A stretch of DNA of 64,000 bases from Candidatus Sumerlaeales bacterium (GTDB lineage Bacteria > Sumerlaeota > Sumerlaeia > Sumerlaeales > Sumerlaeaceae), in NCBI GenBank assembly GCA_038243585.1, contig JBBSQY010000002.1, forward strand, positions 1 through 64,000. Reading direction: 5' to 3'. Below are positions 1 through 64,000 of the stretch, one piece after another. The number at the start of each line of letters is the position of its first letter. Positions within the stretch are counted from its first letter, which is position 1. The notes under the pieces are model-generated. The model ran no database searches, was not told the origin of the DNA, and worked only from the letters and a program-made list of their open reading frames with translations. The position numbers and the translations under genes were made by a program.

Positions 1-266
1 CGCCGCCCGCAGCGGACGCCTTCGCGTCCCAGCTCTATGCGGATTCTCGGCGTGCCGTAGGTGCCGCGGCTTTTGTCAAAGGACTTGCGGATCTTTGCCT
101 TAAGGTCTGCATCGCCGTTGCGCCGTGGCTTTTCCGGCTTGCTCTTGTGGGCGTAATAACCGCTTCGGCTCACCTCCAAAGCCTGACACGCCGCCTGGAC
201 CGGATAGTTTTCAGCCACCTGCTCGATCAACTCAAACCGCCGCGATCTTTGTCCTCGCGCGAGCAT
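1..266 (-). mobile_element. IS3-family transposase OrfB N-terminus; runs off the window edge, OrfA largely missing
   Basis: Manual minus-strand translation: RFELIEQVAENYPVQAACQALEVSRSGYY...FDKSRGTYGTPRIRIELGREGVRCGR, typical of IS3 OrfB (SRSGYY, YGxPRI). Overlapping frame carries an OrfA-like tail CSREDKDRGGLS*. Confidence 0.85.
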
Positions 267-828
267 GCGATTTCGGGGACGCGCACCACTGTCCCTATTG
301 ATTTTACGCGCCTTGCCACTAGGCCGTTTAACATCTAAAGTGCAACACCACGCAAAAAAATATCATCCAAATTCTCGGCGGGCGTCTTCCAACTCAGACA
401 TTTGCCGCTTTTCTTTCTATTGCTTATCCTCCGTGCTTTCGTGCCTTCCTGTCAAAATCTCCCCGGCCTTCATTTAAGACCCCGTGCGGGAATAGCTGGC
501 CGGTTTGGCTTACGATATCTCAGGGCTAGATTTAAATAAAAGATACTCCATTCGCTCTTTGAAATCTCCAGTGACTTCCAACCCAAAGTTAGCATCCAGC
601 AATGCAAATACCAATCGGAATAAACAGTAAGATAATAAAATCAGCCTCTATCGTTGATTTCAAAGCATTTGCGAAATAAATCAGCCAAAAGGGCTACGTT
701 GGTAAGTTAAATATTATCAGCGTTAAAGGCTGATATAAATCCGGCTGCCGATCCGAGCAATTGAAACGGCAATAAATGGCAATGCCAAAACCATGTCTAT
801 ATCGTAATCAAAACGGAATGCGATCGCC

Positions 829-2652
829 TCAGGAGTAAAACCGCAGTACCGACTGCCCCGGCACCGCGCCTTCTCTTAGGACCTGCCATGGGTTTTGGGT
901 CATGTCCACCACCGTAGTCCTCACTGACTGCGGCAGGCCGTCTCCATCAACAATTATGGCAGCCTGACCCGTCAGTTGCTCCCTTGGTTTTTCCCAGGAG
1001 GTGATCGCCAGCGGGCGTCCCAGCATACTGAGAATGGCAAGGGACGTGTTATCCGATGGTTGCCGAACGGCTATGGTGGCCGAATGAGAGACATGGCGTC
1101 TCAGGTTTCCCGCTGCGTTAAATACGAGGGTAAGAGGGCCCGGCCACAGCTCATCCAAGAGCGGTTCCAGCGCGTCCAGATCTGCTTTCACCAGGTGCTT
1201 AAGTTGACTGGTGGAATGGATCAGGATCGACAAAGCCTTATCCTGCGGCATACCGGCCGCCTGCCGCAGCCTTTCGACCGCCGCAGGATTGGCCGCGTCG
1301 GCGGCGAGGGCAAACATTATATCCGACGGAAAAGCCACAATCTGCCCTTCCAGCAAGCGATCGGCCACGTGTTCAATCACGTCCACCGAAGGGAATTCCC
1401 CGGCAATTTTCAGCAGTTCTGGCTTATCCGGAGGCTCAGCGGTTACGGGCGTAGGAACGACAGGCACAGTAGTCACCCCGACCGTAGCACCCTGGTTTAC
1501 CTTCGACTCCGCGACCCGTTCGGCAGCCTTTTGAAAGCCCGGCAAATCGCGCAGGCGCTTTTCAATATCACGCACCTCGGTGGAATCGAACTGATAAAAA
1601 CTGGCCTGATCCAGCGAAGATGGTTTGAAAAACGGGTCTGCGCAGGTTTCGTTTTGATTATCCATGCCGTCGAGAGCGTTCAACAGGACCTCAACGGACG
1701 GATCCCCGGCTTCCAGAAGATCAGATATGCTGCCGTCGCTATTTTGCAGCAGGCCATGCAAAAAATCGGAAACGCGTACGCAGGCGGTATCTGAGCTTCG
1801 GGCGCGCTTTTTTGCATAGGACACCGCTTCAAAAACTTCATCGCTAATGACAGGATCGCTGGTAATCTCCTCGCCGCCGTCGAAGCCGCTCAGATAATCT
1901 TTCAGCAAAACGGGATCCAGGCCCGCATGAGCAAACGCCGAAAGCCAGGGTTCATCGAGCGCGGCAAAATAATGAGCTCCCACCACTTCCAGATGGGAAC
2001 GGGAACGAGCCAGTTTTTGCCCGTGCGTCATCAGGCTCCGAAGGGGGACACTGAAATCCAGGGCGGGTTTTTGCACCTGAACAGGTTCGGTTTTGACAAC
2101 TTTTTTAATGGGCGCCGCCATGGCCGTTTCGAGCTCCTGATACAGGGCAATATCCTGCTCATCCTGATCCGCCGGCGCAATTGGTGGGTCAGTGTTTTTT
2201 GACGTGATTTGTTCAATGTTCGCTGATGTTTTTGCCGGATTAGTTTTCGCAAAAGGGGATGAAGGCGAAGAGGAATTCTGGACAGAATTCAGAAGATTTC
2301 CCACCAAATGGGCCAAAATATTCGGGTCGCTGGCGAAGCAGATCAGTGCCGGCGTATCCTCAAGAATCGTGGCAAGCCGACCCGGTTCAGCGGGGGGAGG
2401 GCACCACGCCACGGCAGTAATCGCAGGATGCAGGGCGGTCGCAAGAGAAGCAGTGAGGCGACCATCGGTGTCGGCAAAAATGCAAAGCGCGCACTGAGTA
2501 GGTTCCAGATCCATGACCCAACGCAAGACTTCCCTGGGAGCCGCCGGAGGGCTAAGTAAAGAAGCAATTTGTCGAAGCTGAAGCTCATGCCGAAACTGTT
2601 TAACCAATCCCGCGCTGTCGTCAGAACCTATAATGGCCACGTGCGATTTCAT
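829..2652 (-). CDS. Multidomain protein: PurE-like N-terminus, Clp N-terminal repeat domain, degenerate TsaC/YrdC (Sua5) domain
   Basis: C-terminus GQIVAFPSD..., WPGPLTLV, TIAVRQP, TTVVDM, VLREGAV is YrdC-like. Middle has two Clp-N-like helical repeats (QKLARSRSHLEVVGAHYFAAL; AKKRARSSDTACVRVSDFLHGLL). Confidence 0.75.
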   Translation of the reverse strand: MKSHVAIIGSDDSAGLVKQFRHELQLRQIASLLSPPAAPREVLRWVMDLEPTQCALCIFADTDGRLTASLATALHPAITAVAWCPPPAEPGRLATILEDTPALICFASDPNILAHLVGNLLNSVQNSSSPSSPFAKTNPAKTSANIEQITSKNTDPPIAPADQDEQDIALYQELETAMAAPIKKVVKTEPVQVQKPALDFSVPLRSLMTHGQKLARSRSHLEVVGAHYFAALDEPWLSAFAHAGLDPVLLKDYLSGFDGGEEITSDPVISDEVFEAVSYAKKRARSSDTACVRVSDFLHGLLQNSDGSISDLLEAGDPSVEVLLNALDGMDNQNETCADPFFKPSSLDQASFYQFDSTEVRDIEKRLRDLPGFQKAAERVAESKVNQGATVGVTTVPVVPTPVTAEPPDKPELLKIAGEFPSVDVIEHVADRLLEGQIVAFPSDIMFALAADAANPAAVERLRQAAGMPQDKALSILIHSTSQLKHLVKADLDALEPLLDELWPGPLTLVFNAAGNLRRHVSHSATIAVRQPSDNTSLAILSMLGRPLAITSWEKPREQLTGQAAIIVDGDGLPQSVRTTVVDMTQNPWQVLREGAVPGQSVLRFYS

Positions 2653-3178
2653 GATCTTAAGTACTAGCGGATAGGGAGCTGGATTCGCTGGAAGGTGAGA
2701 AGGCAGATTGTGGAAAACTCAGAAGATGAGAAGAGGCGGCGGAGAAACGCAAAAACGGGGGCAACTTATCAATTTCGCGTGCCTGCTTTTATATTTTCAG
2801 ATGTGCACATTTTTGCTTTTAGCTGCATTTTTCCCTTGAAAAGAACGCTTCACCTTGAATAAGGGCACCTGTCTCTGGTTTTTTTGCACGTGACTGAATC
2901 GTCTGGCTCAGCATGGGGCGGTCGACTTTCAGCACGCAATGCTTCATCGTGAAGGATAATACCGGTAATAGCCTGATAGCCCCGATGTTTTCAGTGCCAG
3001 AGCCTCGCCAGTAAAAGCCCCCATCAAACCGCGTGAATTCTGCGTGGCATATTTGATCCGGGTGTGGAATTCCACAGAAAAAGGCGAAATGCTGGGCTGC
3101 TGTTATGCGGAAAGCGCAGCGCGACGACGACCGGTAGATATTTTGATCGGGGATATAAAAGGTTAGGGGCCGGCACGC

Positions 3179-4972
3179 ATGAAGAGAGCGCCCGAATCTC
3201 GCGTTTCAGATTTTGAGCAGCTAATAGATTTAGGCAAGGAAAAGGGTCATCTTACCTATGCCGAGATCAATAAGCATTTACCCGAAGACGTAAGTTCTTC
3301 GGATATGGAAAGCCTTCTGGACGAACTGGAAGAGCTGGACATTGAGGTTTACGACGACAAGGATATGGCCGCCCACGCAGCAAAGGGCAAAGAGGCCGAT
3401 GCTGACGTAGAAGAGACTGAGGAAAAGCCGGCCGCTCGCGAGCCGGAAGAGGTTCAGGAAGAGGCCCAGCAGGAAAGCGAAGGCACCAAGATCGATGATC
3501 CGGTGCGTCTTTACCTTATGGAAATGGGCAAAGTTCCATTGCTTACCCGTGAGGAAGAAGTCACTCTCGCGAAAGCAATCGAAAAGGGCCGCCACGAGAT
3601 AACCGCCGCTATCGCCCGTGCCAGCGCCACCGCCGGCGAACTGAAAAAGATTTATACCAGGGTTGAATCCGGCGCGTTCAACCTGAACGATATTCTCCGT
3701 GCAAACGTGGATGAGAGCGATCCCGACGAGCGTAACCGTTATGTCCGACACGTCCTGGATAATCTGGATATTGTCCTGGGGCATTACAGCGAAATTCTTG
3801 ACCGCCTCGACCAGCTTGAAGATCCGTCCCTTTCTGCGGAAGAAGTCGATACCCTTCACAAAGACATCGAAGAACGGCGCGGGATCATCTATCATCACCT
3901 GCTCCGCATCGACTTAAACTTTAACATTATTGAGCAGGTGGCTTCGCGCATTAAAGAAGTGGCGCGACGGATCGAAGAAGCAAACAACGATATCCGCGAC
4001 GTCATCGTGCGAACCATGCTCAGCGAAGAAGATCTTCGCCGCATAGTGAAAAAGACCCGCCGGAACAGCCCCGAAGCCAAAGCCCTGGAAAAGCAGTATG
4101 GGTTTAGCATCGACCAGTTTATCAAAATGGACAAGCGAGTGCGGACCGCGCAACGAGTCGTCAAGCGCCTCGAAAAAGAAGCAGGGAACACCTACGAAGA
4201 ACTCGCTATTATTGTAAAAGAAATTATTGCCGGCGAACGGGAAGCCCATCGGGCGAAGATGAAGGTCGTTGAGGCTAATCTTCGTCTTGTCGTCTCCATC
4301 GCTAAAAAGTACACCAACCGCGGCCTGCAGTTCCTGGACCTCATCCAGGAAGGAAACATCGGTCTCATGCGCGCAGTGGACAAGTTCGAGTATCAGCGCG
4401 GCTACAAGTTCTCCACTTACGCCACCTGGTGGATTCGTCAGGCCGTTACCCGTGCAATCGCCGATCAGGCCCGTACCATTCGCATTCCTGTCCACATGAT
4501 CGAAACCATCAACAAATTGAGCCGTATCAGCCGTTATCTCGTTCAGGAACTGGGCCGCGAACCTACGCCAGACGAAATTGCTGTCAAAATGGGACTGCCG
4601 GTTGACAAAATCCGCAAGGTGTTCAAAATCGCGCAGCAGCCGATCTCGCTGGAAACCCCCATTGGCGAAGATGGTGACTCCACATTTGGCGATTTCATCA
4701 ATGATCCGGATGCTGTCAATCCAGCCAGCGCAGCGGCAAATACCCTGCGCCAGGGCCGCATAGAAGAGGTCCTCTCAAGCCTGACCGAGCGCGAAGAGAA
4801 AGTGCTTCGTCTGCGATTTGGAATCGGAACAAGCGACTTCCCCCGCACACTGGAAGAAGTCGGCACTATCTTTAACGTAACACGCGAACGTGTACGGCAG
4901 ATAGAAACAAAAGCATTAAACAAGCTGCGTCACCCACAGCGTCGTCAGAAGTTGCTCGAGTTCATGGAATAA
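3179..4972 (+). CDS. rpoD: RNA polymerase primary sigma-70 factor
   Basis: Region 1.1, [60 protein letters not shown]. Confidence 0.98.
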
Positions 4973-4996
4973 ATACTTTATAAATCGTAATGTTCG

Positions 4997-5032
4997 GGCG
5001 GTAAGCGAGTTGATGCTCGCTTACCGCCTTTT
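4997..5032 (+). terminator. Intrinsic terminator after rpoD
   Basis: GGCGGTAAGCGAG-ttgatg-CTCGCTTACCGCC 13-bp stem followed by TTTT. Confidence 0.85.
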
Positions 5033-5071
5033 GCGTTTACGTAACGGCCACTAGTTCAAAGAAAGTTTCCC

Positions 5072-5821
5072 ATGGCATTCCAGATAATCCCCGCGATCGA
5101 CCTGATGGACGGTGCATGCGTGCGCCTGCAACAAGGCGATGCTTCACGAAAGACCCGATATCCAATCGCTCCGGCGCAGGTGGCGGCGGACTATGCAGCG
5201 GCGGGAGTAAAGCGGATTCATGTGGTAGACCTGGACGGCGCATTTGGGGGCGAACCGAAAAACATGCAGGCAATCCGCGAAATTCGCGGCGCGACGCCAT
5301 CAGATGTCGCGATCGAAGTCGGCGGGGGAATTCGCGAGGCGGCAACTGTCCAAACCCTTTTCGACTCAGGTATTAACTACGCCGTGATTGGCACAAAAGC
5401 CTTGGAAGATATTAACTTTTTAAAGGAAATGATCAACCTGCATGGGTCGCGCATTATCGTCGGAGCCGACGCCCGTGACGGAAAGCTAGCCACCCGTGGC
5501 TGGACGGTTGACTCAGCCGTCGAAGCGGTCCCATACCTTAAACGCCTCCGCGAAGACTTGGGTCTAGCGACAGTCATATTTACCGATATTGCGCGGGACG
5601 GCATGTTTACGGCGCCCAACATGGAAGCCTATCTTGAGTTGCTCAAGATCGAAGGGCTTGAGGTCATCGCCAGTGGCGGTGTAGGCACGATTGGTCATGT
5701 TACAGATCTTGCCCGGCTGAATAACCCTGATTTGCTGGGCGTAATCGTGGGCAAGGCGCTATATGACGGTCAGGTTTCATTGCCTGAAGTCATATCCGCG
5801 CTGCATGAAATTTCGCAGTGA
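5072..5821 (+). CDS. hisA: ProFAR isomerase (histidine biosynthesis)
   Basis: IIPAIDLMDGACVRL, HVVDLDGA, EVGGGIR, TDIARDG, ASGGV, GKALY. Confidence 0.96.
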   Translation: MAFQIIPAIDLMDGACVRLQQGDASRKTRYPIAPAQVAADYAAAGVKRIHVVDLDGAFGGEPKNMQAIREIRGATPSDVAIEVGGGIREAATVQTLFDSGINYAVIGTKALEDINFLKEMINLHGSRIIVGADARDGKLATRGWTVDSAVEAVPYLKRLREDLGLATVIFTDIARDGMFTAPNMEAYLELLKIEGLEVIASGGVGTIGHVTDLARLNNPDLLGVIVGKALYDGQVSLPEVISALHEISQ

Positions 5822-5899
5822 AAACTCAGGACTGATTTTTGCTGTATATAAAGTTTAGACGGTCGGTTCGCCGACATTACTAGAAAAAGGATACTATTT

Positions 5900-6229
5900 A
5901 TGTCGGACATGGTTGCTGAGCTCTCTGATGCCAGCTTTGAAGAGCAAATTGTTACAAACCGAGAAACGTATCTTGTAGATTTCTGGGCGCCTTGGTGTGG
6001 TCCTTGTCGTCTGGTTGCTCCAATTGTTGAGGAGCTTGCCGGAGAGTACAAGGATTCATTAAAGGTTGGTAAAATCAACGTAGACGATCACCAGGTGACT
6101 GCAAGCAAATTTGGTGTAATGAACATTCCAACTTTGCTCATTTTCAAAGATGGCGAGCTTAAAGAACGTATCACCGGCGCGTTGCCAAAACCCGCTTTGA
6201 AACAGGCGATTGATAAAGCGCTGGCTTAG
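5900..6229 (+). CDS. trxA: Thioredoxin
   Basis: DFWAPWCGPC active site, cis-Pro motif IPT, 109 aa. Confidence 0.97.
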   Translation: MSDMVAELSDASFEEQIVTNRETYLVDFWAPWCGPCRLVAPIVEELAGEYKDSLKVGKINVDDHQVTASKFGVMNIPTLLIFKDGELKERITGALPKPALKQAIDKALA

Positions 6230-6254
6230 TCAACAAAACGCTACACCTGCTTTG

Positions 6255-6290
6255 AAGCCGCACGGTCTCTACGAGACGTGCGGCTTTGTT
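6255..6290. terminator. Hairpin terminator between convergent trxA and rluD
   Basis: AAGCCGCACG...CGTGCGGCTT inverted repeat followed by TGTT. Confidence 0.7.
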
Positions 6291-6325
6291 ATGCTATTAA
6301 GATTGGCTCCGCTTCGCGGCGTGTG

Positions 6326-7309
6326 TTATTCTGCCGATGCTCTCAATCGATCAAGGATGAGCTGGTAGTCCGGTGGCGGAGCAGATTTAAAATGCATCGT
6401 TTCTCCAGACTTCGGATGGACGAACTTCAACTCGTGGGCGTGAAGCATCTGGCGGTTGACTTCTTTGATCACCGCCTTAAACTGAGTATCGTAGGGCGAT
6501 ACGAACTGCATGGCCAGCGCGGCGCTGCCATCATACAGGACATCGCCCAGCAGAGGGTGACCAATGTGAGCCATGTGAACCCGAATCTGGTGTGTGCGGC
6601 CGGTATCTAATTTGCATTCGATCTGCGAAATTCCGCCAAATCTATCGAGCACTCGCCAGTGGGTACGCGCTTCTTTTACGTCATGGCCTTCGCGCACGGT
6701 CATTTTTAGCCGATTATTCTGGTTGCGACCAATGGCTGCTTCAATAGTGCCGCGGTCGGTCTGGAACTTACGCAGCGCCAGTGCTACGTAAAGGCGGCTT
6801 ATCTGGCGCGCCTGCAGCGCCTCAGACAATGCGATGTGGGTCTGGTCATTCTTTGCGACCATTATCAGGCCAGTGGTATCCTTATCAAGGCGATGTACAA
6901 TACCGGGGCGTAAGACTCCGCCAATCGTGGATACGCTGTGCGGGCGACCAAGTAACGCGTTAACCATTGTTCCATTGGCGATACCTTTGCCCGGATGAAC
7001 AGCCATGCCGGCGGCCTTGTCGATCACAATAAGGTCGTCATCTTCAAAGACAATACTAAGTGGGATGGACTCAGCCTGTGGGGTTGCCACCTGGGCCGGC
7101 GGCTCGGTCACGTCGATCCTGTATCCAACAGTCACGGAGTGGCTGGGCGTGCTCGGCTTGCGGTTAAGAGCGACGTCGCCACCTTGAATGAGCTTCTGGA
7201 TACGCGTGCGGCTCAGGTGGGGCAAGCGGGCTGCGATGGCCTGGTCAAGCCTTTGGCCGGCCTCTTCTGCAGTCACTACCCATGAATGTTTTGATTCGTC
7301 GTTCGTCAC
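6326..7309 (-). CDS. rluD: RluA/RluD-family pseudouridine synthase with S4 domain
   Basis: GQRLD...SRTRIQKLI (S4), RPGIVHRLDKDTTG, TGRTHQIRVH, LHA. Confidence 0.93.
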   Translation of the reverse strand: MTNDESKHSWVVTAEEAGQRLDQAIAARLPHLSRTRIQKLIQGGDVALNRKPSTPSHSVTVGYRIDVTEPPAQVATPQAESIPLSIVFEDDDLIVIDKAAGMAVHPGKGIANGTMVNALLGRPHSVSTIGGVLRPGIVHRLDKDTTGLIMVAKNDQTHIALSEALQARQISRLYVALALRKFQTDRGTIEAAIGRNQNNRLKMTVREGHDVKEARTHWRVLDRFGGISQIECKLDTGRTHQIRVHMAHIGHPLLGDVLYDGSAALAMQFVSPYDTQFKAVIKEVNRQMLHAHELKFVHPKSGETMHFKSAPPPDYQLILDRLRASAE

Positions 7310-7596
7310 TCTGCGACAGGACCAATTGCGGGCGTGCCTGCTGGTAGCTGCACCTTTTCAGGCAAACCGCCGTCGGCGCCATAAATCATCAATGTCTGTT
7401 GAACCTGCATATCTTCTTCCGCCGTTGTCTTTTCTCTGTGGTAGCGGGCCATGAACAGCCCTCCAATGGCGATGATTGTCATTACCCCCAAAAAGGTAGC
7501 AAACATATATTTGATCTTGTCGCGAGTCTTCATCGGCTTGCGATTTGTAACGTTAGCGGTACTCATTATAGGTTCATTTATAGTGCTGGGTTTCAA
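7306..7596 (-). CDS. Small single-TM hypothetical protein; true start may be a downstream ATG
   Basis: One hydrophobic helix after basic residues; stop overlaps the rluD GTG start. Confidence 0.6.
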   Translation of the reverse strand: MKPSTINEPIMSTANVTNRKPMKTRDKIKYMFATFLGVMTIIAIGGLFMARYHREKTTAEEDMQVQQTLMIYGADGGLPEKVQLPAGTPAIGPVAE

Positions 7597-7712
7597 ATTG
7601 ATTCAAGTAAAGTCTGGCGTTGGCAATGGTTGAAGATAAGGCGGGTGCGTTAACGATTGGGTTCTGCACAGCGCGAATTTTTGAGTAGGCTCGCTGTTTG
7701 AAAAACGCGGTT

Positions 7713-7788
<76 letters not shown>

Positions 7789-7803
7789 CTTATTTCTGCT
7801 GCG

Positions 7804-9546
7804 TTATTTAATAATGTCGGACAGGATGCGTCCTTCTGACGAGGCCGGGGCGGATATTCCCAGGAGGAATGACAAGGTCGGCGCAATGTCTCGCACGTCG
7901 GTTCTGTCTGTGTAGACACCCGGCTGGATATGATTCCCTACAAATATTACGGGGACTTGCGTATCGTAGTTAAACGCGCTCCCGTGTGCGGTTCCAGTAT
8001 CTACGGTGCTGTTATAGAAATACTGATCATTTATCAAAACCATCTCCCCTGATCTTTCGGGATTGAAGCCGTTAGTAACGTATTGCGCCTCTTGTGTGTT
8101 AGGCAGGTTGCCATGTTCGATCTGTTCGCGGGTGTATACGGCGCTGATCCCGTCGACTTCACGAAGTTTATCAGCGATAATTTTTGTGGCAATTCCGATG
8201 TCGATCTTTTGCGATTCAAGAACTGGCATTCGGAATCTTATATAGGGGTCGTAAAACATAACTGTGCCGGTTGTCTTTTTGTCTTTATACTCCGTGCCAA
8301 GGGCTTTTTCCGCAGCCGCGACTATCTCTTTATACAACACCCGCCGAGACGAAGCTTTCATGGTGTGTGTCCACTCAGGAAGGGGAACGGCGCCGTGGTC
8401 TCCGGTAAGGATTATAGTAACGTTATCCAATCCGCCTGGCACAGTTGACCCTAAAAAGTTCAAGAAATTGGAGAGCTGGCGGTCCGCGCGAAGCATTGTA
8501 TCCTGACTTTCACGGCTGTGAGGGCCCCAATAGTGGCCGACACTATCCGGAGTTGACAAACTAACGGCGAGGATATCGGGGTAGAGGTCCTGCCCCAGCT
8601 GCCCGTACTCAATAGCCAGTTTTGCCGTTTCAAATACCATTTCGTTCCCAAAAGGCGATGCCGTCAGCTTGCTGTAATAATCATTATCTGCAATGGCGCC
8701 CGGCTCAGATAGGTTTTTGGGAAATGTAGAGGGAAGTCCTCGGGCTGAACCTACTCCTTCCGCTCCTTCCGGCATACTAATTTTGTAAGCTTCCTGCGGA
8801 AGCAGGTAGTCCCATTCCGCCCCAAGCCAGCGATCTGCCAGATTGGCATCATTGGCACGTTGTGCAAACTCAGGCAGCGCTGTTGGGTGATACCATGTGC
8901 TGGTGACCCACTTCCCATACCTCGTGTCGAACCACACGGCGGCATCGGCATTGTGGCCTGAAGGCAGGATTGCGCCGCGGTCTTTAATAGCGATCCCAAC
9001 GACTTTTGACTGACGATTGTTTGCAAGCTTCAAAGCGTCCCCTACTGTTTCGGCCAAAAGATTTTTTGGGGACGAGCTGCCTCGCCGCACCGCGCTTCCT
9101 GGTACGCCTATGGTAACTTCGTCTGGGTCCCCAACACAGTTTATAGTCAAGCCGGTCGACGTGTGCCATGCATTACCTACGATTCCGGATTTTCGAGGAG
9201 AGGCACCGGTCAAAATGGTCGCGTGGCCGGGACCTGTATGCGTGGGCACATGATTATAATGAGCGTCGGCCATGACAGCGCCTTTTTCCATAAGCCATCG
9301 AAATCCTCCGACTTCGCCATCGGCTCCAAACGCGGGTACAAATTGATGGCTGTACCGGCTCAGTAGATCCGCCCTAAGCTGATCTATAGTAAGAACCAGC
9401 ACCATCCGGGGAAAGTTATGATCGAGTATTGCTCGGTAAGTGTCTCCTTTTAATGGCGGATTGTCTTGGGCTAAAAGGGGAGTAGTGGATAAAAGAAGTA
9501 GATTGGCGGCGATAAGGACGCGAATTTGCCATAGCGATTGCTTCAT
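7804..9546 (-). CDS. Secreted alkaline phosphatase superfamily enzyme, PafA-like
   Basis: Signal peptide; IDQLRAD, THTGPGHATILTG (Thr nucleophile), KDRGAILPSGH, DSVGH, GDHG, AHGS. Confidence 0.9.
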   Translation of the reverse strand: MKQSLWQIRVLIAANLLLLSTTPLLAQDNPPLKGDTYRAILDHNFPRMVLVLTIDQLRADLLSRYSHQFVPAFGADGEVGGFRWLMEKGAVMADAHYNHVPTHTGPGHATILTGASPRKSGIVGNAWHTSTGLTINCVGDPDEVTIGVPGSAVRRGSSSPKNLLAETVGDALKLANNRQSKVVGIAIKDRGAILPSGHNADAAVWFDTRYGKWVTSTWYHPTALPEFAQRANDANLADRWLGAEWDYLLPQEAYKISMPEGAEGVGSARGLPSTFPKNLSEPGAIADNDYYSKLTASPFGNEMVFETAKLAIEYGQLGQDLYPDILAVSLSTPDSVGHYWGPHSRESQDTMLRADRQLSNFLNFLGSTVPGGLDNVTIILTGDHGAVPLPEWTHTMKASSRRVLYKEIVAAAEKALGTEYKDKKTTGTVMFYDPYIRFRMPVLESQKIDIGIATKIIADKLREVDGISAVYTREQIEHGNLPNTQEAQYVTNGFNPERSGEMVLINDQYFYNSTVDTGTAHGSAFNYDTQVPVIFVGNHIQPGVYTDRTDVRDIAPTLSFLLGISAPASSEGRILSDIIK

Positions 9547-9742
9547 ATAATGACAGCCTTTTATATTATTATGTTCTTAACAACAATCGGTCACGACACG
9601 CTAATCAAGCATGAAATGGTGGACGCCCTTTACGACTTCTTTTTGAAATTAACTGATTTCCGGTCAGAAATCCATTGCATTATATGGATTATCTTCGGGA
9701 AGGTGGTTACATTATAATAATGTAACCACGGGAAGTACTGAT

Positions 9743-10300
9743 ATGAAATCCTCGGTTTTAATACGGTTGTTAGCCATGGGTCTGTCGCTGTGTATCCACG
9801 TTAAATCTTCTCCTGCGCAGCGGTCTTCCGGCTCGGCAGCAGCTCCACCTAAAGTTACCCCTTCATCCATGTCCCGAAATACCACCTATTATAGCAAAAG
9901 CGGTAATGTGCAGGGTCGTGCGAAGGTAAGCTCACAGGGGCCCACCACTTATTACGATAAGAGCGGCGCTGTAGAAGCACGCGCTAAGAGTAATTCTGCG
10001 GGAAACACGATGTACTACGATCGGAGTGGATCCGTTATCGGACGGGCCAGGGAGGGAACATCCGGTGCAACGACCTTTTATGATCGAAGCGGCGCCGTGA
10101 GTGTCCGATCCAACAGCAACCCATCCGGGACAACAACTTTCTACGACAAAAGCGGCGCGGTCACAGGACGCGCAAAAACGAGTAGTGCAGGCTCAACAAC
10201 TTACTACGATGCAAGCGGCTCGGTGACCGGCCGCGCAAGCGGCGCAGACGCTGGCAGAATGCCTGGGAGTATTTATCCCGGAAGCAAAGTTGGAAAATAA
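9743..10300 (+). CDS. Secreted protein with six 21-aa TTxYDxSGxVxGRA repeats
   Basis: N-terminal signal-like sequence; six tandem 63-nt units at 9878-10255. Confidence 0.85.
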   Translation: MKSSVLIRLLAMGLSLCIHVKSSPAQRSSGSAAAPPKVTPSSMSRNTTYYSKSGNVQGRAKVSSQGPTTYYDKSGAVEARAKSNSAGNTMYYDRSGSVIGRAREGTSGATTFYDRSGAVSVRSNSNPSGTTTFYDKSGAVTGRAKTSSAGSTTYYDASGSVTGRASGADAGRMPGSIYPGSKVGK

Positions 10301-10574
10301 AGCCCCTAATCCTTCCGATAAGTATGTATAAGGTACTGTTCGGAAAATTATGGCTTAACTTTACTTGCGAACCGTTTTCATGGTTTTCTGTATGAATGCG
10401 GTAAAGCTGCCTTATAGTCGAGTCTTTTTGCAGTCGTTGTTATTGCATCATGGATTTAGTTTTACTTAACAGCAGGGCGCTGACCACTGAAGATGCCAGC
10501 TCACGGCAGTCAAATTGCCTCCGGCCGACAAGAAGCTTGACCCCCATGCTATCGTTGCCCATATCCGGCTCATA

Positions 10575-11732
10575 ATGATCTGGTATATACTTTCTATAAT
10601 GGCACTGCTGCCCTGGGTGCGACTTATAATAAACGGTGCAGCTGCATCCAAAGCCATCCCGCAGATGAGTGATCTGCCTGAGACCAGTGCGGATGACGAG
10701 CCACTGGGACTGCTTAGCGTGGTGGTGGCTGCGCGTAACGAGGCTGGGGAAATCGAAAAGGCACTGCGATCTCTGGCGCTGCAGGATCATCCGAATATGG
10801 AGATCATCGTAGTTAATGACCGGTCAACCGACGCCACCGCTGAAATTCTTGATCGACTGGCTGCTGAATATCAGGACAAAATTAAGGCTGTTCATATTAC
10901 GGAGCTACCCGCAGGGTGGTTGGGTAAGTGCAACGCTCTGCAGCAGGGTGGGGAAGCAGCGACAGGCGAATATATTCTGTTTGCCGATGCCGACGTAAAG
11001 TTCGAAAAGAGCGTATTACGCCGTTCGCATCTTTATGCCCGGGCAGAGGAGGCCGACCAGTTTTGCGTTTTTCCTGATAACATGGCGGATTCGTTTTTTG
11101 AGAAGGCTATGCTTAATGTGTTCGCCCTGTGTTTCTTTCTGGGATTTACCCCGCATAAGGCTATGGTACGTAACTCTGGTAAGTACGTGGGTGTAGGCGC
11201 TTTTAACATGGTAAGCACGACCATGTATCGAAAAATTAAAGGTCACACCTTTTTGCGGCTGCAGGTGGTCGACGATGTCGGCCTTGGTAAGCTAATCAAG
11301 TTTTCAGGCGGCAAGGTGCGCATCGCATGGAGCGGCGGCATGGTCAACGTTCGCTGGCAGGAAAACCTGCGGGGAATGATCCGAGGTCTTGAAAAGAACT
11401 TTTTCGCGGCAACCAACTACAGCGTCTTTGTAACACTGCTAATGGTGATCGGCGTGATAATCACATTCATCTGGCCATGGGTTGGTGTTTGGGTCGGGCC
11501 AACCGGAGCGCGGATAATAGTTGGCATGGCTCTCTTGATGCAAATTGTAACTGCTGCCGCCTCCGCCAGCAAATCCCGTATCGGAGCCGTACATGGCATC
11601 ACTGGACAAATGGGCGCAGCACTGTTGCTGATAGCAATGATTAATAGCGCATGGGCCACCCTGAAAAATGGCGGCATCACCTGGCGTGATTCGTTCTATC
11701 CACTTAAAGATCTGAAGCAATTTAAACTGTAA
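10575..11732 (+). CDS. Membrane GT2 glycosyltransferase (HpnB/CrtQ-like)
   Basis: VVVAARNE, VNDRSTD, LPAGWLGK, FADAD, VVDDVGLG, C-terminal TM helices, WR motif. Start set at ATG 10575. Confidence 0.88.
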   Translation: MIWYILSIMALLPWVRLIINGAAASKAIPQMSDLPETSADDEPLGLLSVVVAARNEAGEIEKALRSLALQDHPNMEIIVVNDRSTDATAEILDRLAAEYQDKIKAVHITELPAGWLGKCNALQQGGEAATGEYILFADADVKFEKSVLRRSHLYARAEEADQFCVFPDNMADSFFEKAMLNVFALCFFLGFTPHKAMVRNSGKYVGVGAFNMVSTTMYRKIKGHTFLRLQVVDDVGLGKLIKFSGGKVRIAWSGGMVNVRWQENLRGMIRGLEKNFFAATNYSVFVTLLMVIGVIITFIWPWVGVWVGPTGARIIVGMALLMQIVTAAASASKSRIGAVHGITGQMGAALLLIAMINSAWATLKNGGITWRDSFYPLKDLKQFKL

Positions 11733-11777
11733 AACACGAGCGTTGCAGGCATGTATTAACCGGGAGTCTTTTGACCT

Positions 11778-14621
11778 ATGAAACGTCTTATCGCTATGCT
11801 GCTTGTTGCATTGGCAGCGATGGCTTTTGCGGATGAAAAGCGGGCGAAAACCCTGCTGCTTCAAAAAGATGGCATAGCGGTTAATGTTGGGGGACGAAAC
11901 GGATACTCGATCAAGGTTGACGGGATTCCGTTCAGCACGATGAGCGGTCTGAATGTAGTGGATCCTGCATGGCAAAAACGGTACTATAGCTACTCTGATG
12001 ACCATCAGCGAATTTCTGGTGCTTTAACGGCGGGGATATCAGCAGGCACTAGTATAACCTATCAACTACGCAGTGAGCGGTCAGACACTGTGGAAGGCAC
12101 ACAGACATTGGAAGTGCTCCCAGGTCGTCGCCTGCGTGTTGCCACCGATATCCGTATGACCAGTGATACTCCAGGCGTTCTTGAAAATCGTGTAGGTAGT
12201 ATTGGAGAGGCCTGGTTAAGCAATATGGAGTGGTCGGGCGAATTGAAGGATGGCCGCTCTACAAGCGGAAAGGCGCCGCGCTGGTCACCGGGGGAAACCC
12301 CCGCATCGGCCATGCTAATCTCTGATCTGAAACATGTAAATTTTAAGACACCTCGGGGCGATGTTGGCATTGAGACATCTGGGTCGGCGAAGATCTCGTT
12401 GATCGATTATCGCAGGAATGCCTGGGCGGAGGGACAGAAATATTATTGGTTAGGAATTTTGGGTTATCCGTTGCCTCAAATGGATATTGTGAGCTACGAA
12501 GTTGTCTTTTCCTTTCCTCCAAAGGCAGTTCATACGGACGTAAAAAGTACAACAATTGATATGCGCAGCAAGCTCATACATAACCAAAACGTTTACGAGG
12601 TTACACCGCCAAAGGATCACATTATCCCAACACCAAAGCAGGTGACGTGGGGCGATGGCATGCTGCCGGTCTCACCCGAAATTATTGTGTATACAGAAGC
12701 ATCGCCAGTGATTTCTGCCGAGGTAACGCAAGTTGTAAAGCATGCGTCGGAACGATTAGAAAAAACTTTTGGAACCAGCCTTAAACCAGGCCGTAAATCG
12801 AGTGCTATGCTTCATGTAAAGATGGGCGAAGATTTCGGCCTGCCAAAATGGCAGAATCAGGAGGCTTATGCTCTAAGCGTGAGTCAGAGTAAGGTCACGA
12901 TAGATTGTGAGACGACAACTGGTCTGCGTTATGCTCTTTCAACTTTGGAGCAGTTAATGCGCGCTAGTAATAATGGAAATACCGGACTGCGCCGAACGAC
13001 AATATTCGATTATCCGTCAATGCCATTTCGTGGTATTCACTTTTTCACGGGCAAGGATTCGCGGGAATTGCAGACTAAAATGATCACCGAGATTCTAGCC
13101 CCTTTAAAAATCAACAAATTGGTATACCAGGTAGATTACATTAAGTGGGACAGCCAACCGCAAATCCACAGCGAACTGCTCGGGATGGAAAAGGCAGATG
13201 CGAAAGCTGTCAGTGTCGCTGCCGAAGAACAAGGTATCGACGTGATTCCACTGATCAATACGTTTGGGCATTGCGAATGGTTGTTGCAACGGCCATCAAT
13301 GCGATACCTGGCAGACGATCCAAATGATCCATACGCTTACGATCCATCGAACCCCAAAGTCTATGAGATCTGCGAAGAAATTTACCTGGAAGCGATTGCG
13401 CTTTTCCAACCAACTGTGATGCATATTGGTCACGATGAGGTCCACCTGGATGGTTTCCCAAAGAAGCCCGCCAACCAGGCGGTAGGTGCCACCCAGTTAA
13501 TAATAAAGGATATTAAACATTACCACGGGTTCCTGAAGAAACAGGGACTTAGAACGATGATGTGGGGCGATATGTTTTTGGGCCCGGGCGAGGCGCCCGA
13601 TGCCGCATTGGCATCAAGTGTGGAGGAAGCGAATCACCGCCGCGGATTACTGCCGAAAGATATTATTATAACCGATTGGCATTATAAGTCGGCGGCAGTT
13701 GAGGACTATAAATGCATGGCCATTTTCAACGAGGCAGGTTTTGATACGATCGCCTGTTCATGGAACGCACCCGATAATATAGTACGATTAGCCAAAGCAG
13801 CAGGACTACAGCGCGACACGACAGATAAGATGAAGGGTCTTCTCCAGACGACTTGGGCCGGGTATTCCTTCGATGAGAATTCTCTGGTAAAGAATCTGGA
13901 TCAATATTCAGCCTACGTGCTGGCTGCTGAAGCCGCCTGGACGGGAGGCACTACTAGCTCAAAGAATGTACCATTCGATTTCCACGAAGAGTTCTTGCGC
14001 CGATGGAACTCGGAGTCTTCTTCTGTAAAATCGAAAACCGGATGGCAGGTTCCGCTGGATGCGGTTGCAAACACTGTTGTTGACGTAACAGAGTTAAACC
14101 TGGCTGATGGAGCGCTAAGCAGCCTGAAGCCCGGAGCAGCGCAAATGGGCAACTACCATTTCCTGCTACCGGAAGTTAAGGGACGTATTGGTGCATTAAG
14201 TCTGGCAGGTGCGTGGGGCCGATCAGACGGCGACGAGCAATCAGCAACGATAGGATTAAATATAAACGCCAGCGAAATCCTGTTGGTCCTGGGGGCTCCG
14301 GTAACAGTACCGGACGGCACATCTGTTGGCAGTCTGTTGATGACTCTAGATAACGGATCTACTCATGGAATAGCTTTGCAATACGGCTCAACGATTATGA
14401 GTATTACCGATGGCCGATCTACATTACTTTCGCCTGTAATTTGGAAATCAGCAAACACAAGCATTGGCGAAGGGGGTGCTGTGATTCATATGTTGCGATG
14501 GACGAACCCAATGCCAGGGACGAAGGTAACATCAATGGAGTTGCTGGCAAATCCAACGGGACCAGGTATAATGCTGATGGGAGTTTCAGGAATATGCTGC
14601 CTTGAGAAAACCGACGGTTAG
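11778..14621 (+). CDS. Secreted GH20 beta-N-acetylhexosaminidase with extra N- and C-terminal domains
   Basis: Signal peptide; IIPTPK, EAYALSV, DYPSMPFRG, INTFGH, catalytic HIGHDE, MMWGDM, DWHY. Confidence 0.88.
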   Translation: MKRLIAMLLVALAAMAFADEKRAKTLLLQKDGIAVNVGGRNGYSIKVDGIPFSTMSGLNVVDPAWQKRYYSYSDDHQRISGALTAGISAGTSITYQLRSERSDTVEGTQTLEVLPGRRLRVATDIRMTSDTPGVLENRVGSIGEAWLSNMEWSGELKDGRSTSGKAPRWSPGETPASAMLISDLKHVNFKTPRGDVGIETSGSAKISLIDYRRNAWAEGQKYYWLGILGYPLPQMDIVSYEVVFSFPPKAVHTDVKSTTIDMRSKLIHNQNVYEVTPPKDHIIPTPKQVTWGDGMLPVSPEIIVYTEASPVISAEVTQVVKHASERLEKTFGTSLKPGRKSSAMLHVKMGEDFGLPKWQNQEAYALSVSQSKVTIDCETTTGLRYALSTLEQLMRASNNGNTGLRRTTIFDYPSMPFRGIHFFTGKDSRELQTKMITEILAPLKINKLVYQVDYIKWDSQPQIHSELLGMEKADAKAVSVAAEEQGIDVIPLINTFGHCEWLLQRPSMRYLADDPNDPYAYDPSNPKVYEICEEIYLEAIALFQPTVMHIGHDEVHLDGFPKKPANQAVGATQLIIKDIKHYHGFLKKQGLRTMMWGDMFLGPGEAPDAALASSVEEANHRRGLLPKDIIITDWHYKSAAVEDYKCMAIFNEAGFDTIACSWNAPDNIVRLAKAAGLQRDTTDKMKGLLQTTWAGYSFDENSLVKNLDQYSAYVLAAEAAWTGGTTSSKNVPFDFHEEFLRRWNSESSSVKSKTGWQVPLDAVANTVVDVTELNLADGALSSLKPGAAQMGNYHFLLPEVKGRIGALSLAGAWGRSDGDEQSATIGLNINASEILLVLGAPVTVPDGTSVGSLLMTLDNGSTHGIALQYGSTIMSITDGRSTLLSPVIWKSANTSIGEGGAVIHMLRWTNPMPGTKVTSMELLANPTGPGIMLMGVSGICCLEKTDG

Positions 14622-14743
14622 GCAAGCAATCGAGCGGGGAGCGAACAAATTCTGGACGTCAATCCCGGCAAAGCAAGTAATGATAAAAGAAATCTTGAAG
14701 ACTTACACAATCGGCAAAGTGTCAAATCGGGATACGTTTTAGC

Positions 14744-15961
14744 GTGTCGATTTGGATCAGGTATAAAAACGGATCGTTCGTAATAAAGACTACGACAGGG
14801 TTCGTTTTAGGTATCATCGCAGGCGTTCTGTTTGGTCAAAACGCGATCGTGTTAAAGCCACTCGGTACTATCCTTATACATCTGCTAAGCTTTGTTGCCA
14901 TTCCTGTCATTTTTTTGACCGTTGTGTTGGCTGTCGATCAAATGAACTTAAAGATTCTGGGCAGGATGGGCGCCAAACTTATCATGTATTACACAGCCAC
15001 CACCACTTCAGCCGTATTGATCGGAGTTGGTGTTGCGTTGTGGTTCAGTCCCGGAAAAGGATTGAGTCTGCCAACCGCAGTTACTGCAAAGCCAGAGACT
15101 CCAAATTTCTCTGATATCTTAGTCCAGATTGTACCAGACAACATATTTCGCGCGTTCAGCAGCGGCGATCTTATAGCTATAATGTTTGTATCTGTTGTGA
15201 TTGGTGTGGCTTTGTCGTCGATGAACTTCTCAGGCGATAAACAACTAACAGAATATAGCAGACTGATTAACAAGGTCCTGCACGCGCTTAACAGGATGTT
15301 CTACAAGATCCTGGATGGTGTTTTACTGTACGTGCCCATTGGTGTGTTTGCAATTAGTGCATCCGCCGTTGGCGAGCAGGGCTGGTCTACGGTTCAGTCA
15401 TTACTTAGGCTTGTAGGCGTCTTTTATCTAGGGGTAGTAATTCTGTGGTTGGCAGTTTATGTGCCGTTTCTTAAGGCATCTGGCCGCCTTGTAATCCGAT
15501 TTCTAATGGATACTAAAGAAGCGACTGCCACAGCCTTTTTCACTTCAAGCAGCATCGCGAGCCTGCCCATCGCAATCCAATCTGCGAAGAAGGCGGGAGT
15601 TTCCGAAACGACAGCAAACTTCGCACTGCCCCTGGGCGCCGTGTTCAATTCCGATGGTGGCGCTCTCCGTATGGGTATTTCCATTGTGTTCGCCGCCAAT
15701 ATCACAAATTTAAGCCTATCCGTCACAGACCTTATTCAGATTGTGGTCATTGGGACAATATTGTCAGTTGGTGCCGCCGGTATCCCAGCTGCCGGGTTGG
15801 TTACCCTGTCGGCCGTACTAACAGTATTCGGCCTCCCGCTGGAGATTGTTGGGCTTATCGCAGGTGTCGATGCCCTTATCGGGATGGGTGGCACTGCATC
15901 CAATGTAATGGGAGATATTATCGGAGCCGCAGTTATCGATAAACCTCGCGAAGCAGATTAG
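14744..15961 (+). CDS. Dicarboxylate/amino acid:cation symporter (DAACS, GltP family)
   Basis: AFFTSSSIASLP, LPLGAVFNSDG, GAAGIPAAG, NVMGD; multiple TM helices. Confidence 0.92.
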   Translation: MSIWIRYKNGSFVIKTTTGFVLGIIAGVLFGQNAIVLKPLGTILIHLLSFVAIPVIFLTVVLAVDQMNLKILGRMGAKLIMYYTATTTSAVLIGVGVALWFSPGKGLSLPTAVTAKPETPNFSDILVQIVPDNIFRAFSSGDLIAIMFVSVVIGVALSSMNFSGDKQLTEYSRLINKVLHALNRMFYKILDGVLLYVPIGVFAISASAVGEQGWSTVQSLLRLVGVFYLGVVILWLAVYVPFLKASGRLVIRFLMDTKEATATAFFTSSSIASLPIAIQSAKKAGVSETTANFALPLGAVFNSDGGALRMGISIVFAANITNLSLSVTDLIQIVVIGTILSVGAAGIPAAGLVTLSAVLTVFGLPLEIVGLIAGVDALIGMGGTASNVMGDIIGAAVIDKPREAD

Positions 15962-16025
15962 AGATTGTAGCCAGAACAGATCCAGTTGAACGCCCGCAAA
16001 TGCTAATGGGGGAAAGGAGAAAAAA

Positions 16026-16101
<76 letters not shown>

Positions 16102-16258
16102 CTGTTGTCCTTAAATGCTGGACGCGTGCGATATTAGTCTGAGTCCCCTTGATTTATTCTGCAAAATGTTTGATGAGCTGAACCGTTTATCTGGCATGGA
16201 TTGCAACGATGCGTGTAAGGTCTGCTGTAAATTTAAAATGAAGCTCAGGAGCTGAACC

Positions 16259-17008
16259 GTGGACAACAGGAACAATTACCGATCAATATCAGGCACAATG
16301 GGCGCTGAAGCCGGTTACGGCGGCGTGCAAACTGTCGCAACCGCCACTCCTGCTGAGCGGGGAGCTTTTCTTCGTAAGGTTTATTTAACCCTCACCGGCG
16401 GAATCGGCGTCACTATGGTTACTGGGATCATGCTTACTCTGGACGCCGTAAGCAACCCCAACAGCATCGTGCGCACCATGATGCAGGGAAGCGGAATGTG
16501 GATGCTTTTTCTGGGTTACCTAGCTCTATCATTTGGCGTGAGCGCGGTTGTTCATAAGCGTGGCATCAATGTTCTCGCATATCTCTTTTTCACCGCCTTC
16601 ACTGGTTTTTTTATCAGTCCGTTGTTGCTATTCGCTGTCATGAAAACCCAATCTTTACTGGTAGTCTGGCAGGCCCTGGGGCTTACTATTTTCGCCTTTG
16701 GTGGCCTAAGCGGTTACGTGCTTGTCAGTGGTAAGGATTTCTCTTTTATGAAGGGCTTTATCTGGACGGGGTTCTGGATTCTTGTGGGCTTTATGGTTGT
16801 CGGGTTCTTTGTGCAGTCGTGGGCGTTTCACATGGGGATTACGGCCGCGGGTTTGCTTGTGTTTGCAGGCTTTGTGCTTTATCACACAAGTGAGATCATG
16901 CATCGCATGGGTCCGACGGAATGGGTCGCTGGAGCATTTACGTTGTTCATCGATTTCATCAATATGTTTATCCGTGTGTTGATGCTGCTTGCAGGGCGTC
17001 GCGAATAG
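16259..17008 (+). CDS. Bax inhibitor-1/YccA family membrane protein
   Basis: FLRKVY, KDFSFM, LFIDFINMF; about 7 TM helices; RBS AGGAG. Confidence 0.9.
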   Translation: MDNRNNYRSISGTMGAEAGYGGVQTVATATPAERGAFLRKVYLTLTGGIGVTMVTGIMLTLDAVSNPNSIVRTMMQGSGMWMLFLGYLALSFGVSAVVHKRGINVLAYLFFTAFTGFFISPLLLFAVMKTQSLLVVWQALGLTIFAFGGLSGYVLVSGKDFSFMKGFIWTGFWILVGFMVVGFFVQSWAFHMGITAAGLLVFAGFVLYHTSEIMHRMGPTEWVAGAFTLFIDFINMFIRVLMLLAGRRE

Positions 17009-17040
17009 CTGCTAGATGTTTTTAGTTAAGAGATTGTATG

Positions 17041-17071
17041 GGGGCAGGAAAACTTTCCTGCTCCCTTTTTT
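17041..17071 (+). terminator. Intrinsic terminator after the YccA-like gene
   Basis: GGGGCAGGAAA/TTTCCTGCTCCC stem followed by a T-tract. Confidence 0.75.
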
Positions 17072-17105
17072 ATGAAACGCGAAATTCTGTCGAGCGAGGA
17101 AACGG

Positions 17106-18623
17106 GTGAAAATCTCAAAATCTAAACAGGATGCTAAGACGCCAACTGCGGCCATGAAAACAAAACAGCAGTTTTGGGGCGAGCGCCTGACCGAGGCACC
17201 GGAGATGCGCAATATCGCTTATTGCGCCGGGCGTGACGTGGCCGAGCGGCCCATGGCGGACGCTGTCCTTGTTCCTTTTGACTGCTGGCAAAATCGTGCC
17301 CACATTAGCATGCTCGCGGATCAGGCAATTGTGTCGCCGGAGCATGCGCAAAAAATCCGCACCGCCGTTACCAAGTTTGAAGATCAGTTCGCCGCCGGCG
17401 ACATGCGTCTTGCGCCAGAAAAAGAAGACGTTCACACCAATATCGAGCATTTTGTGGCGGAACAACTGGGTGGTGAAACCTCCGGCGTCATGCACACAGG
17501 ACGCAGCCGTAACGATCAGACGACCACCGTTGTTCGAATGTTTATTCGCGATCGCCTGCTGCGTTTCGGCGTGGCAGTGGCTGATCTGACTGACGCCATA
17601 ATGCGGCGTGCCGAAGAATTTGCTGACGTGCCCCTGGCTGGCTATACCCACTATCAGCCCGCCAGCGTAACAACCGTCGGCCACTGGTTCGCGTCCTATG
17701 CCCAGGCGCTTTCGCGGGATCTGGATCGTCTTGCGGCCTGTTATGATCGGGTCAATATTTCTCCCCTTGGGGCCGCCGCCGGCTTTGGGACCTCCTGGCC
17801 AATTAACCGGGAAAAAACCGCGGACCTTCTAGGCTTTCGGTCTGTGCAGGCTAATTCTCTGGATTGCATCACCAATCGGTGGGAGATGGAAGCCGATGCC
17901 GCGACAGCCATTGAATTTATAATGACGCATCTGAGCATAGTCTCGCAGGACATCATCATGCTTAGTGCACCTCAGTTAGGTATCATTCGAATTGCGGATA
18001 GGTACGTTACCGGTTCCTCTATAATGCCGCAGAAGCGGAATCCGGACTTTGCGGAAGTTACCCGGGCCAAAGCCATGGTAATTCAGCAGATGACGGCGGC
18101 GCTTTTTGGCATCGCTCGTGGCGCATTCTCGGGTTACAACCGGGATACTCAATGGACGAAATACTTGATCTTTGACGCGTTCGACGAGGCGCTGGATGCG
18201 CCGGTCATCTTTCGAGGGGTTTTCGAAACGCTATCCATTGACGCAGCGGCGGCGGAAAAGACGGCGCGGGATAATTTTATTAACGCCGTGGACGTGGCAG
18301 ACGTGCTTGCGCAGGAAAGCGGCCTGCCGTTTCGGACCACCTATGAGATCGCCAGCAAGGCTGTGCGCCTCAGCGAAGATCGCGGAGAGATTGATCTGGA
18401 TATCGTGCGACAGTTGGCGGAAGACGCCGGCAGCAAACCGATGAAACTGGACGTGGGCATCCCCGCGGCCATCGCGGGGCGCAAGACTCATACGGGCGGT
18501 ACCGATCCAAAACGGCTGAAAGCGGATCTGCGGACACTGCGTCGGCGGGTGGAGAAGACTTCGGCGGGTTTCGTCTGCGAGATAGAACGACTGGATGCTC
18601 TGGCGGCGGCGGGCCGGAAATAA
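17106..18623 (+). CDS. argH: Argininosuccinate lyase (alternative start ATG 17154)
   Basis: EDVHTNIE, HTGRSRNDQ, GYTHYQPA, GSSIMPQKRNPD, GYNRD. Confidence 0.93.
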   Translation: MKISKSKQDAKTPTAAMKTKQQFWGERLTEAPEMRNIAYCAGRDVAERPMADAVLVPFDCWQNRAHISMLADQAIVSPEHAQKIRTAVTKFEDQFAAGDMRLAPEKEDVHTNIEHFVAEQLGGETSGVMHTGRSRNDQTTTVVRMFIRDRLLRFGVAVADLTDAIMRRAEEFADVPLAGYTHYQPASVTTVGHWFASYAQALSRDLDRLAACYDRVNISPLGAAAGFGTSWPINREKTADLLGFRSVQANSLDCITNRWEMEADAATAIEFIMTHLSIVSQDIIMLSAPQLGIIRIADRYVTGSSIMPQKRNPDFAEVTRAKAMVIQQMTAALFGIARGAFSGYNRDTQWTKYLIFDAFDEALDAPVIFRGVFETLSIDAAAAEKTARDNFINAVDVADVLAQESGLPFRTTYEIASKAVRLSEDRGEIDLDIVRQLAEDAGSKPMKLDVGIPAAIAGRKTHTGGTDPKRLKADLRTLRRRVEKTSAGFVCEIERLDALAAAGRK

Positions 18624-19564
18624 TGGCTTTGGCTGGTGAAAAAGTTACGTGGAAACACCGCGTTGAGTATGCCGGATGGCAGCTCGTAACCGGCGGGTTG
18701 AAACTTGTTCCGCGGAGGGGCATGATCGCCTTCGCGGACGGCGCGGGATGGGCCATGTATTACCTCCTACGGTTGCGGCGCGACGTCATTGACGAGCAAC
18801 TTGCCTTTGCCTTGGGCGAAAAATACTCCGAGAACGAACGCCGCCGTATCGGCTGCAAGAGCTGGCAGAATTGCGTTTTGACTTTTTTCGAATTTGTCCA
18901 GCCAAACCCGATGGGCAGCGCAGGATGGGACGATTTACGGGAGCAAGAGGGCTTTGAAGAGTACTGCAAACCATTCCTCGACACTGGAAAAAACGCAATC
19001 ATCATTACCGCGCACATTGGTAACTGGGAAGCCCTCGGCGGTCTCGGAACTCGTGAAGGTGTCGAGCTTGCTGCTGTGGCCAAGCCCATGCATAATCCTC
19101 TCGTCAACGATTCCATACTAAGGTCTCGCGCCCGGCGCGGACTGGAAGTTTTACAAATCAAGCGTAGCATGAAGATTATTATCGACGCTGCAAAAGCCAA
19201 TAAATGGGTGGCACTAGTTGGCGATCAGGATGCCCGGAGAAACGGGGTTTTTGTGGATTTTTTCGGACGTCCTGCCAGCACGGCGCCGGGCGCGGCCTAT
19301 TTCGCGTGCAAGCTTAATATCCCTGTGCTGCCATCGTTCTGCGTGCGTATAAACGACTCCGGTCGGCATCTGAAAGTTATTTTCATGCCGCCCATTTATC
19401 CAAACCCGGACGCCCCCCGCGATGAGGAAATCAAACGCATCACCCAGGAACACACCCTCGCCCTTGAACGGGTAATCCGGAGATATCCATCCGATTATTT
19501 CTGGCTGCACCGACGCTGGAAAACCCAGCCAAAAAAAACGGGGACGAAAACCGGAACGGACTGA
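18623..19564 (+). CDS. Lipid A late acyltransferase (LpxL/HtrB family)
   Basis: AHIGNWE, DQD, FFGRPAST, YFWLHRRWK. Confidence 0.92.
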   Translation: MALAGEKVTWKHRVEYAGWQLVTGGLKLVPRRGMIAFADGAGWAMYYLLRLRRDVIDEQLAFALGEKYSENERRRIGCKSWQNCVLTFFEFVQPNPMGSAGWDDLREQEGFEEYCKPFLDTGKNAIIITAHIGNWEALGGLGTREGVELAAVAKPMHNPLVNDSILRSRARRGLEVLQIKRSMKIIIDAAKANKWVALVGDQDARRNGVFVDFFGRPASTAPGAAYFACKLNIPVLPSFCVRINDSGRHLKVIFMPPIYPNPDAPRDEEIKRITQEHTLALERVIRRYPSDYFWLHRRWKTQPKKTGTKTGTD

Positions 19565-19734
19565 AATTAAGGCGAACCTAAATTCCGTTTTATGGCGTCA
19601 CTTTGGGACGCGATCTTTCTTTTTACGTACTCCGGATTTCCTTTCAGGCTAACTTATTTAGCCCTTTCAAAGTCAGGAACTTGCCGACAATATGTTTTTT
19701 CTGTGCACGTGGGTCGACTTCTTTTTATGGATTC

Positions 19735-19760
19735 GGACGGCTCGGCGAGCCATCCTTACC
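19735..19760 (-). repeat. Intergenic degenerate GTAG-REP (family A)
   Basis: GGACGGCTCGGCGAGCCATCCTTACC, two mismatches to the copies inside dnaE2; a partial GGGACGGCTC follows. Confidence 0.75.
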
Positions 19761-19809
19761 GAATTATGAGTATGGCGGGACGGCTCTGTAATATTGCCAG
19801 GATTTTGTT

Positions 19810-21651
19810 TCAGTCGACCTTGCGGACTGCTCCTTTGTCGGCGCTAGTGGCCATGGCAGCGTAAGCTCGTAAGGCTTTTGATACTTTACGTTCACGAACT
19901 TCAGTAGGTTTCCAGGCTTTGTCGCCATTGCCTTCCATGTCGGTGCGGCGGGAATTTAGTTCTTCGTCGCTGACTGCCATGTTGATGATGCGGTTTGGGA
20001 TATCAATATTGATGATGTCGCCTTCGCGGACGAGGCCGATGGCACCGCCTTCGGCGGCTTCTGGGGATGCGTGGCCAATGGACAGACCCGATGTGCCGCC
20101 GGAGAATCGGCCGTCGGTGAGGAGGGCGCAGGATTTGCCAAGGCCTTTGGATTTCAGATACGAGGTAGGGTAGAGCATCTCCTGCATTCCGGGGCCGCCT
20201 CGTGGACCTTCGTAGCGGATTATCAGCACGTCGCCGGCTTTTATCTGGTCGGTAAGGATCGCTTTTACGGCGCTATCCTGGCTTTCGAAGATGCGGGCAG
20301 GTCCGGAGAATTTAAGGATGTGTTCATCCACGCCGGCGGTTTTTACGATGCAGCCGTCGACCGCAATGTTCCCATAGAGGACGGCCAGTCCGCCTTCTTT
20401 GCTGTAGGCGTGTTCGACTTCTCTAATACATCCGTTTTGGCGGTCGGCGTCGAGGGTGTCCCAGCGGGTCGCCTGGCTGAAGGCGGTCTGGGTGGAGATG
20501 CCGGCGGGGCCGGCCTGGTAGAATTCCATGACGGCGGGGTCTGGATTACGTTTGATGTCCCACTTGTCCAGGGCGGCGAGCATGGTGGGGCTGTGGACGG
20601 TGGTTACGTCAGTATGGAGCAGACCGCCGCGTTCGAGGGCGCCAAGGATTGCCATAACTCCGCCAGCGCGGTGGACGTCTTCCATGTGATACTCGGGCGT
20701 GGACGGCGCGACTTTACACAACTGCGGAACCTTACGAGAGAGGCGGTCTATGTCGGCCTGGGTGAAGTCGATTTCGGCTTCGTGGGCGGCGGCCAGCAGA
20801 TGAAGGATGGTGTTGGTGGAGCCACCCATGGCGATGTCCAGCGTCATGGCGTTTTCAAAAGCCTTGAAGTTGGCGATGTTACGGGGCAGAACCGAATAGT
20901 CATCCTGCTCGTAGTAGCGGTTGCATAGTTCGACAATGGTGCGTCCCGCTTGTAGAAAAAGTTGCTCGCGGTCGGCATGGGTGGCAAGCATGGAGCCGTT
21001 GCCGGGGAGGGACAGGCCGAGGGCTTCGGTGAGGCAGTTCATGGAGTTGGCGGTGAACATACCGGAGCAGGAGCCGCAGGTAGGGCAGGCGGAGCGTTCG
21101 TATTGATCGACCTCGGCCTCGCTGAGTTTGTCGTCGGCAGCGGCGACCATGGCATCTACGAGGTCGAGCTTGACTTCTTTTGAGCCGAGCGTTGTTTTAC
21201 CGGCTTCCATAGGACCGCCGGAGACGAATACAACAGGCACGTTGAGGCGGAGCGAGGCCATGAGCATACCGGGGGTTATTTTGTCGCAGTTGGATATGCA
21301 GACGATGGCGTCGGCGCAGTGGGCGTTTACCATGTACTCTACGGAGTCGGCTATTATCTCGCGGGAGGGGAGGCTGTAGAGCATGCCGTCGTGGCCCATG
21401 GCGATGCCGTCGTCGACGGCTATGGTGTTGAACTCTTTGGCGACGCCGCCGACTCGTTCGATTTCACGGGCAACCAGCTGGCCTAGATCTTTCAGATGCA
21501 CGTGGCCCGGCACAAACTGCGTGAAGGAGTTGGATATGGCAATGATCGGTTTGCTGAAGTCTTCGTTTTTCATTCCGGTCGCGCGCCAGAGGGCGCGGGC
21601 GCCGGCCATGTTGCGGCCCTGGGTGGTGGTGTGTGAACGGTACTTTGGCAT
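19810..21651 (-). CDS. ilvD: Dihydroxy-acid dehydratase
   Basis: [61 protein letters not shown]. Confidence 0.98.
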
Positions 21652-21737
21652 TATCTGTTCCTCTGTAATTTTGTCCGTCTGCTCGCCGGCCTGGTTGCTG
21701 TTACCGTTTGGGCTTAAATTCAGTCGATTAAAGAGAT

Positions 21738-23276
21738 TCAACTGGGCGGAGGGGCGCTGATGTCGCGGGTCAGGCGCTGGGCGCGGTGGACGCTGAGGGA
21801 GTAGTAGAGCCAGTGGATGTTGTGTTTCCATTTGGTCTCGCGGCTGACGATGGCTTGTGTAATGTCTTTTTTAGAATTGGGTGGAAGGGGAGACGCTATG
21901 ATGGCGGGCACCGCGTCTGCGGAGAGCTGTTTCAGGTATTCCATATCGCCGTCCTGTCCAGAGGTGTGTCTGCGGATGATATCATTGGCGATGATTCCCT
22001 GGATGTTGGGCGTCTGGATCGCGACACTGAAGAGAACCCCGACGGCAAGAGATGCAGGCAGAAAGAACCGGCCGCGACCGATGTGGTTCAGAACGTTTAA
22101 TAGAACGAGGATGCAGGCTAGCAGGATTATGAACGCGCTGACGTAGACACGAAGCTCTGTTAACCCATAATTTGCTGTATAGAGCAGCATGCGCTGGAGA
22201 GCTGAGACGATAATGATTCCGCCGAGGATGGTGATCCCAAGGCAAAGGGCGTTGAGCAGGTTCTTCTGGCGCGGGGTTTCGGTTATTGTGATGTTCATGA
22301 ACAGCATGAGGGTGGGAATTAGCAGGGTCGCCACCCACGCGAGTTCGAAGAAACCGCGGCGCGCGTATTCGCTTAACTGTAATCCCGGAGTGCCGCTTAC
22401 CTGGGATTGTCCGCCGAATAGGTAGGGCAGTTGGATAACGACAAACAGCAGGAACATCGCGGCGAGAAGGGAGAGGGCGGTTGCTGATTCTACGATGCCC
22501 AGTGCGGGAGCCCGCTTGTAGGGGGCGTAATCAGGGGACGCTGTTGGACCGGCGAGGAACGATGCGCTGAACAGGCCCAGGCAGGCGAGGAAAATCCAGA
22601 AAGCTATCCAGAATTGATCGTACAGCATGGGAAGAAACGACGTGAAAATTGTGTTGAAGATGCTGCCGAAACGCAGATCGGCGCTGGAGAAAAGCAATCC
22701 GAATATGAGGAGAAACGGCAGCGATATGCCGATGCCCATTAGCACGCGGGATGATGTAGCGGACGTGGATTGACTGAGACGCATTTTTTGCCAGGGAACT
22801 TCTGTCAGGAAAAGCAGCCAGCCAAAGTAAAGGCGGAATATGACGCGGAGGAGGTCGGCTGTTGTGGCCCAGGCGGTCTTCATCTGGCGGCTGAGGGACG
22901 GACTGCAGGCGAGGGCGGCAAAGCCGATGATCAACAGCGTGTTGACGGTGAAAAGGATATTTGATGCCCGTAGAGCTGTCGCCAATCCGTAGAATACGGC
23001 GAGGCTCGCGCATATTTTTCTCCAGCGCGGAACGTCGGTCAGTATGGATATGCAATACCATCCGGTAAAAAACAGCGCTATGCCAAGGGTTAGGTTAAGA
23101 CCGATTCCTGGGGCATCGCGAAATAACAAACTGCCGGCGATTCCGATAAGCGCCGCCGCGAGAGCAATGGCAAAGTAAAGGCGAGGCGACGGGGCATCTG
23201 GGGATAGCATGTCTTGCAGGCTCCGAGATTTTGACTCGACGGAGTAGAGCGGGGGAGTAATCGTCTGTTCGTTCAT
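21738..23276 (-). CDS. DUF4173/DUF4153 polytopic membrane protein
   Basis: [50 protein letters not shown]. Confidence 0.85.
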
Positions 23277-24199
23277 TTTGTCACGCTCCGGTTTGTGGCG
23301 GCGGCGGGGATGAGGGTGGTGGACGGTGGTTGAAAGCGCGGGCGAGACGGTTTGTGGGCCTCGGCGGCGATTTCGAGAAGTCGGTGGTGTACCGCGTCAA
23401 TTACAAAATCAGGGACGGAGGTTCCGGCGGTGAGGCCTATGGTATCGTAACGGATGACCCAGCTCGGGTCTATTTCGTCGGCAGAATTTACGCGTCGCGC
23501 CGGGACGCCGGCGTTTTCGGCCAGGCGGACGAGTTGAAGCGTGTTGTTAGAGTGGGGACCGCCGACGACTATTATGGCGTCGCATTTTGGCAGGAGTTCG
23601 AGCATCGCGGCCTGGCGGTCCCGGGTGGGGCGGCAGATGGTGTTGAACAATCGAACTTCGCTGGCGGGGTTTGCGATGCGCAGGGCGTCTGTGATGGCTT
23701 CGGCCGTGGTCGGTTGGAGGGTGGTCTGGCATACTATCCCGATGCGGGGATGGGGTAGCAGTACGGCTTCGGCGGGAGATTCAATGATGGTAAATTCCGG
23801 AAGGTCGCCGGTGAAGCCCTGTACTTCAACGTGGCCGCGCTTGCCGGCGACCACCACGTGCCAGCCTTTGTCATAAGCCTGGAGAGCGGTATCGTGGGCC
23901 CGGCGGACAAGAGGGCAGGTGGTGTCGATGATTTCTTTCCCAGCGTTCGACAGCTTTTTCCGCTCGCTGTTGCTTACCCCGTGGGCGGTGATCATGACGG
24001 TCCGTGTCGGGGGTATTTGTCGCCCAACTTCAGACTGGCTGGCAAAGCCTCTGGCGGCGAGGCGGCTGCTTACCTGTTCATTGTGAACCAGTTCTCCGTA
24101 GATGGTTACATCGGGGGGATGGCAGACTGTTTCGGTTAGAGCGATGGCGTCGCGTACGCCAAAACACATTCCCATGGCCTCGGCTCGGATAACACGCAT
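23273..24199 (-). CDS. ispH: 4-hydroxy-3-methylbut-2-enyl diphosphate reductase
   Basis: MGMCFGV, LVHN, TAHG, DTTCPLV, GHVEV, TICRPT, SNN, TAGTS; all three Fe-S cysteines present. Confidence 0.93.
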   Translation of the reverse strand: MRVIRAEAMGMCFGVRDAIALTETVCHPPDVTIYGELVHNEQVSSRLAARGFASQSEVGRQIPPTRTVMITAHGVSNSERKKLSNAGKEIIDTTCPLVRRAHDTALQAYDKGWHVVVAGKRGHVEVQGFTGDLPEFTIIESPAEAVLLPHPRIGIVCQTTLQPTTAEAITDALRIANPASEVRLFNTICRPTRDRQAAMLELLPKCDAIIVVGGPHSNNTLQLVRLAENAGVPARRVNSADEIDPSWVIRYDTIGLTAGTSVPDFVIDAVHHRLLEIAAEAHKPSRPRFQPPSTTLIPAAATNRSVTK

Positions 24200-24246
24200 A
24201 ATACTTCCCTTTCTTCGGGGATATCATAATGGTTGTTATCGCAATG

Positions 24247-24265
24247 TACTTTGCAATGCAAAGTA
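24247..24265. promoter_or_regulatory. Palindromic operator upstream of ispH
   Basis: TACTTTGCA-A-TGCAAAGTA perfect palindrome; its ACTTT-N7-AAAGT core is repeated at 25374. Confidence 0.75.
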
Positions 24266-24297
24266 TTATTTAGGGCCAAGTTTAAAAATATGTTTTA

Positions 24298-24732
24298 TTA
24301 AGCGGACACCCAGTCTCCCGGTAGTTTTGGCGCTTTGCTCGCGCTCTTTTCATCGCCGGTCTGTTTCTCCCTGGCGTCTTTTATCACCTGTTCCAGCTCC
24401 TGCAGGTACTCTGCGAACTTCTGCCTGCCCTGCTTTGTGATGCGGCACAAGGTCTGTGGCTTTTTCTTGTCGTAGCCTTTCCATATCTCAATCAGACCGG
24501 CATCGCGCAGCACATCCAGGTGTCGGCTCAGGTTGCCGTCGGTCAGCAGCGTGAGGCGCTTGAGATCGCCAAAGAGCAACCCATCGCTATGACTGATTAA
24601 TGAGGTCATAATTGCTAGGCGGCCCTTTTCGTGCATGGCGCGATCAAGACCTTCGTAGGCGAAGCGGCCATCTTCGGGAGGCGCTGATTCCGGCGTGGTT
24701 TTTGCCGAGTTTGAGGTTGGTTTTGTGGTCAT
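24298..24732 (-). CDS. Winged-helix transcriptional regulator (ArsR/MarR-like, HTH_34 type)
   Basis: LDRAMHEKGRLAIMTSL, FGDLK..LTDGNLSRHL..L..AGLI, TKQGRQKF. Start overlaps the upstream stop (ATGA). Confidence 0.88.
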   Translation of the reverse strand: MTTKPTSNSAKTTPESAPPEDGRFAYEGLDRAMHEKGRLAIMTSLISHSDGLLFGDLKRLTLLTDGNLSRHLDVLRDAGLIEIWKGYDKKKPQTLCRITKQGRQKFAEYLQELEQVIKDAREKQTGDEKSASKAPKLPGDWVSA

Positions 24733-25337
24733 GTTACAAGGCGCCTTTCCAGGTTTAAATAGAGAATACCAGCACCCGCGCACTGGCCGATCACGAAGAC
24801 CCATGCTAGCGCCCAGGCGGGTTGCGTTGGATCGGTGGGGTTTAGAAGCAGCCATGAACCGGCGGTGAGGTAATACAAGGCGACCCAGCCGGTGGCCCTT
24901 GGCAGAAACGGTCGGGACGAGAATATCCCAAGGCTGAAAATGATGGTCCATAGACCGGGCAGCAGGGGAACCGCCTGTGGGATAGCGCCGGCGACGCCTG
25001 CTCCGATGAGACCGCCGGCGGCCAGGCACGGCGCAAACTGTCCCCACACATAAAGGGTCTGGCGTCGCTCAAACCAGTCCTGTCGCAAAAAATGCAGCAG
25101 CACGGCCGATGCAGCGATTACGGCGCAAAGGCCCGCAACGATCAGCCAATACCAGGCGAAGGCCCGAGGGTCGTTTGCCGGCACCCAGGCGGGTTGAGCC
25201 CACGCGGCCAGCAGCCCGCCCATGGCGGATACGGCGACCGGAACGGGACGATATCCACGGTACAATTGGCCACGTGACATATGGCTGTGGATTTCGTTGA
25301 TCTGCTCCAGGGCAGCAGACAGGTTTGCATCGGGCAT
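24729..25337 (-). CDS. Multi-TM membrane protein coupled to the wHTH regulator
   Basis: ALEQINEIHSHM N-terminus, about 6 TM helices; translationally coupled to the regulator. Confidence 0.8.
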   Translation of the reverse strand: MPDANLSAALEQINEIHSHMSRGQLYRGYRPVPVAVSAMGGLLAAWAQPAWVPANDPRAFAWYWLIVAGLCAVIAASAVLLHFLRQDWFERRQTLYVWGQFAPCLAAGGLIGAGVAGAIPQAVPLLPGLWTIIFSLGIFSSRPFLPRATGWVALYYLTAGSWLLLNPTDPTQPAWALAWVFVIGQCAGAGILYLNLERRLVT

Positions 25338-25373
25338 TGCAACTTCTCCAGCGATTGTCGAGCATCAGTGTTC

Positions 25374-25390
25374 ACTTTATAAAGCAAAGT
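25374..25390. promoter_or_regulatory. Second ACTTT-N7-AAAGT operator
   Basis: ACTTTATAAAGCAAAGT, 36 nt upstream of the membrane-protein start. Confidence 0.7.
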
Positions 25391-25620
25391 AACATCTGAA
25401 TCTACGAGTATTCTTATGCCATGGACGGCGCTGTTTGTGGCCTGCTTAGGGAGGTAACCGCTTAATAGAGTTTAGGAAATGTAATGCCAATAAAAACTGG
25501 TTTGTCTGCTGTGGGATTATTTTATTTAATCCATAAGAGAATTGCCTTGCAACTCCCCCTTGCTCTGGACCTGCATGGTGCCTCGGGAAAAACAGCTAGC
25601 TTCAATAGAAAAGGAAAATC

Positions 25621-25968
25621 ATGCCAATACCTAATTTCAATGCATTTGTAAAGAAGCTACCTTTGGACGAACTGCAAAAAGAAATAGTTGAACTTTCTCA
25701 TGATCCTACTGGTGTCAGTGTCAGCTCATCGAATGTGATTTCGTTACTCATTGTTGCAAATCAGCTCAAAGAAGCTTCTGAAGGTCTTCGACAAATGGAC
25801 AAAAATCTCCAAGCGCAAATAGTTGCCATGGGAAATGCTCAGGACCAATGGCAGGCATCAGCCGCCAAGATTTCAAAAAGCCTGGCACTCGCAACCTGGG
25901 CACTTGTTGTGGTGACTGGCATTCTCTGTCTGATTACGCTGCTTTCTGTATCTATGAGTTTCGGATAA
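25621..25968 (+). CDS. Hypothetical coiled-coil protein with C-terminal TM helix
   Basis: RBS AAGGA; heptad-like middle; hydrophobic C-terminus. Confidence 0.65.
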   Translation: MPIPNFNAFVKKLPLDELQKEIVELSHDPTGVSVSSSNVISLLIVANQLKEASEGLRQMDKNLQAQIVAMGNAQDQWQASAAKISKSLALATWALVVVTGILCLITLLSVSMSFG

Positions 25969-25973
25969 CACCA

Positions 25974-26633
25974 ATGGCCAATTTCCCAAATCCACTCCAG
26001 AGACTTACTATTGCCGGTGCTGCTGTTGCCTTGGTAACATTGGCATTCTTTCCACCGTGGCACCATCAAATAAAATCAGGCCGTGAGAATTTTATCGGAT
26101 TCCATTTTTTGATTCAACCAGGGAAGGCAGTAAGCGGAACAGCTCCCGTGAGTATTGACCAATTTTCACTGTTGGCTTGCGCCGCCATTATCCTTACCAT
26201 TGCTGCTGTGTTCCTGTTGCTCTTCCATGGCCTTGCCTGGAATCCTTTTAAAACAGCGGGGGCATTTATCAGGCATAAAGTCACAATCGCGCTCCTGGTC
26301 ATCTGCTTTTTGGTCTGTGCTGTCTACCTTGGCTTTAGAGAGTACCGCATTGCCGGGGAGGTAGCAACATATAATAAGGCAGTGGTAGAATGGCAGAAAA
26401 GGGTTGAATCAGGCAAGGAAACAGACCCTAGATTGCTAGACGCCCCTATAATGGATTCTCTTTTTGCAGATAACCCCATTCTTTCTGTTTTGGGGTTGGC
26501 CAAAAGCCCTTATATGCTGATTCCTAATGAAGGGATATTGTGGAGAAAAGCAGAGGCACAGCAGGACAGACTAAAAGCGGCTAAACCTCTATCCCATACG
26601 CAAATTTACTCTCTCCCGGATAAGCCACAGTAA
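25974..26633 (+). CDS. Hypothetical membrane protein
   Basis: ATG 5 nt after the upstream stop; three hydrophobic segments, FFPPW motif. Confidence 0.65.
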   Translation: MANFPNPLQRLTIAGAAVALVTLAFFPPWHHQIKSGRENFIGFHFLIQPGKAVSGTAPVSIDQFSLLACAAIILTIAAVFLLLFHGLAWNPFKTAGAFIRHKVTIALLVICFLVCAVYLGFREYRIAGEVATYNKAVVEWQKRVESGKETDPRLLDAPIMDSLFADNPILSVLGLAKSPYMLIPNEGILWRKAEAQQDRLKAAKPLSHTQIYSLPDKPQ

Positions 26634-26713
26634 AAGCCATAGCCTGCAATCGCTGTTCCAAAGCCATTTTTATCAGCTTAAAGTCAGTTTTAAGACATCT
26701 GGAGATAAACACC

Positions 26714-27463
26714 ATGGAAAATGAAAGCCCAATAGAGTTTCCTTTTACCACAGAAGTGCAACCGGAAGGGAGTTCAAATACAGAGGCTGTTCTGCATATC
26801 AATTTCCCGGAAGGAACATTTCCCCATGAGCCAGAGCCATGGGTTTCAGGTGAGCTTGAAGACCTGACAAACCTGATTACGGTTGAAAACACCCTCGGCC
26901 AGCCCCAGTTTTTTGACCCTGTAAACAGAATAGACGTTTGGCACCATGTTGATAAAAAAGCCAGAGAATGGAACTCTGCCGCATACCTGGCTCATGACTA
27001 CGCAATTGCCAAGAGTGCAGAGAGCCTTGAACTAGCCCACGCGAAGATCTTGGCCTTGAAAACAGCCATAGAAAAACGGTTTCCAGGATACAGCCAAAGC
27101 AGCAGTATTGCCGATATTGACGCCAACATCAGAAAAGCCATCTACTCTACCGGCATTGACGACAGCAGAGGCAGATTAACTACCGGTTACGTTCAGGACT
27201 ACAATGCAATGGACCAGCCTTTCGACCTTGCCGACAGTTTCTTGAGAATCCCTGCTGAATATGAACATGTTTTTAAAAAGCCTGGTCTATGCCTTGGCCT
27301 GAACAGGAAAAGAATTTCCCCGTTTTACAAATCCCGCATTCGTGAGGCTGTCTGCCTGTCAGCTGTCGAATCCCTTGGCATGAACTTGGAAGAGGCGTTT
27401 ACTATTTATGACAACGTGCATGGCAGTTTTAGAGATTCCGAAAAAACGCCATTTTGCTTATAA
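26714..27463 (+). CDS. Hypothetical soluble protein
   Basis: 249-codon ORF with RBS GGAG; no family recognised. Confidence 0.65.
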   Translation: MENESPIEFPFTTEVQPEGSSNTEAVLHINFPEGTFPHEPEPWVSGELEDLTNLITVENTLGQPQFFDPVNRIDVWHHVDKKAREWNSAAYLAHDYAIAKSAESLELAHAKILALKTAIEKRFPGYSQSSSIADIDANIRKAIYSTGIDDSRGRLTTGYVQDYNAMDQPFDLADSFLRIPAEYEHVFKKPGLCLGLNRKRISPFYKSRIREAVCLSAVESLGMNLEEAFTIYDNVHGSFRDSEKTPFCL

Positions 27464-27556
27464 TAACCAGACATGACCGGAAAGAAAGCTGGTTTAAAAG
27501 CAAGGCCTATAACATTATTGCCAGTCAACAGTTAAGACCAAAGCCACGCCTACAGC

Positions 27557-28210
27557 CTATTTTATCAGCTCTGTAATTTCAATCTTATATTTTCCATCGA
27601 CCAAATTCTGCTGCGTGATTTTTAGACATTCCCCGCAATACATTGTAGTTAGTCCCATGTCCTGCGTTCCCATATAATAAGCTTTTATATCAACAGGGAC
27701 GACGAAATTATTGCCGGTCAGCTTTGGGCATCTTACGGCATGGAGGGAGCTTGTAGTCATATTCGCATTCGGAAAATAGGTATTAGCTACAACGCCCAAA
27801 TTCCCACTATCTGCTAATTGCTGAATAGCGGCAAGGGGGTAATATTGCTGCCCAATTCTGAGCATATTGGCATTATTTATAAATTCGATTTTGCCATGGT
27901 CCACAGTCGTTCCTGCCAAAGGGTCCGGGTCAAACTCTGAAACATTTGGTTCCGACAGTGGGGGTTTTTCTGGCAGTGCACCTGTCATCTTATCTGCATT
28001 TGCCTTTGCAGCTTTTTCTGCTTCTACTGCCGCAATACCTATCGTCCCCACGGTGCAGGCCGCGCATCCGCCAAACACTAAAGCAAAAACTAAGATACCC
28101 GCAAAGAAAAGCCCAAGCCCTACCATACAACCTGTTTTAAAAGCCTGCCTACCACTCATTGAAACATTTGTGTGGTTCTGGTGCGGTGGTGGTGTCTGTG
28201 GCATGGTCAT
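27557..28210 (-). CDS. Hypothetical membrane-anchored protein with a putative H/C metal-binding motif
   Basis: N-terminal TM helix; C-terminal H-x3-C...C-x2-C (LHAVRCPKL...YCGEC). Confidence 0.65.
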   Translation of the reverse strand: MTMPQTPPPHQNHTNVSMSGRQAFKTGCMVGLGLFFAGILVFALVFGGCAACTVGTIGIAAVEAEKAAKANADKMTGALPEKPPLSEPNVSEFDPDPLAGTTVDHGKIEFINNANMLRIGQQYYPLAAIQQLADSGNLGVVANTYFPNANMTTSSLHAVRCPKLTGNNFVVPVDIKAYYMGTQDMGLTTMYCGECLKITQQNLVDGKYKIEITELIK

Positions 28211-28632
28211 CGGGGAGTAGTCCTGTTTTTATTTACCGTTACACTAGCCTGTTGCGAGTCGCTGTCAATCAGGATTTCCCCACGTTACTTGCCAGAAACA
28301 ATGCCGGTCTCAATTCCAGTCTGACGCTTTCCTTCCAGGCTTACAGCCGGCTACAATGCCTTGCCCGAGCTCGTTACCTGCTAGAATTAGCTTTCACTTA
28401 CATTGCCGGACGTCTTAAAATGGCTGATTTTGGCAGGAACTAAGCCCCATTTTTAATTCTCTCGCTCCAGATTGCTACTAGTGCAGTGCAGGCTAAATCT
28501 GGTAGCTGTGAGTGATGTAAGAGGTATATTACTGGTTTTATTGCGCTTGCAGTTGAGATCAAGGGACTTCGCCATTCCAATAAAAAAACCGTCTAAGGCC
28601 TTTTGTAGTAAGGGCATAGACGGTTAAATTTC

Positions 28633-28709
28633 TGGTGCACCCGGCAGGATTCGAACCTGCGACCTCTAGCTCCGGAGGCTAGCGCTCTATCCAGCTGAGC
28701 TACGGGTGC
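28633..28709 (-). tRNA. tRNA-Arg(CCG)
   Basis: Reverse complement GCACCCGTAGCTCAGCTGGATAGAGCGCTAGCCTCCGGAGCTAG...GGGTGCACCA. Confidence 0.97.
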
Positions 28710-28863
28710 ACTCGGGCGCGCCGCTGAAAGTGGCGACGCGGATTTGGTCTACAGTGTCTGGTTGGGTTTGTTCTGTCGGCGCTCTGGCCGGGTCTTATGG
28801 GTAATTTCTCCGGTTGCACGGTTTTTGCTCCCTCTGTTAGCATATCGACCAGGAGTCAAAATT

Positions 28864-29187
28864 ATGACAAACAGTAATAATGAAAAAAAAGAAGGCGTGC
28901 AGGTTTATCCGGAGATAAAGCCGGTGACGGTGACGGATGTCGCTATGGGTGGCACGGAAACCCCGTCGGACGTGATGACGGGCGGCGGCAAGGTTAAATC
29001 AGCCGCAGGCGTCAGCGAAGGAATTGATGATTCGGCCGCTGACAAGATTACGGGTTCCGCCGGAGGTTCTAAAATGGGTATGGCAAAGTCGGACAAATTG
29101 CCGGAGCCGGATATCGGCACAATAACTTCTACAGATGGCAGCCGGTCTAAGCCTCATGCAAAGCCTGCTGATAAAAATAAAGATTAA
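28864..29187 (+). CDS. Small hydrophilic, probably disordered protein
   Basis: RBS AGGAG before ATG 28864; G/S/D/K/T-rich. Confidence 0.65.
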   Translation: MTNSNNEKKEGVQVYPEIKPVTVTDVAMGGTETPSDVMTGGGKVKSAAGVSEGIDDSAADKITGSAGGSKMGMAKSDKLPEPDIGTITSTDGSRSKPHAKPADKNKD

Positions 29188-29343
29188 CAGGTTCCGCAAA
29201 GCGGTTCCAGTGGAAGAGTGAGGATGTAATTTGTAATTCCTGATTCTGTTTCGTAGTGAACCGGATTACATGGCCGCCGGGGCATTCGATTGCGGTTCTC
29301 GAATGCCCCGAAGGCTTATCCTGCTGGCGCGGTCTATGTTGGA

Positions 29344-32300
29344 TTAGGGGAATCTGTTATCGATTTTCTCCACGTTTAATGTCGGTGATCCAAGGCTCAT
29401 GTCTACAGAACCTTCCAAAAGATATGGGCCTGTGCCGAGGGTTCGGGGGGCGAAGCGTTCATAAACCCGTGGGAAGAGGACAGCCTCAAAGGTGGCCGTC
29501 TGGTCTTCCATGGTAAGCATTTTCATGGTGCGTCCTGAGTTGCGCGTTGCCAGCAGTTTGGCGGCGATGCACAGGCCGGCCATGCGGATGCGTTTTTTTT
29601 CGTGGAGACGGATGTCACGGCCGGGGATGACGCCAGATGGGATCCGTACAAGGTCCAGAGGATGCGCGCTGAGAGGAAAGCCCAGGGTTTCCATTTCGTA
29701 GGCGAAGAGTTCATGACGCGTGAAGGGTGCCGGCGGGCTGTGAGAGGGGAGAGCGGCAGGTTTTTCCCGAAAGGAAAAGGATTCAAAAAAGGCGTCGGCA
29801 GGAAAGAGACTGTCGGTGCTGGTGGAGGGGTGCTTTAGGCAGGTGGCCAGTTGCAGGAGCATCGCGGGGCGGATGTGGGCGGGGTCGTTTGATGAAGAGG
29901 AGGCGAGGGAGTCCAGGGTGCCGGCTTTGATGAGGGTGCGGCATTCTTCCGAGCCAAGAGCGGTGCGCTGGAGGAAGTTCTTGAGAGAAAGATAAGGTCC
30001 GCTTTTCTGGCGTTCATTAAGGATTTTTTCGCGAGAGTGAGTCGTGAGGTTCTGGATGGCGAGGAGGCCAACGCGGAGGTGGCCGAGAGGCGGACGGCTC
30101 GGCGAGCCGTCCCTACCAGTTGTGCCGGTGTAGTCGTATTGACTTTCGTTTACGCAGGGGCCTTGAATCTCTATTCCCCATCGGCGGGCTTCCTGGAGGT
30201 AGGCTCCGGCTCCGTAAAATCCCCCCTGATTTGTGAGAAGCCCTGCGAAGAATTCCGCCGGAAAATGGGCTTTGAGATAGGCGACCTGGTAGGATAGTAC
30301 GGCGAAGGCGGCGCTGTGGCCTTTGCAAAAACTGTAGCCAGCAAAGCTGGCAATCTGCCGCCAGATCTCCAGCGCGTGTATTTCTTCTATGCCATTAGCC
30401 ACCGCTCCTCCCAGGAAGTCTCCTGCGAGTTTTGCGATGTTGTCCTCAGAGCGGTGTTTGCCGCTCATGGCACGGCGCAACAGGTCCGCCTGTCCGAGCG
30501 TGAGCCCGGCAACCTTGTGCGCCACGCGCAATACGTCTTCCTGATAGACCATTACCCCGTGGGTATCCGGCAGGATTTTTTCCATGAGAGGCATAACGGT
30601 GACGGGTGTTTTTCTCATGCCGGGGGCGGCCTTGTGACGGGCTATGTATTCCTGCATCATGCCGCTTTCGGATACGCCGGGGCGGATGATACTGCTGGCG
30701 GCGACGACTTCTTCGTAACTTTTGCAGCGCAGCCGCTCAAACAAGGCGCGCATCCCGGGGCTTTCAATGTAGAAGCAGCCCATGGTGCGGCCTTCATGGA
30801 TCATGGTGTGGGTGGCGGCGTCTGCGGTAATATGGGCAAAGTTGAAGACCTGCTCTTCGATGGTGGCATCGGGGGAGAGGGCGGGGGTGGAATGGTTGGC
30901 GTCGGAGAAATTCTGCAGGACGCCGGCTAGGGCGACGGTGGTGCCGCGGCGGGTGCCGGCCATTTTCATGCGGACGGCTTCGCGCTGAAAGGTTTGGGTG
31001 TTGGCCGGGTGGGTCCGAGGGGCTGGCGGACGGCTCGGCGAGCCGTCCCTACACGGACCTGAATGCTGCTGGTTTTTTTCGGCTTGCGTGATGGCGTCTT
31101 TGAGCACGCCGAGAGAGCGATTGCCGAGGAGGTCAATTTTGATGAGGCCGAGGTCTTCGGCGCTGTACATATCGTATTGCGTGACGGCATAGCCTTTTGC
31201 GCTGCGGGTGAGAGGCACCCAGTCGGTGACAGGGCCGGGCGTGATAACTATGCCGCCGCAGTGGACAGAAAAATGGCGGGGGAAGCCGTGCAGGCGGGTG
31301 GCCAGTTGCAGGATGCCGTGCCAAGGCTCTGTCTTTGATAGATCATGGACTTTTCTGACAGGGCCGCGTCTTGGGTTATTGTCGTCATAGCTCTCTTCCA
31401 TGCGGTAGCCGGTTTCCCTCAGTTTAGAAAACCGGGTCACTTCGCTTTCAGAAACCCCATAGGCCTTGGCCACTTCGCGAAGTGACTGGCGGGAGCGAAA
31501 GGTCTGGATGGTGGAGATAAGGGCGACGTGATCCTGACCGAAAAACTCGAAACACCACTGGATGATTTCGTCCCGCTCCTTCCAGGAAAAGTCTATGTCG
31601 ATATCGGGCGGCACGCTCCGTTCCGGGTTGAGAAAACGTTCAAAGTAAAGGTCATGTTTTATGGGACAGACGTTGGTGATGCCGAGGGAATAGCTGACGA
31701 TGCTGTTGGCGGCGCTACCCCTTCCAACTATGAAAAAATTCCGTCTGCGGGCCTGGGCCACAATCCGCTCGACCAGCAGAAAATAGTCTGTAAAATGGTT
31801 GCTGTCGATGACTCCGAGTTCGTAGTCGGCGCGCTGGATAACTTCAGGAGGTAATGGATCGCCGTAGCGCCAGACGAGGCCTTTGTACACCAGGTCGCGC
31901 AGCATTTTCGCGGGCGCGATGGGGGTGTCCGTCAGACGGGGAAATTTCCAGATGCCGAGGGGCAGTTCGCAATGGCACTGGTCGGCGATATGGCAGGTGT
32001 TATCAAAAGCAAGAGCCAGGGCGTTATGCAGGTGGTCGGTATCATCGTGGACTTGATGCGCGTCCAGTCCGAAAAACGCGCGAATGGCATCCGGGTGCTG
32101 GAAATGCTGGGCCGGATCCATACGATCTTTGGGGGCGATATGATCTACGGTCGCCAGATGGCGCATAGCCTGAAGTAGTGTGTGAAAGGGAACGTCTTTC
32201 GGGGTTGCCAGTTTTACGTCGCAGGTAATAACCATGGGGAGGGCCAGGCGCAGGGCACATTCATAGGTCGCGCGGTTCTGGAGACGTCGCCTGCGAGAGG

Positions 32301-32910
32301 GGATAAGGACGGCATAGGGCGGAGAAACGGATGCCGGACCGGCGGCCATGGCCGTAAGGGTTTCCATGGAATCTGTAAGGGTTATGATGTTGAGAGAAAG
32401 ATGGCGGAGTTCCCGGTAAAGATCAAACTCGCTGTCCAGCATCCGCCTGGTGGCTATGCGGGATATCTCTGAGTAGCCTTCGAAATTTTTGGCCAGCAAG
32501 ATGGCGCGCTGGGCAGGATCGCCGTGGCAAAGGGCGGGGGATGCAGACTGAAATTCTGCTTTCCATCCAGTGCTGTTTTCTCCGGGGGAGGTTGATTGGC
32601 CGTAATCATCATGCTGCGTTTCATCCAGCAGGGGAGGGATTCCACCTACGCTTTTCCTGTTGCGCAAAAGAGCTCGCTCTGCCGGATAGGGCTGGCGAAT
32701 TTCAGCGCCGATGATTGGTTGAATGCCCGCCTCAGTGGCGGCTTTAATAAATTCTATCACGCCGCTCATGCAGTTTGTGTCTGTGATGGCGACGGCTTTA
32801 GCGCCAGCGTCGACGGCCGCTGCGATTATGTCGGCGGGTGATAACGTGCTGTCGAGAAAGCTGTAATAGCTATGAACGTGCAGGTGAACGAATGACGCGG
32901 GGGGTGTCAT
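29344..32910 (-). CDS. dnaE2: Error-prone-type DNA polymerase III alpha subunit with multiple insertions
   Basis: FVHLHVHS, GRGSAANS, FERFLNPER, PDIDIDF, KIDLLG, YSFCKGHS, OB fold; coupled to the dinB-like gene. Confidence 0.9.
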   Translation of the reverse strand: MTPPASFVHLHVHSYYSFLDSTLSPADIIAAAVDAGAKAVAITDTNCMSGVIEFIKAATEAGIQPIIGAEIRQPYPAERALLRNRKSVGGIPPLLDETQHDDYGQSTSPGENSTGWKAEFQSASPALCHGDPAQRAILLAKNFEGYSEISRIATRRMLDSEFDLYRELRHLSLNIITLTDSMETLTAMAAGPASVSPPYAVLIPSRRRRLQNRATYECALRLALPMVITCDVKLATPKDVPFHTLLQAMRHLATVDHIAPKDRMDPAQHFQHPDAIRAFFGLDAHQVHDDTDHLHNALALAFDNTCHIADQCHCELPLGIWKFPRLTDTPIAPAKMLRDLVYKGLVWRYGDPLPPEVIQRADYELGVIDSNHFTDYFLLVERIVAQARRRNFFIVGRGSAANSIVSYSLGITNVCPIKHDLYFERFLNPERSVPPDIDIDFSWKERDEIIQWCFEFFGQDHVALISTIQTFRSRQSLREVAKAYGVSESEVTRFSKLRETGYRMEESYDDNNPRRGPVRKVHDLSKTEPWHGILQLATRLHGFPRHFSVHCGGIVITPGPVTDWVPLTRSAKGYAVTQYDMYSAEDLGLIKIDLLGNRSLGVLKDAITQAEKNQQHSGPCRDGSPSRPPAPRTHPANTQTFQREAVRMKMAGTRRGTTVALAGVLQNFSDANHSTPALSPDATIEEQVFNFAHITADAATHTMIHEGRTMGCFYIESPGMRALFERLRCKSYEEVVAASSIIRPGVSESGMMQEYIARHKAAPGMRKTPVTVMPLMEKILPDTHGVMVYQEDVLRVAHKVAGLTLGQADLLRRAMSGKHRSEDNIAKLAGDFLGGAVANGIEEIHALEIWRQIASFAGYSFCKGHSAAFAVLSYQVAYLKAHFPAEFFAGLLTNQGGFYGAGAYLQEARRWGIEIQGPCVNESQYDYTGTTGRDGSPSRPPLGHLRVGLLAIQNLTTHSREKILNERQKSGPYLSLKNFLQRTALGSEECRTLIKAGTLDSLASSSSNDPAHIRPAMLLQLATCLKHPSTSTDSLFPADAFFESFSFREKPAALPSHSPPAPFTRHELFAYEMETLGFPLSAHPLDLVRIPSGVIPGRDIRLHEKKRIRMAGLCIAAKLLATRNSGRTMKMLTMEDQTATFEAVLFPRVYERFAPRTLGTGPYLLEGSVDMSLGSPTLNVEKIDNRFP
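30089..30116 (-). repeat. GTAG-REP (family A) in frame within dnaE2, copy 1
   Basis: Coding strand GTAGGGACGGCTCGCCGAGCCGTCCGCC, encoding RDGSPSRPP. Confidence 0.9.
31025..31052 (-). repeat. GTAG-REP (family A) in frame within dnaE2, copy 2
   Basis: 28 bp identical to copy 1, in the same reading frame. Confidence 0.9.
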
Positions 32911-34118
32911 AGGAAACTGTCAGAGGAGGGATTCATTTTAAACTTTTTGCCGTTGGATTTATCGACGCCTCCGGCGATGAGGATTGACGCGAAGCCATGT
33001 TTTTCCCGCACCTCGTCAATGGCCTGGTACAGGCGACTGGTCCGGCGTTGTTTCTGCTCCTGGAAAAGATCGTACTGGCTATCGTCCTGCTGGTGGAGGA
33101 CGGCGGTGAGATGGATCGATCGAACACGGACGCGGCGGCAAAACGCGTGAACGGCGGCGCGGCGGACGGCGCCGATAAGGTCGTTATCGCGATCGGAGGG
33201 AGAGAAAATCCGCAGGCGGCGGGCGCAGTGATGGCCGTCGGAATAGACCAGATCGATCCGGGCCGAACAGCAGCGTGCTCCGCAGTCGCGGAGTTTCCAG
33301 GCAAGGCGCTGGGCAAGCAGCGCGGCGCCCGCTTCAATCTCATCGATCCTGCTGCTGTCGCTGGGGAAGATGTGGTTATACTGGAGAGTTTCAGCGATGG
33401 GGGTGGCCTTTACCGATTCATGAAAGATGCCCTGGGCCCGCTGCCACAGGGCATTGCCGATGCTCGGGCCATAGATGCGGCGCAGGGATTCATCGCCCAG
33501 GTGGACGAGCTGACCTATGCGCCGAATGCCGAATTCGCGAAGTTCCAGGCGGGCGTTTTTGCCGATGCCGGGGAGTAGCCCTACAGAAACGGGACCAAGG
33601 AACTCTGATTCGCAGCCAGAGAGAATCCAGATAGCGCGGCCGGGCTTGGCGACACGAGTAGCGACTTTGGCAGTAAGTTTGTTGGAGGCAATGCCAAAGG
33701 ACACGGGAAGCCCGACTTCCTGGTCAATCCGGCGGGCGAGTCGGCTCATCCATACCGTCGGGTGAGATTGCATCCATCGTTCGCAGCCGGTCAGATCCAG
33801 GAAAAATCCATCCATTTTGTCGGCCTCGACCACCGGGGCGTGATCACGGAGAAAATCAAGCAGGCGTCGGGAAGCTTTTTCATATTCCAGAAGATTCGGG
33901 GTCAGGAATATGGCCTTCTCCGCCCGGCGACGGGCGGCAGGCAGGGGCATTCCAGCGCGAACGCCCAAGGCGCGGGCCTCGTAAGATGCGCAGGCGACCA
34001 AGCCCCGGTCTGGGGTCTGGGTGCTGATGACAATGATCCTGCCTGCGAGCTGGCTATTGAGAGCACGTTCTACCGCAACGGCAAAGGCATCCACATCTAT
34101 GTAGGTGATGAGAGACAT
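32907..34118 (-). CDS. Y-family DNA polymerase (DinB-like; probably an ImuB-type inactive accessory)
   Basis: YIDVDAF, CASYEARALGVRAGMP, GIASNKLTAKVA..AKP, LPGIG, QYDLF clamp motif; catalytic DE replaced by DG. Confidence 0.88.
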   Translation of the reverse strand: MSLITYIDVDAFAVAVERALNSQLAGRIIVISTQTPDRGLVACASYEARALGVRAGMPLPAARRRAEKAIFLTPNLLEYEKASRRLLDFLRDHAPVVEADKMDGFFLDLTGCERWMQSHPTVWMSRLARRIDQEVGLPVSFGIASNKLTAKVATRVAKPGRAIWILSGCESEFLGPVSVGLLPGIGKNARLELREFGIRRIGQLVHLGDESLRRIYGPSIGNALWQRAQGIFHESVKATPIAETLQYNHIFPSDSSRIDEIEAGAALLAQRLAWKLRDCGARCCSARIDLVYSDGHHCARRLRIFSPSDRDNDLIGAVRRAAVHAFCRRVRVRSIHLTAVLHQQDDSQYDLFQEQKQRRTSRLYQAIDEVREKHGFASILIAGGVDKSNGKKFKMNPSSDSFL

Positions 34119-34142
34119 TTGAACAGCAATTCTTACGTTTAA

Positions 34143-34158
34143 TAGAACACTTGTTCTA
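34143..34158. promoter_or_regulatory. LexA (SOS) box, GAAC-N4-GTTC type
   Basis: TAGAAC-ACTT-GTTCTA about 25 nt upstream of the dinB-like start. Confidence 0.8.
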
Positions 34159-34573
34159 TAGCTTGTTGTGCTTGTTCAAGAGAAAAATATGGGATTTTGA
34201 AGGGAGGTGGGTGCGAAAGTCTGTGTTTTGAAAGATTTAAACGCAGAGGCGCGGAGAGCTGAACCTGCTGTGGGAAACGCCGGCGGTTCGGTCGTGGTCA
34301 CGCCTTCTCTGCTGGTGCGATTTGAAAGGAAATCTCCGAGGGGTGCGGCGGAAGCCCTTTTACAGGGTGCGGGCGCGAGTGAAATAGGGGCAGAGTGATG
34401 GGCGCATACCGGTTTAAGGCCGGCCACTTGCGCAATGCCTCTGTGGTGCTTGATGTCGCCAATCATCTTGCAGTCGTTTTTCCGGCAAAGTGTTTGACTG
34501 ACTGAATCGGGACAAGCCTATATTGTCGGAGTAACTTTAAAATTGATAAATCGAGAGAGGTTCCGCCCACGCC

Positions 34574-36427
34574 ATGTCCCATGATTCCCAGTTAATCGAG
34601 GCTTTAAAGGCCAAGGCAAACGTGTTGCGCATTGATTCTATCCGCAGCACCACTGCGGCGGGATCAGGCCATCCGACTTCCTGTATGTCCGCGGCTGAAA
34701 TTGTTTCTGTGCTTTTTTTTCATGAAATGACATGGGACCCTCAGAACGCGGAAAATCCGGCGGCGGATCACTTTATATTGTCCAAGGGCCATAGCGCGCC
34801 GATTCTTTATGCCGCATGGGCAGAGGCGGGCGTTTTCCCCAAAGAGAAGCTGGACACCCTGCGTGAAATCGACAGCAAGCTGGAGGGCCATCCAACGCCG
34901 CGTCTTCCGTTTGTAGATGTGGCAACCGGTTCGCTGGGGCAGGGCCTGGGCGCGGGCGTGGGACTCGCGATCAACTCGCGCGACCTTGATAAGACGAATT
35001 ACCGCACTTATGTCCTTTTGGGCGACGGTGAGTCTGCCGAGGGCAGCGTATGGGAAGCGGCGGCGCTGGCGAGCTATTACAAATTAAACAACTTAGTGGC
35101 TATCATTGACGTTAACCGCCTGGGACAGAGCCAGGAAACGGCGCTGGAGCATGATACCGAAACCTTCCGAGCGCGTTTTGAGGCGTTCGGCTGGGAGGCG
35201 GTGGCCTTGGACGGGCATGACGTAACGGCCCTGCTGGATGCTTTGGAGCAGGCTCGGAAATCCGAAAAGCCATTTTGCATCGTCGCCTGCACATACAAAG
35301 GGATGGGCGTGGAAGCGTTAAGAGACCAACCGGGCTGGCATGGCAAGCCACTGAGCAAGGAAGATGCGGAGAAGGCTTACAAAGAAATTGAGGCCGCCGG
35401 CATAACAAGCGATTACGCGCTGAAGATTAAAAAGCCTGAGGACGTGAAGCGTCCGCCTGTCGAGACAAAGGCTATGGCTGATCCCGGCTATAAAAAAGGG
35501 GAAGAAATCGCGACTCGTGAAGCTTACGGCGAAGCGTTGGCCCGGCTGGGCGCGGCGCGCTCTAATGTCGTGGCGCTGGATGCTGATACCAAGAACTCCA
35601 CCTTCAGCGACAAGTTTCTGAAAGCTTTTCCCGACAGGTTCGTGGAATGTTTCATCGCCGAGCAGAACATGATCAGCGTCGCGGCGGGCTTGGCGGCCGT
35701 GAAAAAGATACCGTTCGCTTCTACCTTTGCGGTATTTTTGTCCCGCGGTTTTGACCAGGTCCGCATGGCCGGAATCAGCCGATCCAACATTAAGTTGTGC
35801 GGCAGCCACGTGGGCATTTCCATTGGTGAAGATGGCCCGTCTCAGATGGGACTTGAAGATATCGCGTTGTTTCGGACAATTCCTGGCGGAGTGGTGTTTT
35901 ATCCAAGCGATGCCGTATCGGCAGACGCCGCGGTGCGCCTGGCCGCGGAGCACGAAGGTTTTGCCTATATCCGAACTTCCCGCCCAAAAACGCCCGTCAT
36001 CTATAACGACACCAACGACCTGAAAATTGGCAAGGCAAACGTTGTACTTCAAAGCGAGAACGACGTCGTTACTATAGCATCGGGCGGCGTAACACTGTTT
36101 GAGGCTCTTAAAGCGGCAGAGACGCTGAAAGGTGAAGGAATCGGTGTGCGAGTAATCGATCTATTCACGGTGAAGCCCCTTGATGCCGATTGCCTGCTGA
36201 AAAACGCCACGGAAACGGGCGGCAAATTGATAACAGTTGAGGATCATTATTTGGAAGGCGGGATTGGCGATGCCGTTTCGTCGGCCTTGTCTGAAAGTGC
36301 TGTTCGCGTATACAAAATAGGCGTGGTAGGAGTGCCACATTCCGGCCCCGCAGATGCGTTGCTGGCGGAATTCGGCATTGATGCAAAGGCGATCGCGGAT
36401 CGTGTGCGCGCTGTGGTGAAGTTGTAG
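34574..36427 (+). CDS. tkt: Transketolase (compact single-chain type)
   Basis: GSGHPTSC, LSKGH, LEGHP, GSLGQG, GDGESAEGSVWEA, IAEQNM, GEDGPSQM. Confidence 0.95.
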   Translation: MSHDSQLIEALKAKANVLRIDSIRSTTAAGSGHPTSCMSAAEIVSVLFFHEMTWDPQNAENPAADHFILSKGHSAPILYAAWAEAGVFPKEKLDTLREIDSKLEGHPTPRLPFVDVATGSLGQGLGAGVGLAINSRDLDKTNYRTYVLLGDGESAEGSVWEAAALASYYKLNNLVAIIDVNRLGQSQETALEHDTETFRARFEAFGWEAVALDGHDVTALLDALEQARKSEKPFCIVACTYKGMGVEALRDQPGWHGKPLSKEDAEKAYKEIEAAGITSDYALKIKKPEDVKRPPVETKAMADPGYKKGEEIATREAYGEALARLGAARSNVVALDADTKNSTFSDKFLKAFPDRFVECFIAEQNMISVAAGLAAVKKIPFASTFAVFLSRGFDQVRMAGISRSNIKLCGSHVGISIGEDGPSQMGLEDIALFRTIPGGVVFYPSDAVSADAAVRLAAEHEGFAYIRTSRPKTPVIYNDTNDLKIGKANVVLQSENDVVTIASGGVTLFEALKAAETLKGEGIGVRVIDLFTVKPLDADCLLKNATETGGKLITVEDHYLEGGIGDAVSSALSESAVRVYKIGVVGVPHSGPADALLAEFGIDAKAIADRVRAVVKL

Positions 36428-36477
36428 TTGGAACTATGACGTAGCGGCGCGAAACAAAGTAAACTGGAATGAGATCT

Positions 36478-36514
36478 AACGACCCCTGCCCACATTTGGG
36501 TCAGGGGTCGTTTT
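36478..36514 (+). terminator. Intrinsic terminator after tkt
   Basis: AACGACCCCTG...CAGGGGTCGTT followed by TTGTTT. Confidence 0.8.
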
Positions 36515-36580
36515 GTTTCGGCGGATGGTACGGGTTGTGCTGATTGATTTGTGCTAGATTAGCTAAGGAGATTTAGTAAT

Positions 36581-36886
36581 TTGGACGTTCTGGGGTACAC
36601 AATAGACACCGTGCTAGAGTGGGTGCTTGCTGGTGTTGTTTTTCTTCTGGCGATAATCGCGGCGTTTTATGTCGGGAGATTCTTGCTGCGGTACACCACG
36701 GGAATGGTGGGGGGCTTTATTTTGTTGTTAGTCGGGATGGGTATGATTTTGGGCCCATCCTTTTACTTGATCAGCACTGACGATGTTCCGACACTGCGCA
36801 TTATATTAAGCGCCACATCAATCTTTATCGGGTGTGCGGCGGTGCTGGCCGGAGCGTTTTCGCTCACAAGCTTTCGAGATTTTTAA
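36581..36886 (+). CDS. Small 3-TM membrane protein
   Basis: RBS AAGGAG, TTG start, three hydrophobic helices. Confidence 0.7.
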   Translation: MDVLGYTIDTVLEWVLAGVVFLLAIIAAFYVGRFLLRYTTGMVGGFILLLVGMGMILGPSFYLISTDDVPTLRIILSATSIFIGCAAVLAGAFSLTSFRDF

Positions 36887-36930
36887 CAAAATCCTGGGAC
36901 CGGGCGGATGCACCCGGCCCCCAAAAGATT

Positions 36931-37677
36931 TTACTGAAAAAGCTGCCAGTCCGAGGCCGCGTTGGTGGGGTTGGCGGTTACTGCTGTACCACCGCCGATA
37001 GTAACGCCTCCATTTTTAGCCAAGGCCTTGCCATCAAGGGTTGCTCCGGTTTCCATAGTAATGGAAATACCAGCTAAGATAGTGCCTTTAATAATGGAGG
37101 TAGTACCAAAAGTTGCTGAAGTGCCAATTTGCCAGAAGATGTTCTTTGGTTGTGCACCGCGAACCAGAATGACCTTTCTTCCGGATGTCATCGTAAACGT
37201 GCTGGCGATTTGAAATATGAAGACCGCGTTTGGATCGCCCTGGCCATCTAATGTCAGGTCTCCGGATGAAACCGCAAGAGAAGATGTTGATTTGTAGAGG
37301 CCCGGCGGAAGCGTCTGCCCGCCCAAATTTCCTGCCACGGTTACCGGCGCTGTTGAACGTCCACTTGCATCGTCATACGCAACAGCAAGGGCGGCCTGTG
37401 CATTGGCTGCTACCGGTCCGCCGGCATAAGTATTTCCCGTTACAATTCCAGGAGGAAAACCTGTGATGGCCGTTCCTGGATACACCCCGAGATCGCCATT
37501 GATTATAGTTTGAGGACCGGGAGCATTTGTGACTGTTGTTCCAGCCAAAACTCCAAAACTTGCGGCAACTCCCAGATCTACAGGTTGTTCCGCTGCACCT
37601 GCACCAGCAGTCATTCCCAATGCCAGAAATCCACATAGCACTGTCTTGGTCACATAAGCTGCATTATAAGTTTTCAT
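36931..37677 (-). CDS. Secreted ice-binding-like protein (DUF3494)
   Basis: Signal peptide; VDLGVAASFGVLAG, GDLGVYPG, TLPPGLYK, LTLDGQGDPNAVFIFQI, NIFWQIG. Confidence 0.92.
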   Translation of the reverse strand: MKTYNAAYVTKTVLCGFLALGMTAGAGAAEQPVDLGVAASFGVLAGTTVTNAPGPQTIINGDLGVYPGTAITGFPPGIVTGNTYAGGPVAANAQAALAVAYDDASGRSTAPVTVAGNLGGQTLPPGLYKSTSSLAVSSGDLTLDGQGDPNAVFIFQIASTFTMTSGRKVILVRGAQPKNIFWQIGTSATFGTTSIIKGTILAGISITMETGATLDGKALAKNGGVTIGGGTAVTANPTNAASDWQLFQ

Positions 37678-37773
37678 AATGTAACGACTGCCGATAATCT
37701 TGCAAATTCGACTTCGTCTTAACTTAGTTGGTGATTCATGCAAAGATGTTGCTGTTATCAGGCGATATGGGTT

Positions 37774-38901
37774 TTAGGCGTGCCATTGGTAACTACGGCG
37801 CATCAGAAAAAGTGCTATTACCGCGAAAACAACGGTCGGCAGTACTGTCGCGGCGGCGGGGGGAATTGTGCCCGATCTTCCGAGGGCCTGAAGCAGCGCA
37901 TTAACCAGGTAGTAAACTACGGCCCAGCTGATGCCGATGCCTATAATCTTCATTGCTGTGCCGGCGCGGCTTTTTATTGCGTAAGCAAAACCGATAATCA
38001 TAACGACCAGAATGCCCGCTGGAAAAGTGATTTTCCGGAGCAAATCCGTGCGGATATCCTGCGTTGGCTGGTCTCGCGCCTCCAGTATTTCCGCGCGCTG
38101 CTTAAGCTGATGGTAATTCATTTCTTCAGGTTTTGCCTGTTGCGCCATTATCGCTGGGAGATCGGCTTCAAGAAAAATTGTTTGAGAACTATGTGACGCG
38201 GTATGAGTGGTAATCCTGCCTTCTCCGTCAAAGGTCCATGTCCGTGGATTTTCAAACAACCATTCAGTAGTGTCGTCTGCAGAATTTTCGCCTGCAAAAG
38301 TTGCGGTATCCCCCTCAATACGGGAAACGATTGTAGAATGATCCGGGTTCAGATTAATAATGGTCGGGCGAATCATCTTGTTTTCCGCGTTCGAATATAC
38401 GCGTGCCATGTAAAACCAGTCGGTGCGTCCCTGGGCGAACACATTCGCGTTCATAGTGATCTCCCGTGTATCGCGGTCTTCCAGCATAAGTTCATAAATC
38501 TGGCTTGTGCGCTCGAGGGGCGGTACTACGTATTCATTCATGACAAATGTGCCGGCAACAATCAGCGCGCCGCCAAATAATATGGGTAGCGAAAGACGAA
38601 AAGCGTGTACGCCGCTGGTGAGCATGGCGAGTACTTCGTTTGTGCGGGCGAGGGATCCGATGGAAAAGAGCACAGCCAGCATGGCAGCAATGGGAACGAT
38701 CTGCATCAGCTGGCCCGGCAGCGAGGATAAAAAGAAAATCGCCACGGTAGACATTGGCGCGCCGAACTCCAGGATTTCGCTGAACCGGTCAAATATGGAG
38801 GCGACTAGCAGCAATAGTGCGCAGAAAGCGATAACAGCGATAAAGGCGAGTATGAACTCGCGGAACAGGTAGCGGTCAAGGATTATGGGGCGAAGATTCA
38901 T
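37774..38901 (-). CDS. LptF/LptG LPS export permease
   Basis: ILDRYLFREF, NEVLAMLTSG, NEYVVP, periplasmic beta-domain, six TM helices. Confidence 0.9.
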   Translation of the reverse strand: MNLRPIILDRYLFREFILAFIAVIAFCALLLLVASIFDRFSEILEFGAPMSTVAIFFLSSLPGQLMQIVPIAAMLAVLFSIGSLARTNEVLAMLTSGVHAFRLSLPILFGGALIVAGTFVMNEYVVPPLERTSQIYELMLEDRDTREITMNANVFAQGRTDWFYMARVYSNAENKMIRPTIINLNPDHSTIVSRIEGDTATFAGENSADDTTEWLFENPRTWTFDGEGRITTHTASHSSQTIFLEADLPAIMAQQAKPEEMNYHQLKQRAEILEARDQPTQDIRTDLLRKITFPAGILVVMIIGFAYAIKSRAGTAMKIIGIGISWAVVYYLVNALLQALGRSGTIPPAAATVLPTVVFAVIALFLMRRSYQWHA

Positions 38902-38987
38902 GGGGCGATTATACAGTCATAATGAAGATAACTTGTTTTGATTTTTGGCCGGATCCATTTTGGACTTATCGGACCCGGCCAAAATCT

Positions 38988-39743
38988 TTAGTTCTTTGTG
39001 AAAATAATGAAGCCAACTTCTTGGAGTTTCTGCAGCCAGGCAGCATATCCAGCAGGGGTTAAATGAACTCCATCGCCTGTAAACTCGTCCTTCAGCTCAC
39101 CCTTTTCATCTTCCATTGTGGGATGTAAATCAAGGTAGATCGTTCCGGATTTTTCCGCCAGTTCCTTTGCCAGAGCGTTCAGCTTATCGACATTTTCGTT
39201 TAGGTATGCATTCTTCTTTGAAGTCGGCAATACGCTCTGTAGCACGATCTGTGTCTCGGGCAAAGCCTGCTTGAGCATCGTAAACATATTTTCATACTGA
39301 GGAAGCACTTCCTCTGGTGTTTCTTTTCCGCCCCAGAAGTCGTTGACGCCGATCATTACAAACACAACGGCCGGCCGCGCCTGTTTAATAAGATCGATGC
39401 GGGAGGTAAGTCCCGTTCCTGCGCTGGGGCGATCAATCTGGTCCCCGCTAATTCCCTGATTAACTACGAGCATGCCATTGACGGTTTCGGGCATGGCCTC
39501 CTTACGGAAAAAGCCTTCGGTGATGGAATCGCCCACCATGACAATCGTGCCTGTGGTAGTTGGCGGCAAGGCGGCGATATCTTTGCGTATCTGTTCAACT
39601 CGAGCATCGAAGTGACTTTGTTTAACTACGACTTTTTGAGCGGTTTCCGTGGCGGTTGTTGCTGCAGTTTGCGCCGGGAGATTTTTTGTTGTAGCTGCCG
39701 CAGAGACAGCGACGGCTGTTAGCAGCGCATAACGAATTTTCAT
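38988..39743 (-). CDS. Secreted SGNH/GDSL hydrolase
   Basis: GDSIT, NQGISGD, GVND, DGVHL; signal peptide. Confidence 0.9.
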   Translation of the reverse strand: MKIRYALLTAVAVSAAATTKNLPAQTAATTATETAQKVVVKQSHFDARVEQIRKDIAALPPTTTGTIVMVGDSITEGFFRKEAMPETVNGMLVVNQGISGDQIDRPSAGTGLTSRIDLIKQARPAVVFVMIGVNDFWGGKETPEEVLPQYENMFTMLKQALPETQIVLQSVLPTSKKNAYLNENVDKLNALAKELAEKSGTIYLDLHPTMEDEKGELKDEFTGDGVHLTPAGYAAWLQKLQEVGFIIFTKN

Positions 39744-39856
39744 ATTTATTGTTCCTTTCAGATTTGGAGCGTTAAAAATAAACTCACAATTTCCGTTGAT
39801 ACCGAACTTCTTCATGAGCGCAATTGAATTCTAAATTTCATAAAGAAGGATCATCA

Positions 39857-40714
39857 ATGAAAGTCGGCTTTATTGACCACCATTTAAACAATTACCACGC
39901 CGATAAGTTTTTTTCCATCTTTAAGGATGGGAAGGCGGGAGATGGTATTGAAATTGTGGCCGCCTATGAAAGTCATCCTGATGATAAGGAAGACTGGTGC
40001 TTAAAGAACGGGGTGCCAAAGGCAGGTTCCGCTGCGGAGGTTGTCGAAAAGGCCGACGCCATTATGGTCCTGGCGCCGGATAATTTCGAGGCGCACCTTG
40101 TACTAAGCGCCGAGGCGGTAAGGAGCGGCAAACCGGTTCTGATTGACAAGGCACTGGCCAAAAACCTCGAAGACGCACGGACAATCATTTCCGACGCCCA
40201 CAACGCCGGTACTCCTGTCATGTCCGCATCGCCGCTGCGCTTTTCCATGGAGCTTGAGGAACTGATCGCCCGGGTGGGCGAAGGGCCCTATGACGGCATT
40301 TTTAGCCGCGGATTCGGCAAATGGCGTGGGTATGCAGTACATTCCATCCAGCCGGCACTGCGCCTGCTGGGTGGGCGTGTGAAGCGCGTAATCGACACCG
40401 GCCAGGGAAGTAACCATAACATCACGATTGAAAACGCTGATGGTCGTCGCGCTGTGGTAGAAATTCGCGAGTGCGACAACCAATTCGACGCTACGCCCTG
40501 GCAGATAGGGGTCCTTCGTGATAAGAAATATGAGATTGTGACCGTAAAGCAATTCGATGAATTTTATGTAAACCTGCTAAAAGAAGCCGTGCAGTTTTTC
40601 CGAACTGGTCAGTCGCCCGTTCCTGTGGAGGAAATGCTCGACGAGGTCATGGTGGAAGTTGCGGCGGATAGCTCGTTTAACAGCGGAGGCCAGTGGGTCG
40701 AAGTGGGACTTTAG
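39857..40714 (+). CDS. Gfo/Idh/MocA-family oxidoreductase
   Basis: GKPVLIDK, MSASPLRF, YAVH; RBS AAGGA. Confidence 0.8.
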   Translation: MKVGFIDHHLNNYHADKFFSIFKDGKAGDGIEIVAAYESHPDDKEDWCLKNGVPKAGSAAEVVEKADAIMVLAPDNFEAHLVLSAEAVRSGKPVLIDKALAKNLEDARTIISDAHNAGTPVMSASPLRFSMELEELIARVGEGPYDGIFSRGFGKWRGYAVHSIQPALRLLGGRVKRVIDTGQGSNHNITIENADGRRAVVEIRECDNQFDATPWQIGVLRDKKYEIVTVKQFDEFYVNLLKEAVQFFRTGQSPVPVEEMLDEVMVEVAADSSFNSGGQWVEVGL

Positions 40715-40805
40715 GACACCATGCGTCTGGTATAAAAATGGCATCGAATCTCCCCTAAAAAGACTGGATCAACCTGAAATGCCTGATGCGCCTCATCTAT
40801 TTGAT

Positions 40806-41891
40806 ATGACGGAAACACTCGAACTGCTGAAGCAGCTAAGCGAGGCCCATGGAGTCAGCGGTTACGAAGACGACGTTCGCGAAATTATAATGAACCGCCT
40901 GGAGCCGCTGGGGGCGGTCGCGCAGGTAGATACTCTTGGCAATCTGATCCTTCGCTTTCCGGTGGAGAATCAGGATGATCCGGTGCTGCTGCTGGATGCG
41001 CACATGGATGAAATTGGTCTCGTGGTCAGTTATATAGAACCGACTGGGTTTCTGCGATTCGCTACCGTCGGTGGTTGGGACGAGCGCGTACTGCCTGCTC
41101 ATGCGGTTGACGTGAAAACGGAGAGCGGGCAGATAGTTCGCGGCGTTATTGGCACACCTCCGCCCCATATTTTGAAACCAGAGGATCGAAAGAAACCTTT
41201 CGAGGTCGAGAATTTGTTCATTGATGTTGGCGCACAGTCTGAGGCCGATGTCGCCCGTATGGGCGTGAAGGTTGGAGACAGCGCCGTACCTTCCTATCCA
41301 TTCCATCGCCTCGGCGATGAGGTTGTGATGGGAAAGGCGCTGGATGACAGGGTCGGGTGTGCCGTGCTGGTTCGTCTGCTGGAGACGCTTTTTGATCCGG
41401 TTGTACAGCGCAAACTTTCTGTCCAAGTGGTCGCGTTGTTCAGCACATTCGAAGAAACCGGTGGGCGTGGTGCGCAAGCTGCATGCTACGGAATCGATCC
41501 TGACCTTGCCCTTGTGATTGAAGGTACTGTTGCTGCGGATTGCCCCGGCGTGCCGCCTGCAAGGATTCCCAGCCGGCAGGGGAGCGGTCCCGCCATCACC
41601 CTTATGGATCGTACCGCGCACTTGCCGAGAAAATTGGTAAGGTTTATTGAAAAACTTGCGGCTGAAGCCGGCATCCCATGTCAGCTAAAGACTCCTATTT
41701 TTGGAGGAACTAACGCGGCCCGCATTCATATGAACCGCGCGGGTGTGGCCACAGCGGTTATAAGTGTACCCTGCCGATATATCCATGGACCTCATTCGAC
41801 GCTGCGGATTAGCGATATGGAGCAAACTATCAATCTGGCAAAGGAATTTGTCATGCACGGAGCTTGCTACCTCAACGAACAGAAGCACTAA
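40806..41891 (+). CDS. M42 family aminopeptidase
   Basis: GVSGYE, AHMDEIG, KALDDRVG, EETG, CRYIH; exact start uncertain. Confidence 0.92.
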   Translation: MTETLELLKQLSEAHGVSGYEDDVREIIMNRLEPLGAVAQVDTLGNLILRFPVENQDDPVLLLDAHMDEIGLVVSYIEPTGFLRFATVGGWDERVLPAHAVDVKTESGQIVRGVIGTPPPHILKPEDRKKPFEVENLFIDVGAQSEADVARMGVKVGDSAVPSYPFHRLGDEVVMGKALDDRVGCAVLVRLLETLFDPVVQRKLSVQVVALFSTFEETGGRGAQAACYGIDPDLALVIEGTVAADCPGVPPARIPSRQGSGPAITLMDRTAHLPRKLVRFIEKLAAEAGIPCQLKTPIFGGTNAARIHMNRAGVATAVISVPCRYIHGPHSTLRISDMEQTINLAKEFVMHGACYLNEQKH

Positions 41892-41996
41892 AGGTATTGC
41901 CGACACTACGCTTATTATGATTTTTCAGAAATGCCGAACAACGCCTTAGTCTTCACAATAGATTATGAATCAACCCGGAAAAAAAAGAAAGTCGTT

Positions 41997-42878
41997 ATGA
42001 ACTTCCACGGATCCATGTGCGCCATCGTGACGCCATTTAAAGATGACAAAGTAGACCTGCAAGCCTTGGAGCGCCTTGTTAATTTCCAGATAGATAATGG
42101 CACCAGTGCTCTTGTTCCCTGCGGCACCACGGGTGAAAGCTCAACGCTTACCCATGATGAACACCACCTGGTAATCGAAAAGACCATCGCGTTTGCGGCG
42201 GGTCGGGTTCCTGTAATTGCGGGAACTGGCAGCAATAGCACTGCCGAGGCCATTTCGCTGACGAAAGAAGCGAAAAAAATGGGCGCGGACGCGGCGCTGC
42301 TGATCACGCCATACTACAACAAGCCAACTCAGGATGGCTTGTACGCTCATTATATGGCCGTAGCTGACGCCGTGGATATACCGCAAATTCTCTACAATGT
42401 ACCTTCGCGTACGGCGGTATGCGTTGAACCGGAAACCGTATCACGCCTGGCGGATCACAAAAATATCGTCGCCATTAAAGAAGCCAGCGGATCGCTCGAC
42501 TACATCAGCCGTCTGCGTGGTTTAACCGATCTTTCGATTCTTTGCGGGAATGACAATTTGACGTTGCCACTCATGGTGCTTGGCGCAAAGGGCGCGATCA
42601 GCGTGCTGGCTAATGTGATTCCCGGGATGTGTTCGGAAATGATGAGCGCTGTGGCACGCGATGACTGGGACGAGGCCCGCCGCCTTCATTTTCAGACTTT
42701 TAATTTAACGGAAGCGCTGTTTGTCGAAACAAATCCGGTTCCGGTTAAGGCTGCCCTAGCCATGATGGGGTTGATATGCGATGAACTCAGGCTGCCCATG
42801 ACCTCACTGCACGTACAATACCAGCCCCGCCTAAAGCGCGAACTGGCAGCATTGGGCCTTTGTCTACAGAAGGCGTAG
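41997..42878 (+). CDS. dapA: 4-hydroxy-tetrahydrodipicolinate synthase
   Basis: GTTGES, AGTGSNST, PYYNKP, LYNVPSRT, IKEASG, ETNPVPVK. Confidence 0.97.
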   Translation: MNFHGSMCAIVTPFKDDKVDLQALERLVNFQIDNGTSALVPCGTTGESSTLTHDEHHLVIEKTIAFAAGRVPVIAGTGSNSTAEAISLTKEAKKMGADAALLITPYYNKPTQDGLYAHYMAVADAVDIPQILYNVPSRTAVCVEPETVSRLADHKNIVAIKEASGSLDYISRLRGLTDLSILCGNDNLTLPLMVLGAKGAISVLANVIPGMCSEMMSAVARDDWDEARRLHFQTFNLTEALFVETNPVPVKAALAMMGLICDELRLPMTSLHVQYQPRLKRELAALGLCLQKA

Positions 42879-42888
42879 CGGTCTAAAC

Positions 42889-43010
42889 GTAGGGTGGGTA
42901 TTCCTGCCCGTCTCAGGTGCAGGCGCACTTTACATGCCGGGCCTGCATTATAGCTTAATAACAACCGTACTCGCCCTTCCCCTCGGGACAGACAGGAATG
43001 TCTATCCTAC
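42889..43010. repeat. Inverted GTAG-REP doublet (family B)
   Basis: GTAGGGTGGGTATTCCTGCCCGTC ... GACAGACAGGAATGTCTATCCTAC. Confidence 0.75.
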
Positions 43011-43033
43011 TATTGTAACTGGAGAACACAATA

Positions 43034-43807
43034 ATGCCTACGACCGATATGCTTCAAGTCTTAGAAAAGCTTGCCCGCGACGCCGGCGATATTACCCTGA
43101 AATACTTTCAGTCGGACAACCTTGCCGTCGAATCCAAAAGCGATGACAGTCCCGTTACCATCGCGGATCGTGAAACGGAGCAGTTTATCCGGGATGAAGT
43201 CGAGCGGATGTTTCCCGGCGACGTGGTTATCGGCGAAGAATTTGGTGAGGGACCTGGAGACAAGAGCGCGCGTCGATGGATAGTTGATCCCATTGACGGG
43301 ACGAAATCTTTCATCCACGGTGTGCCGATCTATGGTGTGATGATCGGAGTGGAAGAAGGCGGCGAAATGGTGGCAGGCGCCGTGTTTATCCCGCCGTTGA
43401 ATGATATGGTCGTGGCCGCAAAAGGCCAGGGCTGCTGGTGGAACGGCAAACGGGCGCAGGTTTCAAAAGTCGATTCGTTTTCTAAAGCGCTGATCCTTAC
43501 GACGGACGTGGCGAACCACAAACGCTACGATAAAGAGGAAAGCTGGAACCGTTTGTGCGCGGGAGCTCGCTTGGTGCGAACCTGGGGCGACTGTTATGGG
43601 CACATCCTTGTGGCAACCGGCCGCGCCGATGCCATGTTCGATCCACAGATGAACCCTTGGGACTGCGCCGCTCTACTTCCGATACTGGAGGAAGCAGGCG
43701 GCACGTTCACAGACTACGACGGCACGGCAACGGTTTACGGTAAGGACGCCATGTCTACCAATAAAGTTTTGTTAACCGAAATCCAAGAAGTCATCAACGC
43801 AAGCTGA
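43034..43807 (+). CDS. hisN: Histidinol-phosphate phosphatase (inositol monophosphatase family)
   Basis: SPVTIADRETE, GEE, WIVDPIDGTKSF, RTWGDCYG, PWD. Confidence 0.82.
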   Translation: MPTTDMLQVLEKLARDAGDITLKYFQSDNLAVESKSDDSPVTIADRETEQFIRDEVERMFPGDVVIGEEFGEGPGDKSARRWIVDPIDGTKSFIHGVPIYGVMIGVEEGGEMVAGAVFIPPLNDMVVAAKGQGCWWNGKRAQVSKVDSFSKALILTTDVANHKRYDKEESWNRLCAGARLVRTWGDCYGHILVATGRADAMFDPQMNPWDCAALLPILEEAGGTFTDYDGTATVYGKDAMSTNKVLLTEIQEVINAS

Positions 43808-43837
43808 CAGTCCGACAGCATGGACGGCAGTGACCCG

Positions 43838-45601
43838 TCACCGGCTTAAATGTTCTCGAAGCACCTCGATCCCCTCAGCCTGTATTTCATGCCTCGACCT
43901 GATACGGTTGGGGTTATCAAGGCGCAATGTCATTGACTGGTCGGGGTCGAGTTTAAACTTCACCTTTCCGTTAATTATTGAAATACGTACATTTTCGCCC
44001 ACCGTTTCCGAAACGCTGCCGTCGGGATTCTTAACCATTATTCGAACGTCACCTTCAAACTCCATAATGCCATCATCAAGGGTATAAATTAGGGAGTCCG
44101 CCGTTACAACCGCAGTGCTTGTTCCATGCGGTAAATGGGCCTCCAGCCCGGGGCCTTTCGCGGTAAGCCGTTCAGTGGAAGAGGTATAGGTTAGTTCCGC
44201 GCAAGATATCGTCGTGCCACGCGTGGAATACACCACGCCCGTTTTGGCGGAAATTGTCTCGAGTCCCTTGGTGGTTTCGTTAAATGTGTAAATGAGTACT
44301 CCATCGTTTTCCGCGACCTTGAGCGTGAAAGGACTTTTCCCGGATAAACCTCCCGTGGTGTCTGCGATTTTAGCCATGGATGACGGGTTTGCAAATTCTA
44401 ACGTGGTCCCTATTGATTTCGCAAATGAACTGGAATACGCCCCAGAATACTTGTTCGGTTGGTCTACCGACGCGCCCGCAGCAGGCTCTTGCGTATTCTG
44501 TTTCATTGCCTCGACCGCAGGTTCTGGCTCCGCTGGTTGCGACTGGGCTTCTGTAAAACCGACAGCGACGATGATCGCCCCGATGGCAAACCCGCAAATC
44601 GCCTTTGCTTTGCTCTGCTTATGATGTTGTGATATCATGATGATACGCCTTCCTGTTTCAGATTTTACTTCTATGATTCCTACGCTTCCGGCGAACAGCC
44701 GTGACACCGATGCCTGTTCCGCCAGTTTTAGTATTGTGCGACCATATTCCGCCGCGTTTTCCCGCCCCAGGAGTCGCACTACTTCCGCGTCGCACGCGAT
44801 TTCGCGATCCGCCCGCATACGGTAAAAGCCGATCCAGATCAGCGGATTGAACCAGTGCACCGCCTGTAATAGAGCTGCCGCAAATCCGACGACGAGATCG
44901 CCCCGGCGGAGATGGATCAGCTCATGAAGAATTATAAAGCGGAGTTCAGCTGCAGACGTTGACTCAAGCGTTCCAACCGGCAAAAGCACTACCGGGCGAA
45001 AAAGTCCCGCCAGCGCCGGAGTGGATATGTCACGACTTTGACGAAACTGCACCTGCCGCCTGATTCCTACATTCCGGCAGCAACTCCTGAACAACGATTC
45101 AACTTCTGGATCATCGATAAGATCGGCCCGTCGTATGGTCGCAAGTAAACGAAAGGCATTCCGGGTCAGCAGAAGCAGAACAGTCAGAAAGCCGATAGCC
45201 CAAACGACCAGCAGAATTGCCATGGCGCTGAAAGGAAACCCTGAAGCATCCAGAGCGGCTATAGCGTGCCTGTCGGCAACCGCGCTTTCTGATCCATTAA
45301 AAGCCGGAGGCGTAACCGCAGGGCGCACATCAAGATATCCCTGCAATATCTTAGGCCCGGGCTGGGCCTGCCCCTGCGACACCCATCCGGATGGACTTAC
45401 ATAATTGCTCAGACTGAAGACGCTTTCCGGACCGATCGGAATCACCAGCCGCCCCAGAACGAGAATCCACAACGCAAAGTGCCACCACGGGGTGAGCAGT
45501 CGCCCTAGCAATACCTTAATAATCAGTATCAAAAGTACCAGCACTGCAGCGTGAAGCGACGCCGAGATCAGCCATTCCAGGAATGTGGAAGATATGCTCA
45601 T
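43838..45601 (-). CDS. BlaR1/M56 peptidase sensor with an OstA/LptA-like C-terminal domain
   Basis: HELIH zinc motif, HWFNPL, DREIACD, YGRTIL; beta-rich C-terminus. Confidence 0.88.
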   Translation of the reverse strand: MSISSTFLEWLISASLHAAVLVLLILIIKVLLGRLLTPWWHFALWILVLGRLVIPIGPESVFSLSNYVSPSGWVSQGQAQPGPKILQGYLDVRPAVTPPAFNGSESAVADRHAIAALDASGFPFSAMAILLVVWAIGFLTVLLLLTRNAFRLLATIRRADLIDDPEVESLFRSCCRNVGIRRQVQFRQSRDISTPALAGLFRPVVLLPVGTLESTSAAELRFIILHELIHLRRGDLVVGFAAALLQAVHWFNPLIWIGFYRMRADREIACDAEVVRLLGRENAAEYGRTILKLAEQASVSRLFAGSVGIIEVKSETGRRIIMISQHHKQSKAKAICGFAIGAIIVAVGFTEAQSQPAEPEPAVEAMKQNTQEPAAGASVDQPNKYSGAYSSSFAKSIGTTLEFANPSSMAKIADTTGGLSGKSPFTLKVAENDGVLIYTFNETTKGLETISAKTGVVYSTRGTTISCAELTYTSSTERLTAKGPGLEAHLPHGTSTAVVTADSLIYTLDDGIMEFEGDVRIMVKNPDGSVSETVGENVRISIINGKVKFKLDPDQSMTLRLDNPNRIRSRHEIQAEGIEVLREHLSR

Positions 45602-45604
45602 AGC

Positions 45605-45982
45605 TTAATCCTTTTCCATATCGTCCAGCAGTTGACGCAACCGGGCGATTTCTTCCGGCGACAGCTTTTCCTGCTGAAGAAACCCGGCGATCATCGGCAT
45701 CATGCTGCCATCGTAAACCCGCGAAGCAAACGATCTGCTTTCCGCTCGAACGCATTGCGCCTCGGTGAAGCGCGGAGCATAGGTATGCTCTCGGTTTGTT
45801 TTTGTCGCAGCAACCGCGCCTTTTTTTACAAGCCTGGCCAGCAGCGTCTTTATGGTATTCGGCTTCCAGTCCGTCTGGGGGCTGAGTGCGTCCACCAGTT
45901 CGCCGGAAGTACAAGGATAGCGAAGCCATAAAGCTTTCATGACTTCCCACTCCGCTTCGGAAATTTTTGGGATTTTTATCAT
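45605..45982 (-). CDS. BlaI/MecI/CopY family repressor
   Basis: ISEAEWEVMKALW, WKPNTIKTLLARLVKKG, LSPEEIARLRQLL. Confidence 0.93.
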   Translation of the reverse strand: MIKIPKISEAEWEVMKALWLRYPCTSGELVDALSPQTDWKPNTIKTLLARLVKKGAVAATKTNREHTYAPRFTEAQCVRAESRSFASRVYDGSMMPMIAGFLQQEKLSPEEIARLRQLLDDMEKD

Positions 45983-45996
45983 AATAAACAAGGACT

Positions 45997-46035
45997 AACT
46001 ACGGGTGTAGTTCGATATCAACTACAAATGTAGTT
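45997..46035. promoter_or_regulatory. Tandem BlaI-type operators
   Basis: AACTACGGGTGTAGTT (45997-46012) and AACTACAAATGTAGTT (46020-46035); TACA-N2-TGTA core. Confidence 0.85.
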
Positions 46036-46121
46036 ATACTGTTGAAATGTTCTGTTTTCCTTGCTCGTGGGATCCTACGGGGGCATCTGCATCTTAGATA
46101 TTTATCAGGAGAGCATGACCA

Positions 46122-46946
46122 ATGCCGTTATCGCCCGCAGATTTACCCAATCAATCCCGTTCCGAAGGCGATGACGGATGCGTTATATTTCTCCATATAG
46201 CAAAAGCGGGAGGCACCACCTTTGAGGCGGTGCTTGATAACCAGTATCCGCCCGAATCAATTTATGCGCTGGACAACTGGGATACGGTTTCCTCCATCCA
46301 GCGCCTAAGCGCGACGCCGCGAGATAACCTTCGTCACGTAAGGCTTCTCCGCGGCCATATGCCCTTCGGGCTGCATCAGTATATCCCGTCTCCGTCCAGA
46401 TACATCACGTTTTTGCGTGACCCTGTGGAGCGAATGACGTCGCATTTCTACTTCGTATTGCAGACTCCACTGCACTATCTTCACCAGACGGTTATGGAGC
46501 AAAAGATGGATCTGGCTGCCTACGTTCTATCTGGCATATCTCCGGAACTGGACAACAGCCAGACAAAAGCCATCAGCGGTAACTTTACCCATTTTGGTTG
46601 CTGCACGCGGGATGATTTGGAGACGGCGAAAGCAAACATAAGAGATTGGTTTGAGGTCACCGGGATAACTGAACGATACGATGAAAGCCTCCTGCTGATG
46701 AAACGCCGCCTGCACTGGCGGAACGATCCCTATTACGTCAGTGCGAACATTACCTCATCCCGTCCCGCAGTGGCCAGCCTTCCAGAATCGACCATCGACA
46801 GCATCCGCCAGGTCAATCAGCTGGATATGGAACTGTATGAATATGCGCTCTCCTTACACAAGGTCGCATTAGAAGCTGAGGGGCCGCAGTTTGCGGAAGA
46901 GCTTGCTCAATTTCAACGGCGCAATCGAGATCAGGGAAAGAGATAG
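46122..46946 (+). CDS. Sulfotransferase family 2 protein
   Basis: FLHIAKAGGTT (5'-PSB), FLRDPVERMTS (3'-PB), NQLDMELY. Confidence 0.88.
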   Translation: MPLSPADLPNQSRSEGDDGCVIFLHIAKAGGTTFEAVLDNQYPPESIYALDNWDTVSSIQRLSATPRDNLRHVRLLRGHMPFGLHQYIPSPSRYITFLRDPVERMTSHFYFVLQTPLHYLHQTVMEQKMDLAAYVLSGISPELDNSQTKAISGNFTHFGCCTRDDLETAKANIRDWFEVTGITERYDESLLLMKRRLHWRNDPYYVSANITSSRPAVASLPESTIDSIRQVNQLDMELYEYALSLHKVALEAEGPQFAEELAQFQRRNRDQGKR

Positions 46947-47190
46947 TAGTTATGCGGTTAAAAAGTGCCAGGGTGTTCAGGAGGTCTATGTTCCACGGCG
47001 TCTCGGAAGATGCGGCGTGTCATACCTGTTCGAAAGCAAGTATGATGCTTCTCCTGCGTTTTGACTGAACAGTCGGTTTCCCCTGCTATATACTGTGTCT
47101 TACATCGTCCAGGGTTTGCGCCCTTTAGTCCTTTATCCTGACCCCCACTAAGCTGATAACAATGCTTAGCCAATCCTGAAAGGGAACACC

Positions 47191-50100
47191 ATGCCGTTTG
47201 TTTATTTTTTTGATCGTATTCAACCCTGTAGAATCCTTACTATCGCGTTCGCCGGTATGGCGCTCATGGCACCATTGCCGTCCGCAGCCCATACTATCAG
47301 TTCAAATTTTGAATGCGCCTGGTACGGCGTTGATATCGCCGGGCCAAAATCCCTTCGCGGAAACCTGAGCACTCAGGAAAAGGTCATGCGTGTTGCTGCA
47401 AAGTTGCCGGTTGTGAAAGGGGAGGACGGCAGCACGATATATCCCCAAGGTACAATTATTGATACTGCCGAGATCAGCGATGGTGTCCTAAATGTCTGGA
47501 TTACTTTCCCAGCGGATGTCCAGGAAAAGTCTCTCGATGCCAACGTCATCTATCAGGGCGGCGAGGTGCTGCGCCATTATTTCGCGGAATCTGAGCAATT
47601 GACCGGGCATAAAATCAACGCGCGAACTGCCGGCCAGCAGGATTACAAGGATCTTGAAGAGTTTATCTATCATGTTTCTCCGGAAGCCCAAAACGATCCT
47701 GAAACGACGCCAGCCCTTGAATACGAAGTAAACGGTCCGGGACCTCAGCCCGATCCTGACTATGAGGCATGGCATGAGGAATTGAAACAGAAGACAAACT
47801 CGGCCAGGGATGTCCCCGGGCAATACTCGGCTCTTAGCGGTTCAGGAATGCCTAGCGGGTCTCTCGCGGGGCGAATTATTTTTACTTATGGCGGCCATGG
47901 TCGCACATGGGACGGCAGCCAGAATACTTGGCGCTGGCAGCGCGGCATCTATAATAACATGCTGGAAGACTATGGAAATGCTGAAGGCTCGGATGCCTAT
48001 GCCTATCACGCGTTTAACGCGGGGGCCACGGTTGTATCTTTTCGTCCTATTGGCTATCAGGAAAACGAAGTCGTCATAGACAACACATCCCCCGGCTTTT
48101 CGACTACCGGAAGCTGGAGCAACAGCGTCAACACCCGCTACTACGGCAGCGGCACCCCGTATGTATTTGCCGATACGGCAAATGCCGAAACAGCTACGGC
48201 CACTTATACGCCAAACATTACTGAAGCCGGTTATTACCCTGTATACACCTGGGTTAATCATGGGTCGGATCGAGTGCCAGGCCAGCTATATAAAATTAAA
48301 ACCACTGGCGGCGAGGCGCAGGTGCGCATTGATCACCGCCGGGTCGGATGCGGTTGGGTTTACCTTGGCACTTACTATTTTTACGCTGGAGCCAATGCTG
48401 CTTCTGGTTCTGTGACAGTTTCAAACCTTAATCCGCCTTCGGTCCCTCCTGGCTCGTATATCGCCGTGGCAGATGCCATACGATTTGGCAATGGAATGGG
48501 GGATGTGAACAATGGTGGCGGCATTTCCGGCTGGTCTCGTCGGGAAGAATCTACCGTTTATTGGATTCAGAACGGGTGGGGAAACGGTCAAAGTCCGGCA
48601 GAGCAGGGGTCGGTTCCTGGAGCGCCGCAAGTGTGTGGAACAACTCTAACACTTCGGATGACGAAAACCTCTCATGGACTGCTCCCCCACGTATGGCAGC
48701 GCAGATGTACCGCCTCCATGACGACACAACGGCGGCAGACAAGAGATATGCGCTTTATCTTGGGTGGCATTCCAATGGTTCAAATGGCTCTGCACGCGGG
48801 AGCATGGGGCTAATCACCGGTAGCCCAACCACTAATCAGACATGGTGGGCAGATCGGGTTGCGGGTCAGGTCGACGCTGTTTCCCTGGAAGATGATGTTA
48901 ACTGGGAACATACCTGGTTTAACCGTTCTAACACATATACCGGCGGATACGGAGAAATCACTAACAGTCACTTTCAAAGCAAGATGGACGGTACCATCAT
49001 AGAAGTTGGGTACCATGACAACCCTCAAGATGCCGCTTTGATGCGCGACCCCAAAGTGCGCAACGCTCATGGCAAGGGTGCGTATAGAGCTGCCGTTCAG
49101 TATTTTAATAATTTCCGAGGCGGTCCCGTAGCTTATTACCCTGAGCCTCCTGTTCGCTTTCGTGCTGTTAACAATGGCAGCGGCGGTGTTACTTTAAGCT
49201 GGCAACCAGGCCCTACAGGCGGCACAAAAGGGCAGGCTGCGACTGGCTATCGAGTATATCAGTCTCCGGACGGCCTGGGTTGGGGCGGCGGTGAGGTTGC
49301 CTCGGACACTGCCCACACAATCGGCGGTCTCACGGTAGGCGAAACTTATTTCTTCCGTGTTGCAGGGCTAAACGCCGGCGGCGAATCTTTTCCCTCGGAT
49401 ACCCTTGGTGTGCGAATCACCCCGTCGGGATCTGCGGATATCCTGATCATCAATGGCTTTGATCGCCTAGACCGGTTTAACAACGTCGCTAAGGGAGGTC
49501 ATGCCGGCACAGTGGAACAGCTCATCCCGCAGCAGAACAATACGTACAATTACGTACGTCAGCACGGAAACGCCATCTCTGCGGCCGGTCGCGATTTTGA
49601 TAGCACCACCAACGAAGCGGTAATCAGTGGCGATATTAATTTAAATAACTATCAAACCGTAGTTTGGATTCTGGGTGAAGAAGCTACGAAAGACAACACG
49701 TTTAATCTGACTGAACGCACCAAGGTGGACGCATTTCTTTCTGCAGGAAAGAACCTGTTTGTTTCAGGCTCGGAAATTGGCTATGAACTGGATTCTCTTA
49801 ATGTGGGGCGTTCCTTTTATCGCAATTCTCTTAAGTCCCAGTTCAATATAGATAGCGCAAATTCCTACGCGGCATCGGGATTTCCCGGATCAATCTTTGA
49901 GGGTCTTGCCAATATCGACTACGCTCCCTCCAGCGACATTTATAATGTCGACAGCCCCGACGTAATCACACCTTTAAACGGCTCAACCACGGCCTTGAAC
50001 TATGCCCCCGCCAGCCCCATGACCGACAGCTTTGACAGTATAGGCTCCTGGCAGCTTCCGAGCTTCAGCGGAACTACCACTGCGGACAGCAGCACTTTCA

Positions 50101-50681
50101 AAATCGTCTCCAGCCCCAAACGTCAGGGCTCGGGTTCCGCTGATCTGAATTACAATTGGACCGAGGGGACGGTCTTGCGTGAATACAATGCTGGCGGTGT
50201 CCAGTTTTCTAATACCGCCACCTTTAGCATCTGGGTCTATGGAGATAATTCCGGCCACACCCTGAGACTGTTCATGCGCGATATCGCCGACAATGAACTT
50301 TTCCAAAACGCCCCCATCACCGTAAACTTCACTGGCTGGCAGCAGATTGTCTGGAACCTGGTATCTGACCCTAAAACGAAATTTGCCGGAACCGGCGATG
50401 GAGTTCTCACTGGCAATGTTCGACTAGACAGCCTCTATCTGACCAAAACCGGAGCGTCAAACAGCGGACACATCTATTTTGACGAGGCCGCGTACACCAC
50501 CGGCGCCGCCACATCCCCCGGTCCTGCCGCGGTGCAATTCAGCGGAGCCTATAAGCTGGTTCACCTGGCGTTTCCTTTCGAAGCCATCGGCACCGAAACC
50601 CAGAGAAACCAAATTATGCTGAACGCACTTAACTACTTCACCGGTACTCCTTCCACCGTTGCGGACTGGAGCGTGTACTAA
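47191..50681 (+). pseudogene. Frameshift-split secreted golvesin/amidase_3/FN3 multidomain protein (ORFs 47191-48813 and 48561-50681)
   Basis: ORF1: signal peptide, GGHG, golvesin-like domain (ADAIRFG). ORF2 in the -1 frame: GWHSN, IIEVGYHDN, FN3, NGFDR. Frames join at about 48580-48610. Confidence 0.75.
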
Positions 50682-50702
50682 TATATATCAGGTCCAGGCC
50701 GT

Positions 50703-50946
50703 TTAAGGTCCGAGTTGATACCGCGGAGGCACACTATTAGTGAAGCTAGTCGGCTCGTCATTAAGCAGGGCCATCGTGGTGGCGCTTGTTAGGCCATCCT
50801 GCAATTTCGCCGTCTCAGGTGCGCCGTTGAGCAGCATCTGCGAGTTTACCATCCGGATCCCGTGGCTGTAATCCGCATACGTCTACGAATGTTCGAAGGA
50901 AGATCACTGGCTGCCACCTGCTTAATCGAAATACCACCGGGCGACA
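50703..50946 (-). pseudogene. Decayed C-terminal gene fragment
   Basis: Manual translation H S * TYADYSHGIRMVNSQMLLNG...LLNDE...PRY with several upstream in-frame stops; recalls a conserved-hypothetical YADYSHGIR motif. Confidence 0.4.
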
Positions 50947-50959
50947 AGACCGGCTCCTG

Positions 50960-52168
50960 CTAATCCGGAACAACATAACCCTTCACCATCCAGACTTCAG
51001 CTTGCGCGGAAAAAGCGTTAGTGGTCGTCAGCGCCACTACAGTGTCGTCATCCAATATTGTCAGACTGTTCCACAAACCAAAGCTGCCGGGTGGAATATC
51101 AAAGGGTTCCGATTTGCGGCCGAAATTACGTGCCCGGCTGTCGCCAATAACTACCTTCATTTCTGAATATCTAAGGTGATTTTTACGCCCCTCTGTTCCC
51201 TGATACGAGAGCAGCGTCTCGCCTGTGCTGAGCTGTCTAAGCCACGGGGCGCCAGCGTAGCGACGAGTGCCTATCCGCCGGCTCAGTGCATACTCGCGGT
51301 TGACACTGATCGGCCCTACTGGCTCTGACCAGTCATTGTCCACAAGGGTGCGTATTAGTGCCGGTTTAAAATAACCAAGCCAGCCGAGATCCTCTATTGC
51401 GCATACAATTTCTTTGCCGTTTCGCAAAAGCAGGGGAGAAGGCATGCCATCGCGCGCTCCTCCACGAAAACTTACCGTCTCCGGGTTTCTAGTCCAAGTC
51501 AAACCGCTATCGGACGACCTCAGTAGGGAAATGTTTTGTTCTTCTGATTTACGGTATGGACTTTCATTGGCAAAATAAATTTGTATTTCACCATTGGGAA
51601 GCTGTATGGCGGCGGGCTCCCAGCAGCCGTCTTCAAATTTATGTCCCGCCTCGTGAACCAGCCGACCGTGCTTCCAGGTGCGGCCTCCATCATAGCTTTT
51701 CCGAGTGCGAATCCCAAAATTACGGGACCCGCTAATCTTGTAAGGGCGAGGATTGTAACAAGCGAGAATGGATTTGTCATGCAGTTCAATCACGTGCGGT
51801 GCCGCCATGTTAATCCCATCTTGTCTCCAGGCTACCACCACTGGATCCTGCCATGTTTTTCCGCGGTTGACGCTTTTTGTTGCCCTGATGGAACCGTCCG
51901 CCTCATACACACAGAGCAGGGATCCGTCGCTTAACTGGGCCATGCGCGGGTAGCTGCTTTGACTAAATGCATCGTCAGAGACGCGAACCAGTGTGTCGCG
52001 ATCCCATAAGACGCGAATTCCCAAATCTGACGGCGGGGATGGATTTTCAAACGTTCGTTTAATGAAAGTTAAAAGTGGCGCTGGAATGTTCGGCATCTCC
52101 GCGCCTTCAAAGAATGGAACGGAAATAAGGTGCAGAAAAAATGAGAGAAGCTTAAGCATAGACTCCAT
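50960..52168 (-). CDS. BNR/Asp-box sialidase-like glycoside hydrolase
   Basis: YPR motif; Asp boxes SVNRGKTW, SYDGGRTW, SSDSGLTW; WEP; RDGMP. Confidence 0.85.
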   Translation of the reverse strand: MESMLKLLSFFLHLISVPFFEGAEMPNIPAPLLTFIKRTFENPSPPSDLGIRVLWDRDTLVRVSDDAFSQSSYPRMAQLSDGSLLCVYEADGSIRATKSVNRGKTWQDPVVVAWRQDGINMAAPHVIELHDKSILACYNPRPYKISGSRNFGIRTRKSYDGGRTWKHGRLVHEAGHKFEDGCWEPAAIQLPNGEIQIYFANESPYRKSEEQNISLLRSSDSGLTWTRNPETVSFRGGARDGMPSPLLLRNGKEIVCAIEDLGWLGYFKPALIRTLVDNDWSEPVGPISVNREYALSRRIGTRRYAGAPWLRQLSTGETLLSYQGTEGRKNHLRYSEMKVVIGDSRARNFGRKSEPFDIPPGSFGLWNSLTILDDDTVVALTTTNAFSAQAEVWMVKGYVVPD

Positions 52169-52271
52169 GTAAAAACAGAACTTTTAAATCTACTAATACC
52201 AAACCTGCGCAGATTTGCGGAAGAGTCAACCATCGAAAAAGTTAAGTCGGCATGAAGGGCAAGCGCAGGCG

Positions 52272-52307
52272 AAAAAAAGGGCGCGGCCTGAGGATACAGG
52301 CCGCGCC
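52272..52307 (-). terminator. Intrinsic terminator
   Basis: GGCGCGGCCTG...CAGGCCGCGCC with an A7 tract on the + strand. Confidence 0.8.
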
Positions 52308-52329
52308 ATTAGATACATATTCCGTGATG

Positions 52330-54465
52330 TTAGAAAAGCGGAACTATTCGCACCGCATCGGCAACAACAACAAACCCTGCGGTAGTCCAACACGACAGCT
52401 TCACGTTTTTAGCGCCTGTCGATAACGTTTGGGTTCCCAGTGTTTGCCATGCTCCGCCTCCGCCCTGCTGATTCTTCTGCACACTTCCGCCGTTGGGCAT
52501 AACATATGACGCTGCTGCTGCCCTGTTTGATCCTGCGGTCCACCAGGCGTCTACCCGATAGCTGCCGGCCTGCGTGATAGTAAAGTTCCATGTCGCTGCA
52601 TCGCTTACTGCCTGCGTTGAACGAAACCGGTAATTACTGCCGTATTTATCAGAGGCAGATGTTCCAGAGCTCCAGCTTGAGGAGGCGGAAAAGCCGCTAT
52701 CCGTATTATCCACAATTATCGTGGGCGGAGGAACATTTTGAGTCTGCCGACACCAGATATAGCAGTGAACGGTGTTCATGTTCGAATAGCCGTTATTGTA
52801 GCCGGGCCAATCATAACGCGCCATACGACCATCGTTGCTTGGGTATGAGCCTGTGTTCTTGTTTCCATAGGGATCATTAAAGATCAATGTATGCTGGTTT
52901 TTCACGTAGCCAATGCAAAGAGGATAGTGACCGGCAGAAGTGATGCTGGTCAGAATGACGAACGGGTAATTATTGTCAATGTCCGTACGTGCCTTCGCTA
53001 TGGTGGGGCTCCAGTCTACGGCACTGGAGGGGCCGTGCTGGTTTATAAAATCTCGCATATACCCCTTCGTATCAACCCAGTTATTTCGGGTTATGTAGCC
53101 AAAACCACCGCGACCGGTAGTTCCGTTCGGGTCTTGCGACGTTGCGCTGTAGGTGTTGCCGTTGAAAGTATACTGGTTCGGGATATACCATCCGTAATCG
53201 CTGTTGTGAGGGGTCGGCCATGATGATGTCATTGGGTGCTTGGGTAGTATGTTATAGTATTGAATGCCCATCAATGCCGCTGCGGCGTTGCAGCTTGAAT
53301 TGCCGTTCCACCAGTCAGGGGTATCATTGTTCTGGTGGATATAGGGGACATTGCTGAGATAAACGGTCGAGCCCGTGTCCACAACGGAATTGGCCTGAAC
53401 CGTTTCAGGTTGCACTACGGCGACCTTTAGAGAAGAGGCCTTAGAAGCATCAGATGCCTCGTCCAGTTGGACTGAAACTGACTCTGTCCATGCCTGCCCG
53501 TCAGAAGCCAGTCCAACTTGAAGCGCATTTGAAGCGACTCGAGCGCTTGCGCCAGGTGCGGCTGTGGCGGAAAAGGCGACAGCCACGCCGTTTGCCGTGG
53601 CAACCGCATCACCGGCAGTCGTAGCTAGAACGCCTTTGCTTTTGCCAGAAATTTTTACCGCTATAAGATCGCTACGCGTTACCGAGACTCCGTCAATTAC
53701 CGTTTTGTCCGTGTAGGCAATGGTTGAATCATCCAGCCACGAGGGATTGGAACCTATGCCTAAAATTTTCACTTTTGACCTGTTCTTTTTGACCACGGCA
53801 ACATCACCAGTTACGGTCTGCACTAAAAGATTTTTTCCATTTGGAGAGAAGATGGGGCCAAAATACGATGCCTTGTTATCTGTCGCCTTTTTACGCTTTC
53901 CAGTTTTTACATCAATGATAATAATCTGATCCGCCTCGTCGTTGTAGGCGATTCTGTTTCCGTCACCGGAAATGGCCAGCAGATTAACATGATGCCCCAG
54001 GTCGAAAGTCGCAACAATGCTGCCATCCGCCGCTTGTACACTAAGTTCATTTTCTACTGTATAAGCGATGCGTCCACTATCGCTGATTGCGGGGGTGCCG
54101 GCAAGAGCAGACGTCGCTAAAAGCGTTGTTTTGTCTGCGGCGGAATCGTATAAAGCCGGACTTTGTAAGCCATTTTCCGCGTTAATGGATTTAAACGCCA
54201 CAAGGCTTGAATTAGCCGAAATAGATGCGCCATAACCTGCCGTGGAGCCGCCGCTGACCTTGTGAACTTTTCCTGAAAGCGTATTCATCAGGTGAAGTTC
54301 CTGCCCGTTGCCGTTGGTGACTAATAAGTGACCGGAGTCCGGGGAAATTGCAACAGGACGAGCGACAGAAGATGCCATAGCAACGTCTGCTCCGCCGCAC
54401 CATGCGGCACCTGCAAAAACTGAAACAGCACCGATTACTACACCTCTTGATAAAATGTTAACCAT
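52330..54465 (-). CDS. Secreted TolB-like beta-propeller + C39-like peptidase + golvesin-like domain
   Basis: SPD/SPN propeller repeats; YIHQ..SSCNAA, GHY, NDPYG; C-terminal IVDN...ADAVR; RBS AAGGA. Confidence 0.8.
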   Translation of the reverse strand: MVNILSRGVVIGAVSVFAGAAWCGGADVAMASSVARPVAISPDSGHLLVTNGNGQELHLMNTLSGKVHKVSGGSTAGYGASISANSSLVAFKSINAENGLQSPALYDSAADKTTLLATSALAGTPAISDSGRIAYTVENELSVQAADGSIVATFDLGHHVNLLAISGDGNRIAYNDEADQIIIIDVKTGKRKKATDNKASYFGPIFSPNGKNLLVQTVTGDVAVVKKNRSKVKILGIGSNPSWLDDSTIAYTDKTVIDGVSVTRSDLIAVKISGKSKGVLATTAGDAVATANGVAVAFSATAAPGASARVASNALQVGLASDGQAWTESVSVQLDEASDASKASSLKVAVVQPETVQANSVVDTGSTVYLSNVPYIHQNNDTPDWWNGNSSCNAAAALMGIQYYNILPKHPMTSSWPTPHNSDYGWYIPNQYTFNGNTYSATSQDPNGTTGRGGFGYITRNNWVDTKGYMRDFINQHGPSSAVDWSPTIAKARTDIDNNYPFVILTSITSAGHYPLCIGYVKNQHTLIFNDPYGNKNTGSYPSNDGRMARYDWPGYNNGYSNMNTVHCYIWCRQTQNVPPPTIIVDNTDSGFSASSSWSSGTSASDKYGSNYRFRSTQAVSDAATWNFTITQAGSYRVDAWWTAGSNRAAAASYVMPNGGSVQKNQQGGGGAWQTLGTQTLSTGAKNVKLSCWTTAGFVVVADAVRIVPLF

Positions 54466-54986
54466 TACAGATTTTTCCTTCCTTAAGAAAGCAAGGGTTT
54501 CCAAAGCCGCTGTGCAAAGGCCGATCGGGAAATCAGCTGTGGCTATGGCCAATCATAATTGTTAGGGTAACTTACGACGATCGCGTGGTCGAAAAATTAT
54601 TTTGTCTGGCGCCTCCATGAGCAAAAAGATTAGATCGGAGTTCGTGCTAGCAGAAAATGCCCCAATCGTTTATTGCGTACATTGTTCCATACATAAGGGA
54701 ATCGACAAGCCATATGAGCGACAGTCAACCTCAACGATTACGATTTTGTCAAAATTTACAACAAATTGCTAATTCGGAACCAACCTACCCTTTTACACGA
54801 CTGTCGGATATTTCCGCTGCTCATCATAATTAGGCACATCATACTTTCATATAGTTGCTTTTGATTACTCGAGCAAGCAGGTGCGTTTCCGGTTGCGTTT
54901 TTTCCAACGAGATACTTTTTTCTTTTATAACTGTCAAAAGTCATGTCTTACATATTACCCACCTCAACAGCCGAAGGAATTGCCCC

Positions 54987-55673
54987 ATGAACGTTTTAAA
55001 TGCTGCCCTAGTTGCTGCCACCATAGCCGTCGCCGTAGCCGGATCCTCGCCGGCATTTGCTCAACACACCAGCACCACGTTATCGCATGCCGCGGTCTCA
55101 ACCACCACGGCCGACAAAGAGTGGATTAGCCTGTGGGACGGGAAGACCTTCGATAACTGGAAGATCTCCGAACCGCAGCACGAGGCCTGGAGCATAAAAG
55201 ACGGAAGCATCGTGGCCCAGGGAAACCGCAGCCACCTTTTTTATACGGGCGACCACCAGCCGTTTAAGAACTTTGAGCTTCAAATGGATGTTAAAACCAC
55301 CTCTGGCTCCAATGGCGGCGTTTTCATTCACACACAGTGGCAAGACGAAAATTGGCCGAAGCACGGCTACGAAATCCAGGTCGACCAGACCCATAGCGAC
55401 TGGCGCCGCAGCGGCAGCATCTATGAGGTCAGCAATGTCAAAGAGACCTATGTCAAAGACGACGAATGGTACTCAATGCATATCACGGTAAATGGCAAAC
55501 ACATCATGGTAGAACTAAACGACCAGGTTGTGACCGACTGGACGGAAGAAGCGGATCGCCAGCCCGGCGAGGACTTCACCCGCATCCTCACCTCCGGCAC
55601 AATAGCGCTCCAGGCCCACGATCCAAAAAGCATAGTGAAATACAAAAACATCAAAATTAAACCGCTGGACTAG
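54987..55673 (+). CDS. DUF1080 (3-keto-disaccharide hydrolase-like) secreted protein
   Basis: WISLWDGK, NGGVF, GYEIQ, GSIY, GTIALQAHD, KNIKIK. Confidence 0.9.
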   Translation: MNVLNAALVAATIAVAVAGSSPAFAQHTSTTLSHAAVSTTTADKEWISLWDGKTFDNWKISEPQHEAWSIKDGSIVAQGNRSHLFYTGDHQPFKNFELQMDVKTTSGSNGGVFIHTQWQDENWPKHGYEIQVDQTHSDWRRSGSIYEVSNVKETYVKDDEWYSMHITVNGKHIMVELNDQVVTDWTEEADRQPGEDFTRILTSGTIALQAHDPKSIVKYKNIKIKPLD

Positions 55674-56245
55674 TCTGATTGGGCGGTTCCCGTGCGAAAG
55701 ATATCACCCCGTGACAATGTCCCGTTGGTGGCATTGTAGGTCCACGACGGTGCCTCTATGAGCCCGCCGTTCATATACCCGTTACGCACGGAATTTCCTT
55801 CGCTCACCCCATCGGGTCCTCGGCTCCGAAGCAGCCAGCGGTGGGTCGGCACCGCCGGCATCAAGGCATGGTTGTTTGGAAAGCTCCGGAAGTTTGTGTA
55901 TGAAATCCAGTCTCCAGCGCTGCCGGCCGTCGACTCGGTAAAACGATAAAAAGGATCACGTCCCGGAATAGTAGCAAGATATGCAACAGGAGTGGTTAAA
56001 TAAAAATATCGATCAGGATATTCCACTTCGCTACCGTCTGTCAGACGGTGGGGAGGATACGCATTATTATCCGCAGAGTAAATTTCGATAGCGCCAGCCA
56101 ACGTTCGAATATCCGATTTTACCGCACTTATTTTGGCTCGGGTCTGAGCCTCTAGAAAATTAGGAACCGCGATAGCAGCCAAAATAGCGATAATAGCGAC
56201 CACAATCAGTAGTTCAATAAGAGTAAACGCCCTACGAAATTTCAT
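55670..56245 (-). CDS. Type IV pilin/GspG-like prepilin protein
   Basis: RAFTLIELLIVVAIIAILAAIAVPNF N-methylation motif; LTTPVAY, SRGPD, YNATNGTLSRGDI. Confidence 0.9.
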   Translation of the reverse strand: MKFRRAFTLIELLIVVAIIAILAAIAVPNFLEAQTRAKISAVKSDIRTLAGAIEIYSADNNAYPPHRLTDGSEVEYPDRYFYLTTPVAYLATIPGRDPFYRFTESTAGSAGDWISYTNFRSFPNNHALMPAVPTHRWLLRSRGPDGVSEGNSVRNGYMNGGLIEAPSWTYNATNGTLSRGDIFRTGTAQSD

Positions 56246-56256
56246 AACTTGTCATG

Positions 56257-57663
56257 TTAACCAAGTTTAACATGGACCGCTGTTGGCGGCTTTTCGACTC
56301 TTTTTTCAATTTCGGCTTCCTTAGTCTTCTCACTGCTTTTCTTCGCTGTATACATTGCTTCGTCTGCATGCTTAAGAAGGCGTCCAGCTTCCTCCCCGTG
56401 CTCTGGAAACAAGGCAATCCCGATACTCGGCTCTACACAAATTGTAAAATCGCCGAACGTAACCGGTTCACTAACAGCGCCGCGAATTTTTTCCGAAACT
56501 ATATTGGCACACTGTGGACATATGATATCTTCCAGCAAAACAACAAACTCATCGCCTCCCATTCGGGCTACTGTGTCCGAATCCCGCAGACATTTCTTTA
56601 TACGAATTGCTACTTTCTGCAACAACATGTCGCCCGCCTCGTGACCATGCAAATCGTTAACCTGCTTAAATTCGTTCAGATCAATATACAAGACAGCCAT
56701 ATGTCCATGTCTTCGCCGATGAGTTCTAGACAACATCCTCTCCAGACGATCATGTAGAAGCGCCCGATTTGGCAGACCAGTCAGTTTGTCATGGTGTGCC
56801 ATATGTTGGAGACGTGAGTGCATCTTCTTTCGCTCAATCGCTGTCACCACCTGGGTCGACACGAACTGCACCAGTTCCACATCCTTTTCCGTATAACACG
56901 AAACGCCCGCGTCGCTTTTTAAGATCAATGCTCCAATTGTGATTTTGTTGGATGTTAGAGGAACGCCCATCCAGCATAACGCGTTGCAGCCGCTCACGGC
57001 GTGCAATTTTTCAGGAATGTCCTGCAAAGAGTTGGGGGTCAGTAACAGCGCCTGACCCGTTTCAATTATCTCTGCGCAAAATGCGCTCGTGGCCTGCACG
57101 TGAGGCGCATGCGGCACTTCTTCTTCGTCCATCTGGTAGGGATAAGTCAGAGCATCCGTGTCTTCATCATACAGTGCCACCGAAAGGCTTGTAACCGGCA
57201 GAAGCTTTCCGATAATCTGATGAATCAGATGAAACAATGCCTTCAGATCTTCTGCCGCGTGCGCCGCCTCGGAAATGGCGTAAACCGCAGCCTGCAGTGA
57301 CTCCGCCTGTTTGCGCGCCGTGATGTCCCGCGCAACAGCAATTCTTAAATGATCAACCTCTGACCACCGCGCCGACCACATGATGTGCACCACTTGCCCG
57401 TCTTTGCGAACGTACCTGTTTTCAAACGTAAACCTTGGATCTCCCGACATAATCTCACCGGCTGCCTCCAGCGTACGCTCCCGGTCATCCGGGGCCACAA
57501 GATCGATCATCTGAGTACCGATAACTTCCTCCGGCGAATACCCAAATATCTGTTCAAATGCAGCGCTCACAAATACAAAGCGACCTTCAGCATCGACGAC
57601 ACAGACCGCCTCAAGCAACAGGTCCAAAAAACCGGTTAAAGGCTCAAAATCTCCGATTTTCAT
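56257..57663 (-). CDS. PAS-GAF-GGDEF diguanylate cyclase
   Basis: PAS/PAC (ARDIT), GAF, DKLTGLPNR, RDSD I-site, GGDEF. Confidence 0.93.
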   Translation of the reverse strand: MKIGDFEPLTGFLDLLLEAVCVVDAEGRFVFVSAAFEQIFGYSPEEVIGTQMIDLVAPDDRERTLEAAGEIMSGDPRFTFENRYVRKDGQVVHIMWSARWSEVDHLRIAVARDITARKQAESLQAAVYAISEAAHAAEDLKALFHLIHQIIGKLLPVTSLSVALYDEDTDALTYPYQMDEEEVPHAPHVQATSAFCAEIIETGQALLLTPNSLQDIPEKLHAVSGCNALCWMGVPLTSNKITIGALILKSDAGVSCYTEKDVELVQFVSTQVVTAIERKKMHSRLQHMAHHDKLTGLPNRALLHDRLERMLSRTHRRRHGHMAVLYIDLNEFKQVNDLHGHEAGDMLLQKVAIRIKKCLRDSDTVARMGGDEFVVLLEDIICPQCANIVSEKIRGAVSEPVTFGDFTICVEPSIGIALFPEHGEEAGRLLKHADEAMYTAKKSSEKTKEAEIEKRVEKPPTAVHVKLG

Positions 57664-57890
57664 AAATAACAATAATCCCTATTAATGGCAACACGCATCT
57701 TCCAACAGAACTTGCAGAACCATCTAGACTTTTCTATCAATCCCCTTTCACCTCCGCAATCATAATCGTATCTTTGGTAATATAGATAATACCTGACCGT
57801 TCCGTAGCCGCTATTTGCATCAGCACTAAATGTTTCCACCATAACACTATAACTGAACCTGAACAATCCAAATCCTTGGAGAAGCGCCCC

Positions 57891-59051
57891 ATGTCTCTAG
57901 TCGCCGATCAGCCAACCAAAACTTTCAGCCCCGCCGCCCGCGCCCTCCCTTCCTTTATGGAAGACCAGGTGCGCCACGCTGGTCTCGGGAGCATTTACGA
58001 CAAGGTTCTGGCGGGGGAGCGGCTTTCCCGTGAGGACGGGCTAACTCTCTTCGCCGCCCGCGAGCTCAACCTTGTCGGCGCTCTGGCAAACATTGTCCGC
58101 GAGCGTAAAAACGGCGATATCACCTATTTCAATCGTAACCTCCACATCAACTACACCAACATCTGCAACAAGCAGTGCCTCTTTTGCGCCTTCGATCGTC
58201 TGCCCGGCGAAGAGGGCGGCTACGTCATGTACGAGGCGGAAATCCAAGAGCGTTTCAGCCGCTGGGAGGGCATCCCCATCAGCGAGGTTCACATGGTTGC
58301 CGGCATCCACCCGCGGCTGCCGTTCGAGTATTATACCGATCTGCTGCGCATGGTGAAACGCATTCGCCCCGACATCCACATCAAAGCATTTACCATGATC
58401 GAGCTGGCCCAGATGGCCCGCAAGGCCCAGTTGCCCCTGGAAGAGACGATAATGCTGCTGAAAGAGGCCGGCTTGGACAGTTGCCCCGGCGGCGGCTGCG
58501 AAGTCCTCAGCGACCGCGTCCACAAAGAACTGTTTCGCCTGAAACTGAAGCCGGAGCAATGGCTGGAAACCCAGCGGATGGTGCACAAATGCGGCCTCCG
58601 CAGCAACGCCACCATGCTGTACGGTCACATCGAGACAATGGAAGAGCGCGTGGAACACTTTGAGAAGCTGCGCGAATTACAGGATGAAACCGGCGGCTTT
58701 CAGACTTTTATCCCGCTGGCCTTTCACCCGGATAACACGGAAATCAGCCACCTGCCGCCGACCACGGGCTTCGACGACTTAAAAGTCATCGCCGTATCGC
58801 GCCTGATGCTGGACAATTTCCCCCACATTAAAGGCTACTGGACCATGATCAGCCCCCGCCTGGCCCAGGTGTCTCTCAGTTACGGCTCCGACGACATGGA
58901 CGGCACCATTCTGGAAGAAAAAATCACCCACGAGGCCGGTGCCCTTACCCCCCAAAGCCTGACGCTGGAATACTTCGTTCGTCTCATAAAAGAAGCCGGT
59001 CGAATCCCCGTAGAGCGGGACACCTTGTACAATGAACTGGGGCGGTTCTAA
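57891..59051 (+). CDS. mqnE: Aminofutalosine synthase (radical SAM, CofH/MqnE family)
   Basis: TNICNKQCLFCAF, NATMLYGHIE, LQDETGGF, FIPLAFHP, HIKGYW, PVERDTLY. Confidence 0.88.
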   Translation: MSLVADQPTKTFSPAARALPSFMEDQVRHAGLGSIYDKVLAGERLSREDGLTLFAARELNLVGALANIVRERKNGDITYFNRNLHINYTNICNKQCLFCAFDRLPGEEGGYVMYEAEIQERFSRWEGIPISEVHMVAGIHPRLPFEYYTDLLRMVKRIRPDIHIKAFTMIELAQMARKAQLPLEETIMLLKEAGLDSCPGGGCEVLSDRVHKELFRLKLKPEQWLETQRMVHKCGLRSNATMLYGHIETMEERVEHFEKLRELQDETGGFQTFIPLAFHPDNTEISHLPPTTGFDDLKVIAVSRLMLDNFPHIKGYWTMISPRLAQVSLSYGSDDMDGTILEEKITHEAGALTPQSLTLEYFVRLIKEAGRIPVERDTLYNELGRF

Positions 59052-59054
59052 GAA

Positions 59055-59186
59055 GTAGCATAGGCGTCCCGCCTGTGTAGTCCCCGGCTGCACAAAAACG
59101 CTTAGCAATTCACCAATCCCCGCACGACCGCAACGTCGGCGACTTCTGAGAAAATCGCAGCTACACAGGCGAGACGCCTATGCTAC
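59055..59186. repeat. REPIN/MITE-like element (family C), copy 1
   Basis: GTAGCATAGGCGTCCCGCCTGTGTAG ... CTACACAGGCGAGACGCCTATGCTAC terminal inverted repeats. Confidence 0.85.
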
Positions 59187-59396
59187 CTCAAGATTGGCCT
59201 GACACACACAGTTCTACCAAGCTATTTTACTAGTTTCTCCACTGTTTCTCCACAATCACGACGGTCTTCCTGTGGAAAAACCTGTGACTTGATTAATAAA
59301 ATCACGCATCCGAATCTTTCCATTGCGAACCCTTAACCAGACCTGAGTATTGCAACTTGCTGATAGCGTAACGCCGAATCTGGAGCCCCTAAACCC

Positions 59397-60881
59397 GTGT
59401 CTGAAACCTTTACTAAAAGACCCCGCACCCAAGTAGTCGACGCGCAAAAAGGCGCCCGTCCCATGGACGTAGCCCAAAACCTGCCTTACTCGACAGACGC
59501 GGAAAAAGCCGTTCTCGGTGCGATGATACTGGATGTGGAGCAAATAGAACAGGTTCTTGGCGTCGTCAAACCTAACTGTTTTTATCATCGTCGGCACGAA
59601 CTGCTGTTCGAGGCAATTCTTGAACTGCACGAAAAAGGTCAGGCTATTGACTTTACAACGCTGACCACAGAGATGCGCCGTCGCACGCAGCTTGAAGAAG
59701 TCGGCGGTCCTGGCTACATTGTCGGTCTTGAACAGTATGTATTTTCCACGGCGAACGCCCCGGATCACGCCCGCATCGTTTTTCAGAAGCACCAGCTCCG
59801 TGAGCTGATTCGTATCGCTGAAGTCATTCGCGGACAGGCCGAAACGGAAGCCGACGACGTTGGCCTGTTGCTTGACCATGCGGAAAAAATGATTTTTGAT
59901 CTCAGCGAGCAACGGACCACACGCGACTTCCGGGATGTGGGATCGCTAACGGTTGAGACGCTGGAAGAAATTGAACGCCGGAGCAAAATGTCTCATGAGG
60001 TTTCCGGCGTGGCCACCGGGTATTCCGATCTGGACGAGTGGACCGGTGGCCTGCAAGCCAGTGATTTGATCATTCTGGCGGCGCGCCCTTCAGTCGGTAA
60101 AACGGCTCTCGCTTTAAATATGGTGTGCAATATCGGGGCGGGTTTAAGAAACCGTAAAATTGTACCGGAAGCGCGGCGCGGTGTAGGTGTATTTTCTCTT
60201 GAAATGAGCTGCTCGCAGGTCAATATGCGTTTGCTGTCGACCATCAGCACAGTGCCCATGCACAAGATGCGCAGCGGGAAGCTTAATGCCAGCGACCACC
60301 GCCGTATCAACGAGTACGCTGAACTGCTTCATGATGCGCCTATCTACGTTGACGATACGCCTGGCATATCCGTGCTGGAGCTAAGGGCAAAAGCACGGCG
60401 TCTGGCGGCGCGGGTACCTAATCTTTCCTTGATTATTATCGATTACCTCCAGCTTATGCGCGGCAGCGGCTTGCGCAGCGCTGATAATCGGCAGCAGGAA
60501 GTGTCTGAGATATCTCGAAGCCTGAAAGCCCTCGCGCGCGAGCTGAATCTCCCTATCATCGCCCTCAGTCAGCTAAGTCGTATGATTGAACAGCGCAAAG
60601 GAAAGAATTCCCGCCCGATGCTGAGCGATCTGAGAGAATCGGGCGCCATCGAGCAGGACGCCGATGTAGTAATGTTTCTCCACCGCGAAAAAAATTATGA
60701 CAAAAAAGATGGTGATGACGAAGAGCAGCGCACGGCGGATATTACCGCGGAACCGGCTGAACTGATTATCGGTAAACAGCGTAATGGTCCAATAGGAACC
60801 ATTGACCTGGTCTTTTTTCGTCAGACCGCCACCTACCATAACCTGCACCACCAGCCAGGAGACGATGAGCCTGGCTATTAG
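59397..60881 (+). CDS. dnaB: Replicative DNA helicase
   Basis: AEKAVLG, AARPSVGKT, FSLEM, IDYLQLM, LSQLSR, DLRESGAIEQDAD, KQRNGP. Confidence 0.97.
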   Translation: MSETFTKRPRTQVVDAQKGARPMDVAQNLPYSTDAEKAVLGAMILDVEQIEQVLGVVKPNCFYHRRHELLFEAILELHEKGQAIDFTTLTTEMRRRTQLEEVGGPGYIVGLEQYVFSTANAPDHARIVFQKHQLRELIRIAEVIRGQAETEADDVGLLLDHAEKMIFDLSEQRTTRDFRDVGSLTVETLEEIERRSKMSHEVSGVATGYSDLDEWTGGLQASDLIILAARPSVGKTALALNMVCNIGAGLRNRKIVPEARRGVGVFSLEMSCSQVNMRLLSTISTVPMHKMRSGKLNASDHRRINEYAELLHDAPIYVDDTPGISVLELRAKARRLAARVPNLSLIIIDYLQLMRGSGLRSADNRQQEVSEISRSLKALARELNLPIIALSQLSRMIEQRKGKNSRPMLSDLRESGAIEQDADVVMFLHREKNYDKKDGDDEEQRTADITAEPAELIIGKQRNGPIGTIDLVFFRQTATYHNLHHQPGDDEPGY

Positions 60882-60950
60882 CTAGAGAATTACGAATTTG
60901 AAATCAGGGCTAAACGGTAAGTTTTACTATTTTCAGGTAAGGATACTTAT

Positions 60951-61154
60951 ATGAAATATGTCGCTCGCATCTCTATGCTGGAACGCCATCCGGACGGCAC
61001 ATCTCGCAACTTTGAAGTCACTCGAATCGTCGACGGATCTGTAAGCGTAGCCGAACTTATGAAGTGGCGCAACTCGAAGGTTCACGATCCCATAAACGGT
61101 GAATACGCAAGTCGCGAAATTAAGCTGACCCCTGACGATGGCGACGTGGAATAG
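60951..61154 (+). CDS. Small hypothetical protein
   Basis: RBS AAGGA, 67 codons, fills the gap between co-oriented genes. Confidence 0.55.
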   Translation: MKYVARISMLERHPDGTSRNFEVTRIVDGSVSVAELMKWRNSKVHDPINGEYASREIKLTPDDGDVE

Positions 61155-61189
61155 CATTTGCATAGGTTTTAGATAGAGGATTTTACCAG

Positions 61190-61972
61190 ATGTTGTCACC
61201 CGCTGAACTGACAGAATTGAAGAACGCCCGCCACTTGCTGGAAACCGAAGGGCTGGCGGTACGCTTGCAGAATATGGTTGGAAAACCTATAGCCGAAGGC
61301 GTTCGCTGGATGCCGGATAAGTGGCGTGAGAAGGTCAACGGCGCGGCGGAAGTTGCGTTGAGAAAAGCGCTTGATGTCGCCATTGGTAGTCTTGACGCCA
61401 AAGCCACCACTCGAGGCCGTTCAAACGCCAGCCACAAGCTAATGGCCGCAGCCAGCGGCGCTCTGGGAGGGGCGTTTGGCCTTCCCGCTTTAATAATAGA
61501 GCTTCCAGTTTCTACCTCGATCATGATGCGATCCATTGCCGACATCGCTCGAGGTGAAGGAGAAGATATTTCGTCTATCGAATCCCGACTGGCCTGTGTA
61601 GAAGTCTTTGCCCTTGGCGGAACCGGCACTGCAGACGATTACGCAGATACGGGATATTACGCTGTTCGCGCTGTCTTGGCCCAGCAGGTTACGGAAACTA
61701 TTCGTCATCTGGCTCAAGGCGGTGCAGCGCGCGCCTCGGCGTCGCCCATCGCGAAGCTGATCACCAGTATAGCCAGCCGCTTTGGTGTTGTCGTCGGGGA
61801 GAAAGCGCTGGCGGCGTCCGTTCCTATAATTGGGGCAGCCGGAGGAGCAATGATTAACACGATGTTTATTTCACATTTTCAGGATGTGGCGCGGGGTCAT
61901 TTCATCATTCGTCGGCTTGAGCGAACTCACGGGAAAGAAGCCATACAGCGAGCCTACGAAAATTTGAAGTAG
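61190..61972 (+). CDS. EcsC family protein
   Basis: GGAFGLPALIIELPVSTSIMMRSIADIAR, CVEVFALG, YYAVR, VPIIGAAGGA, RRLER. Confidence 0.88.
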   Translation: MLSPAELTELKNARHLLETEGLAVRLQNMVGKPIAEGVRWMPDKWREKVNGAAEVALRKALDVAIGSLDAKATTRGRSNASHKLMAAASGALGGAFGLPALIIELPVSTSIMMRSIADIARGEGEDISSIESRLACVEVFALGGTGTADDYADTGYYAVRAVLAQQVTETIRHLAQGGAARASASPIAKLITSIASRFGVVVGEKALAASVPIIGAAGGAMINTMFISHFQDVARGHFIIRRLERTHGKEAIQRAYENLK

Positions 61973-62098
61973 CATAGTTCTCCAGCCTGTGTACCCAAGA
62001 CTGCACGAAATTTCCAAGCAGTTAAGCATCACGCTTAATCACAACTTGAACCAACTTATGAGAAATCTACGCCTACACAGACGGGACGCCTATGCTGC
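61969..62098. repeat. REPIN/MITE-like element (family C), copy 2
   Basis: GTAGCATAG..GCCTGTGTA ... CTACACAGACGGGACGCCTATGCTGC; interior similar to copy 1. Confidence 0.8.
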
Positions 62099-62125
62099 TT
62101 CAGTTGTGGATACACAGGATGAGAA

Positions 62126-64000
62126 TTATGGGGCTTTTGGTGTCAGTCGATCAAGAACCTCTTCCAGTTTCAGGGCCTTTCGCGCCAGTTCATAATCCTT
62201 CCATGGATCACTCTTTTGTTGGGCAAGTCGACCTGGTACCGTCTTGATGGTAAATTTCGTAGGGTCCAGTTTTACAGTAACTTCGCTCCACGCGATAGGG
62301 GTCGCAACCGTCGCCCCGGCTCTAGCTCGTGAAGAATAGGGGAGTACCGCGCTAGCGGTTTTGCGGTTGCGTAGAAAATCTACGTATACCTTCCCAATGC
62401 GCTTCTTTTTGCTCATATTGGCGGTGTAGTTGTCAGGGTCTGTCGCTTCCAGATAGCGAGCAATGGCTTCGGCGAACGAGCCAACGTCATCCCAATCTGC
62501 AGAGGGCACAAGGGGTACTACTACGTGAAGTCCTTTTCCTCCGGTTGTCATTGCGAAGGTTTCGAAACCGCATTTCTCCAGCAGGCTTTTAAGGGTTTTC
62601 GCCGCTTTTATGATTCCAGCCCATTCCACTTCCGGGCTGGGATCAACGTCAAAGACCATGCGGTCCGGGTGTTCTATATCGTCGGCACGGCATTGCCAGC
62701 CGTGAATCTCAAGAGTAGATTGCTGCACCAGGGTTTGGAGGGCAATGGGATCGGACATAAAAATATAAATTTCTTCCCCGCCCTTTACATCGACGTTGAC
62801 CGGCTCGATGCCTGGCATTTCAGCCAACTTGATGTGGCGTTGGTAAAAGCAGGGCTTTGAGCGACCAGCGGGGCAGCGTACAAGAGTCAAGGGACGGTTT
62901 GACTGCCATTGGTACGCTCGCTCCTGCACCGCTTCATAGTAATCGGCTAGATCTTTCTTTGTGTATTTTTCATCAGGAAAAAGAATCTTTTCCGGGCTTG
63001 TTATCTGGTATGGGGTGACTGTATTTTTGGTCTCTGAAGTTGTTTCTTTGGGCATTTTCACGAGAGTTATTGTTGGCTTTTCTACGGGGGAAGATTTTTT
63101 TGCCGCTGCTGTCTTTTCTGCCGCAGCCGATTTCGTCTTAGACGCCGCTTTGGCGGGTGTTTTCTCTGCAGCCTCTTTGCCTTGTTTTGGTAATTCAATT
63201 GTCACAGCGTCCGCCTTTTTGTCTTCTCGAAGGCCCTGAAACGAAGGGTGGCGCAGAAGACCTTCACTGGTCATTTCTGTGTAGGCAACTTCGCCAATAA
63301 GCTTTGGTTCAACCCAGTGAATCCCGCGGGTCCAGGAGCCTTTTGGTGGGTTCGAGAAGGGGCTGGTTTTTTGCTCAATTTTTGTTAACTGACCGTGGAT
63401 TTCCTTGAGACTTGCGTCAGTAAATCCTGTGCCTACCTTGCCCGAATATATCAAATCCTTTGCCTCATTATAGAAGCCAACCAGCAACGCGCCCATACCT
63501 TGGCGAGAGCCGCCGGGCTCTGTATATCCGCCAATTACGAACTCCTGACGGTTGGTACATTTTACTTTAACCCAGGAGTTACTGCGCTTTTCGACATAGC
63601 GGGAGGTAAGATCTTTTGAAATAATTCCTTCGAGGCCCATGCGACAGGCGTTCGTCCATACGTCGTCCCCAGATTCCTTGAAGTGCTCGCTAAAGCGGAT
63701 TGCATCGGACGGGGTGTAGGTCTGCATGAGTTGCCTGAGCAGATTTTTGCGGTCACTCAGCGTGCAGGCTTTCAGCATATAACCATTTAAATAAATCAAG
63801 TCGAACGCGTAAAATGCCAATGCTGGATTGGCTGTGCCTTTAATAGATTTTTGCAGGAGCTGAAAGCGGGTGACGCCTTCAGCGTCCAGTGCGACGAGTT
63901 CTCCATCCACTATGGCGGATTCGATGGGAAGACATGCGAGTTCCGCCGCGATATCAGGAAATTTCGAGGTCCAGTCTTTGCCGTTTCGGGTGGACAGCGT
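62126..64000 (-). CDS. ligD: NHEJ DNA ligase D (ligase + primase-polymerase domains); 5' part outside the window
   Basis: STRNGKDW, DGE, FDL, EGIISK, WVKVK, LRHPSFQGLREDK, RCPAG, FDVDP, TTGGKGLH, DFLRN. Confidence 0.95.
   Translation of the reverse strand, partial: TLSTRNGKDWTSKFPDIAAELACLPIESAIVDGELVALDAEGVTRFQLLQKSIKGTANPALAFYAFDLIYLNGYMLKACTLSDRKNLLRQLMQTYTPSDAIRFSEHFKESGDDVWTNACRMGLEGIISKDLTSRYVEKRSNSWVKVKCTNRQEFVIGGYTEPGGSRQGMGALLVGFYNEAKDLIYSGKVGTGFTDASLKEIHGQLTKIEQKTSPFSNPPKGSWTRGIHWVEPKLIGEVAYTEMTSEGLLRHPSFQGLREDKKADAVTIELPKQGKEAAEKTPAKAASKTKSAAAEKTAAAKKSSPVEKPTITLVKMPKETTSETKNTVTPYQITSPEKILFPDEKYTKKDLADYYEAVQERAYQWQSNRPLTLVRCPAGRSKPCFYQRHIKLAEMPGIEPVNVDVKGGEEIYIFMSDPIALQTLVQQSTLEIHGWQCRADDIEHPDRMVFDVDPSPEVEWAGIIKAAKTLKSLLEKCGFETFAMTTGGKGLHVVVPLVPSADWDDVGSFAEAIARYLEATDPDNYTANMSKKKRIGKVYVDFLRNRKTASAVLPYSSRARAGATVATPIAWSEVTVKLDPTKFTIKTVPGRLAQQKSDPWKDYELARKALKLEEVLDRLTPKAP

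Follow-up and report, generated by a model that had tools for sequence, protein, structure and literature searches.

The protein encoded at 829..2652 on the reverse strand, P0001, is best explained, with a probability of roughly 0.6, as a non-catalytic, acidic, self-associating, multi-domain binding or scaffold protein which descends, catalytically dead, from the PurE-TsaC fusion enzyme of the Sumerlaeota. A pseudo-enzyme is the preferred reading because neither of the two enzyme-derived domains retains its catalytic motifs and because the same genome has intact purE and sua5 genes; the original prediction had likewise proposed a pseudo-enzyme whose active sites were eroded in both domains. 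Judged by motifs and comparative genomics, P0001 probably no longer makes threonylcarbamoyl-AMP or N5-CAIR/CAIR, and the scaffold role is inferred from what has been lost together with what stays conserved. P0001 would thereby join a known kind of protein, the dead TsaC paralogue.

The window analysed here is the whole 64,000-nt stretch (positions 1 to 64,000) of contig JBBSQY010000002.1 from the Candidatus Sumerlaeales bacterium assembly GCA_038243585.1. The gene is a single open reading frame of 607 amino acids plus a stop codon, and its product consists of three folded domains (residues 1-126, 198-335 and 406-607) with disordered linkers between them. The features are as follows:

829..2652, reverse strand: whole open reading frame of P0001, 607 aa, with 13 full-length homologues at 38-51% identity
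2275..2652, reverse strand: degenerate PurE-like (flavodoxin-like) domain, residues 1-126, from AF2, Foldseek, VIA-align and hhalign
2062..2274, reverse strand: low-complexity disordered linker, residues 127-197, from pLDDT
nt 2107-2163, reverse strand: conserved acidic amphipathic helix, residues 164-182, inside the linker 127-197
1648..2061, reverse strand: Clp N-terminal-like domain, residues 198-335, two repeats of four helices
1519..1647, reverse strand: clade-specific conserved motif and helix, residues 336-378, from identity and pLDDT
1438..1518, reverse strand: disordered Pro/Val-rich linker, residues 379-405, from identity and the model
832..1437, reverse strand: YrdC/TsaC-like domain, residues 406-607, from Pfam, Foldseek and alignments
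2653..3178, no strand: intergenic region of 526 bp between the P0001 gene and the divergent rpoD, from position
3179..4972, forward strand: rpoD, housekeeping sigma-70 with regions 1.1 to 4, the conserved divergent neighbour

The three-domain make-up that had been proposed from the letters of the gene is upheld for YrdC by Pfam and Foldseek, for Clp_N by profile and Foldseek, and for PurE by AF2, Foldseek and VIA-align, and the gene does diverge from rpoD as described (829..2652 on the reverse strand, 3179-4972 on the forward strand).

That the last domain is of the YrdC type is beyond doubt. Residues 433-595 match Pfam PF01300 at E 3.8e-33, and the Foldseek match to TsaC2/Sua5 has E 4e-17, with an rmsd of 2.2 A across ~209 columns and 26-32% identity. 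Relative to the TsaC/Sua5 (TsaC2) L-threonylcarbamoyladenylate synthases (EC 2.7.7.87), P0001 keeps the YrdC fold and the WPGPLT, R-x-P, TTV and LR-x-G elements, and its overall similarity to genuine TC-AMP synthases stays high, since it scores 123.3 bits against the NCBIfam equivalog TIGR00057, whose cut-off is 123.2. The active site is nevertheless where the two differ. The strings PSDIMFAL, AGM and TSWE, singled out originally as signs of erosion, are present at P442-L449, A466-M468 and T551-E554, where they align to PTETVYGL, KGR and PSAN of the Sua5 encoded in the same genome, so that the KxR/SxN tetrad reads A466-x-M468 / S552-x-E554; the loop following SxN (the SG loop) is 11 residues shorter. 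This tetrad serves as the criterion for a functional TsaC/Sua5 in the available portion of PMC10321239, and is described as essential to ATP binding in the part of PMC6004061 that is available. Across the 14-sequence clade its lysine is retained in 0/14 members, its arginine in 0/14, its serine in 14/14 and its asparagine in 2/14, and KRSN is complete in none of the 14.

The ligand positions of Pyrococcus abyssi Sua5, as given in that same portion of PMC6004061, allow the loss to be followed residue by residue. The ATP/PPi ligands K56, R58, N62, S143 and N145 correspond to A466, M468, K472, S552 and E554 of P0001, and the threonine ligands T35, H67, R121, S181 and R195 to I445, L477, R530, T579 and R593; of the threonine set two are kept, one is conservatively changed and two are lost, the equivalents of T35 and H67 being now hydrophobic, and the set as a whole is not retained. 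R530, R593, T579 and S552 are all invariant in the clade (14/14), K485-H486 are new clade-specific invariants, and position 553 is nearly invariant (W in 11/14, F in 3/14). The former active-site lining is in fact the most conserved part of P0001, and the invariance of R530, R593, T579 and S552 leaves room for small-molecule binding or new catalysis. Compared with Sua5, P0001 is without the SUA5 C-domain and has two added N-terminal domains, and a real Sua5 is encoded elsewhere in its genome.

That genome also answers whether separate, intact purE and tsaC-type genes are present. Its Sua5 has 355 aa, with PTETVYG, KGR and SAN intact and a Sua5_C domain, and its PurE has 168 aa, with SAHR present and purK adjoining; LarB is likewise encoded. 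The two observations on which the pseudo-enzyme proposal might have foundered thus came out in its favour, as the N-domain has a PurE fold and a second TsaC-type gene, Sua5, exists in the genome.

The assignment of the N-domain to PurE, which had been made by eye, is borne out by two structure searches that PurE tops and by profile links through intermediates. Residues 1-128 were modelled by AF2 with a pLDDT of 94.9; PurE occupies Foldseek ranks 1-4 for this model (E 1.5e-4 to 4.7e-4), and in VIA-align two PurE chains reach Z 13.9 vs 12.4 for receiver domains, which trail PurE within 1.5 Z units. In profile-profile comparison (hhalign), a path through intermediate relatives leads from the N-domain to PurE at E 1.8e-7 and then 1.2e-17, while the direct comparison of the 14-sequence N-domain profile with PurE is weak (probability 6.6%, P 0.0056). 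P0001 has no match to Pfam AIRC (PF00731) at E up to 10, and a custom-built PurE HMM found zero matches among the N-domains of the 14-sequence clade, so homology to PurE is suggested by the intermediates and the fold. With PurE (N5-CAIR mutase / class II AIR carboxylase, PF00731) the domain shares the flavodoxin-like fold, PurE being its best structural match, but it is shorter (128 aa vs ~165 aa), does not reach the Pfam threshold, and is without the SAHR histidine, the GAGGAAHLPG loop and the C-terminal helices of PurE. In an alignment with P0023 and the own-genome PurE, SAHR, which had been reported as missing, reads AAPR in P0001, and GAGGAAHLPG reads ADTDGRLTAS; we take the SAHR histidine and this loop to be catalytic from what is known of E. 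coli PurE.

Self-association is predicted for the N-domain, as in PurE. Four copies of residues 1-128 gave a predicted ipSAE of 0.66, the median of three runs (0.68, 0.66 and 0.08), one of which was thus as low as 0.08; the best of 3 controls scored 0.00, at least 41% of the contacts agreed between runs, and the partner pLDDT was at least 73. In calibration the mark was reached by 20/30 proteins solved as pairs and 1/23 solved as single chains, in jobs unlike the present one, which used four copies and its own alignment. PurE octamers are solved structures, and the score may merely mirror resemblance to them.

The middle domain resembles the N-domains of Clp ATPases. A family profile searched against the PDB matched the ClpB/ClpC/Hsp101 N-domains at residues 204-337 (E 8e-6 to 1e-3), Foldseek returned ClpC1/ClpC N-domains (E ~1e-6, target TM 0.74-0.82), and the model has eight helices. 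P0001 does not reach the gathering score of Pfam Clp_N (PF02861) and has no match to it at E up to 1, the genome scan included; at that same limit 8/14 clade members are matched (best 3.3e-4), and the cut-off is passed by 6/6 more distant full-length relatives. A precomputed annotation table does assign PF02861 to P0001. The two-repeat, eight-helix domain is common to P0001, the ClpC/ClpC1/ClpB/ClpA N-domains (PF02861) and stand-alone Clp_N proteins, but the P0001 copy is not joined to an AAA+ module, sits between the pseudo-PurE and YrdC domains, and has a sequence identity of just 12-20% to its counterparts. The Thr-Glu-His signature which we take to mark the phospho-arginine site of ClpC appears, as judged by eye, to be absent from both repeats. 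The genome has two Hsp100 ATPases, each with its own two Clp_N repeats. Service of the P0001 domain in trans to a Clp ATPase without an N-domain was rejected on the basis of this complement, and nothing found here supports the link to Clp substrate recognition that the original prediction had drawn.

The segments between the domains are in part conserved as well. The linker 127-197 has pLDDT below 50 at 126-164 and 177-194 and a helix at 165-179; the acidic helix 164-182 has a mean pairwise identity of 42% vs 17% for the linker that contains it, and its motif is common to all three-domain relatives. Residues 336-378 comprise the conserved motif ETCADPFFKPSSLDQASFYQFD, predicted to be disordered, followed by the helix RLRDLPGFQKAA. 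This stretch contains invariant columns and has the highest mean pairwise identity of all segments (58%, followed by 57% for YrdC, 39% for Clp_N and 31% for the N-domain). Docking of the aromatic motif within its own chain was considered and found unsupported, with pLDDT below 50 at residues 341-356 in the monomer model. Acidic residues outnumber basic ones (D+E > K+R) in every P0001 domain, the sole exception being the 23-residue linker 383-405 (one K/R, no D/E).

The three-domain form occurs in only one GTDB family, that of the window, where it is found in 12/13 genomes; the genome without a copy is G064 (92% complete). A survey of active and inactive forms along the lines suggested originally separates these 12 into 4 genomes with an intact tetrad (G055, G056, G057 and G066) and 8 in which it is eroded. 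Sua5_C is found in 0/4 of the former and 6/8 of the latter; of the other two, G062 has a Sua5-grade YrdC match interrupted at a contig end, and G059, which has no Sua5 match, is an assembly 66% complete. The sole other PF01300 match in each intact-tetrad genome resembles HypF in frame length (589-836 aa) and in score, an identity that was read for one such match, in G064. The intact-tetrad three-domain protein thus appears, from these gene contents, to be the sole TsaC in 4 genomes, and across the 13 genomes an intact tetrad complements the absence of Sua5, although these are kin genomes and the independent events therefore few. Erosion has taken a different course in each genus (AGR/SAR, IQS/SIR, TDR/TAD, RAQ/DSG, LGL/RMR and AGM/SWE).

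The relatives form a graded series, in which P0023 combines a bona fide PurE (Pfam 3.3e-53) with Clp_N and a near-intact YrdC domain, and descent of P0001 from a Sumerlaeota-wide PurE-TsaC fusion is the best reading of the comparisons. The two-domain fusions of the Sumerlaeota (PF00731 + PF01300, ~400-560 aa) have the same domain order and a common segment preceding YrdC, and in G020 and G023 the PurE-YrdC linker includes a stretch like the acidic helix of P0001. Unlike in P0001, their PurE domain still scores strongly (180-270 bits) and most of them retain KRSN; they are without Clp_N, and adjoin rpoD in 0/12 loci. Among the matches listed, KRSN is kept in 85/101 metagenomic PurE+YrdC proteins, and in other Sumerlaeota genomes the family profile scores the fusion YrdC at ~150-187 bits vs ~75-112 bits for Sua5. 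A YrdC tree of 66 rows, chosen as representatives of ~170 available sequences, has an unresolved backbone (22/59 inner branches open) and a very long HypF outgroup branch which makes the root unreliable; taken alone it does not demonstrate nesting of the three-domain form inside the two-domain fusions, and no event order is drawn from it. The 14-sequence clade sits on a long stem, of 0.8 changes per column, which gives way to short internal branches.

The P0001 gene adjoins rpoD in 10/11 loci, all from the same GTDB family, and in the window it lies among housekeeping genes (rpoD, hisA-like, thioredoxin and rluD-like). The divergent layout is common to active and dead forms; the rpoD product was for this reason rejected as a functional partner, and conserved divergence is better explained by inheritance. 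A promoter and terminator scan gave counts no higher than chance, with one forward-strand sigma-70-like match in the 526-bp region, and a look-up of sequencing runs listed none of RNA. The frame left open in 14 sequences, the high conservation of the dead YrdC domain and of residues 336-378, and the new invariant residues suggest that P0001 is still under selection.

The course of events which would account for these data begins with an ancestral PurE-TsaC fusion that gained a Clp N-domain between its halves inside one GTDB family. In lineages with stand-alone PurE and Sua5, the PurE half would then have lost its substrate-binding residues first and the TsaC half second, while neither fold was given up, the frame stayed open and the gene kept its place beside rpoD. 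In the resulting protein the pseudo-PurE domain would let the chains dimerise or oligomerise, protein-protein contacts would come from the Clp_N-like domain together with the conserved disordered aromatic motif, and the remodelled, highly conserved YrdC cleft, with its two threonine-carboxylate arginines, would hold a putative anionic ligand or partner. The observation, made at the outset, that both parent enzymes handle CO2-derived carbamates may explain the ancestral fusion, but it does not explain the role of the eroded copy.

Some of the same evidence can be read differently. If the gene were a decaying, functionless remnant heading for loss, its absence from G064 and the separate erosion of the catalytic sites in each genus would be expected, but a 600-codon frame that stays open in 14 sequences at just 38-51% identity, blocks of invariant residues beside a synteny with rpoD kept in 10/11 loci, and a dead domain that is the best-conserved one make this very improbable. 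Residual catalysis, in the form of a weak or conditional threonylcarbamoyl-AMP synthase backing up Sua5, draws on the TIGR00057 score at the cut-off, on the apparent status of the intact-tetrad relatives as the only TsaC in 4 genomes, and on the trace TC-AMP synthesis in vitro of the E. coli TsaC paralogue YciO, reported in the available part of PMC12506659. Against it stand the loss of both basic KxR residues in 14/14 sequences from a tetrad on which ATP binding depends (PMC6004061, as available), the hydrophobic T35/H67 equivalents, the deleted SG loop and the intact Sua5 in the same genome, and such an activity is highly unlikely. The comparison with YciO, a widespread paralogue that does not stand in for TsaC in vivo according to the available parts of PMC4615747 and PMC12506659, is instructive in another respect: on the same sources, both proteins are TsaC paralogues which occur beside a genuine TsaC/Sua5 and are wrongly annotated as TC-AMP synthase. 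As PMC12506659 describes it in the part available, however, YciO is a basic, single-domain protein of ~200 aa with largely conserved active-site residues, while P0001 is acidic, has 607 aa in three domains and a clearly eroded site. A YciO-like protein binding tRNA or rRNA would fit the first proposal for the YrdC fold, which was RNA binding, the basic patch on the surface of YciO that ties it to the metabolism of rRNA (PMC12506659, same portion), and the RluD-like pseudouridine synthase gene 3.7 kb from that of P0001. The YrdC-like domain is, however, acidic (net charge -6 to -15, mean -10.6, in the 14 clade sequences) and is not a stand-alone protein of YciO size, and the excess of D+E over K+R extends to every domain save the linker 383-405; the RNA binding that had been suggested for P0001 is accordingly disfavoured, and this reading is very improbable.

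A neofunctionalised ligand-binding sensor or new enzyme, in which the remodelled YrdC cleft binds another small molecule, probably carboxylate-bearing and without a triphosphate, and Clp_N and the pseudo-PurE domain transmit or localise the signal, is unlikely though it deserves to be taken seriously. It would make sense of the exceptional conservation of the former active-site lining, of the invariant and near-invariant residues listed above for the cleft (R530 and R593, equivalent to Pa-Sua5 R121 and R195, with T579, S552, K485-H486 and position 553), and of a long stem followed by short internal branches, which fit a burst of change and then constraint; the housekeeping neighbours, however, point to no ligand, and genus-specific erosion resembles relaxed constraint, not convergence upon one new site. 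More speculative, and rather improbable, is a new regulatory pseudoenzyme in which a carboxylated or carboxylate metabolite is sensed by the remodelled TsaC cleft, as a relic of the CO2/carbamate chemistry of PurE and TsaC, and the Clp_N-like domain and aromatic motif recruit or shield specific proteins at the Clp/Hsp100 machinery. Were it true, carbon or translation status would be coupled to proteostasis, and the ancestral PurE-TsaC fusion would, as a corollary, represent a real functional coupling of two CO2-using enzymes.

On the preferred reading, as a non-catalytic scaffold, P0001 closes a natural series which runs from an active two-domain fusion, through a form whose TsaC is active but whose PurE is dead and which has Clp_N, to a conserved protein in which both halves are dead, and which would show a fused housekeeping enzyme being displaced by stand-alone genes and then retained for another role; matched active and inactive orthologues are available for experiments. 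The PurE-TsaC fusion appears to be both the sole TsaC and the sole PurE in many Sumerlaeota. No published description of this fusion or of the Clp_N-YrdC architecture was found in a literature search outside subscription journals, for which 'PurE' is a noisy search word; such fusions may be listed in the supplementary tables of PMC12506659 and PMC10321239. The series also sets a trap for annotation, in that automated pipelines would call P0001, with its TIGR00057 score exactly at the cut-off, a TC-AMP synthase. At least one relative is already labelled as a t6A protein by a source database.

The original prediction that the ORF at 829..2652 joins PurE-like, Clp_N-like and YrdC (TsaC-like) domains was borne out in all its parts by Pfam, Foldseek, AlphaFold2 and profile comparisons, and the interpretation of the product, P0001, as a pseudo-enzyme is well supported by its eroded sites and by the presence of intact Sua5 and PurE in the same genome. 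The features at this end of the window are as follows.

829..2652, minus strand: single 607-aa frame encoding P0001
3-266, minus strand: IS-type transposase fragment (Pfam HTH_21, E 4.7e-9), downstream of P0001, with the contig start inside it

The sole Pfam domain recognised in P0001 is PF01300 (Sua5/YciO/YrdC; residues 433-595, E 3.8e-33), and residues 1-418 searched alone against Pfam are without a match. The AlphaFold2 model, built with 14 homologues, has a mean pLDDT of 72.9, with folded blocks at 1-126, 198-330 and 406-595 and values below 50 in segments 126-164, 177-194, 341-356 and 376-401. The middle domain is modelled as two repeats with eight helices in total, which Foldseek matches to the N-domains of ClpC1, ClpC, ClpB and ClpA (E about 1e-6 to 1e-5, TM to target 0.71-0.82), and a profile search of PDB sequences matches the same N-domains to residues 204-337 (E 8e-6 to 1e-3). 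Pfam Clp_N is sub-threshold in P0001 itself; it gives a match at E up to 1 in 8 of the 14 members of the clade formed by P0001 and its 13 close full-length homologues (38-51% identity, in Sumerlaeota where contigs are named), and passes clearly in all six of the more distant full-length relatives.

For the C-terminal domain, Foldseek returns TsaC2 of T. maritima and archaeal Sua5 (E 4e-17 to 1e-14; rmsd 2.2-2.9 Å over about 205-215 columns). Alignment of P0001 to the Sua5 of its own genome and to P. abyssi Sua5 confirms the motif losses noted earlier: PTETVYGL has become PSDIMFAL, KGR has become AGM and PSAN has become TSWE. SxN is followed by a loop that has 11 residues fewer than in Sua5. 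In P. abyssi Sua5, the ATP/PPi ligands are K56, R58, N62, S143, N145, S147 and G148, and the threonine ligands are T35, H67, R121, S181 and R195 (PMC6004061). The corresponding ATP/PPi positions in P0001 are A466, M468, K472, S552 and E554, with the remainder in the deleted loop, and the threonine positions are I445, L477, R530, T579 and R593. Within the clade, the catalytic KxR/SxN tetrad retains K in 0/14 members, R in 0/14, S in 14/14 and N in 2/14, while R530, R593, T579 and S552 are invariant. Judged from this pattern of residues, the triphosphate site is gone and the carboxylate-binding site persists in part.

The genome (assembly of 3.43 Mb in 99 contigs, 89.7% complete) carries separate, stand-alone versions of both parent enzymes with their motifs intact: a 355-aa Sua5 with every motif and a Sua5_C domain, and a 168-aa PurE with GSRSD, SAHR and GAGGAAHLPG, which adjoins purK. 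A genome scan found no PF01300 match beyond Sua5 and P0001. A second AIRC-like gene (locus L004, G000:C10:12268-15660) encodes a 256-aa LarB-like protein, and the gene immediately next to it is LarC-like (466 aa, histidine-rich), an arrangement which suggests that the nickel-pincer cofactor is made.

The PurE assignment of the N-terminal domain had been made by eye, and such an ancestry is unprovable by fold alone, because the fold is common and the margin over other matches is small. Modelled alone from a 22-row alignment, residues 1-128 form a five-stranded alpha/beta fold (pLDDT 94.9) for which PurE occupies Foldseek ranks 1-4 (E 1.5e-4 to 4.7e-4, TM to query 0.66-0.71). VIA-align, which is independent of Foldseek, places two PurE chains at the top of 48,161 chains, each with Z 13.9 (the PurE domain of PAICS, rmsd 3.2 Å over 123 aligned residues, and T. 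denticola PurE, 2.7 Å over 121), followed by receiver domains (12.4) and LarB (12.1). Direct hhalign comparison of the clade N-domain with PurE is weak (P 0.0056). The clade N-domain nevertheless aligns to its counterparts in 11 more remote three-domain relatives (E 1.8e-7, probability 93.8%), which in turn align to 101 PurE sequences (E 1.2e-17, 98.9%), and P0023, a relative with the same three-domain arrangement as P0001, contains a full PurE including SAHR (Pfam 3.3e-53). The sequence evidence for PurE ancestry via intermediates is strong, and these links, P0023 and the fold matches together indicate that the by-eye assignment was right. In P0001 the domain has AAPR in place of SAHR and ADTDGRLTAS in place of the GAGGAAHLPG loop, and it differs from PurE in lacking the C-terminal helices.

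The survey for active and inactive forms across the phylum covered 75 species genomes, with 19 loci read in detail, and found both intact and eroded tetrads. The Clp_N-bearing three-domain form occurs only in f1, the GTDB family of the window, where it is present in 12 of 13 genomes and missing from G064 (92% complete). In four of these genomes (G055, G056, G057 and G066, respectively 93%, 80%, 95% and 96% complete; loci L020-L022, and L014 in G056) the TxTxYG motif and the KxR/SxN tetrad are intact, the PurE half is already degenerate, Sua5_C is found in 0/4, and the only other YrdC match is HypF-like by frame length and score. Because the tetrad is intact and Sua5_C was not found, the three-domain protein is presumably a working TsaC and the only TC-AMP synthase in these four genomes. 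In the other eight the tetrad is eroded, in each genus in its own way (AGR/SAR, IQS/SIR, TDR/TAD, RAQ/DSG, LGL/RMR, and AGM, AEL or AGL with SWE, SWD or SWH), and Sua5_C is present in six; of the remaining two, G062 has a Sua5-grade YrdC match cut by a contig end, and G059, which is only 66% complete, has none. This complementary pattern fits a course in which Sua5 would displace the catalytic role of the three-domain protein and constraint on its catalytic residues would then relax, although the pattern represents few independent events because the f1 genomes are kin. In a tree of YrdC domains (66 chosen sequences), whose backbone and root carry no resolved order, the Sua5 copies form one clade (SH-aLRT 100), and the 14 members of the P0001 clade form another (SH-aLRT 100, long stem of 0.8) inside a larger group of 18 eroded sequences that is itself supported (SH-aLRT 98).

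Fusions of PurE and YrdC extend well beyond f1. A search seeded with P0023 matched 1152 proteins at an E cut-off of 0.001; of the best 120, most are fusions of PurE and YrdC with lengths of about 400-560 aa, and many carry a Sumerlaeota or BRC1 label. Among the matches listed, 85 of 101 proteins with a strong PurE half keep the tetrad. In families f4-f11 and f16 the top YrdC match is a two-domain fusion, often also the sole strong PurE; Sua5_C is absent except in G017, and the tetrad is kept at 5/5 two-domain fusion loci with motifs read. Families f12-f15 (L033-L036, in G033, G036, G046 and G043) carry a second type of fusion, of about 510-610 aa, with a strong PurE half (182-194 bits), and, at 4/4 loci read, K-x-[GQR] at the KxR position (K-x-R at one of them) and N-x-[ST] in place of SxN, alongside separate PurE and Sua5; across the lineage K-x-H and N-x-A occur as well. 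These fusions make up a second, independent-looking degenerate lineage.

Proteins of the second, degenerate two-domain lineage: P0107, P0110-P0113, P0116-P0123, P0131

In G074, from a different Sumerlaeota class, purE (encoding 164 aa) lies on the same strand as an adjacent, unfused Sua5-type gene of 316 aa (L057, G074:C111:1000-3600), an arrangement from which the fusion may have arisen. Many Sumerlaeota genomes have an additional PF01300 match in a long frame (about 770-850 aa), of which the scan found none in P0001's own genome. One such frame (L039, G064:C26, 821 aa) has HypF features by eye, with CxxC zinc-finger motifs and an HMM-located YrdC part at 215-390; the others, about 800 aa long, are presumed to be HypF from their length and score.

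All 14 clade members keep the P0001-type frame open, and its segments differ widely in conservation.

Mean pairwise identity in the clade (n = 14)
Residues 336-378: 58%
Dead YrdC domain: 57%
Clp_N domain: 39%
N-domain: 31%
Linkers: 17-25%

Being nearly invariant yet predicted to be disordered, residues 336-356 (ETCADPFFKPSSLDQASFYQFD), which are clade-specific, look like a short linear motif for binding. An acidic helix at 164-182 is common to all three-domain relatives, and two of the 10 aligned two-domain fusions, those of G020 and G023, have a similar stretch there. The domains of P0001 are acidic throughout, and the clade mean net charge of the YrdC domain, -10.6, counts against a YciO-like RNA-binding surface, so the proposed link to RNA binding is disfavoured; the suggested coupling to Clp substrate recognition is not supported by these results. 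Four copies of the N-domain are predicted to associate with a score of 0.66 (runs 0.68, 0.66 and 0.08; best of three controls 0.00), with contact agreement between runs of at least 41% and partner pLDDT of at least 73, by a mark which 20/30 proteins solved as pairs and 1/23 single chains reached in a calibration from which the N-domain job differs. The predicted interface is symmetric, formed by strand 103-105 and helix 112-123; since PurE octamers are among solved structures, this pass may reflect likeness to PurE only. As read from the models and sequences, P0001 is most likely an acidic protein which self-associates and serves as a binder or scaffold; it would act through its Clp_N-like domain, the aromatic linear motif and the remodelled YrdC cleft. 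The main rival is that the cleft, in which R530, R593, T579 and S552 are retained and the K and R of the tetrad are lost, is a ligand sensor or a new enzyme.

For the NCBIfam equivalog of L-threonylcarbamoyladenylate synthase (TIGR00057), P0001 reaches 123.3 bits, 0.1 bit above the cut-off of 123.2, and one source gives its relative P0007 the name 'tRNA threonylcarbamoyl adenosine modification protein'; systematic mis-annotation of the dead clade is therefore likely. Literature searches turned up neither PurE-TsaC fusions nor the PurE/Clp_N/YrdC architecture.

The gene is, as had been noted, divergent from rpoD, here a full-length housekeeping rpoD across a 526-bp spacer. The same arrangement is found at 10 of the 11 f1 loci examined (gaps of about 0.3-2 kb; the exception is G059, and G056 was left out, its contig being too short) and at 0/12 two-domain fusion loci. 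Because active and dead forms both have the rpoD neighbour, the adjacency is read as synteny inherited from a time when this was a housekeeping gene, and not as evidence for a new function. In E. coli, tsaD is likewise divergent from the rpsU-dnaG-rpoD operon. The final codons of the ORF, immediately ahead of the stop at 829-831, contain a terminator-like hairpin at 842-868 (minus strand; 11 pairs, 7 of them G-C, with a T-rich tail); such sites are no more numerous around the ORF than expected by chance. The contig starts inside the IS-type fragment, after which there is an AT-richer stretch (GC 0.46 at window positions 501-1000), so the window does not show which gene naturally lies downstream. 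In another f1 genome, G061, the downstream neighbour of the three-domain gene is a convergent gene which by eye, from its ATPase motif, is a putative Lon protease gene.

Follow-up and report, generated by a model that had tools for sequence, protein, structure and literature searches.

The locus raises the question of why a gene for 4-hydroxy-3-methylbut-2-enyl diphosphate reductase (IspH) should stand behind those of a small membrane protein and of a DNA-binding regulator, with matching palindromes ahead of the pair and of ispH. The window, a stretch of 64,000 nucleotides from a Candidatus Sumerlaeales bacterium, carries four genes on the minus strand in the order membrane protein, winged-helix (wHTH) regulator, ispH, and DUF4153 membrane protein (Table 1). 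The open reading frame coordinates bear out this order and the ATGA couplings that a sequence-only reading of the DNA had proposed, and the composition profile of the locus reveals no compositional island. Sequence comparison establishes the cassette, its operators, the paralogy, and the target set, and the wiring of regulator, operators, and targets predicted from it is well supported.

Table 1. Coordinates of the genes and palindromic sites of the cassette in the window
Feature	Position	Strand	Remarks
Membrane protein, 202 aa	24729-25337	-	Unnamed family
Winged-helix regulator, 144 aa, HTH_34	24298-24732	-	ATGA start/stop overlap with membrane gene
Accessory short IspH, 308 aa	23273-24199	-	4-Hydroxy-3-methylbut-2-enyl diphosphate reductase family
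DUF4153 polytopic membrane protein, 512 aa	21738-23276	-	ATGA overlap with ispH
Putative operator O1, imperfect palindrome, core ACTTT-N7-AAAGT at 25374-25390	25373-25391		Edge 36 nt upstream of the membrane-gene start codon
Putative operator O2, perfect 19-bp palindrome (9+1+9)	24247-24265		32 nt past the wHTH stop codon, 47 nt before the ispH start codon

The cassette IspH matches the LYTB family (Pfam ID PF02401) at 3e-72 and 243.6 bits (cut-off, 24.5) and TIGR00216 at 248.9 bits (cut-off, 187.85). When aligned to the structures from Aquifex aeolicus (PDB ID 3dnf) and Escherichia coli (PDB ID 4h4c), it keeps the three cluster cysteines, as had been read from the sequence, together with the catalytic His, Glu, Thr, Ser, and Asn, and residues C12, H39, C95, H123, E125, T160, C189, S217, N219, and S261 are constant in all 39 IspH rows; the catalytic roles are assigned by E. 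coli residue numbering. The protein is a predicted HMBPP reductase, and the retention of all catalytic residues argues against a fully repurposed 4Fe-4S reductase, which had been offered as one option.

The cassette IspH is an accessory copy, as had been guessed. The second IspH of the source genome, encoded on another contig (C18), has 429 aa, which is the form common to relatives, and the cassette protein is 30 to 37% identical to the housekeeping IspH of the same or related genomes. All 17 IspH rows of the cassette type group in a single clade of the phylogeny, with an SH-aLRT value of 100 and a stem of 1.07. This clade has specific residues at M11, D17, V124, N218, and T260, of which M11, V124, N218, and T260 adjoin active-site residues, and given these substitutions the cassette enzyme may have an altered property. 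Compared with canonical IspH/LytB (E. coli, PDB IDs 3ke8 and 4h4c; A. aeolicus, PDB ID 3dnf), the cassette IspH is alike in family scores, Cys ligands, and catalytic residues but unlike in being accessory, in its separate clade, and in always being accompanied by an operator.

The palindromes share the consensus CTTTG-N5-CAAAG, and both are found where the sequence-only reading had placed them, before the membrane gene and before ispH. The motif ACTTT-N7-AAAGT occurs exactly twice in the window (24248 to 24264 and 25374 to 25390), with 0.11 copies expected, and 1 of 100 shuffles reached two copies. Five exact matches are present in the 3.43-Mb genome, two of them at the locus. A genome scan with a PWM, which was built including O1 and O2 themselves, returned 14 matches, with O2 ranking first (31.1) and O1 second (23.2). 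The next PWM matches are located at C10:7534 (21.0) and C30:1081 (18.8).

Equivalents of O1 and O2 are kept in a genome of the same genus (G002) and in one of another genus (G004). Both are present in imperfect form in G016, and G029 has the first operator and a PWM match of 17.8 just past the wHTH stop codon, before an inserted 741-aa gene. In most of the 12 further Sumerlaeota loci with the gene pair, one site precedes the membrane gene and another follows closely on the regulator gene. In other phyla, 60 of 73 loci have an operator in the 150 nt ahead of the membrane gene and 21 of 73 have one just past the regulator stop codon, while nine matches are found elsewhere in 760,463 bases of this cross-phylum sequence, counted by the consensus with at most one mismatch and independently of the PWM. 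Both positions of the palindrome are thus conserved across genera and phyla. The half-sites are constant and the central 5 nt are variable, which suits a protein site over an RNA stem. The distal half-site reads TTGAC(A/G) in 13 loci, several with a -10-like hexamer 16 to 18 nt further on, and at these loci the operator is predicted to overlap the promoter. An exact-motif scan of five other genomes recovered the known cassette sites; one complete Acidobacteriota chromosome has two extra exact sites beside genes without Pfam families, and Stieleria has two sites with unrelated inner sequence.

The membrane/regulator pair occurs in 18 of 75 Sumerlaeota genomes and the cassette-type IspH in 10 of 75, all 10 being among the pair carriers and none among the 57 pair-less genomes; the genomes compared are related and do not count as independent. 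Membrane protein, regulator, and IspH are linked in 8 of the 10 genomes with this IspH type, and the two unlinked copies still have an operator-like site upstream, so that an operator precedes IspH in 10 of 10. Outside Sumerlaeota, the pair is found at at least 594 loci, and the same IspH linkage is found in Planctomycetota and in a Burkholderiales MAG; the association with ispH that had been described from the window is therefore conserved in relatives. An even sample of 201 Planctomycetota yields a regulator relative in 29, and in 21 of these 29 the next gene encodes IspH (13), a radical-SAM protein (6), or UppS (2). The phyla with the cassette are Sumerlaeota, Planctomycetota, Acidobacteriota, Pseudomonadota, and Omnitrophota.

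The large membrane protein in the window matches DUF4153 (Pfam ID PF13687) at 1.9e-65 and 221.9 bits (cut-off, 27) over model positions 3 to 371 of 373. It had been labelled DUF4173, a name that differs from the Pfam assignment but is defensible, as NCBI names several relatives "DUF4173 domain-containing protein". Its structure model (pLDDT 81.3) gives no specific fold match in Foldseek (best E value, 0.025; TM, about 0.11), and the best VIA-align Z score is 8.7 on a sub-range, the model of more than 400 residues having been searched as a whole. DUF4153 stands behind the same regulator in four further loci (G002, G045, G047, and L123), with an order relative to ispH that varies.

Behind the second operator, where there is one, the next gene encodes IspH (7), UppS (7), CreD (2), a B12 radical-SAM protein (2), or DUF4153 (1) in 19 of 21 loci. 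In the remaining two loci it is an open reading frame without a Pfam family followed by the B12 radical-SAM gene, and an unknown 559-aa protein with a MacB/FtsX permease. Genomes with the cassette IspH in other phyla have two IspH in five of five cases, and those with the cassette UppS have two UppS homologues in five of five, one of which is a fragment located where a contig ends. CreD, the "cell envelope integrity protein" (NF008712) of the CreBC regulon, stands behind the regulator in four loci (G017, L077, L092, and L136), with the operator before it in all four. Here its regulation would be by HTH_34 and not by CreBC; it is absent from the window, where DUF4153 takes its place, and the DUF4153 protein of the window has no Pfam match to CreD (Pfam ID PF06123) and an alignment-to-alignment hhalign probability of 0.5%. 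The two UppS-like genes of the source genome are located on contigs C31 and C93, which hold none of the 14 PWM matches, and C93 has one relaxed CTTT-N7-AAAG match near its UppS-like gene. Other targets have no obvious lipid-carrier fit, namely a Laminin_G_3 protein (G013 and G032) and CarboxypepD_reg proteins (G016, G029, and G044), and 53 of 80 loci, mostly from Acidobacteriota, show no recognisable target adjoining the pair.

The regulator matches HTH_34 (Pfam ID PF13601) at 9.8e-24 and 83.8 bits (cut-off, 27) over model positions 2 to 80 of 80. Seven of the eight residues of its recognition-helix stretch TDGNLSRH are invariant among 51 sequences, and the eighth, S69, is kept in at least 90%. 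It scores below the cut-off for the ArsR/SmtB model NF033788 (27.1 bits; cut-off, 55), and the invariant columns of the 51 sequences include no conserved Cys/His metal-site pattern. The closest solved relative by sequence is PH1061 from Pyrococcus horikoshii (PDB ID 1ub9; 9.5e-12), deposited as a "hypothetical protein". The match covers the winged helix, but PH1061 does not have the N-terminal segment of the cassette regulator, and its record names neither a partner nor an operator.

The membrane protein is predicted to fold into an N-terminal helix and six long helices (AlphaFold2 pLDDT 93.7) and matches no Pfam or NCBIfam family. The 53 members of its family that were searched share no Pfam family, DUF1129 matching 8 of them with a best E value of 0.012. 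The Foldseek search of the model against the PDB gave nothing at an E value of 0.001 or less, the best VIA-align match is a designed six-helix barrel with a Z score of 9.3, within the generic helical-bundle range, and all clusters returned by the ESM Atlas are named "hypothetical protein" and lack a Pfam family. A complex prediction for membrane protein and regulator, run without controls, scored 0.00, a value that weighs neither for nor against contact.

The reading that we favour, with a probability of roughly 0.55, is an autoregulated repressor that is probably gated by its membrane partner and releases a back-up supply of isoprenoid and lipid carrier together with envelope proteins. The HTH_34 regulator, presumably as a dimer, would bind CTTTG-N5-CAAAG at O1 and O2. 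Binding at O1, over the promoter of the pair itself, would give autoregulation, and occupancy of O2 in the gap before ispH would hold down the accessory IspH and the co-translated DUF4153 protein. O2 is centred some 57 nt upstream of the ispH start codon, a position from which we infer repression and which could also fit an activator. The six-helix protein, co-translated with the regulator, is the likely signal receiver: on receiving a cue borne by the membrane, it would sequester the regulator or render it inactive, and the unit would be derepressed, providing extra flux through the last MEP step and envelope proteins. The most likely cue is a shortage of the polyprenyl-phosphate lipid carrier or a related envelope stress, as suggested by UppS, CreD, or DUF4153 standing behind the same operator in other lineages. 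The same observation lends support to the idea of an envelope-stress isoprenoid response, which had been raised from the window.

The proposed gating resembles the SdpR-SdpI system of Bacillus subtilis, in which an ArsR-type autorepressor is sequestered by a polytopic membrane protein. Both are two-gene autoregulated units of a small winged-helix repressor and a multi-helix membrane protein of about 200 aa, with autoregulation, repression, and membrane sequestration being our proposal for the cassette. The gene order is reversed, however, and the targets are isoprenoid and envelope genes instead of toxin immunity. Neither protein is recognised by the respective model, as the regulator scores 15.9 bits against SdpR (cut-off, 100) and none of the 53 membrane-protein members matches SdpI at an E value of 1 or less.

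A different division of labour, which we regard as unlikely, is that the regulator itself senses a soluble cue, such as an MEP intermediate or the redox state, and that the membrane protein is an effector expressed along with it, such as one that handles lipids. The segment GR(F/Y)AYEGLDR before the winged helix, nearly invariant in the 51 sequences, might serve as the sensing element, no sensor domain is recognisable in the membrane protein, and contact between the two proteins is itself a prediction. The strict pairing speaks for partners: at 79 of 80 loci the wHTH gene immediately follows the membrane gene, the two open reading frames mostly overlap or abut (with start codons picked heuristically), and the pairing persists without an adjacent target gene, which is typical of partners and not of a regulator with its cargo. 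Single-record in-frame fusions of the two (P0001) are rare and are weak evidence in the same direction.

The orphan B12 radical-SAM protein could point to a pathway dedicated to some modified isoprenoid or polyprenyl lipid and not to general carrier supply, in which the second IspH or UppS would feed the radical-SAM enzyme, and membrane handling of the product would fall to DUF4153 or CreD. The protein is 63 to 72% identical across phyla in most loci (33 to 40% in L121, L131, and L191), adjoins an IspH or UppS gene that follows the operator in many loci, and falls below the cut-off of every named NCBIfam model, the best being HpnJ with 69 bits against 577.6; the substitutions of the cassette IspH clade near the active site would also fit. 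We found no literature linking IspH with cobalamin-dependent radical SAM. However, the source genome and G002 have the cassette IspH without the radical-SAM gene (the best match in the source genome is 35% identical and not an orthologue), only one of the enzymes is present at many loci, and both IspH and UppS show standard family scores and residues, making this pathway a doubtful explanation of the cassette.

It is improbable that the cassette is an inducible back-up for fragile or inhibited enzymes, turned on by oxidative, iron, or antibiotic stress to supply an IspH or UppS isozyme that tolerates the stress or is insensitive to the inhibitor. The targets are always second copies, and the clade-specific changes adjoin a cluster-ligand Cys and the diphosphate-binding Ser/Asn motif, but none of CreD, DUF4153, and UppS is an Fe-S protein, no resistance context turned up, and the regulator has no conserved redox-sensing residues, with C61, nearly invariant elsewhere, being Thr in the protein of the window. 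That chance alone produced the two palindromes and that the gene order is incidental is hardly credible, since, although the 10 specified bases make a short motif with three other exact matches in the genome, the sequence and position of the site are kept across at least five phyla against a background of nine sites in 760 kb, and the linkage is conserved.

The gated repressor invites comparison with the YhdLK-SigM pathway. As described in PMC11081497, depletion of UppS or IspH in B. subtilis triggers the undecaprenyl-phosphate-sensing YhdLK-SigM, which is presented there as the only defined lipid-carrier sensing pathway and as confined to Bacillus and close relatives. By the same account, a membrane module frees a transcription factor when undecaprenyl-phosphate drops, and the signal is linked to the IspH and UppS steps, which would parallel our proposal. 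The parts are unlike, an anti-sigma complex and an ECF sigma factor versus the six-helix protein and the HTH_34 repressor of the cassette, and SigM mainly reprioritises and recycles the carrier, whereas the cassette targets are extra copies of synthetic enzymes (PMC11081497). A more specific version of our reading, which we put forward tentatively, is that the six-helix protein directly senses the polyprenyl-phosphate carrier or its precursors and gates the HTH_34 repressor, so that more carrier is produced de novo (second IspH and UppS) and the envelope is remodelled (CreD, DUF4153, and B12 radical-SAM). If true, the cassette would fill the role of the Bacillus-restricted YhdLK-SigM with unrelated parts and in a wide range of bacteria.

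An abstract-level literature search returned no description of the cassette, no work about the function of DUF4153, and nothing related on HTH_34. The cassette gives a first functional context for three families of no known function, namely DUF4153, the 200-aa membrane protein, and the B12 radical-SAM protein, and defines a separate, putatively regulated IspH clade. For lipid-carrier sensing and adjustment in bacteria outside Bacillus, it is a concrete and testable candidate, consisting of a 15- to 19-bp cross-phylum operator, a two-gene switch, and a short, coherent target list, and the cultured, non-pathogenic carriers Stieleria, Rhodopirellula baltica, and Rhodoplanes make genetics possible.

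The four genes of the unit follow one another in the same orientation, on the window's minus strand (see the table), the regulator ATG sharing an ATGA overlap with the TGA of the preceding membrane protein gene and the DUF4153 gene start overlapping the ispH end, again in an ATGA. The IspH scores 248.9 against the NCBIfam model TIGR00216 (cut-off 187.85), and the regulator falls under the cut-offs of both the ArsR/SmtB and the SdpR NCBIfam models. The neighbouring ilvD is not a member of the unit, and in G002, a genome of the same genus, an alpha-amylase gene follows DUF4153 in its place. Divergent from the membrane protein gene are two plus-strand ORFs, with hydrophobic stretches visible in their translations.

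Coordinates of the four-gene unit, its putative operators (O1 and O2) and other features in the window, its genome (G000) and compared genomes
Feature	Location	Strand	Annotation
Small membrane protein, 202 aa	24729-25337	-	Pfam: no match
Winged-helix regulator, 144 aa	24298-24732	-	Pfam HTH_34, 9.8e-24
IspH, 308 aa	23273-24199	-	Pfam LYTB, 3e-72
Polytopic membrane protein, 512 aa	21738-23276	-	Pfam DUF4153, 1.9e-65
ilvD	19810-21651		next gene past DUF4153, outside the unit
O1	25373-25391		36 nt between its end and the membrane protein gene
O2	24247-24265		between genes: 32 nt from the regulator stop, 47 nt from the ispH start
Two ORFs, 115 aa and 261 aa	25621-26633	+	
Exact motif copies, G000	C3:58055 and C3:58287		232 nt apart
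UppS-like gene, G000	C93:1-627 (L162)		cut off at the contig end
373-aa ORF, G000	C93:706-1827		divergent from the UppS-like gene
Radical-SAM, G004	L037:6988-8505		
Radical-SAM, G008	L038:2028-3590		
Radical-SAM, G050	L063:4942-6462		
Peptidase_S58 gene, G008	L057:634-1743 (contig C60)		1.3e-112
1074-aa ORF	L123:4902-8126		ECF-sigma regions 2 and 4, CarboxypepD_reg repeats

The sequence-only reading had claimed two matching operators, and the two sites are borne out: ACTTT-N7-AAAGT occurs before the first gene and, as a perfect 19-bp palindrome, before ispH, giving 2 copies in the window against 0.11 expected. The genome-wide scan that it had suggested returned five exact copies in the whole 3.43-Mb genome. 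With a position matrix built from ten sites in six genomes, both window sites among them, these two score highest in G000 (31.1 and 23.2), followed by a next-best match at 21.0. The two further exact copies on contig C3 have a differing inner sequence and fall under the matrix threshold. The gap separating ispH from the regulator gene has no predicted intrinsic terminator, so read-through from the first promoter is possible.

The sequence-only reading had also taken the IspH for a paralogue that keeps its Fe-S ligands, and both points stand. G000 has another LYTB gene, on contig C18, for a 429-aa long form, and when the window IspH is aligned with the Aquifex aeolicus and Escherichia coli structures, all three cysteines of the cluster are in place, as are the catalytic residues. 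In a set of 41 related genomes, the general form is the long one or an IspH-S1 fusion, and the short type, with 48 to 70% identity to the window IspH, is patchy; across the phylum it is present in 10 of 75 Sumerlaeota genomes. In the phylogeny that had been proposed as a check, a comparison of 39 rows, 17 cassette-type sequences, which were gathered by similarity to the window IspH and include two unlinked copies, form one clade (SH-aLRT 100, stem 1.07). Residues peculiar to this clade adjoin active-site positions, namely M11 (F in all 22 other rows), V124, N218 (S or A in the others) and T260 (A in all others). By sequence, the window protein is a bona fide member of the IspH family in a separate clade, and an accessory copy. 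Two IspH genes are present in five of five other-phylum genomes with a cassette IspH, and two UppS (undecaprenyl-diphosphate synthase) homologues in five of five with a cassette UppS, one being a contig-end fragment. A rival explanation takes these enzymes for stress-proof back-up isozymes. G000 itself has a second UppS-like gene on contig C93, which contains no matrix match; direct inspection found one relaxed CTTT-N7-AAAG near this gene.

Of 75 Sumerlaeota genomes, 18 encode the membrane protein, with the regulator adjoining in every case. The short IspH occurs in 10 of these 18 and in none of the 57 pair-less genomes, a count that is no statistical test because the genomes are relatives. 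The neighbourhood is conserved, as 8 of the 10 (G000, G002, G004, G016, G029, G044, G045, and G047) have the short IspH in one gene string with the pair. In the other two it lies away from the pair, yet has operator-like sites upstream, two in tandem in G008 (matrix scores 23.0 and 25.9) and one in G009 (14.7). G002 and G004 keep the palindrome both before the membrane protein gene and past the regulator gene; it is also present before the membrane protein gene in G029, imperfectly in G016, and in most other Sumerlaeota pair loci.

The gene behind the second site differs between these genomes. It is ispH followed by DUF4153 in G000 and G002, DUF4153 followed by ispH in G047, and DUF4153, a 495-aa ORF and ispH in G045. 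A CarboxypepD_reg protein precedes ispH in G029 and G044, and a CarboxypepD_reg/propeller protein follows it in G016. In G004, ispH is followed by a B12-binding radical-SAM enzyme, a gene couple that in G008 lies on another contig than the pair, behind the tandem operators. The radical-SAM enzyme stands alone in G050, CreD takes this place in G017, and a Laminin_G_3 protein in G013 and G032. In G008 the pair is followed, with overlapping ends, by a Peptidase_S58 gene without a strong operator.

Scanning a single genome for each species gave at least 594 loci with a regulator relative. We analysed the best 80, which belong mainly to Acidobacteriota and also to Planctomycetota, Rhodoplanes and other Pseudomonadota, and Omnitrophota, and in 79 of them the membrane protein gene is immediately upstream of the regulator. 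Scanning with the plain consensus CTTTG-N5-CAAAG (at most one mismatch) placed a site at most 150 nt before the membrane protein gene in 60 of 73 loci and just past the regulator gene in 21 of 73, with only 9 sites at other positions in 760,463 bases. Across 51 regulators the recognition-helix stretch shows no or almost no variation, which fits the fixed half-sites. The distal half-site is TTGAC(A/G) in 13 loci, and a -10-like hexamer often follows after 16 to 18 nt, predicting that bound protein would lie over the -35 region and spacer.

At the 21 second-site loci, the next gene is IspH (7), UppS (Prenyltransf; 7), CreD (2), B12 radical-SAM (2), DUF4153 (1), an unassigned ORF and then B12 radical-SAM (1), or a 559-aa protein of unknown type with a MacB/FtsX permease (1); L137 and L142, both in this set, appear almost identical and should not be counted as independent. 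At least one of the five target families (IspH, UppS, CreD, radical-SAM, DUF4153) adjoins the pair in 27 of the best 80 loci, and none in 53. In an even sample of 201 Planctomycetota, 29 carry a regulator relative, and the next gene is IspH (13), radical-SAM (6) or UppS (2) in 21 of the 29. A complete Acidobacteriota chromosome (G085) has two exact ACTTTG-N5-CAAAGT sites (L163 and L166) far from its pair locus, adjoining ORFs without Pfam families; these could be distal targets in lineages with a stand-alone pair. The 1074-aa ORF of L123, downstream of DUF4153 and behind the same type of regulator, may consist of two genes called as a single ORF.

The small membrane protein is modelled as an N-terminal helix and six long helices (pLDDT 93.7), for which structure and family searches gave no specific relative. 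Structure searches with the DUF4153 model (pLDDT 81.3) were likewise without a specific match, and a relation to CreD was not detectable. The radical-SAM enzyme is an orphan of about 505 aa with a DUF4070-like tail, falling under every named NCBIfam model, with relatives at L108, L116, L121, L125, L128, L130, L137, and L143. Identity between Sumerlaeota, Planctomycetota and Acidobacteriota is 63 to 72% in most loci and 33 to 40% in L121, L131, and L191. Usually it lies behind the same operator, beside IspH or UppS, and G000 has no orthologue. A rival explanation is a dedicated modified-lipid pathway centred on this enzyme. In two single-record proteins (P0001 and P0011) the membrane protein is continued in frame by the regulator; further long forms, two of them regulator-UppS run-throughs, resemble frameshifted gene calls.

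The conserved sequence and position of the sites make it very probable that the regulator acts through the two operators on the accessory IspH and DUF4153. From the site placement, the regulator would repress by promoter occlusion. The strict pairing and coupling suggest that the membrane protein would be the signal receiver, to which the rare in-frame fusions lend weak support; in a rival explanation the regulator senses a soluble ligand and the membrane protein is cargo. The target set hints at the signal, as IspH and UppS both supply the undecaprenyl-phosphate carrier and the name of CreD refers to envelope integrity. In Bacillus subtilis, depletion of UppS or IspH triggers the carrier-sensing YhdLK-SigM pathway (PMC11081497). 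A lipid-carrier or envelope signal is a tentative proposal, and for wiring, mechanism and signal together we estimate a probability of about 0.55.

YhdLK-SigM is the nearest known system in proposed function, but has no parts in common with this cassette of membrane protein and regulator. Nearest in architecture is SdpR-SdpI, where neither the regulator tested against SdpR nor the membrane protein tested against SdpI indicated membership. A literature search, largely at the level of abstracts, found no description of the cassette. Systems in which a winged-helix repressor has a partner in the membrane are of a known type, and it is the target set that is unreported and unusually coherent.

What the first reader, a model, noticed from the sequence alone, without database searches (positions are those of the whole stretch)
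30089..31052. Two identical REP palindromes translated in frame inside DnaE2
Seen: the 28-mer GTAGGGACGGCTCGCCGAGCCGTCCGCC occurs twice in the dnaE2 coding strand, in the same frame, giving RDGSPSRPP twice. A degenerate copy lies between genes at 19735. Known: GTAG plus a palindrome is the hallmark of RAYT-mobilised REPs, which are normally extragenic; coding insertions are known mainly from Rickettsia RPEs. Inference: REPs are invading a polymerase gene at tolerant loops (just after the KIDLLG catalytic strand, and before the LRVGL segment), adding new peptide and mRNA hairpins that could tune SOS-polymerase expression.
Basis: partly seen in the sequence, partly recalled or inferred. Interest (0 to 1): 0.85.

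Follow-up and report, generated by a model that had tools for sequence, protein, structure and literature searches.

The report
Mobile REP hairpins translated inside polymerase gene
Two copies of a small mobile DNA palindrome (a REP element, whose own transposase gene lies elsewhere in this genome) sit in frame in variable loops of a DnaE-type polymerase gene and of several housekeeping genes, which is a real but already published kind of event.

Summary
The 28-mer occurs twice (30089-30116, 31025-31052, minus strand), in the same phase of a 1188-aa DnaE-family ORF, giving RDGSPSRPP twice.

It belongs to a genome-wide GTAG-type REP family, consensus GGTAGGGATGGCTCGCCGAGCCGTCCG (27 nt, 9 codons). 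There are 67 loci at 3 or fewer mismatches. None was found in 30 relatives, two of them in the same genus.

A REP-associated tyrosine transposase (RAYT, NCBIfam NF047646 above cut-off) lies on contig C27, flanked on both sides by this REP.

Eleven copies are internal to ORFs of nine genes: the DnaE-like gene (2), MutS, CysS, a T2SS-type ATPase (2), UDP-GlcNAc 2-epimerase, a GT2 glycosyltransferase and three others. Where same-genus orthologues align cleanly, the copy is an extra loop. In the DnaE-like gene and CysS it occupies an already hypervariable loop with no net gain in length.

Intragenic GTAG REPs, including one in dnaE2 of the verrucomicrobium Opitutus terrae, were published in 2013 (PMC3733652). 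This scan has also noted the same kind of event on other genomes. It is therefore a new member of a known kind.

The idea that the hairpins tune polymerase expression has no support here. The name DnaE2 is not met by the NCBIfam cut-off, though the gene is paired with a Y-family polymerase gene.

The parts
31025..31052 (-). REP1 copy, site 1. It is translated as (C)RDGSPSRPP, aa 620-629, in the hypervariable linker between the DNA_pol3_alpha domain (aa 336-596) and the finger domain (aa 689-840).
   Evidence: Orthologues have unrelated sequence of similar length here.
30089..30117 (-). REP1 copy, site 2 (the 27-nt unit GGTAGGG...CCG plus CC). It is translated as GRDGSPSRPP, aa 932-941, inside the HHH_6 domain match (aa 912-1005).
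   Evidence: In the alignment to Thermus aquaticus Pol III alpha (2hpi) these residues face a 10-residue gap at a hairpin turn, near Taq residues 885/886.
29344..32910 (-). DnaE-family polymerase gene, 1188 aa, one of three DnaE paralogues in this genome.
   Evidence: Pfam. TIGR00594 scores 619 against a cut-off of 434, and NF004225 scores 539 against 939. Paralogues. The acidic residues D436, D438 and D593 are invariant in 11 orthologues.
32907..34118 (-). Y-family polymerase-like gene, 403 aa, overlapping the start of the DnaE-like gene by 4 nt. The pair is a two-gene cassette.
   Evidence: Pfam IMS, IMS_C and IMS_HHH_1. The DNA polymerase IV models are hit below their cut-offs. The same gene lies directly upstream of the DnaE orthologue in 5 relatives.
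19734..19759 (-). Intergenic REP1 copy (GTAAGGATGGCTCGCCGAGCCGTCCG) between convergent ORFs.

Best explanation
The two 28-mers are copies of a GTAG-type repetitive extragenic palindrome, called REP1 here. Its conserved unit is 27 nt, GGTAGGGA(T/C)GGCTCGCCGAGCCGTCCG, which folds as a 9-bp stem with a 3-nt loop. Its cognate REP-associated tyrosine transposase (RAYT, an HUH/Y1 enzyme) is encoded on contig C27 of the same genome, flanked by REP1 copies. REP1 multiplied in this species lineage. Most surviving copies are intergenic, but a minority landed inside genes. The unit is 9 codons long and has a stop codon (the TAG of GTAG) in only one of its six reading frames. An insertion therefore usually adds nine Gly/Ser/Pro/Arg-rich residues without breaking the frame. 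Such copies persist only where the protein tolerates an extra or replaced surface loop. In the DnaE-like polymerase those places are the hypervariable linker after the palm and a hairpin turn in the HhH region. Shown here: family membership, copy number, the RAYT arrangement, the in-frame positions, absence from relatives, and variable-loop locations. Inferred: that the RAYT moved the copies, that they are translated, and that they are near-neutral passengers with no dedicated function in polymerase expression.
For: Copy number. There are 86 hits at 5 or fewer mismatches against 0 in the reversed genome. There are 68 hits, or 67 loci, at 3 or fewer mismatches against 0 in each of 30 relatives, including 2 same-genus genomes.

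Element shape. Information content is high from position -1 to +26 and then drops, which gives a 27-nt unit with a GTAG foot. It folds as a 9-bp hairpin.

Location. Of the 67 loci, 45 are intergenic, 11 are internal to ORFs, 5 lie in the first 60 codons of the longest ORF, 5 supply an ORF's TAG stop, and 1 overlaps a 5' end. My own ORF caller labels 87.5% of the genome as coding, so copies are strongly depleted in genes.

RAYT. G000:C27:22412-22897 (-), 161 aa, scores 97.9 bits on NF047646 against a cut-off of 80. It has DHIH and YIIQNP motifs. One REP1 copy overlaps its stop codon, one lies 141 nt upstream, and more lie downstream. A 45%-identical RAYT in an unrelated MAG contig (L071) lies between two exact REP1 copies.

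Co-occurrence. No relative has a RAYT match better than E 2.6e-13. Among 10 REP1-bearing genomes of other phyla, 6 have a homologue at E<=1e-10 and 5 of these at E<=1e-30.

Other in-frame copies. They lie between or inside Pfam domains of MutS, CysS, a T2SSE ATPase, Epimerase_2 and GT2. The extra length against same-genus orthologues is: MutS +9 aa, epimerase +17, GT2 +16, a 566-aa membrane protein +17, and ArgS +7 for a degenerate copy.

Assembly. A 1648-nt Logan contig of run X1 covers both copies with 0 differences. Pieces of 151 nt from runs X2 and X3, from roughly 96-98% similar strains, cross site 1 and site 2 without gaps.

Published precedent. PMC3733652.
Against: In the DnaE-like gene and in CysS the copy gives no net gain in length over the same-genus orthologue G002. 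A simple cut-free insertion of 27 nt is therefore not demonstrated at these sites: either a deletion accompanied it or the loop was already in flux.

No empty-site allele was seen, so the insertion events are inferred, not observed.

REP1 copies here are singletons or direct tandem arrays. Only 1 of 18 multi-copy clusters is inverted. This differs from the inverted doublets (REPINs, BIMEs) that are thought to be the mobile unit.

Only 3 of 10 RAYT-homologue loci in other genomes have a REP1-like copy within 250 nt at 4 or fewer mismatches.

Translation of the inserts and activity of the polymerase are not tested. X1 may be the source sample, so it is not independent support.
Confidence: 0.85

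Rival explanations
1. The intragenic hairpins are selected regulators. As mRNA or DNA structures they slow translation, set mRNA stability, or pause replication or transcription, and so tune the level of a mutagenic polymerase.
For: Both copies in this gene are the perfect-palindrome C variant and fold as 9-bp GC-rich stems. The family consensus keeps a T-G pair that pairs only on the GTAG strand. Di Nocera et al. read this as a hint of RNA-level function (passage). The paper also notes that REP-tagged genes often act in replication and repair.
Against: The same element sits in frame in CysS, MutS, an epimerase, a glycosyltransferase and a secretion ATPase, in both orientations. Fold energies of the 68-nt contexts are not unusual against shuffles (z -1.5; 16 and 11 of 200 shuffles fold as well). 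Orthologues in 30 relatives lack the element. No expression data could be obtained.
Confidence: 0.07
2. The copies entered genes without the RAYT. Instead they came by recombination, gene conversion or template switching between dispersed REP1 copies, replacing pre-existing loop DNA of similar length.
For: There is no net length gain in the DnaE-like gene or in CysS against G002. The two copies in this gene share an identical 28-mer, including the 3' CC, that occurs only once elsewhere in the genome. Direct tandem arrays with multiplied spacers show that local duplication is active.
Against: Flanks of the in-gene copies share no extended homology with other copies: information content falls to about 0 outside the 27-nt unit. 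Clean additions of +9, or about twice that for doublets, in MutS, the epimerase and GT2 fit insertion.
Confidence: 0.08
3. RDGSPSRPP is a selected peptide motif (a linker or a binding site), and the nucleotide identity is secondary.
For: Six of the 11 internal copies use this one frame.
Against: The same DNA is read in three different frames inside genes. It is mostly intergenic and supplies stop codons in a fourth frame. Orthologues lack the peptide.
Confidence: 0.02
4. Assembly or binning artefact: repeat-induced chimeric joins placed REP copies inside the gene.
For: The genome is a 99-contig draft, 89.7% complete. Logan contigs of other runs often break at the REP.
Against: One 1648-nt contig spans both copies with 0 differences. 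Short pieces from two other runs cross each site. The reading frame and flanking homology to orthologues are intact on both sides.
Confidence: 0.01

Closest known systems
Intragenic GTAG-tagged REPs (Di Nocera, De Gregorio, Rocco 2013, BMC Genomics 14:522, PMC3733652; passages and Additional file 3 read)
   Same: GTAG foot plus a short GC-rich stem-loop. Most copies are intergenic and a minority are in frame inside known genes, single units encoding about 7-9 aa. Many hosts are replication or repair genes. The paper lists dnaE2 of Opitutus terrae (Oter_4053, aa 934-971 of 1116), dnaE of Rickettsia conorii and tRNA synthetases. It also describes copies overlapping ORF ends and RAYT genes.
   Different: The stem sequence differs: none of the three REP1-encoded peptides searched (SPSRP, GEPSLP, SASRPY) appears in the four supplementary files held as text, Additional file 3 among them. 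The host is an uncultured lineage. Here there are two single copies in one polymerase gene. The arrays are direct rather than inverted dimers.
REP/REPIN-RAYT systems (E. coli TnpA-REP; Nunvar 2010 PMC2817692 and Bertels and Rainey 2011 PMC3116915, seen as search listing and abstract only; Quentin 2018 PMC6006769, passages read)
   Same: A single-copy HUH/Y1 enzyme flanked by the repeat it is thought to act on. The repeat has a GTAG guide tetranucleotide. The taxonomic distribution is patchy.
   Different: REPINs are inverted doublets, whereas REP1 here is mostly single or in direct tandem. RAYT activity on REP1 is untested. The RAYT subclass was not assigned.
Rickettsia palindromic elements (RPEs; recalled, and mentioned in PMC3733652 passages)
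   Same: Palindromic repeats inserted in frame in protein-coding genes, tolerated at surface positions.
   Different: RPE-1 is much longer and has no known transposase. According to PMC3733652, the Rickettsia REP-size elements are CGTC-type, not GTAG-type.
imuB-dnaE2 (imuC) mutagenesis cassettes (recalled)
   Same: A DnaE paralogue directly downstream of a Y-family polymerase-like gene, conserved as a pair in relatives.
   Different: The NF004225 cut-off is not met. No ImuA-like gene was recognised. LexA control was not examined.

Membership tests
GTAG-type REP | Conserved 5' GTAG tetranucleotide next to the stem | tested here: met
   Information content is 1.5-1.9 bits at G-GTAG across 67 loci.
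GTAG-type REP | Short (20-40 bp) imperfect palindrome able to form a stem-loop | tested here: met
   A 27-nt unit with a 9-bp stem and a 3-nt loop. The consensus has one T-G pair.
GTAG-type REP | High copy number, dispersed over the genome | tested here: met
   67 loci at 3 or fewer mismatches and 84 at 5 or fewer, in 61 clusters on many contigs. The reversed-genome control gave 0.
GTAG-type REP | Predominantly extragenic | tested here: met
   45 of 67 loci are intergenic, although my crude ORF caller marks 87.5% of the genome as coding.
GTAG-type REP | A RAYT gene flanked by copies of the same REP | tested here: met
   The RAYT at C27:22412-22897 has REP1 at its stop codon, another 141 nt upstream, and three more within 270 nt downstream.
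REPIN / BIME organisation | Copies paired in inverted orientation | tested here: not met
   17 of 18 multi-copy clusters are all-direct and 43 clusters are singletons.
RAYT (NCBIfam NF047646) | Score above the curated cut-off | tested here: met
   97.9 bits against a cut-off of 80. Pfam Y1_Tnp scores only 19.4 against 23, which is why one search missed it.
RAYT (NCBIfam NF047646) | HUH motif and catalytic Tyr motif | tested here: met
   PDHIHGL and ADYIIQNP are present in the 161-aa ORF. Reading these as the catalytic motifs is from recall and from Table 1 of PMC6006769.
RAYT (NCBIfam NF047646) | Single copy per REP family | tested here: met
   Only one close copy exists. The second RAYT, on C4, is 32% identical and carries its own REP2.
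RAYT (NCBIfam NF047646) | Cleaves or binds its REP as single-stranded DNA | not testable with these tools
   This needs biochemistry.
DnaE2 / ImuC error-prone polymerase | NCBIfam NF004225 above cut-off | tested here: not met
   539 bits against a cut-off of 939. None of the three DnaE paralogues reaches it.
DnaE2 / ImuC error-prone polymerase | Operon with an ImuB-like Y-family gene | tested here: inconclusive
   The Y-family gene overlaps by 4 nt and is conserved upstream in 5 relatives. It has MDG where I recall the catalytic (S/I)DE motif, but whether it is ImuB or DinB is not settled.
DnaE2 / ImuC error-prone polymerase | ImuA partner and LexA/SOS control | not tested
   The upstream 96-aa ORF has no NCBIfam hit. 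No operator search was done.
Rickettsia palindromic elements | In-frame palindromic insert in conserved genes | tested here: met
Rickettsia palindromic elements | Sequence or size class of RPEs (RPE-1 about 100-150 bp; CGTC-type for the short ones) | tested here: not met
   REP1 is 27 nt and GTAG-type. The RPE classes are taken from PMC3733652 passages and from recall.

The most novel reading that the evidence does not exclude
REP1 is a frame-neutral REP: exactly 9 codons, with a stop in only one of six frames. It has moved between phyla together with its RAYT. The identical 25-mer occurs in Verrucomicrobiota, Lentisphaerota, Kiritimatiellota, Planctomycetota, Acidobacteriota and others, while the RAYTs are only 38-52% identical. 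On this reading it acts as a recurrent source of new 9-residue loops in essential proteins, with a real bias towards replication and repair genes that affects mutagenesis.
Probability: 0.1. Interest if true: 0.55.

Novelty: new member of a known kind. Interest (0 to 1): 0.3.

Why it matters
It shows, in an uncultured lineage, that a RAYT-linked REP can sit in essential genes (a DnaE-type polymerase, MutS, CysS) without breaking them. The case includes a clear cognate transposase and sister genomes free of the element, which makes it a useful natural data set for loop tolerance and REP dynamics. It does not open a new question. The phenomenon, its occurrence in Verrucomicrobia and in dnaE2, and its over-representation in replication and repair genes were all published in 2013.

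Tried and rejected
Structure prediction of the polymerase from alignment A1 was not accepted by the tool. The inserts were mapped by sequence alignment to 2hpi only.

The Pfam PF01797 search of the genome found 7 Y1 genes, none flanked by REP1. Four are IS200-like with their own hairpins and one is a RAYT with a different REP. The cognate RAYT was missed by that model and found only through L071.

The metagenome scan with the polymerase found no relative above 61% identity, so there is no strain-level comparison.

Laying contigs of 4 runs showed no deletion or empty-site allele. No RNA holder was listed.

The 5-mismatch hit in Mfd was rejected as a REP copy, because sister genomes have a homologous GNAPIP/GDVPLP loop.

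The heparinase-like gene had no orthologue in 6 relatives, so its copy could not be judged.

Copies in the first 60 codons of five longest ORFs probably lie upstream of the true starts. One example lies before the N_methyl motif of a GspH-like protein.

A 17-nt guess for the FKIQNS repeat in G009's orthologue gave only 4 hits. It is a simple AT-rich tandem repeat, not a REP.

The Rfam search of the REP1-adjacent leader found nothing above gathering score.

The Pfam scan of 77 open frames from 51 of 80 REP1 loci of other genomes, with only 33-aa flanks, gave one clear in-gene case (L102, tRNA_Me_trans, E 1.6e-9) and one weak case (L104). The sensitivity is too low for a rate.

One search failed on wrong coordinates and was redone.

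The frame bias among internal copies (6, 3 and 2 in three frames, none in the two Arg-rich frames) is suggestive only: (3/5)^11 before correction for post-hoc choice.
Full report
**1. The observation**

The 28-mer GTAGGGACGGCTCGCCGAGCCGTCCGCC matches exactly at 30089-30116 and 31025-31052, both on the minus strand. No shuffle of the window gave a match. Both copies lie in ORF 29344..32910 (-), 1188 aa. They are in the same codon phase and are translated as C-RDGSPSRPP-A (aa 620-629) and G-RDGSPSRPP-L (aa 932-941).

The ORF has the PHP, DNA_pol3_alpha (336-596), finger (689-840) and HHH_6 (912-1005) domains.

**2. What the repeat is**

The genome that holds the window is G000: 3.43 Mb, 99 contigs, 52.5% G+C, 89.7% complete.

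- The consensus GTAGGGATGGCTCGCCGAGCCGTCCG has 86 hits at 5 or fewer mismatches (25 of them exact), against 0 in the reversed genome.
- At 3 or fewer mismatches there are 68 hits, which make 67 loci.
- Information content is high from the G before GTAG to the last G and then falls to about zero. The conserved unit is therefore 27 nt, or nine codons.
- It folds as a 9-bp stem with a 3-nt loop. The commoner T variant has one T-G pair. The two copies in the polymerase are the perfect C variant.
- Only one of the six reading frames has a stop, the TAG of GTAG.

Location was judged with a crude ORF caller of my own (hexamer log-odds on the longest ORFs; it labels 87.5% of the genome as coding). The 67 loci fall as follows:

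| Location | Loci |
|---|---|
| Intergenic, flanking ORFs in the same direction | 25 |
| Intergenic, flanking ORFs divergent | 12 |
| Intergenic, flanking ORFs convergent | 8 |
| Internal to ORFs | 11 |
| In the first 60 codons of a longest ORF (probably upstream of the true start) | 5 |
| Supplying an ORF's TAG stop | 5 |
| Overlapping a 5' end | 1 |

The 84 non-redundant copies at 5 or fewer mismatches form 61 clusters. Of these, 43 are singletons, 17 are direct tandem arrays and 1 is an inverted pair.

**3. The transposase**

A Pfam Y1_Tnp search found seven genes, none next to REP1. Four are IS200-like with their own subterminal hairpins. One, on contig C4, is a RAYT flanked by five copies of a different, non-expanded palindrome.

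The cognate gene was found indirectly.

- The exact REP1 25-mer occurs in more than 119 loci of the species-representative genome collection.
- In one of them (L071) two copies bracket a 240-aa ORF that scores 81.2 bits on NF047646 against a cut-off of 80.
- Its 45%-identical homologue in G000 is C27:22412-22897 (-), 161 aa. It scores 97.9 bits on NF047646 against 80, and has DHIH and YIIQNP motifs.
- One REP1 copy supplies its stop codon, another lies 141 nt upstream, and three more lie within 270 nt downstream, one of them inverted.

**4. Distribution**

None of 30 relatives has a REP1 copy at 3 or fewer mismatches. They include 2 genomes of the same genus and 10 of the same family. None has a RAYT match better than E 2.6e-13.

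The 80 listed loci come from these groups (my tally of the record titles):

| Taxon label | Loci |
|---|---|
| Verrucomicrobiota | 38 |
| Lentisphaerae | 13 |
| Kiritimatiellales | 6 |
| Planctomycetes | 6 |
| Acidobacteriota | 6 |
| Other or unclassified | 11 |

Of 10 such genomes tested, 6 have a homologue of the C27 RAYT at E<=1e-10, with 38-52% identity. At 3 of the 10 homologue loci, a REP1 variant with paired, stem-preserving changes lies within 250 nt. This patchy picture fits what Quentin et al. 2018 report for RAYTs (PMC6006769, passages).

**5. The copies inside genes**

Pfam places the internal copies between or inside the domains of ordinary genes.

| Gene | Position of the copy |
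|---|---|
| MutS | aa 696, between domains IV and V |
| CysS | aa 336, between the catalytic and DALR domains |
| T2SSE-type ATPase | two copies, aa 332-354 |
| UDP-GlcNAc 2-epimerase | aa 211, with a degenerate second copy |
| GT2 glycosyltransferase | aa 82 |
| Heparinase-like protein | aa 337 |
| 566-aa membrane protein | aa 309 |
| HlyD-like protein | in its C-terminal tail |

Three frames are used: RDGSPSRP, DGSASHPY and GRLGEPSLP.

Length against orthologues:

- MutS is +9 aa against G001, G007 and G011, and +4 against G002.
- The epimerase is +17.
- GT2 is +16.
- The membrane protein is about +17.
- ArgS is +7, for a degenerate 5-mismatch copy.
- In the ATPase, the segment between two CxxC motifs is 34 aa against 14 in G005.
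- In CysS there is no net gain: the linker has the same length in G002 but an unrelated sequence.

A 5-mismatch hit in Mfd is not an insertion.

**6. The two sites in the polymerase**

Site 1 lies in a linker after the conserved KIDLLGNRSLGVLKDA strand. That linker is unalignable and variable in length among 11 orthologues, and it is not aligned to solved Pol III alpha structures.

Site 2 lies at a turn that faces a 10-residue gap in Thermus aquaticus Pol III alpha (2hpi), near residues 885/886. It is variable in all family members.

The same-genus orthologue (G002, 66% identity) has loops of similar or greater length there, with no palindrome. Insertion at these two sites is therefore inferred from family membership and species specificity, not from a clean gap.

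D436, D438 and D593 are invariant among the 11 sequences. Identifying them with the catalytic acidic residues is from recall. The gene looks intact.

A 1648-nt contig of run X1, which may be the source sample, covers both copies without a difference. Pieces of 151 nt from two other runs, with 5 and 3 differences, cross site 1 and site 2 without gaps. No deletion was reported.

**7. Is it DnaE2?**

The genome has three DnaE-family ORFs, and none reaches the NF004225 cut-off.

The window's copy is the one paired with a Y-family polymerase-like gene, which overlaps it by 4 nt. The pair is conserved in 5 relatives. The Y-family protein reads MDG where I recall the catalytic (S/I)DE motif.

A mutagenesis-cassette role is plausible but rests on context alone.

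**8. Comparison with what is known**

Di Nocera, De Gregorio and Rocco 2013 (PMC3733652; passages and Additional file 3 read) describe the following:

- GTAG and CGTC REP super-families;
- REPs inside genes of several species, most of them in Opitutus terrae (70 occurrences of the species name in Additional file 3);
- explicitly dnaE2 (Oter_4053, aa 934-971 of 1116) and Rickettsia conorii dnaE;
- copies that overlap ORF ends and RAYT genes;
- G-T pairs in stems.

None of the three REP1-encoded peptides searched (SPSRP, GEPSLP, SASRPY) is in the four supplementary files held as text, which include their table of intragenic REPs. REP1 is thus another family of a described kind.

The scan's own notes list the same kind of event on other genomes, and these agree.

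**9. Verdict**

The feature is real. The regulatory extension is unsupported and the phenomenon is already in print. It is a new member of a known kind, of modest interest.

Noticed in passing
G000:C4:37905-38881 (locus L005): A second RAYT (243-aa ORF, NF047646 100.8 bits against a cut-off of 80) has five copies of a different palindrome, GGGAGCGCGGGCGTCCCCGCCCGC, around it. One copy is in frame at its own C-terminus and one lies within its 5' extension. This REP2 has essentially no copies elsewhere: two further hits on other contigs at 2-4 mismatches.
   Followed up: partly
G000 contigs C62, C28, C16, C67 (loci L001-L004): Four IS200/IS605-type Y1 transposase genes, each with its own flanking 8-9-bp hairpins (for example TACCAG-CCTGGGCC...GGCCCAGG). 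These hairpins are low-copy in the genome.
   Followed up: partly
G000: C15:49251, C17:34433, C20:26480, C33:11127, C47:12360, C66:2548: At six loci a REP1 copy is followed by a conserved leader of about 110 nt (...AAAATCTCATTTAAGTACCCATGCGGGAATTCCCC...) and then a paralogous ORF starting M-x-T-S-P-E-R. No Rfam family reaches its gathering score. The nature of the leader is unknown.
   Followed up: partly
G000: C20:9347, C33:32836, C38:6239, C40:29514, C67:8010 and C27:22412: Five ORFs and the REP1-associated RAYT gene itself end on the TAG of a REP1 GTAG. The repeat therefore defines their present C-termini.
   Followed up: partly
Loci L063-L142; L220-L222: The identical 25-nt REP1 occurs in genomes labelled as at least six phyla, while the associated RAYTs are only 38-52% identical. 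Next to some RAYT homologues the stem carries paired compensatory changes (GGACCGCTCG/CGAGCGGTCC; GGACGCCTCG/CGAGGCGTCC).
   Followed up: partly
Window 32907-34118 and 29344-32910; G000:C13:67630-70845; G000:C53:14223-17414: There are three DnaE-family paralogues in one genome. Only the window's copy is paired with a Y-family polymerase-like gene, and that pair is conserved in 5 relatives.
   Followed up: partly
L029 (G009:C30), L026, L027: Orthologues of the DnaE-like gene in relatives carry other large lineage-specific, low-complexity inserts, with open frames up to 1588 aa. In G009 these include an (AAAATTC)n-type repeat read as FKIQNS at two places.
   Followed up: partly
L252 (G001:C6) against L015 (G000:C58): At the GT2 site where G000 has the REP1-encoded SASHPYP, the same-genus genome G001, which has no REP1 copies, reads SHPHPT. 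This could be chance or a decayed older copy.
   Followed up: no
L102 (a Verrucomicrobiia MAG contig): An exact REP1 copy lies in an open frame whose upstream 32 residues match the tRNA_Me_trans (MnmA) HUP domain (E 1.6e-9). This is an in-gene REP1 copy in another genome.
   Followed up: no
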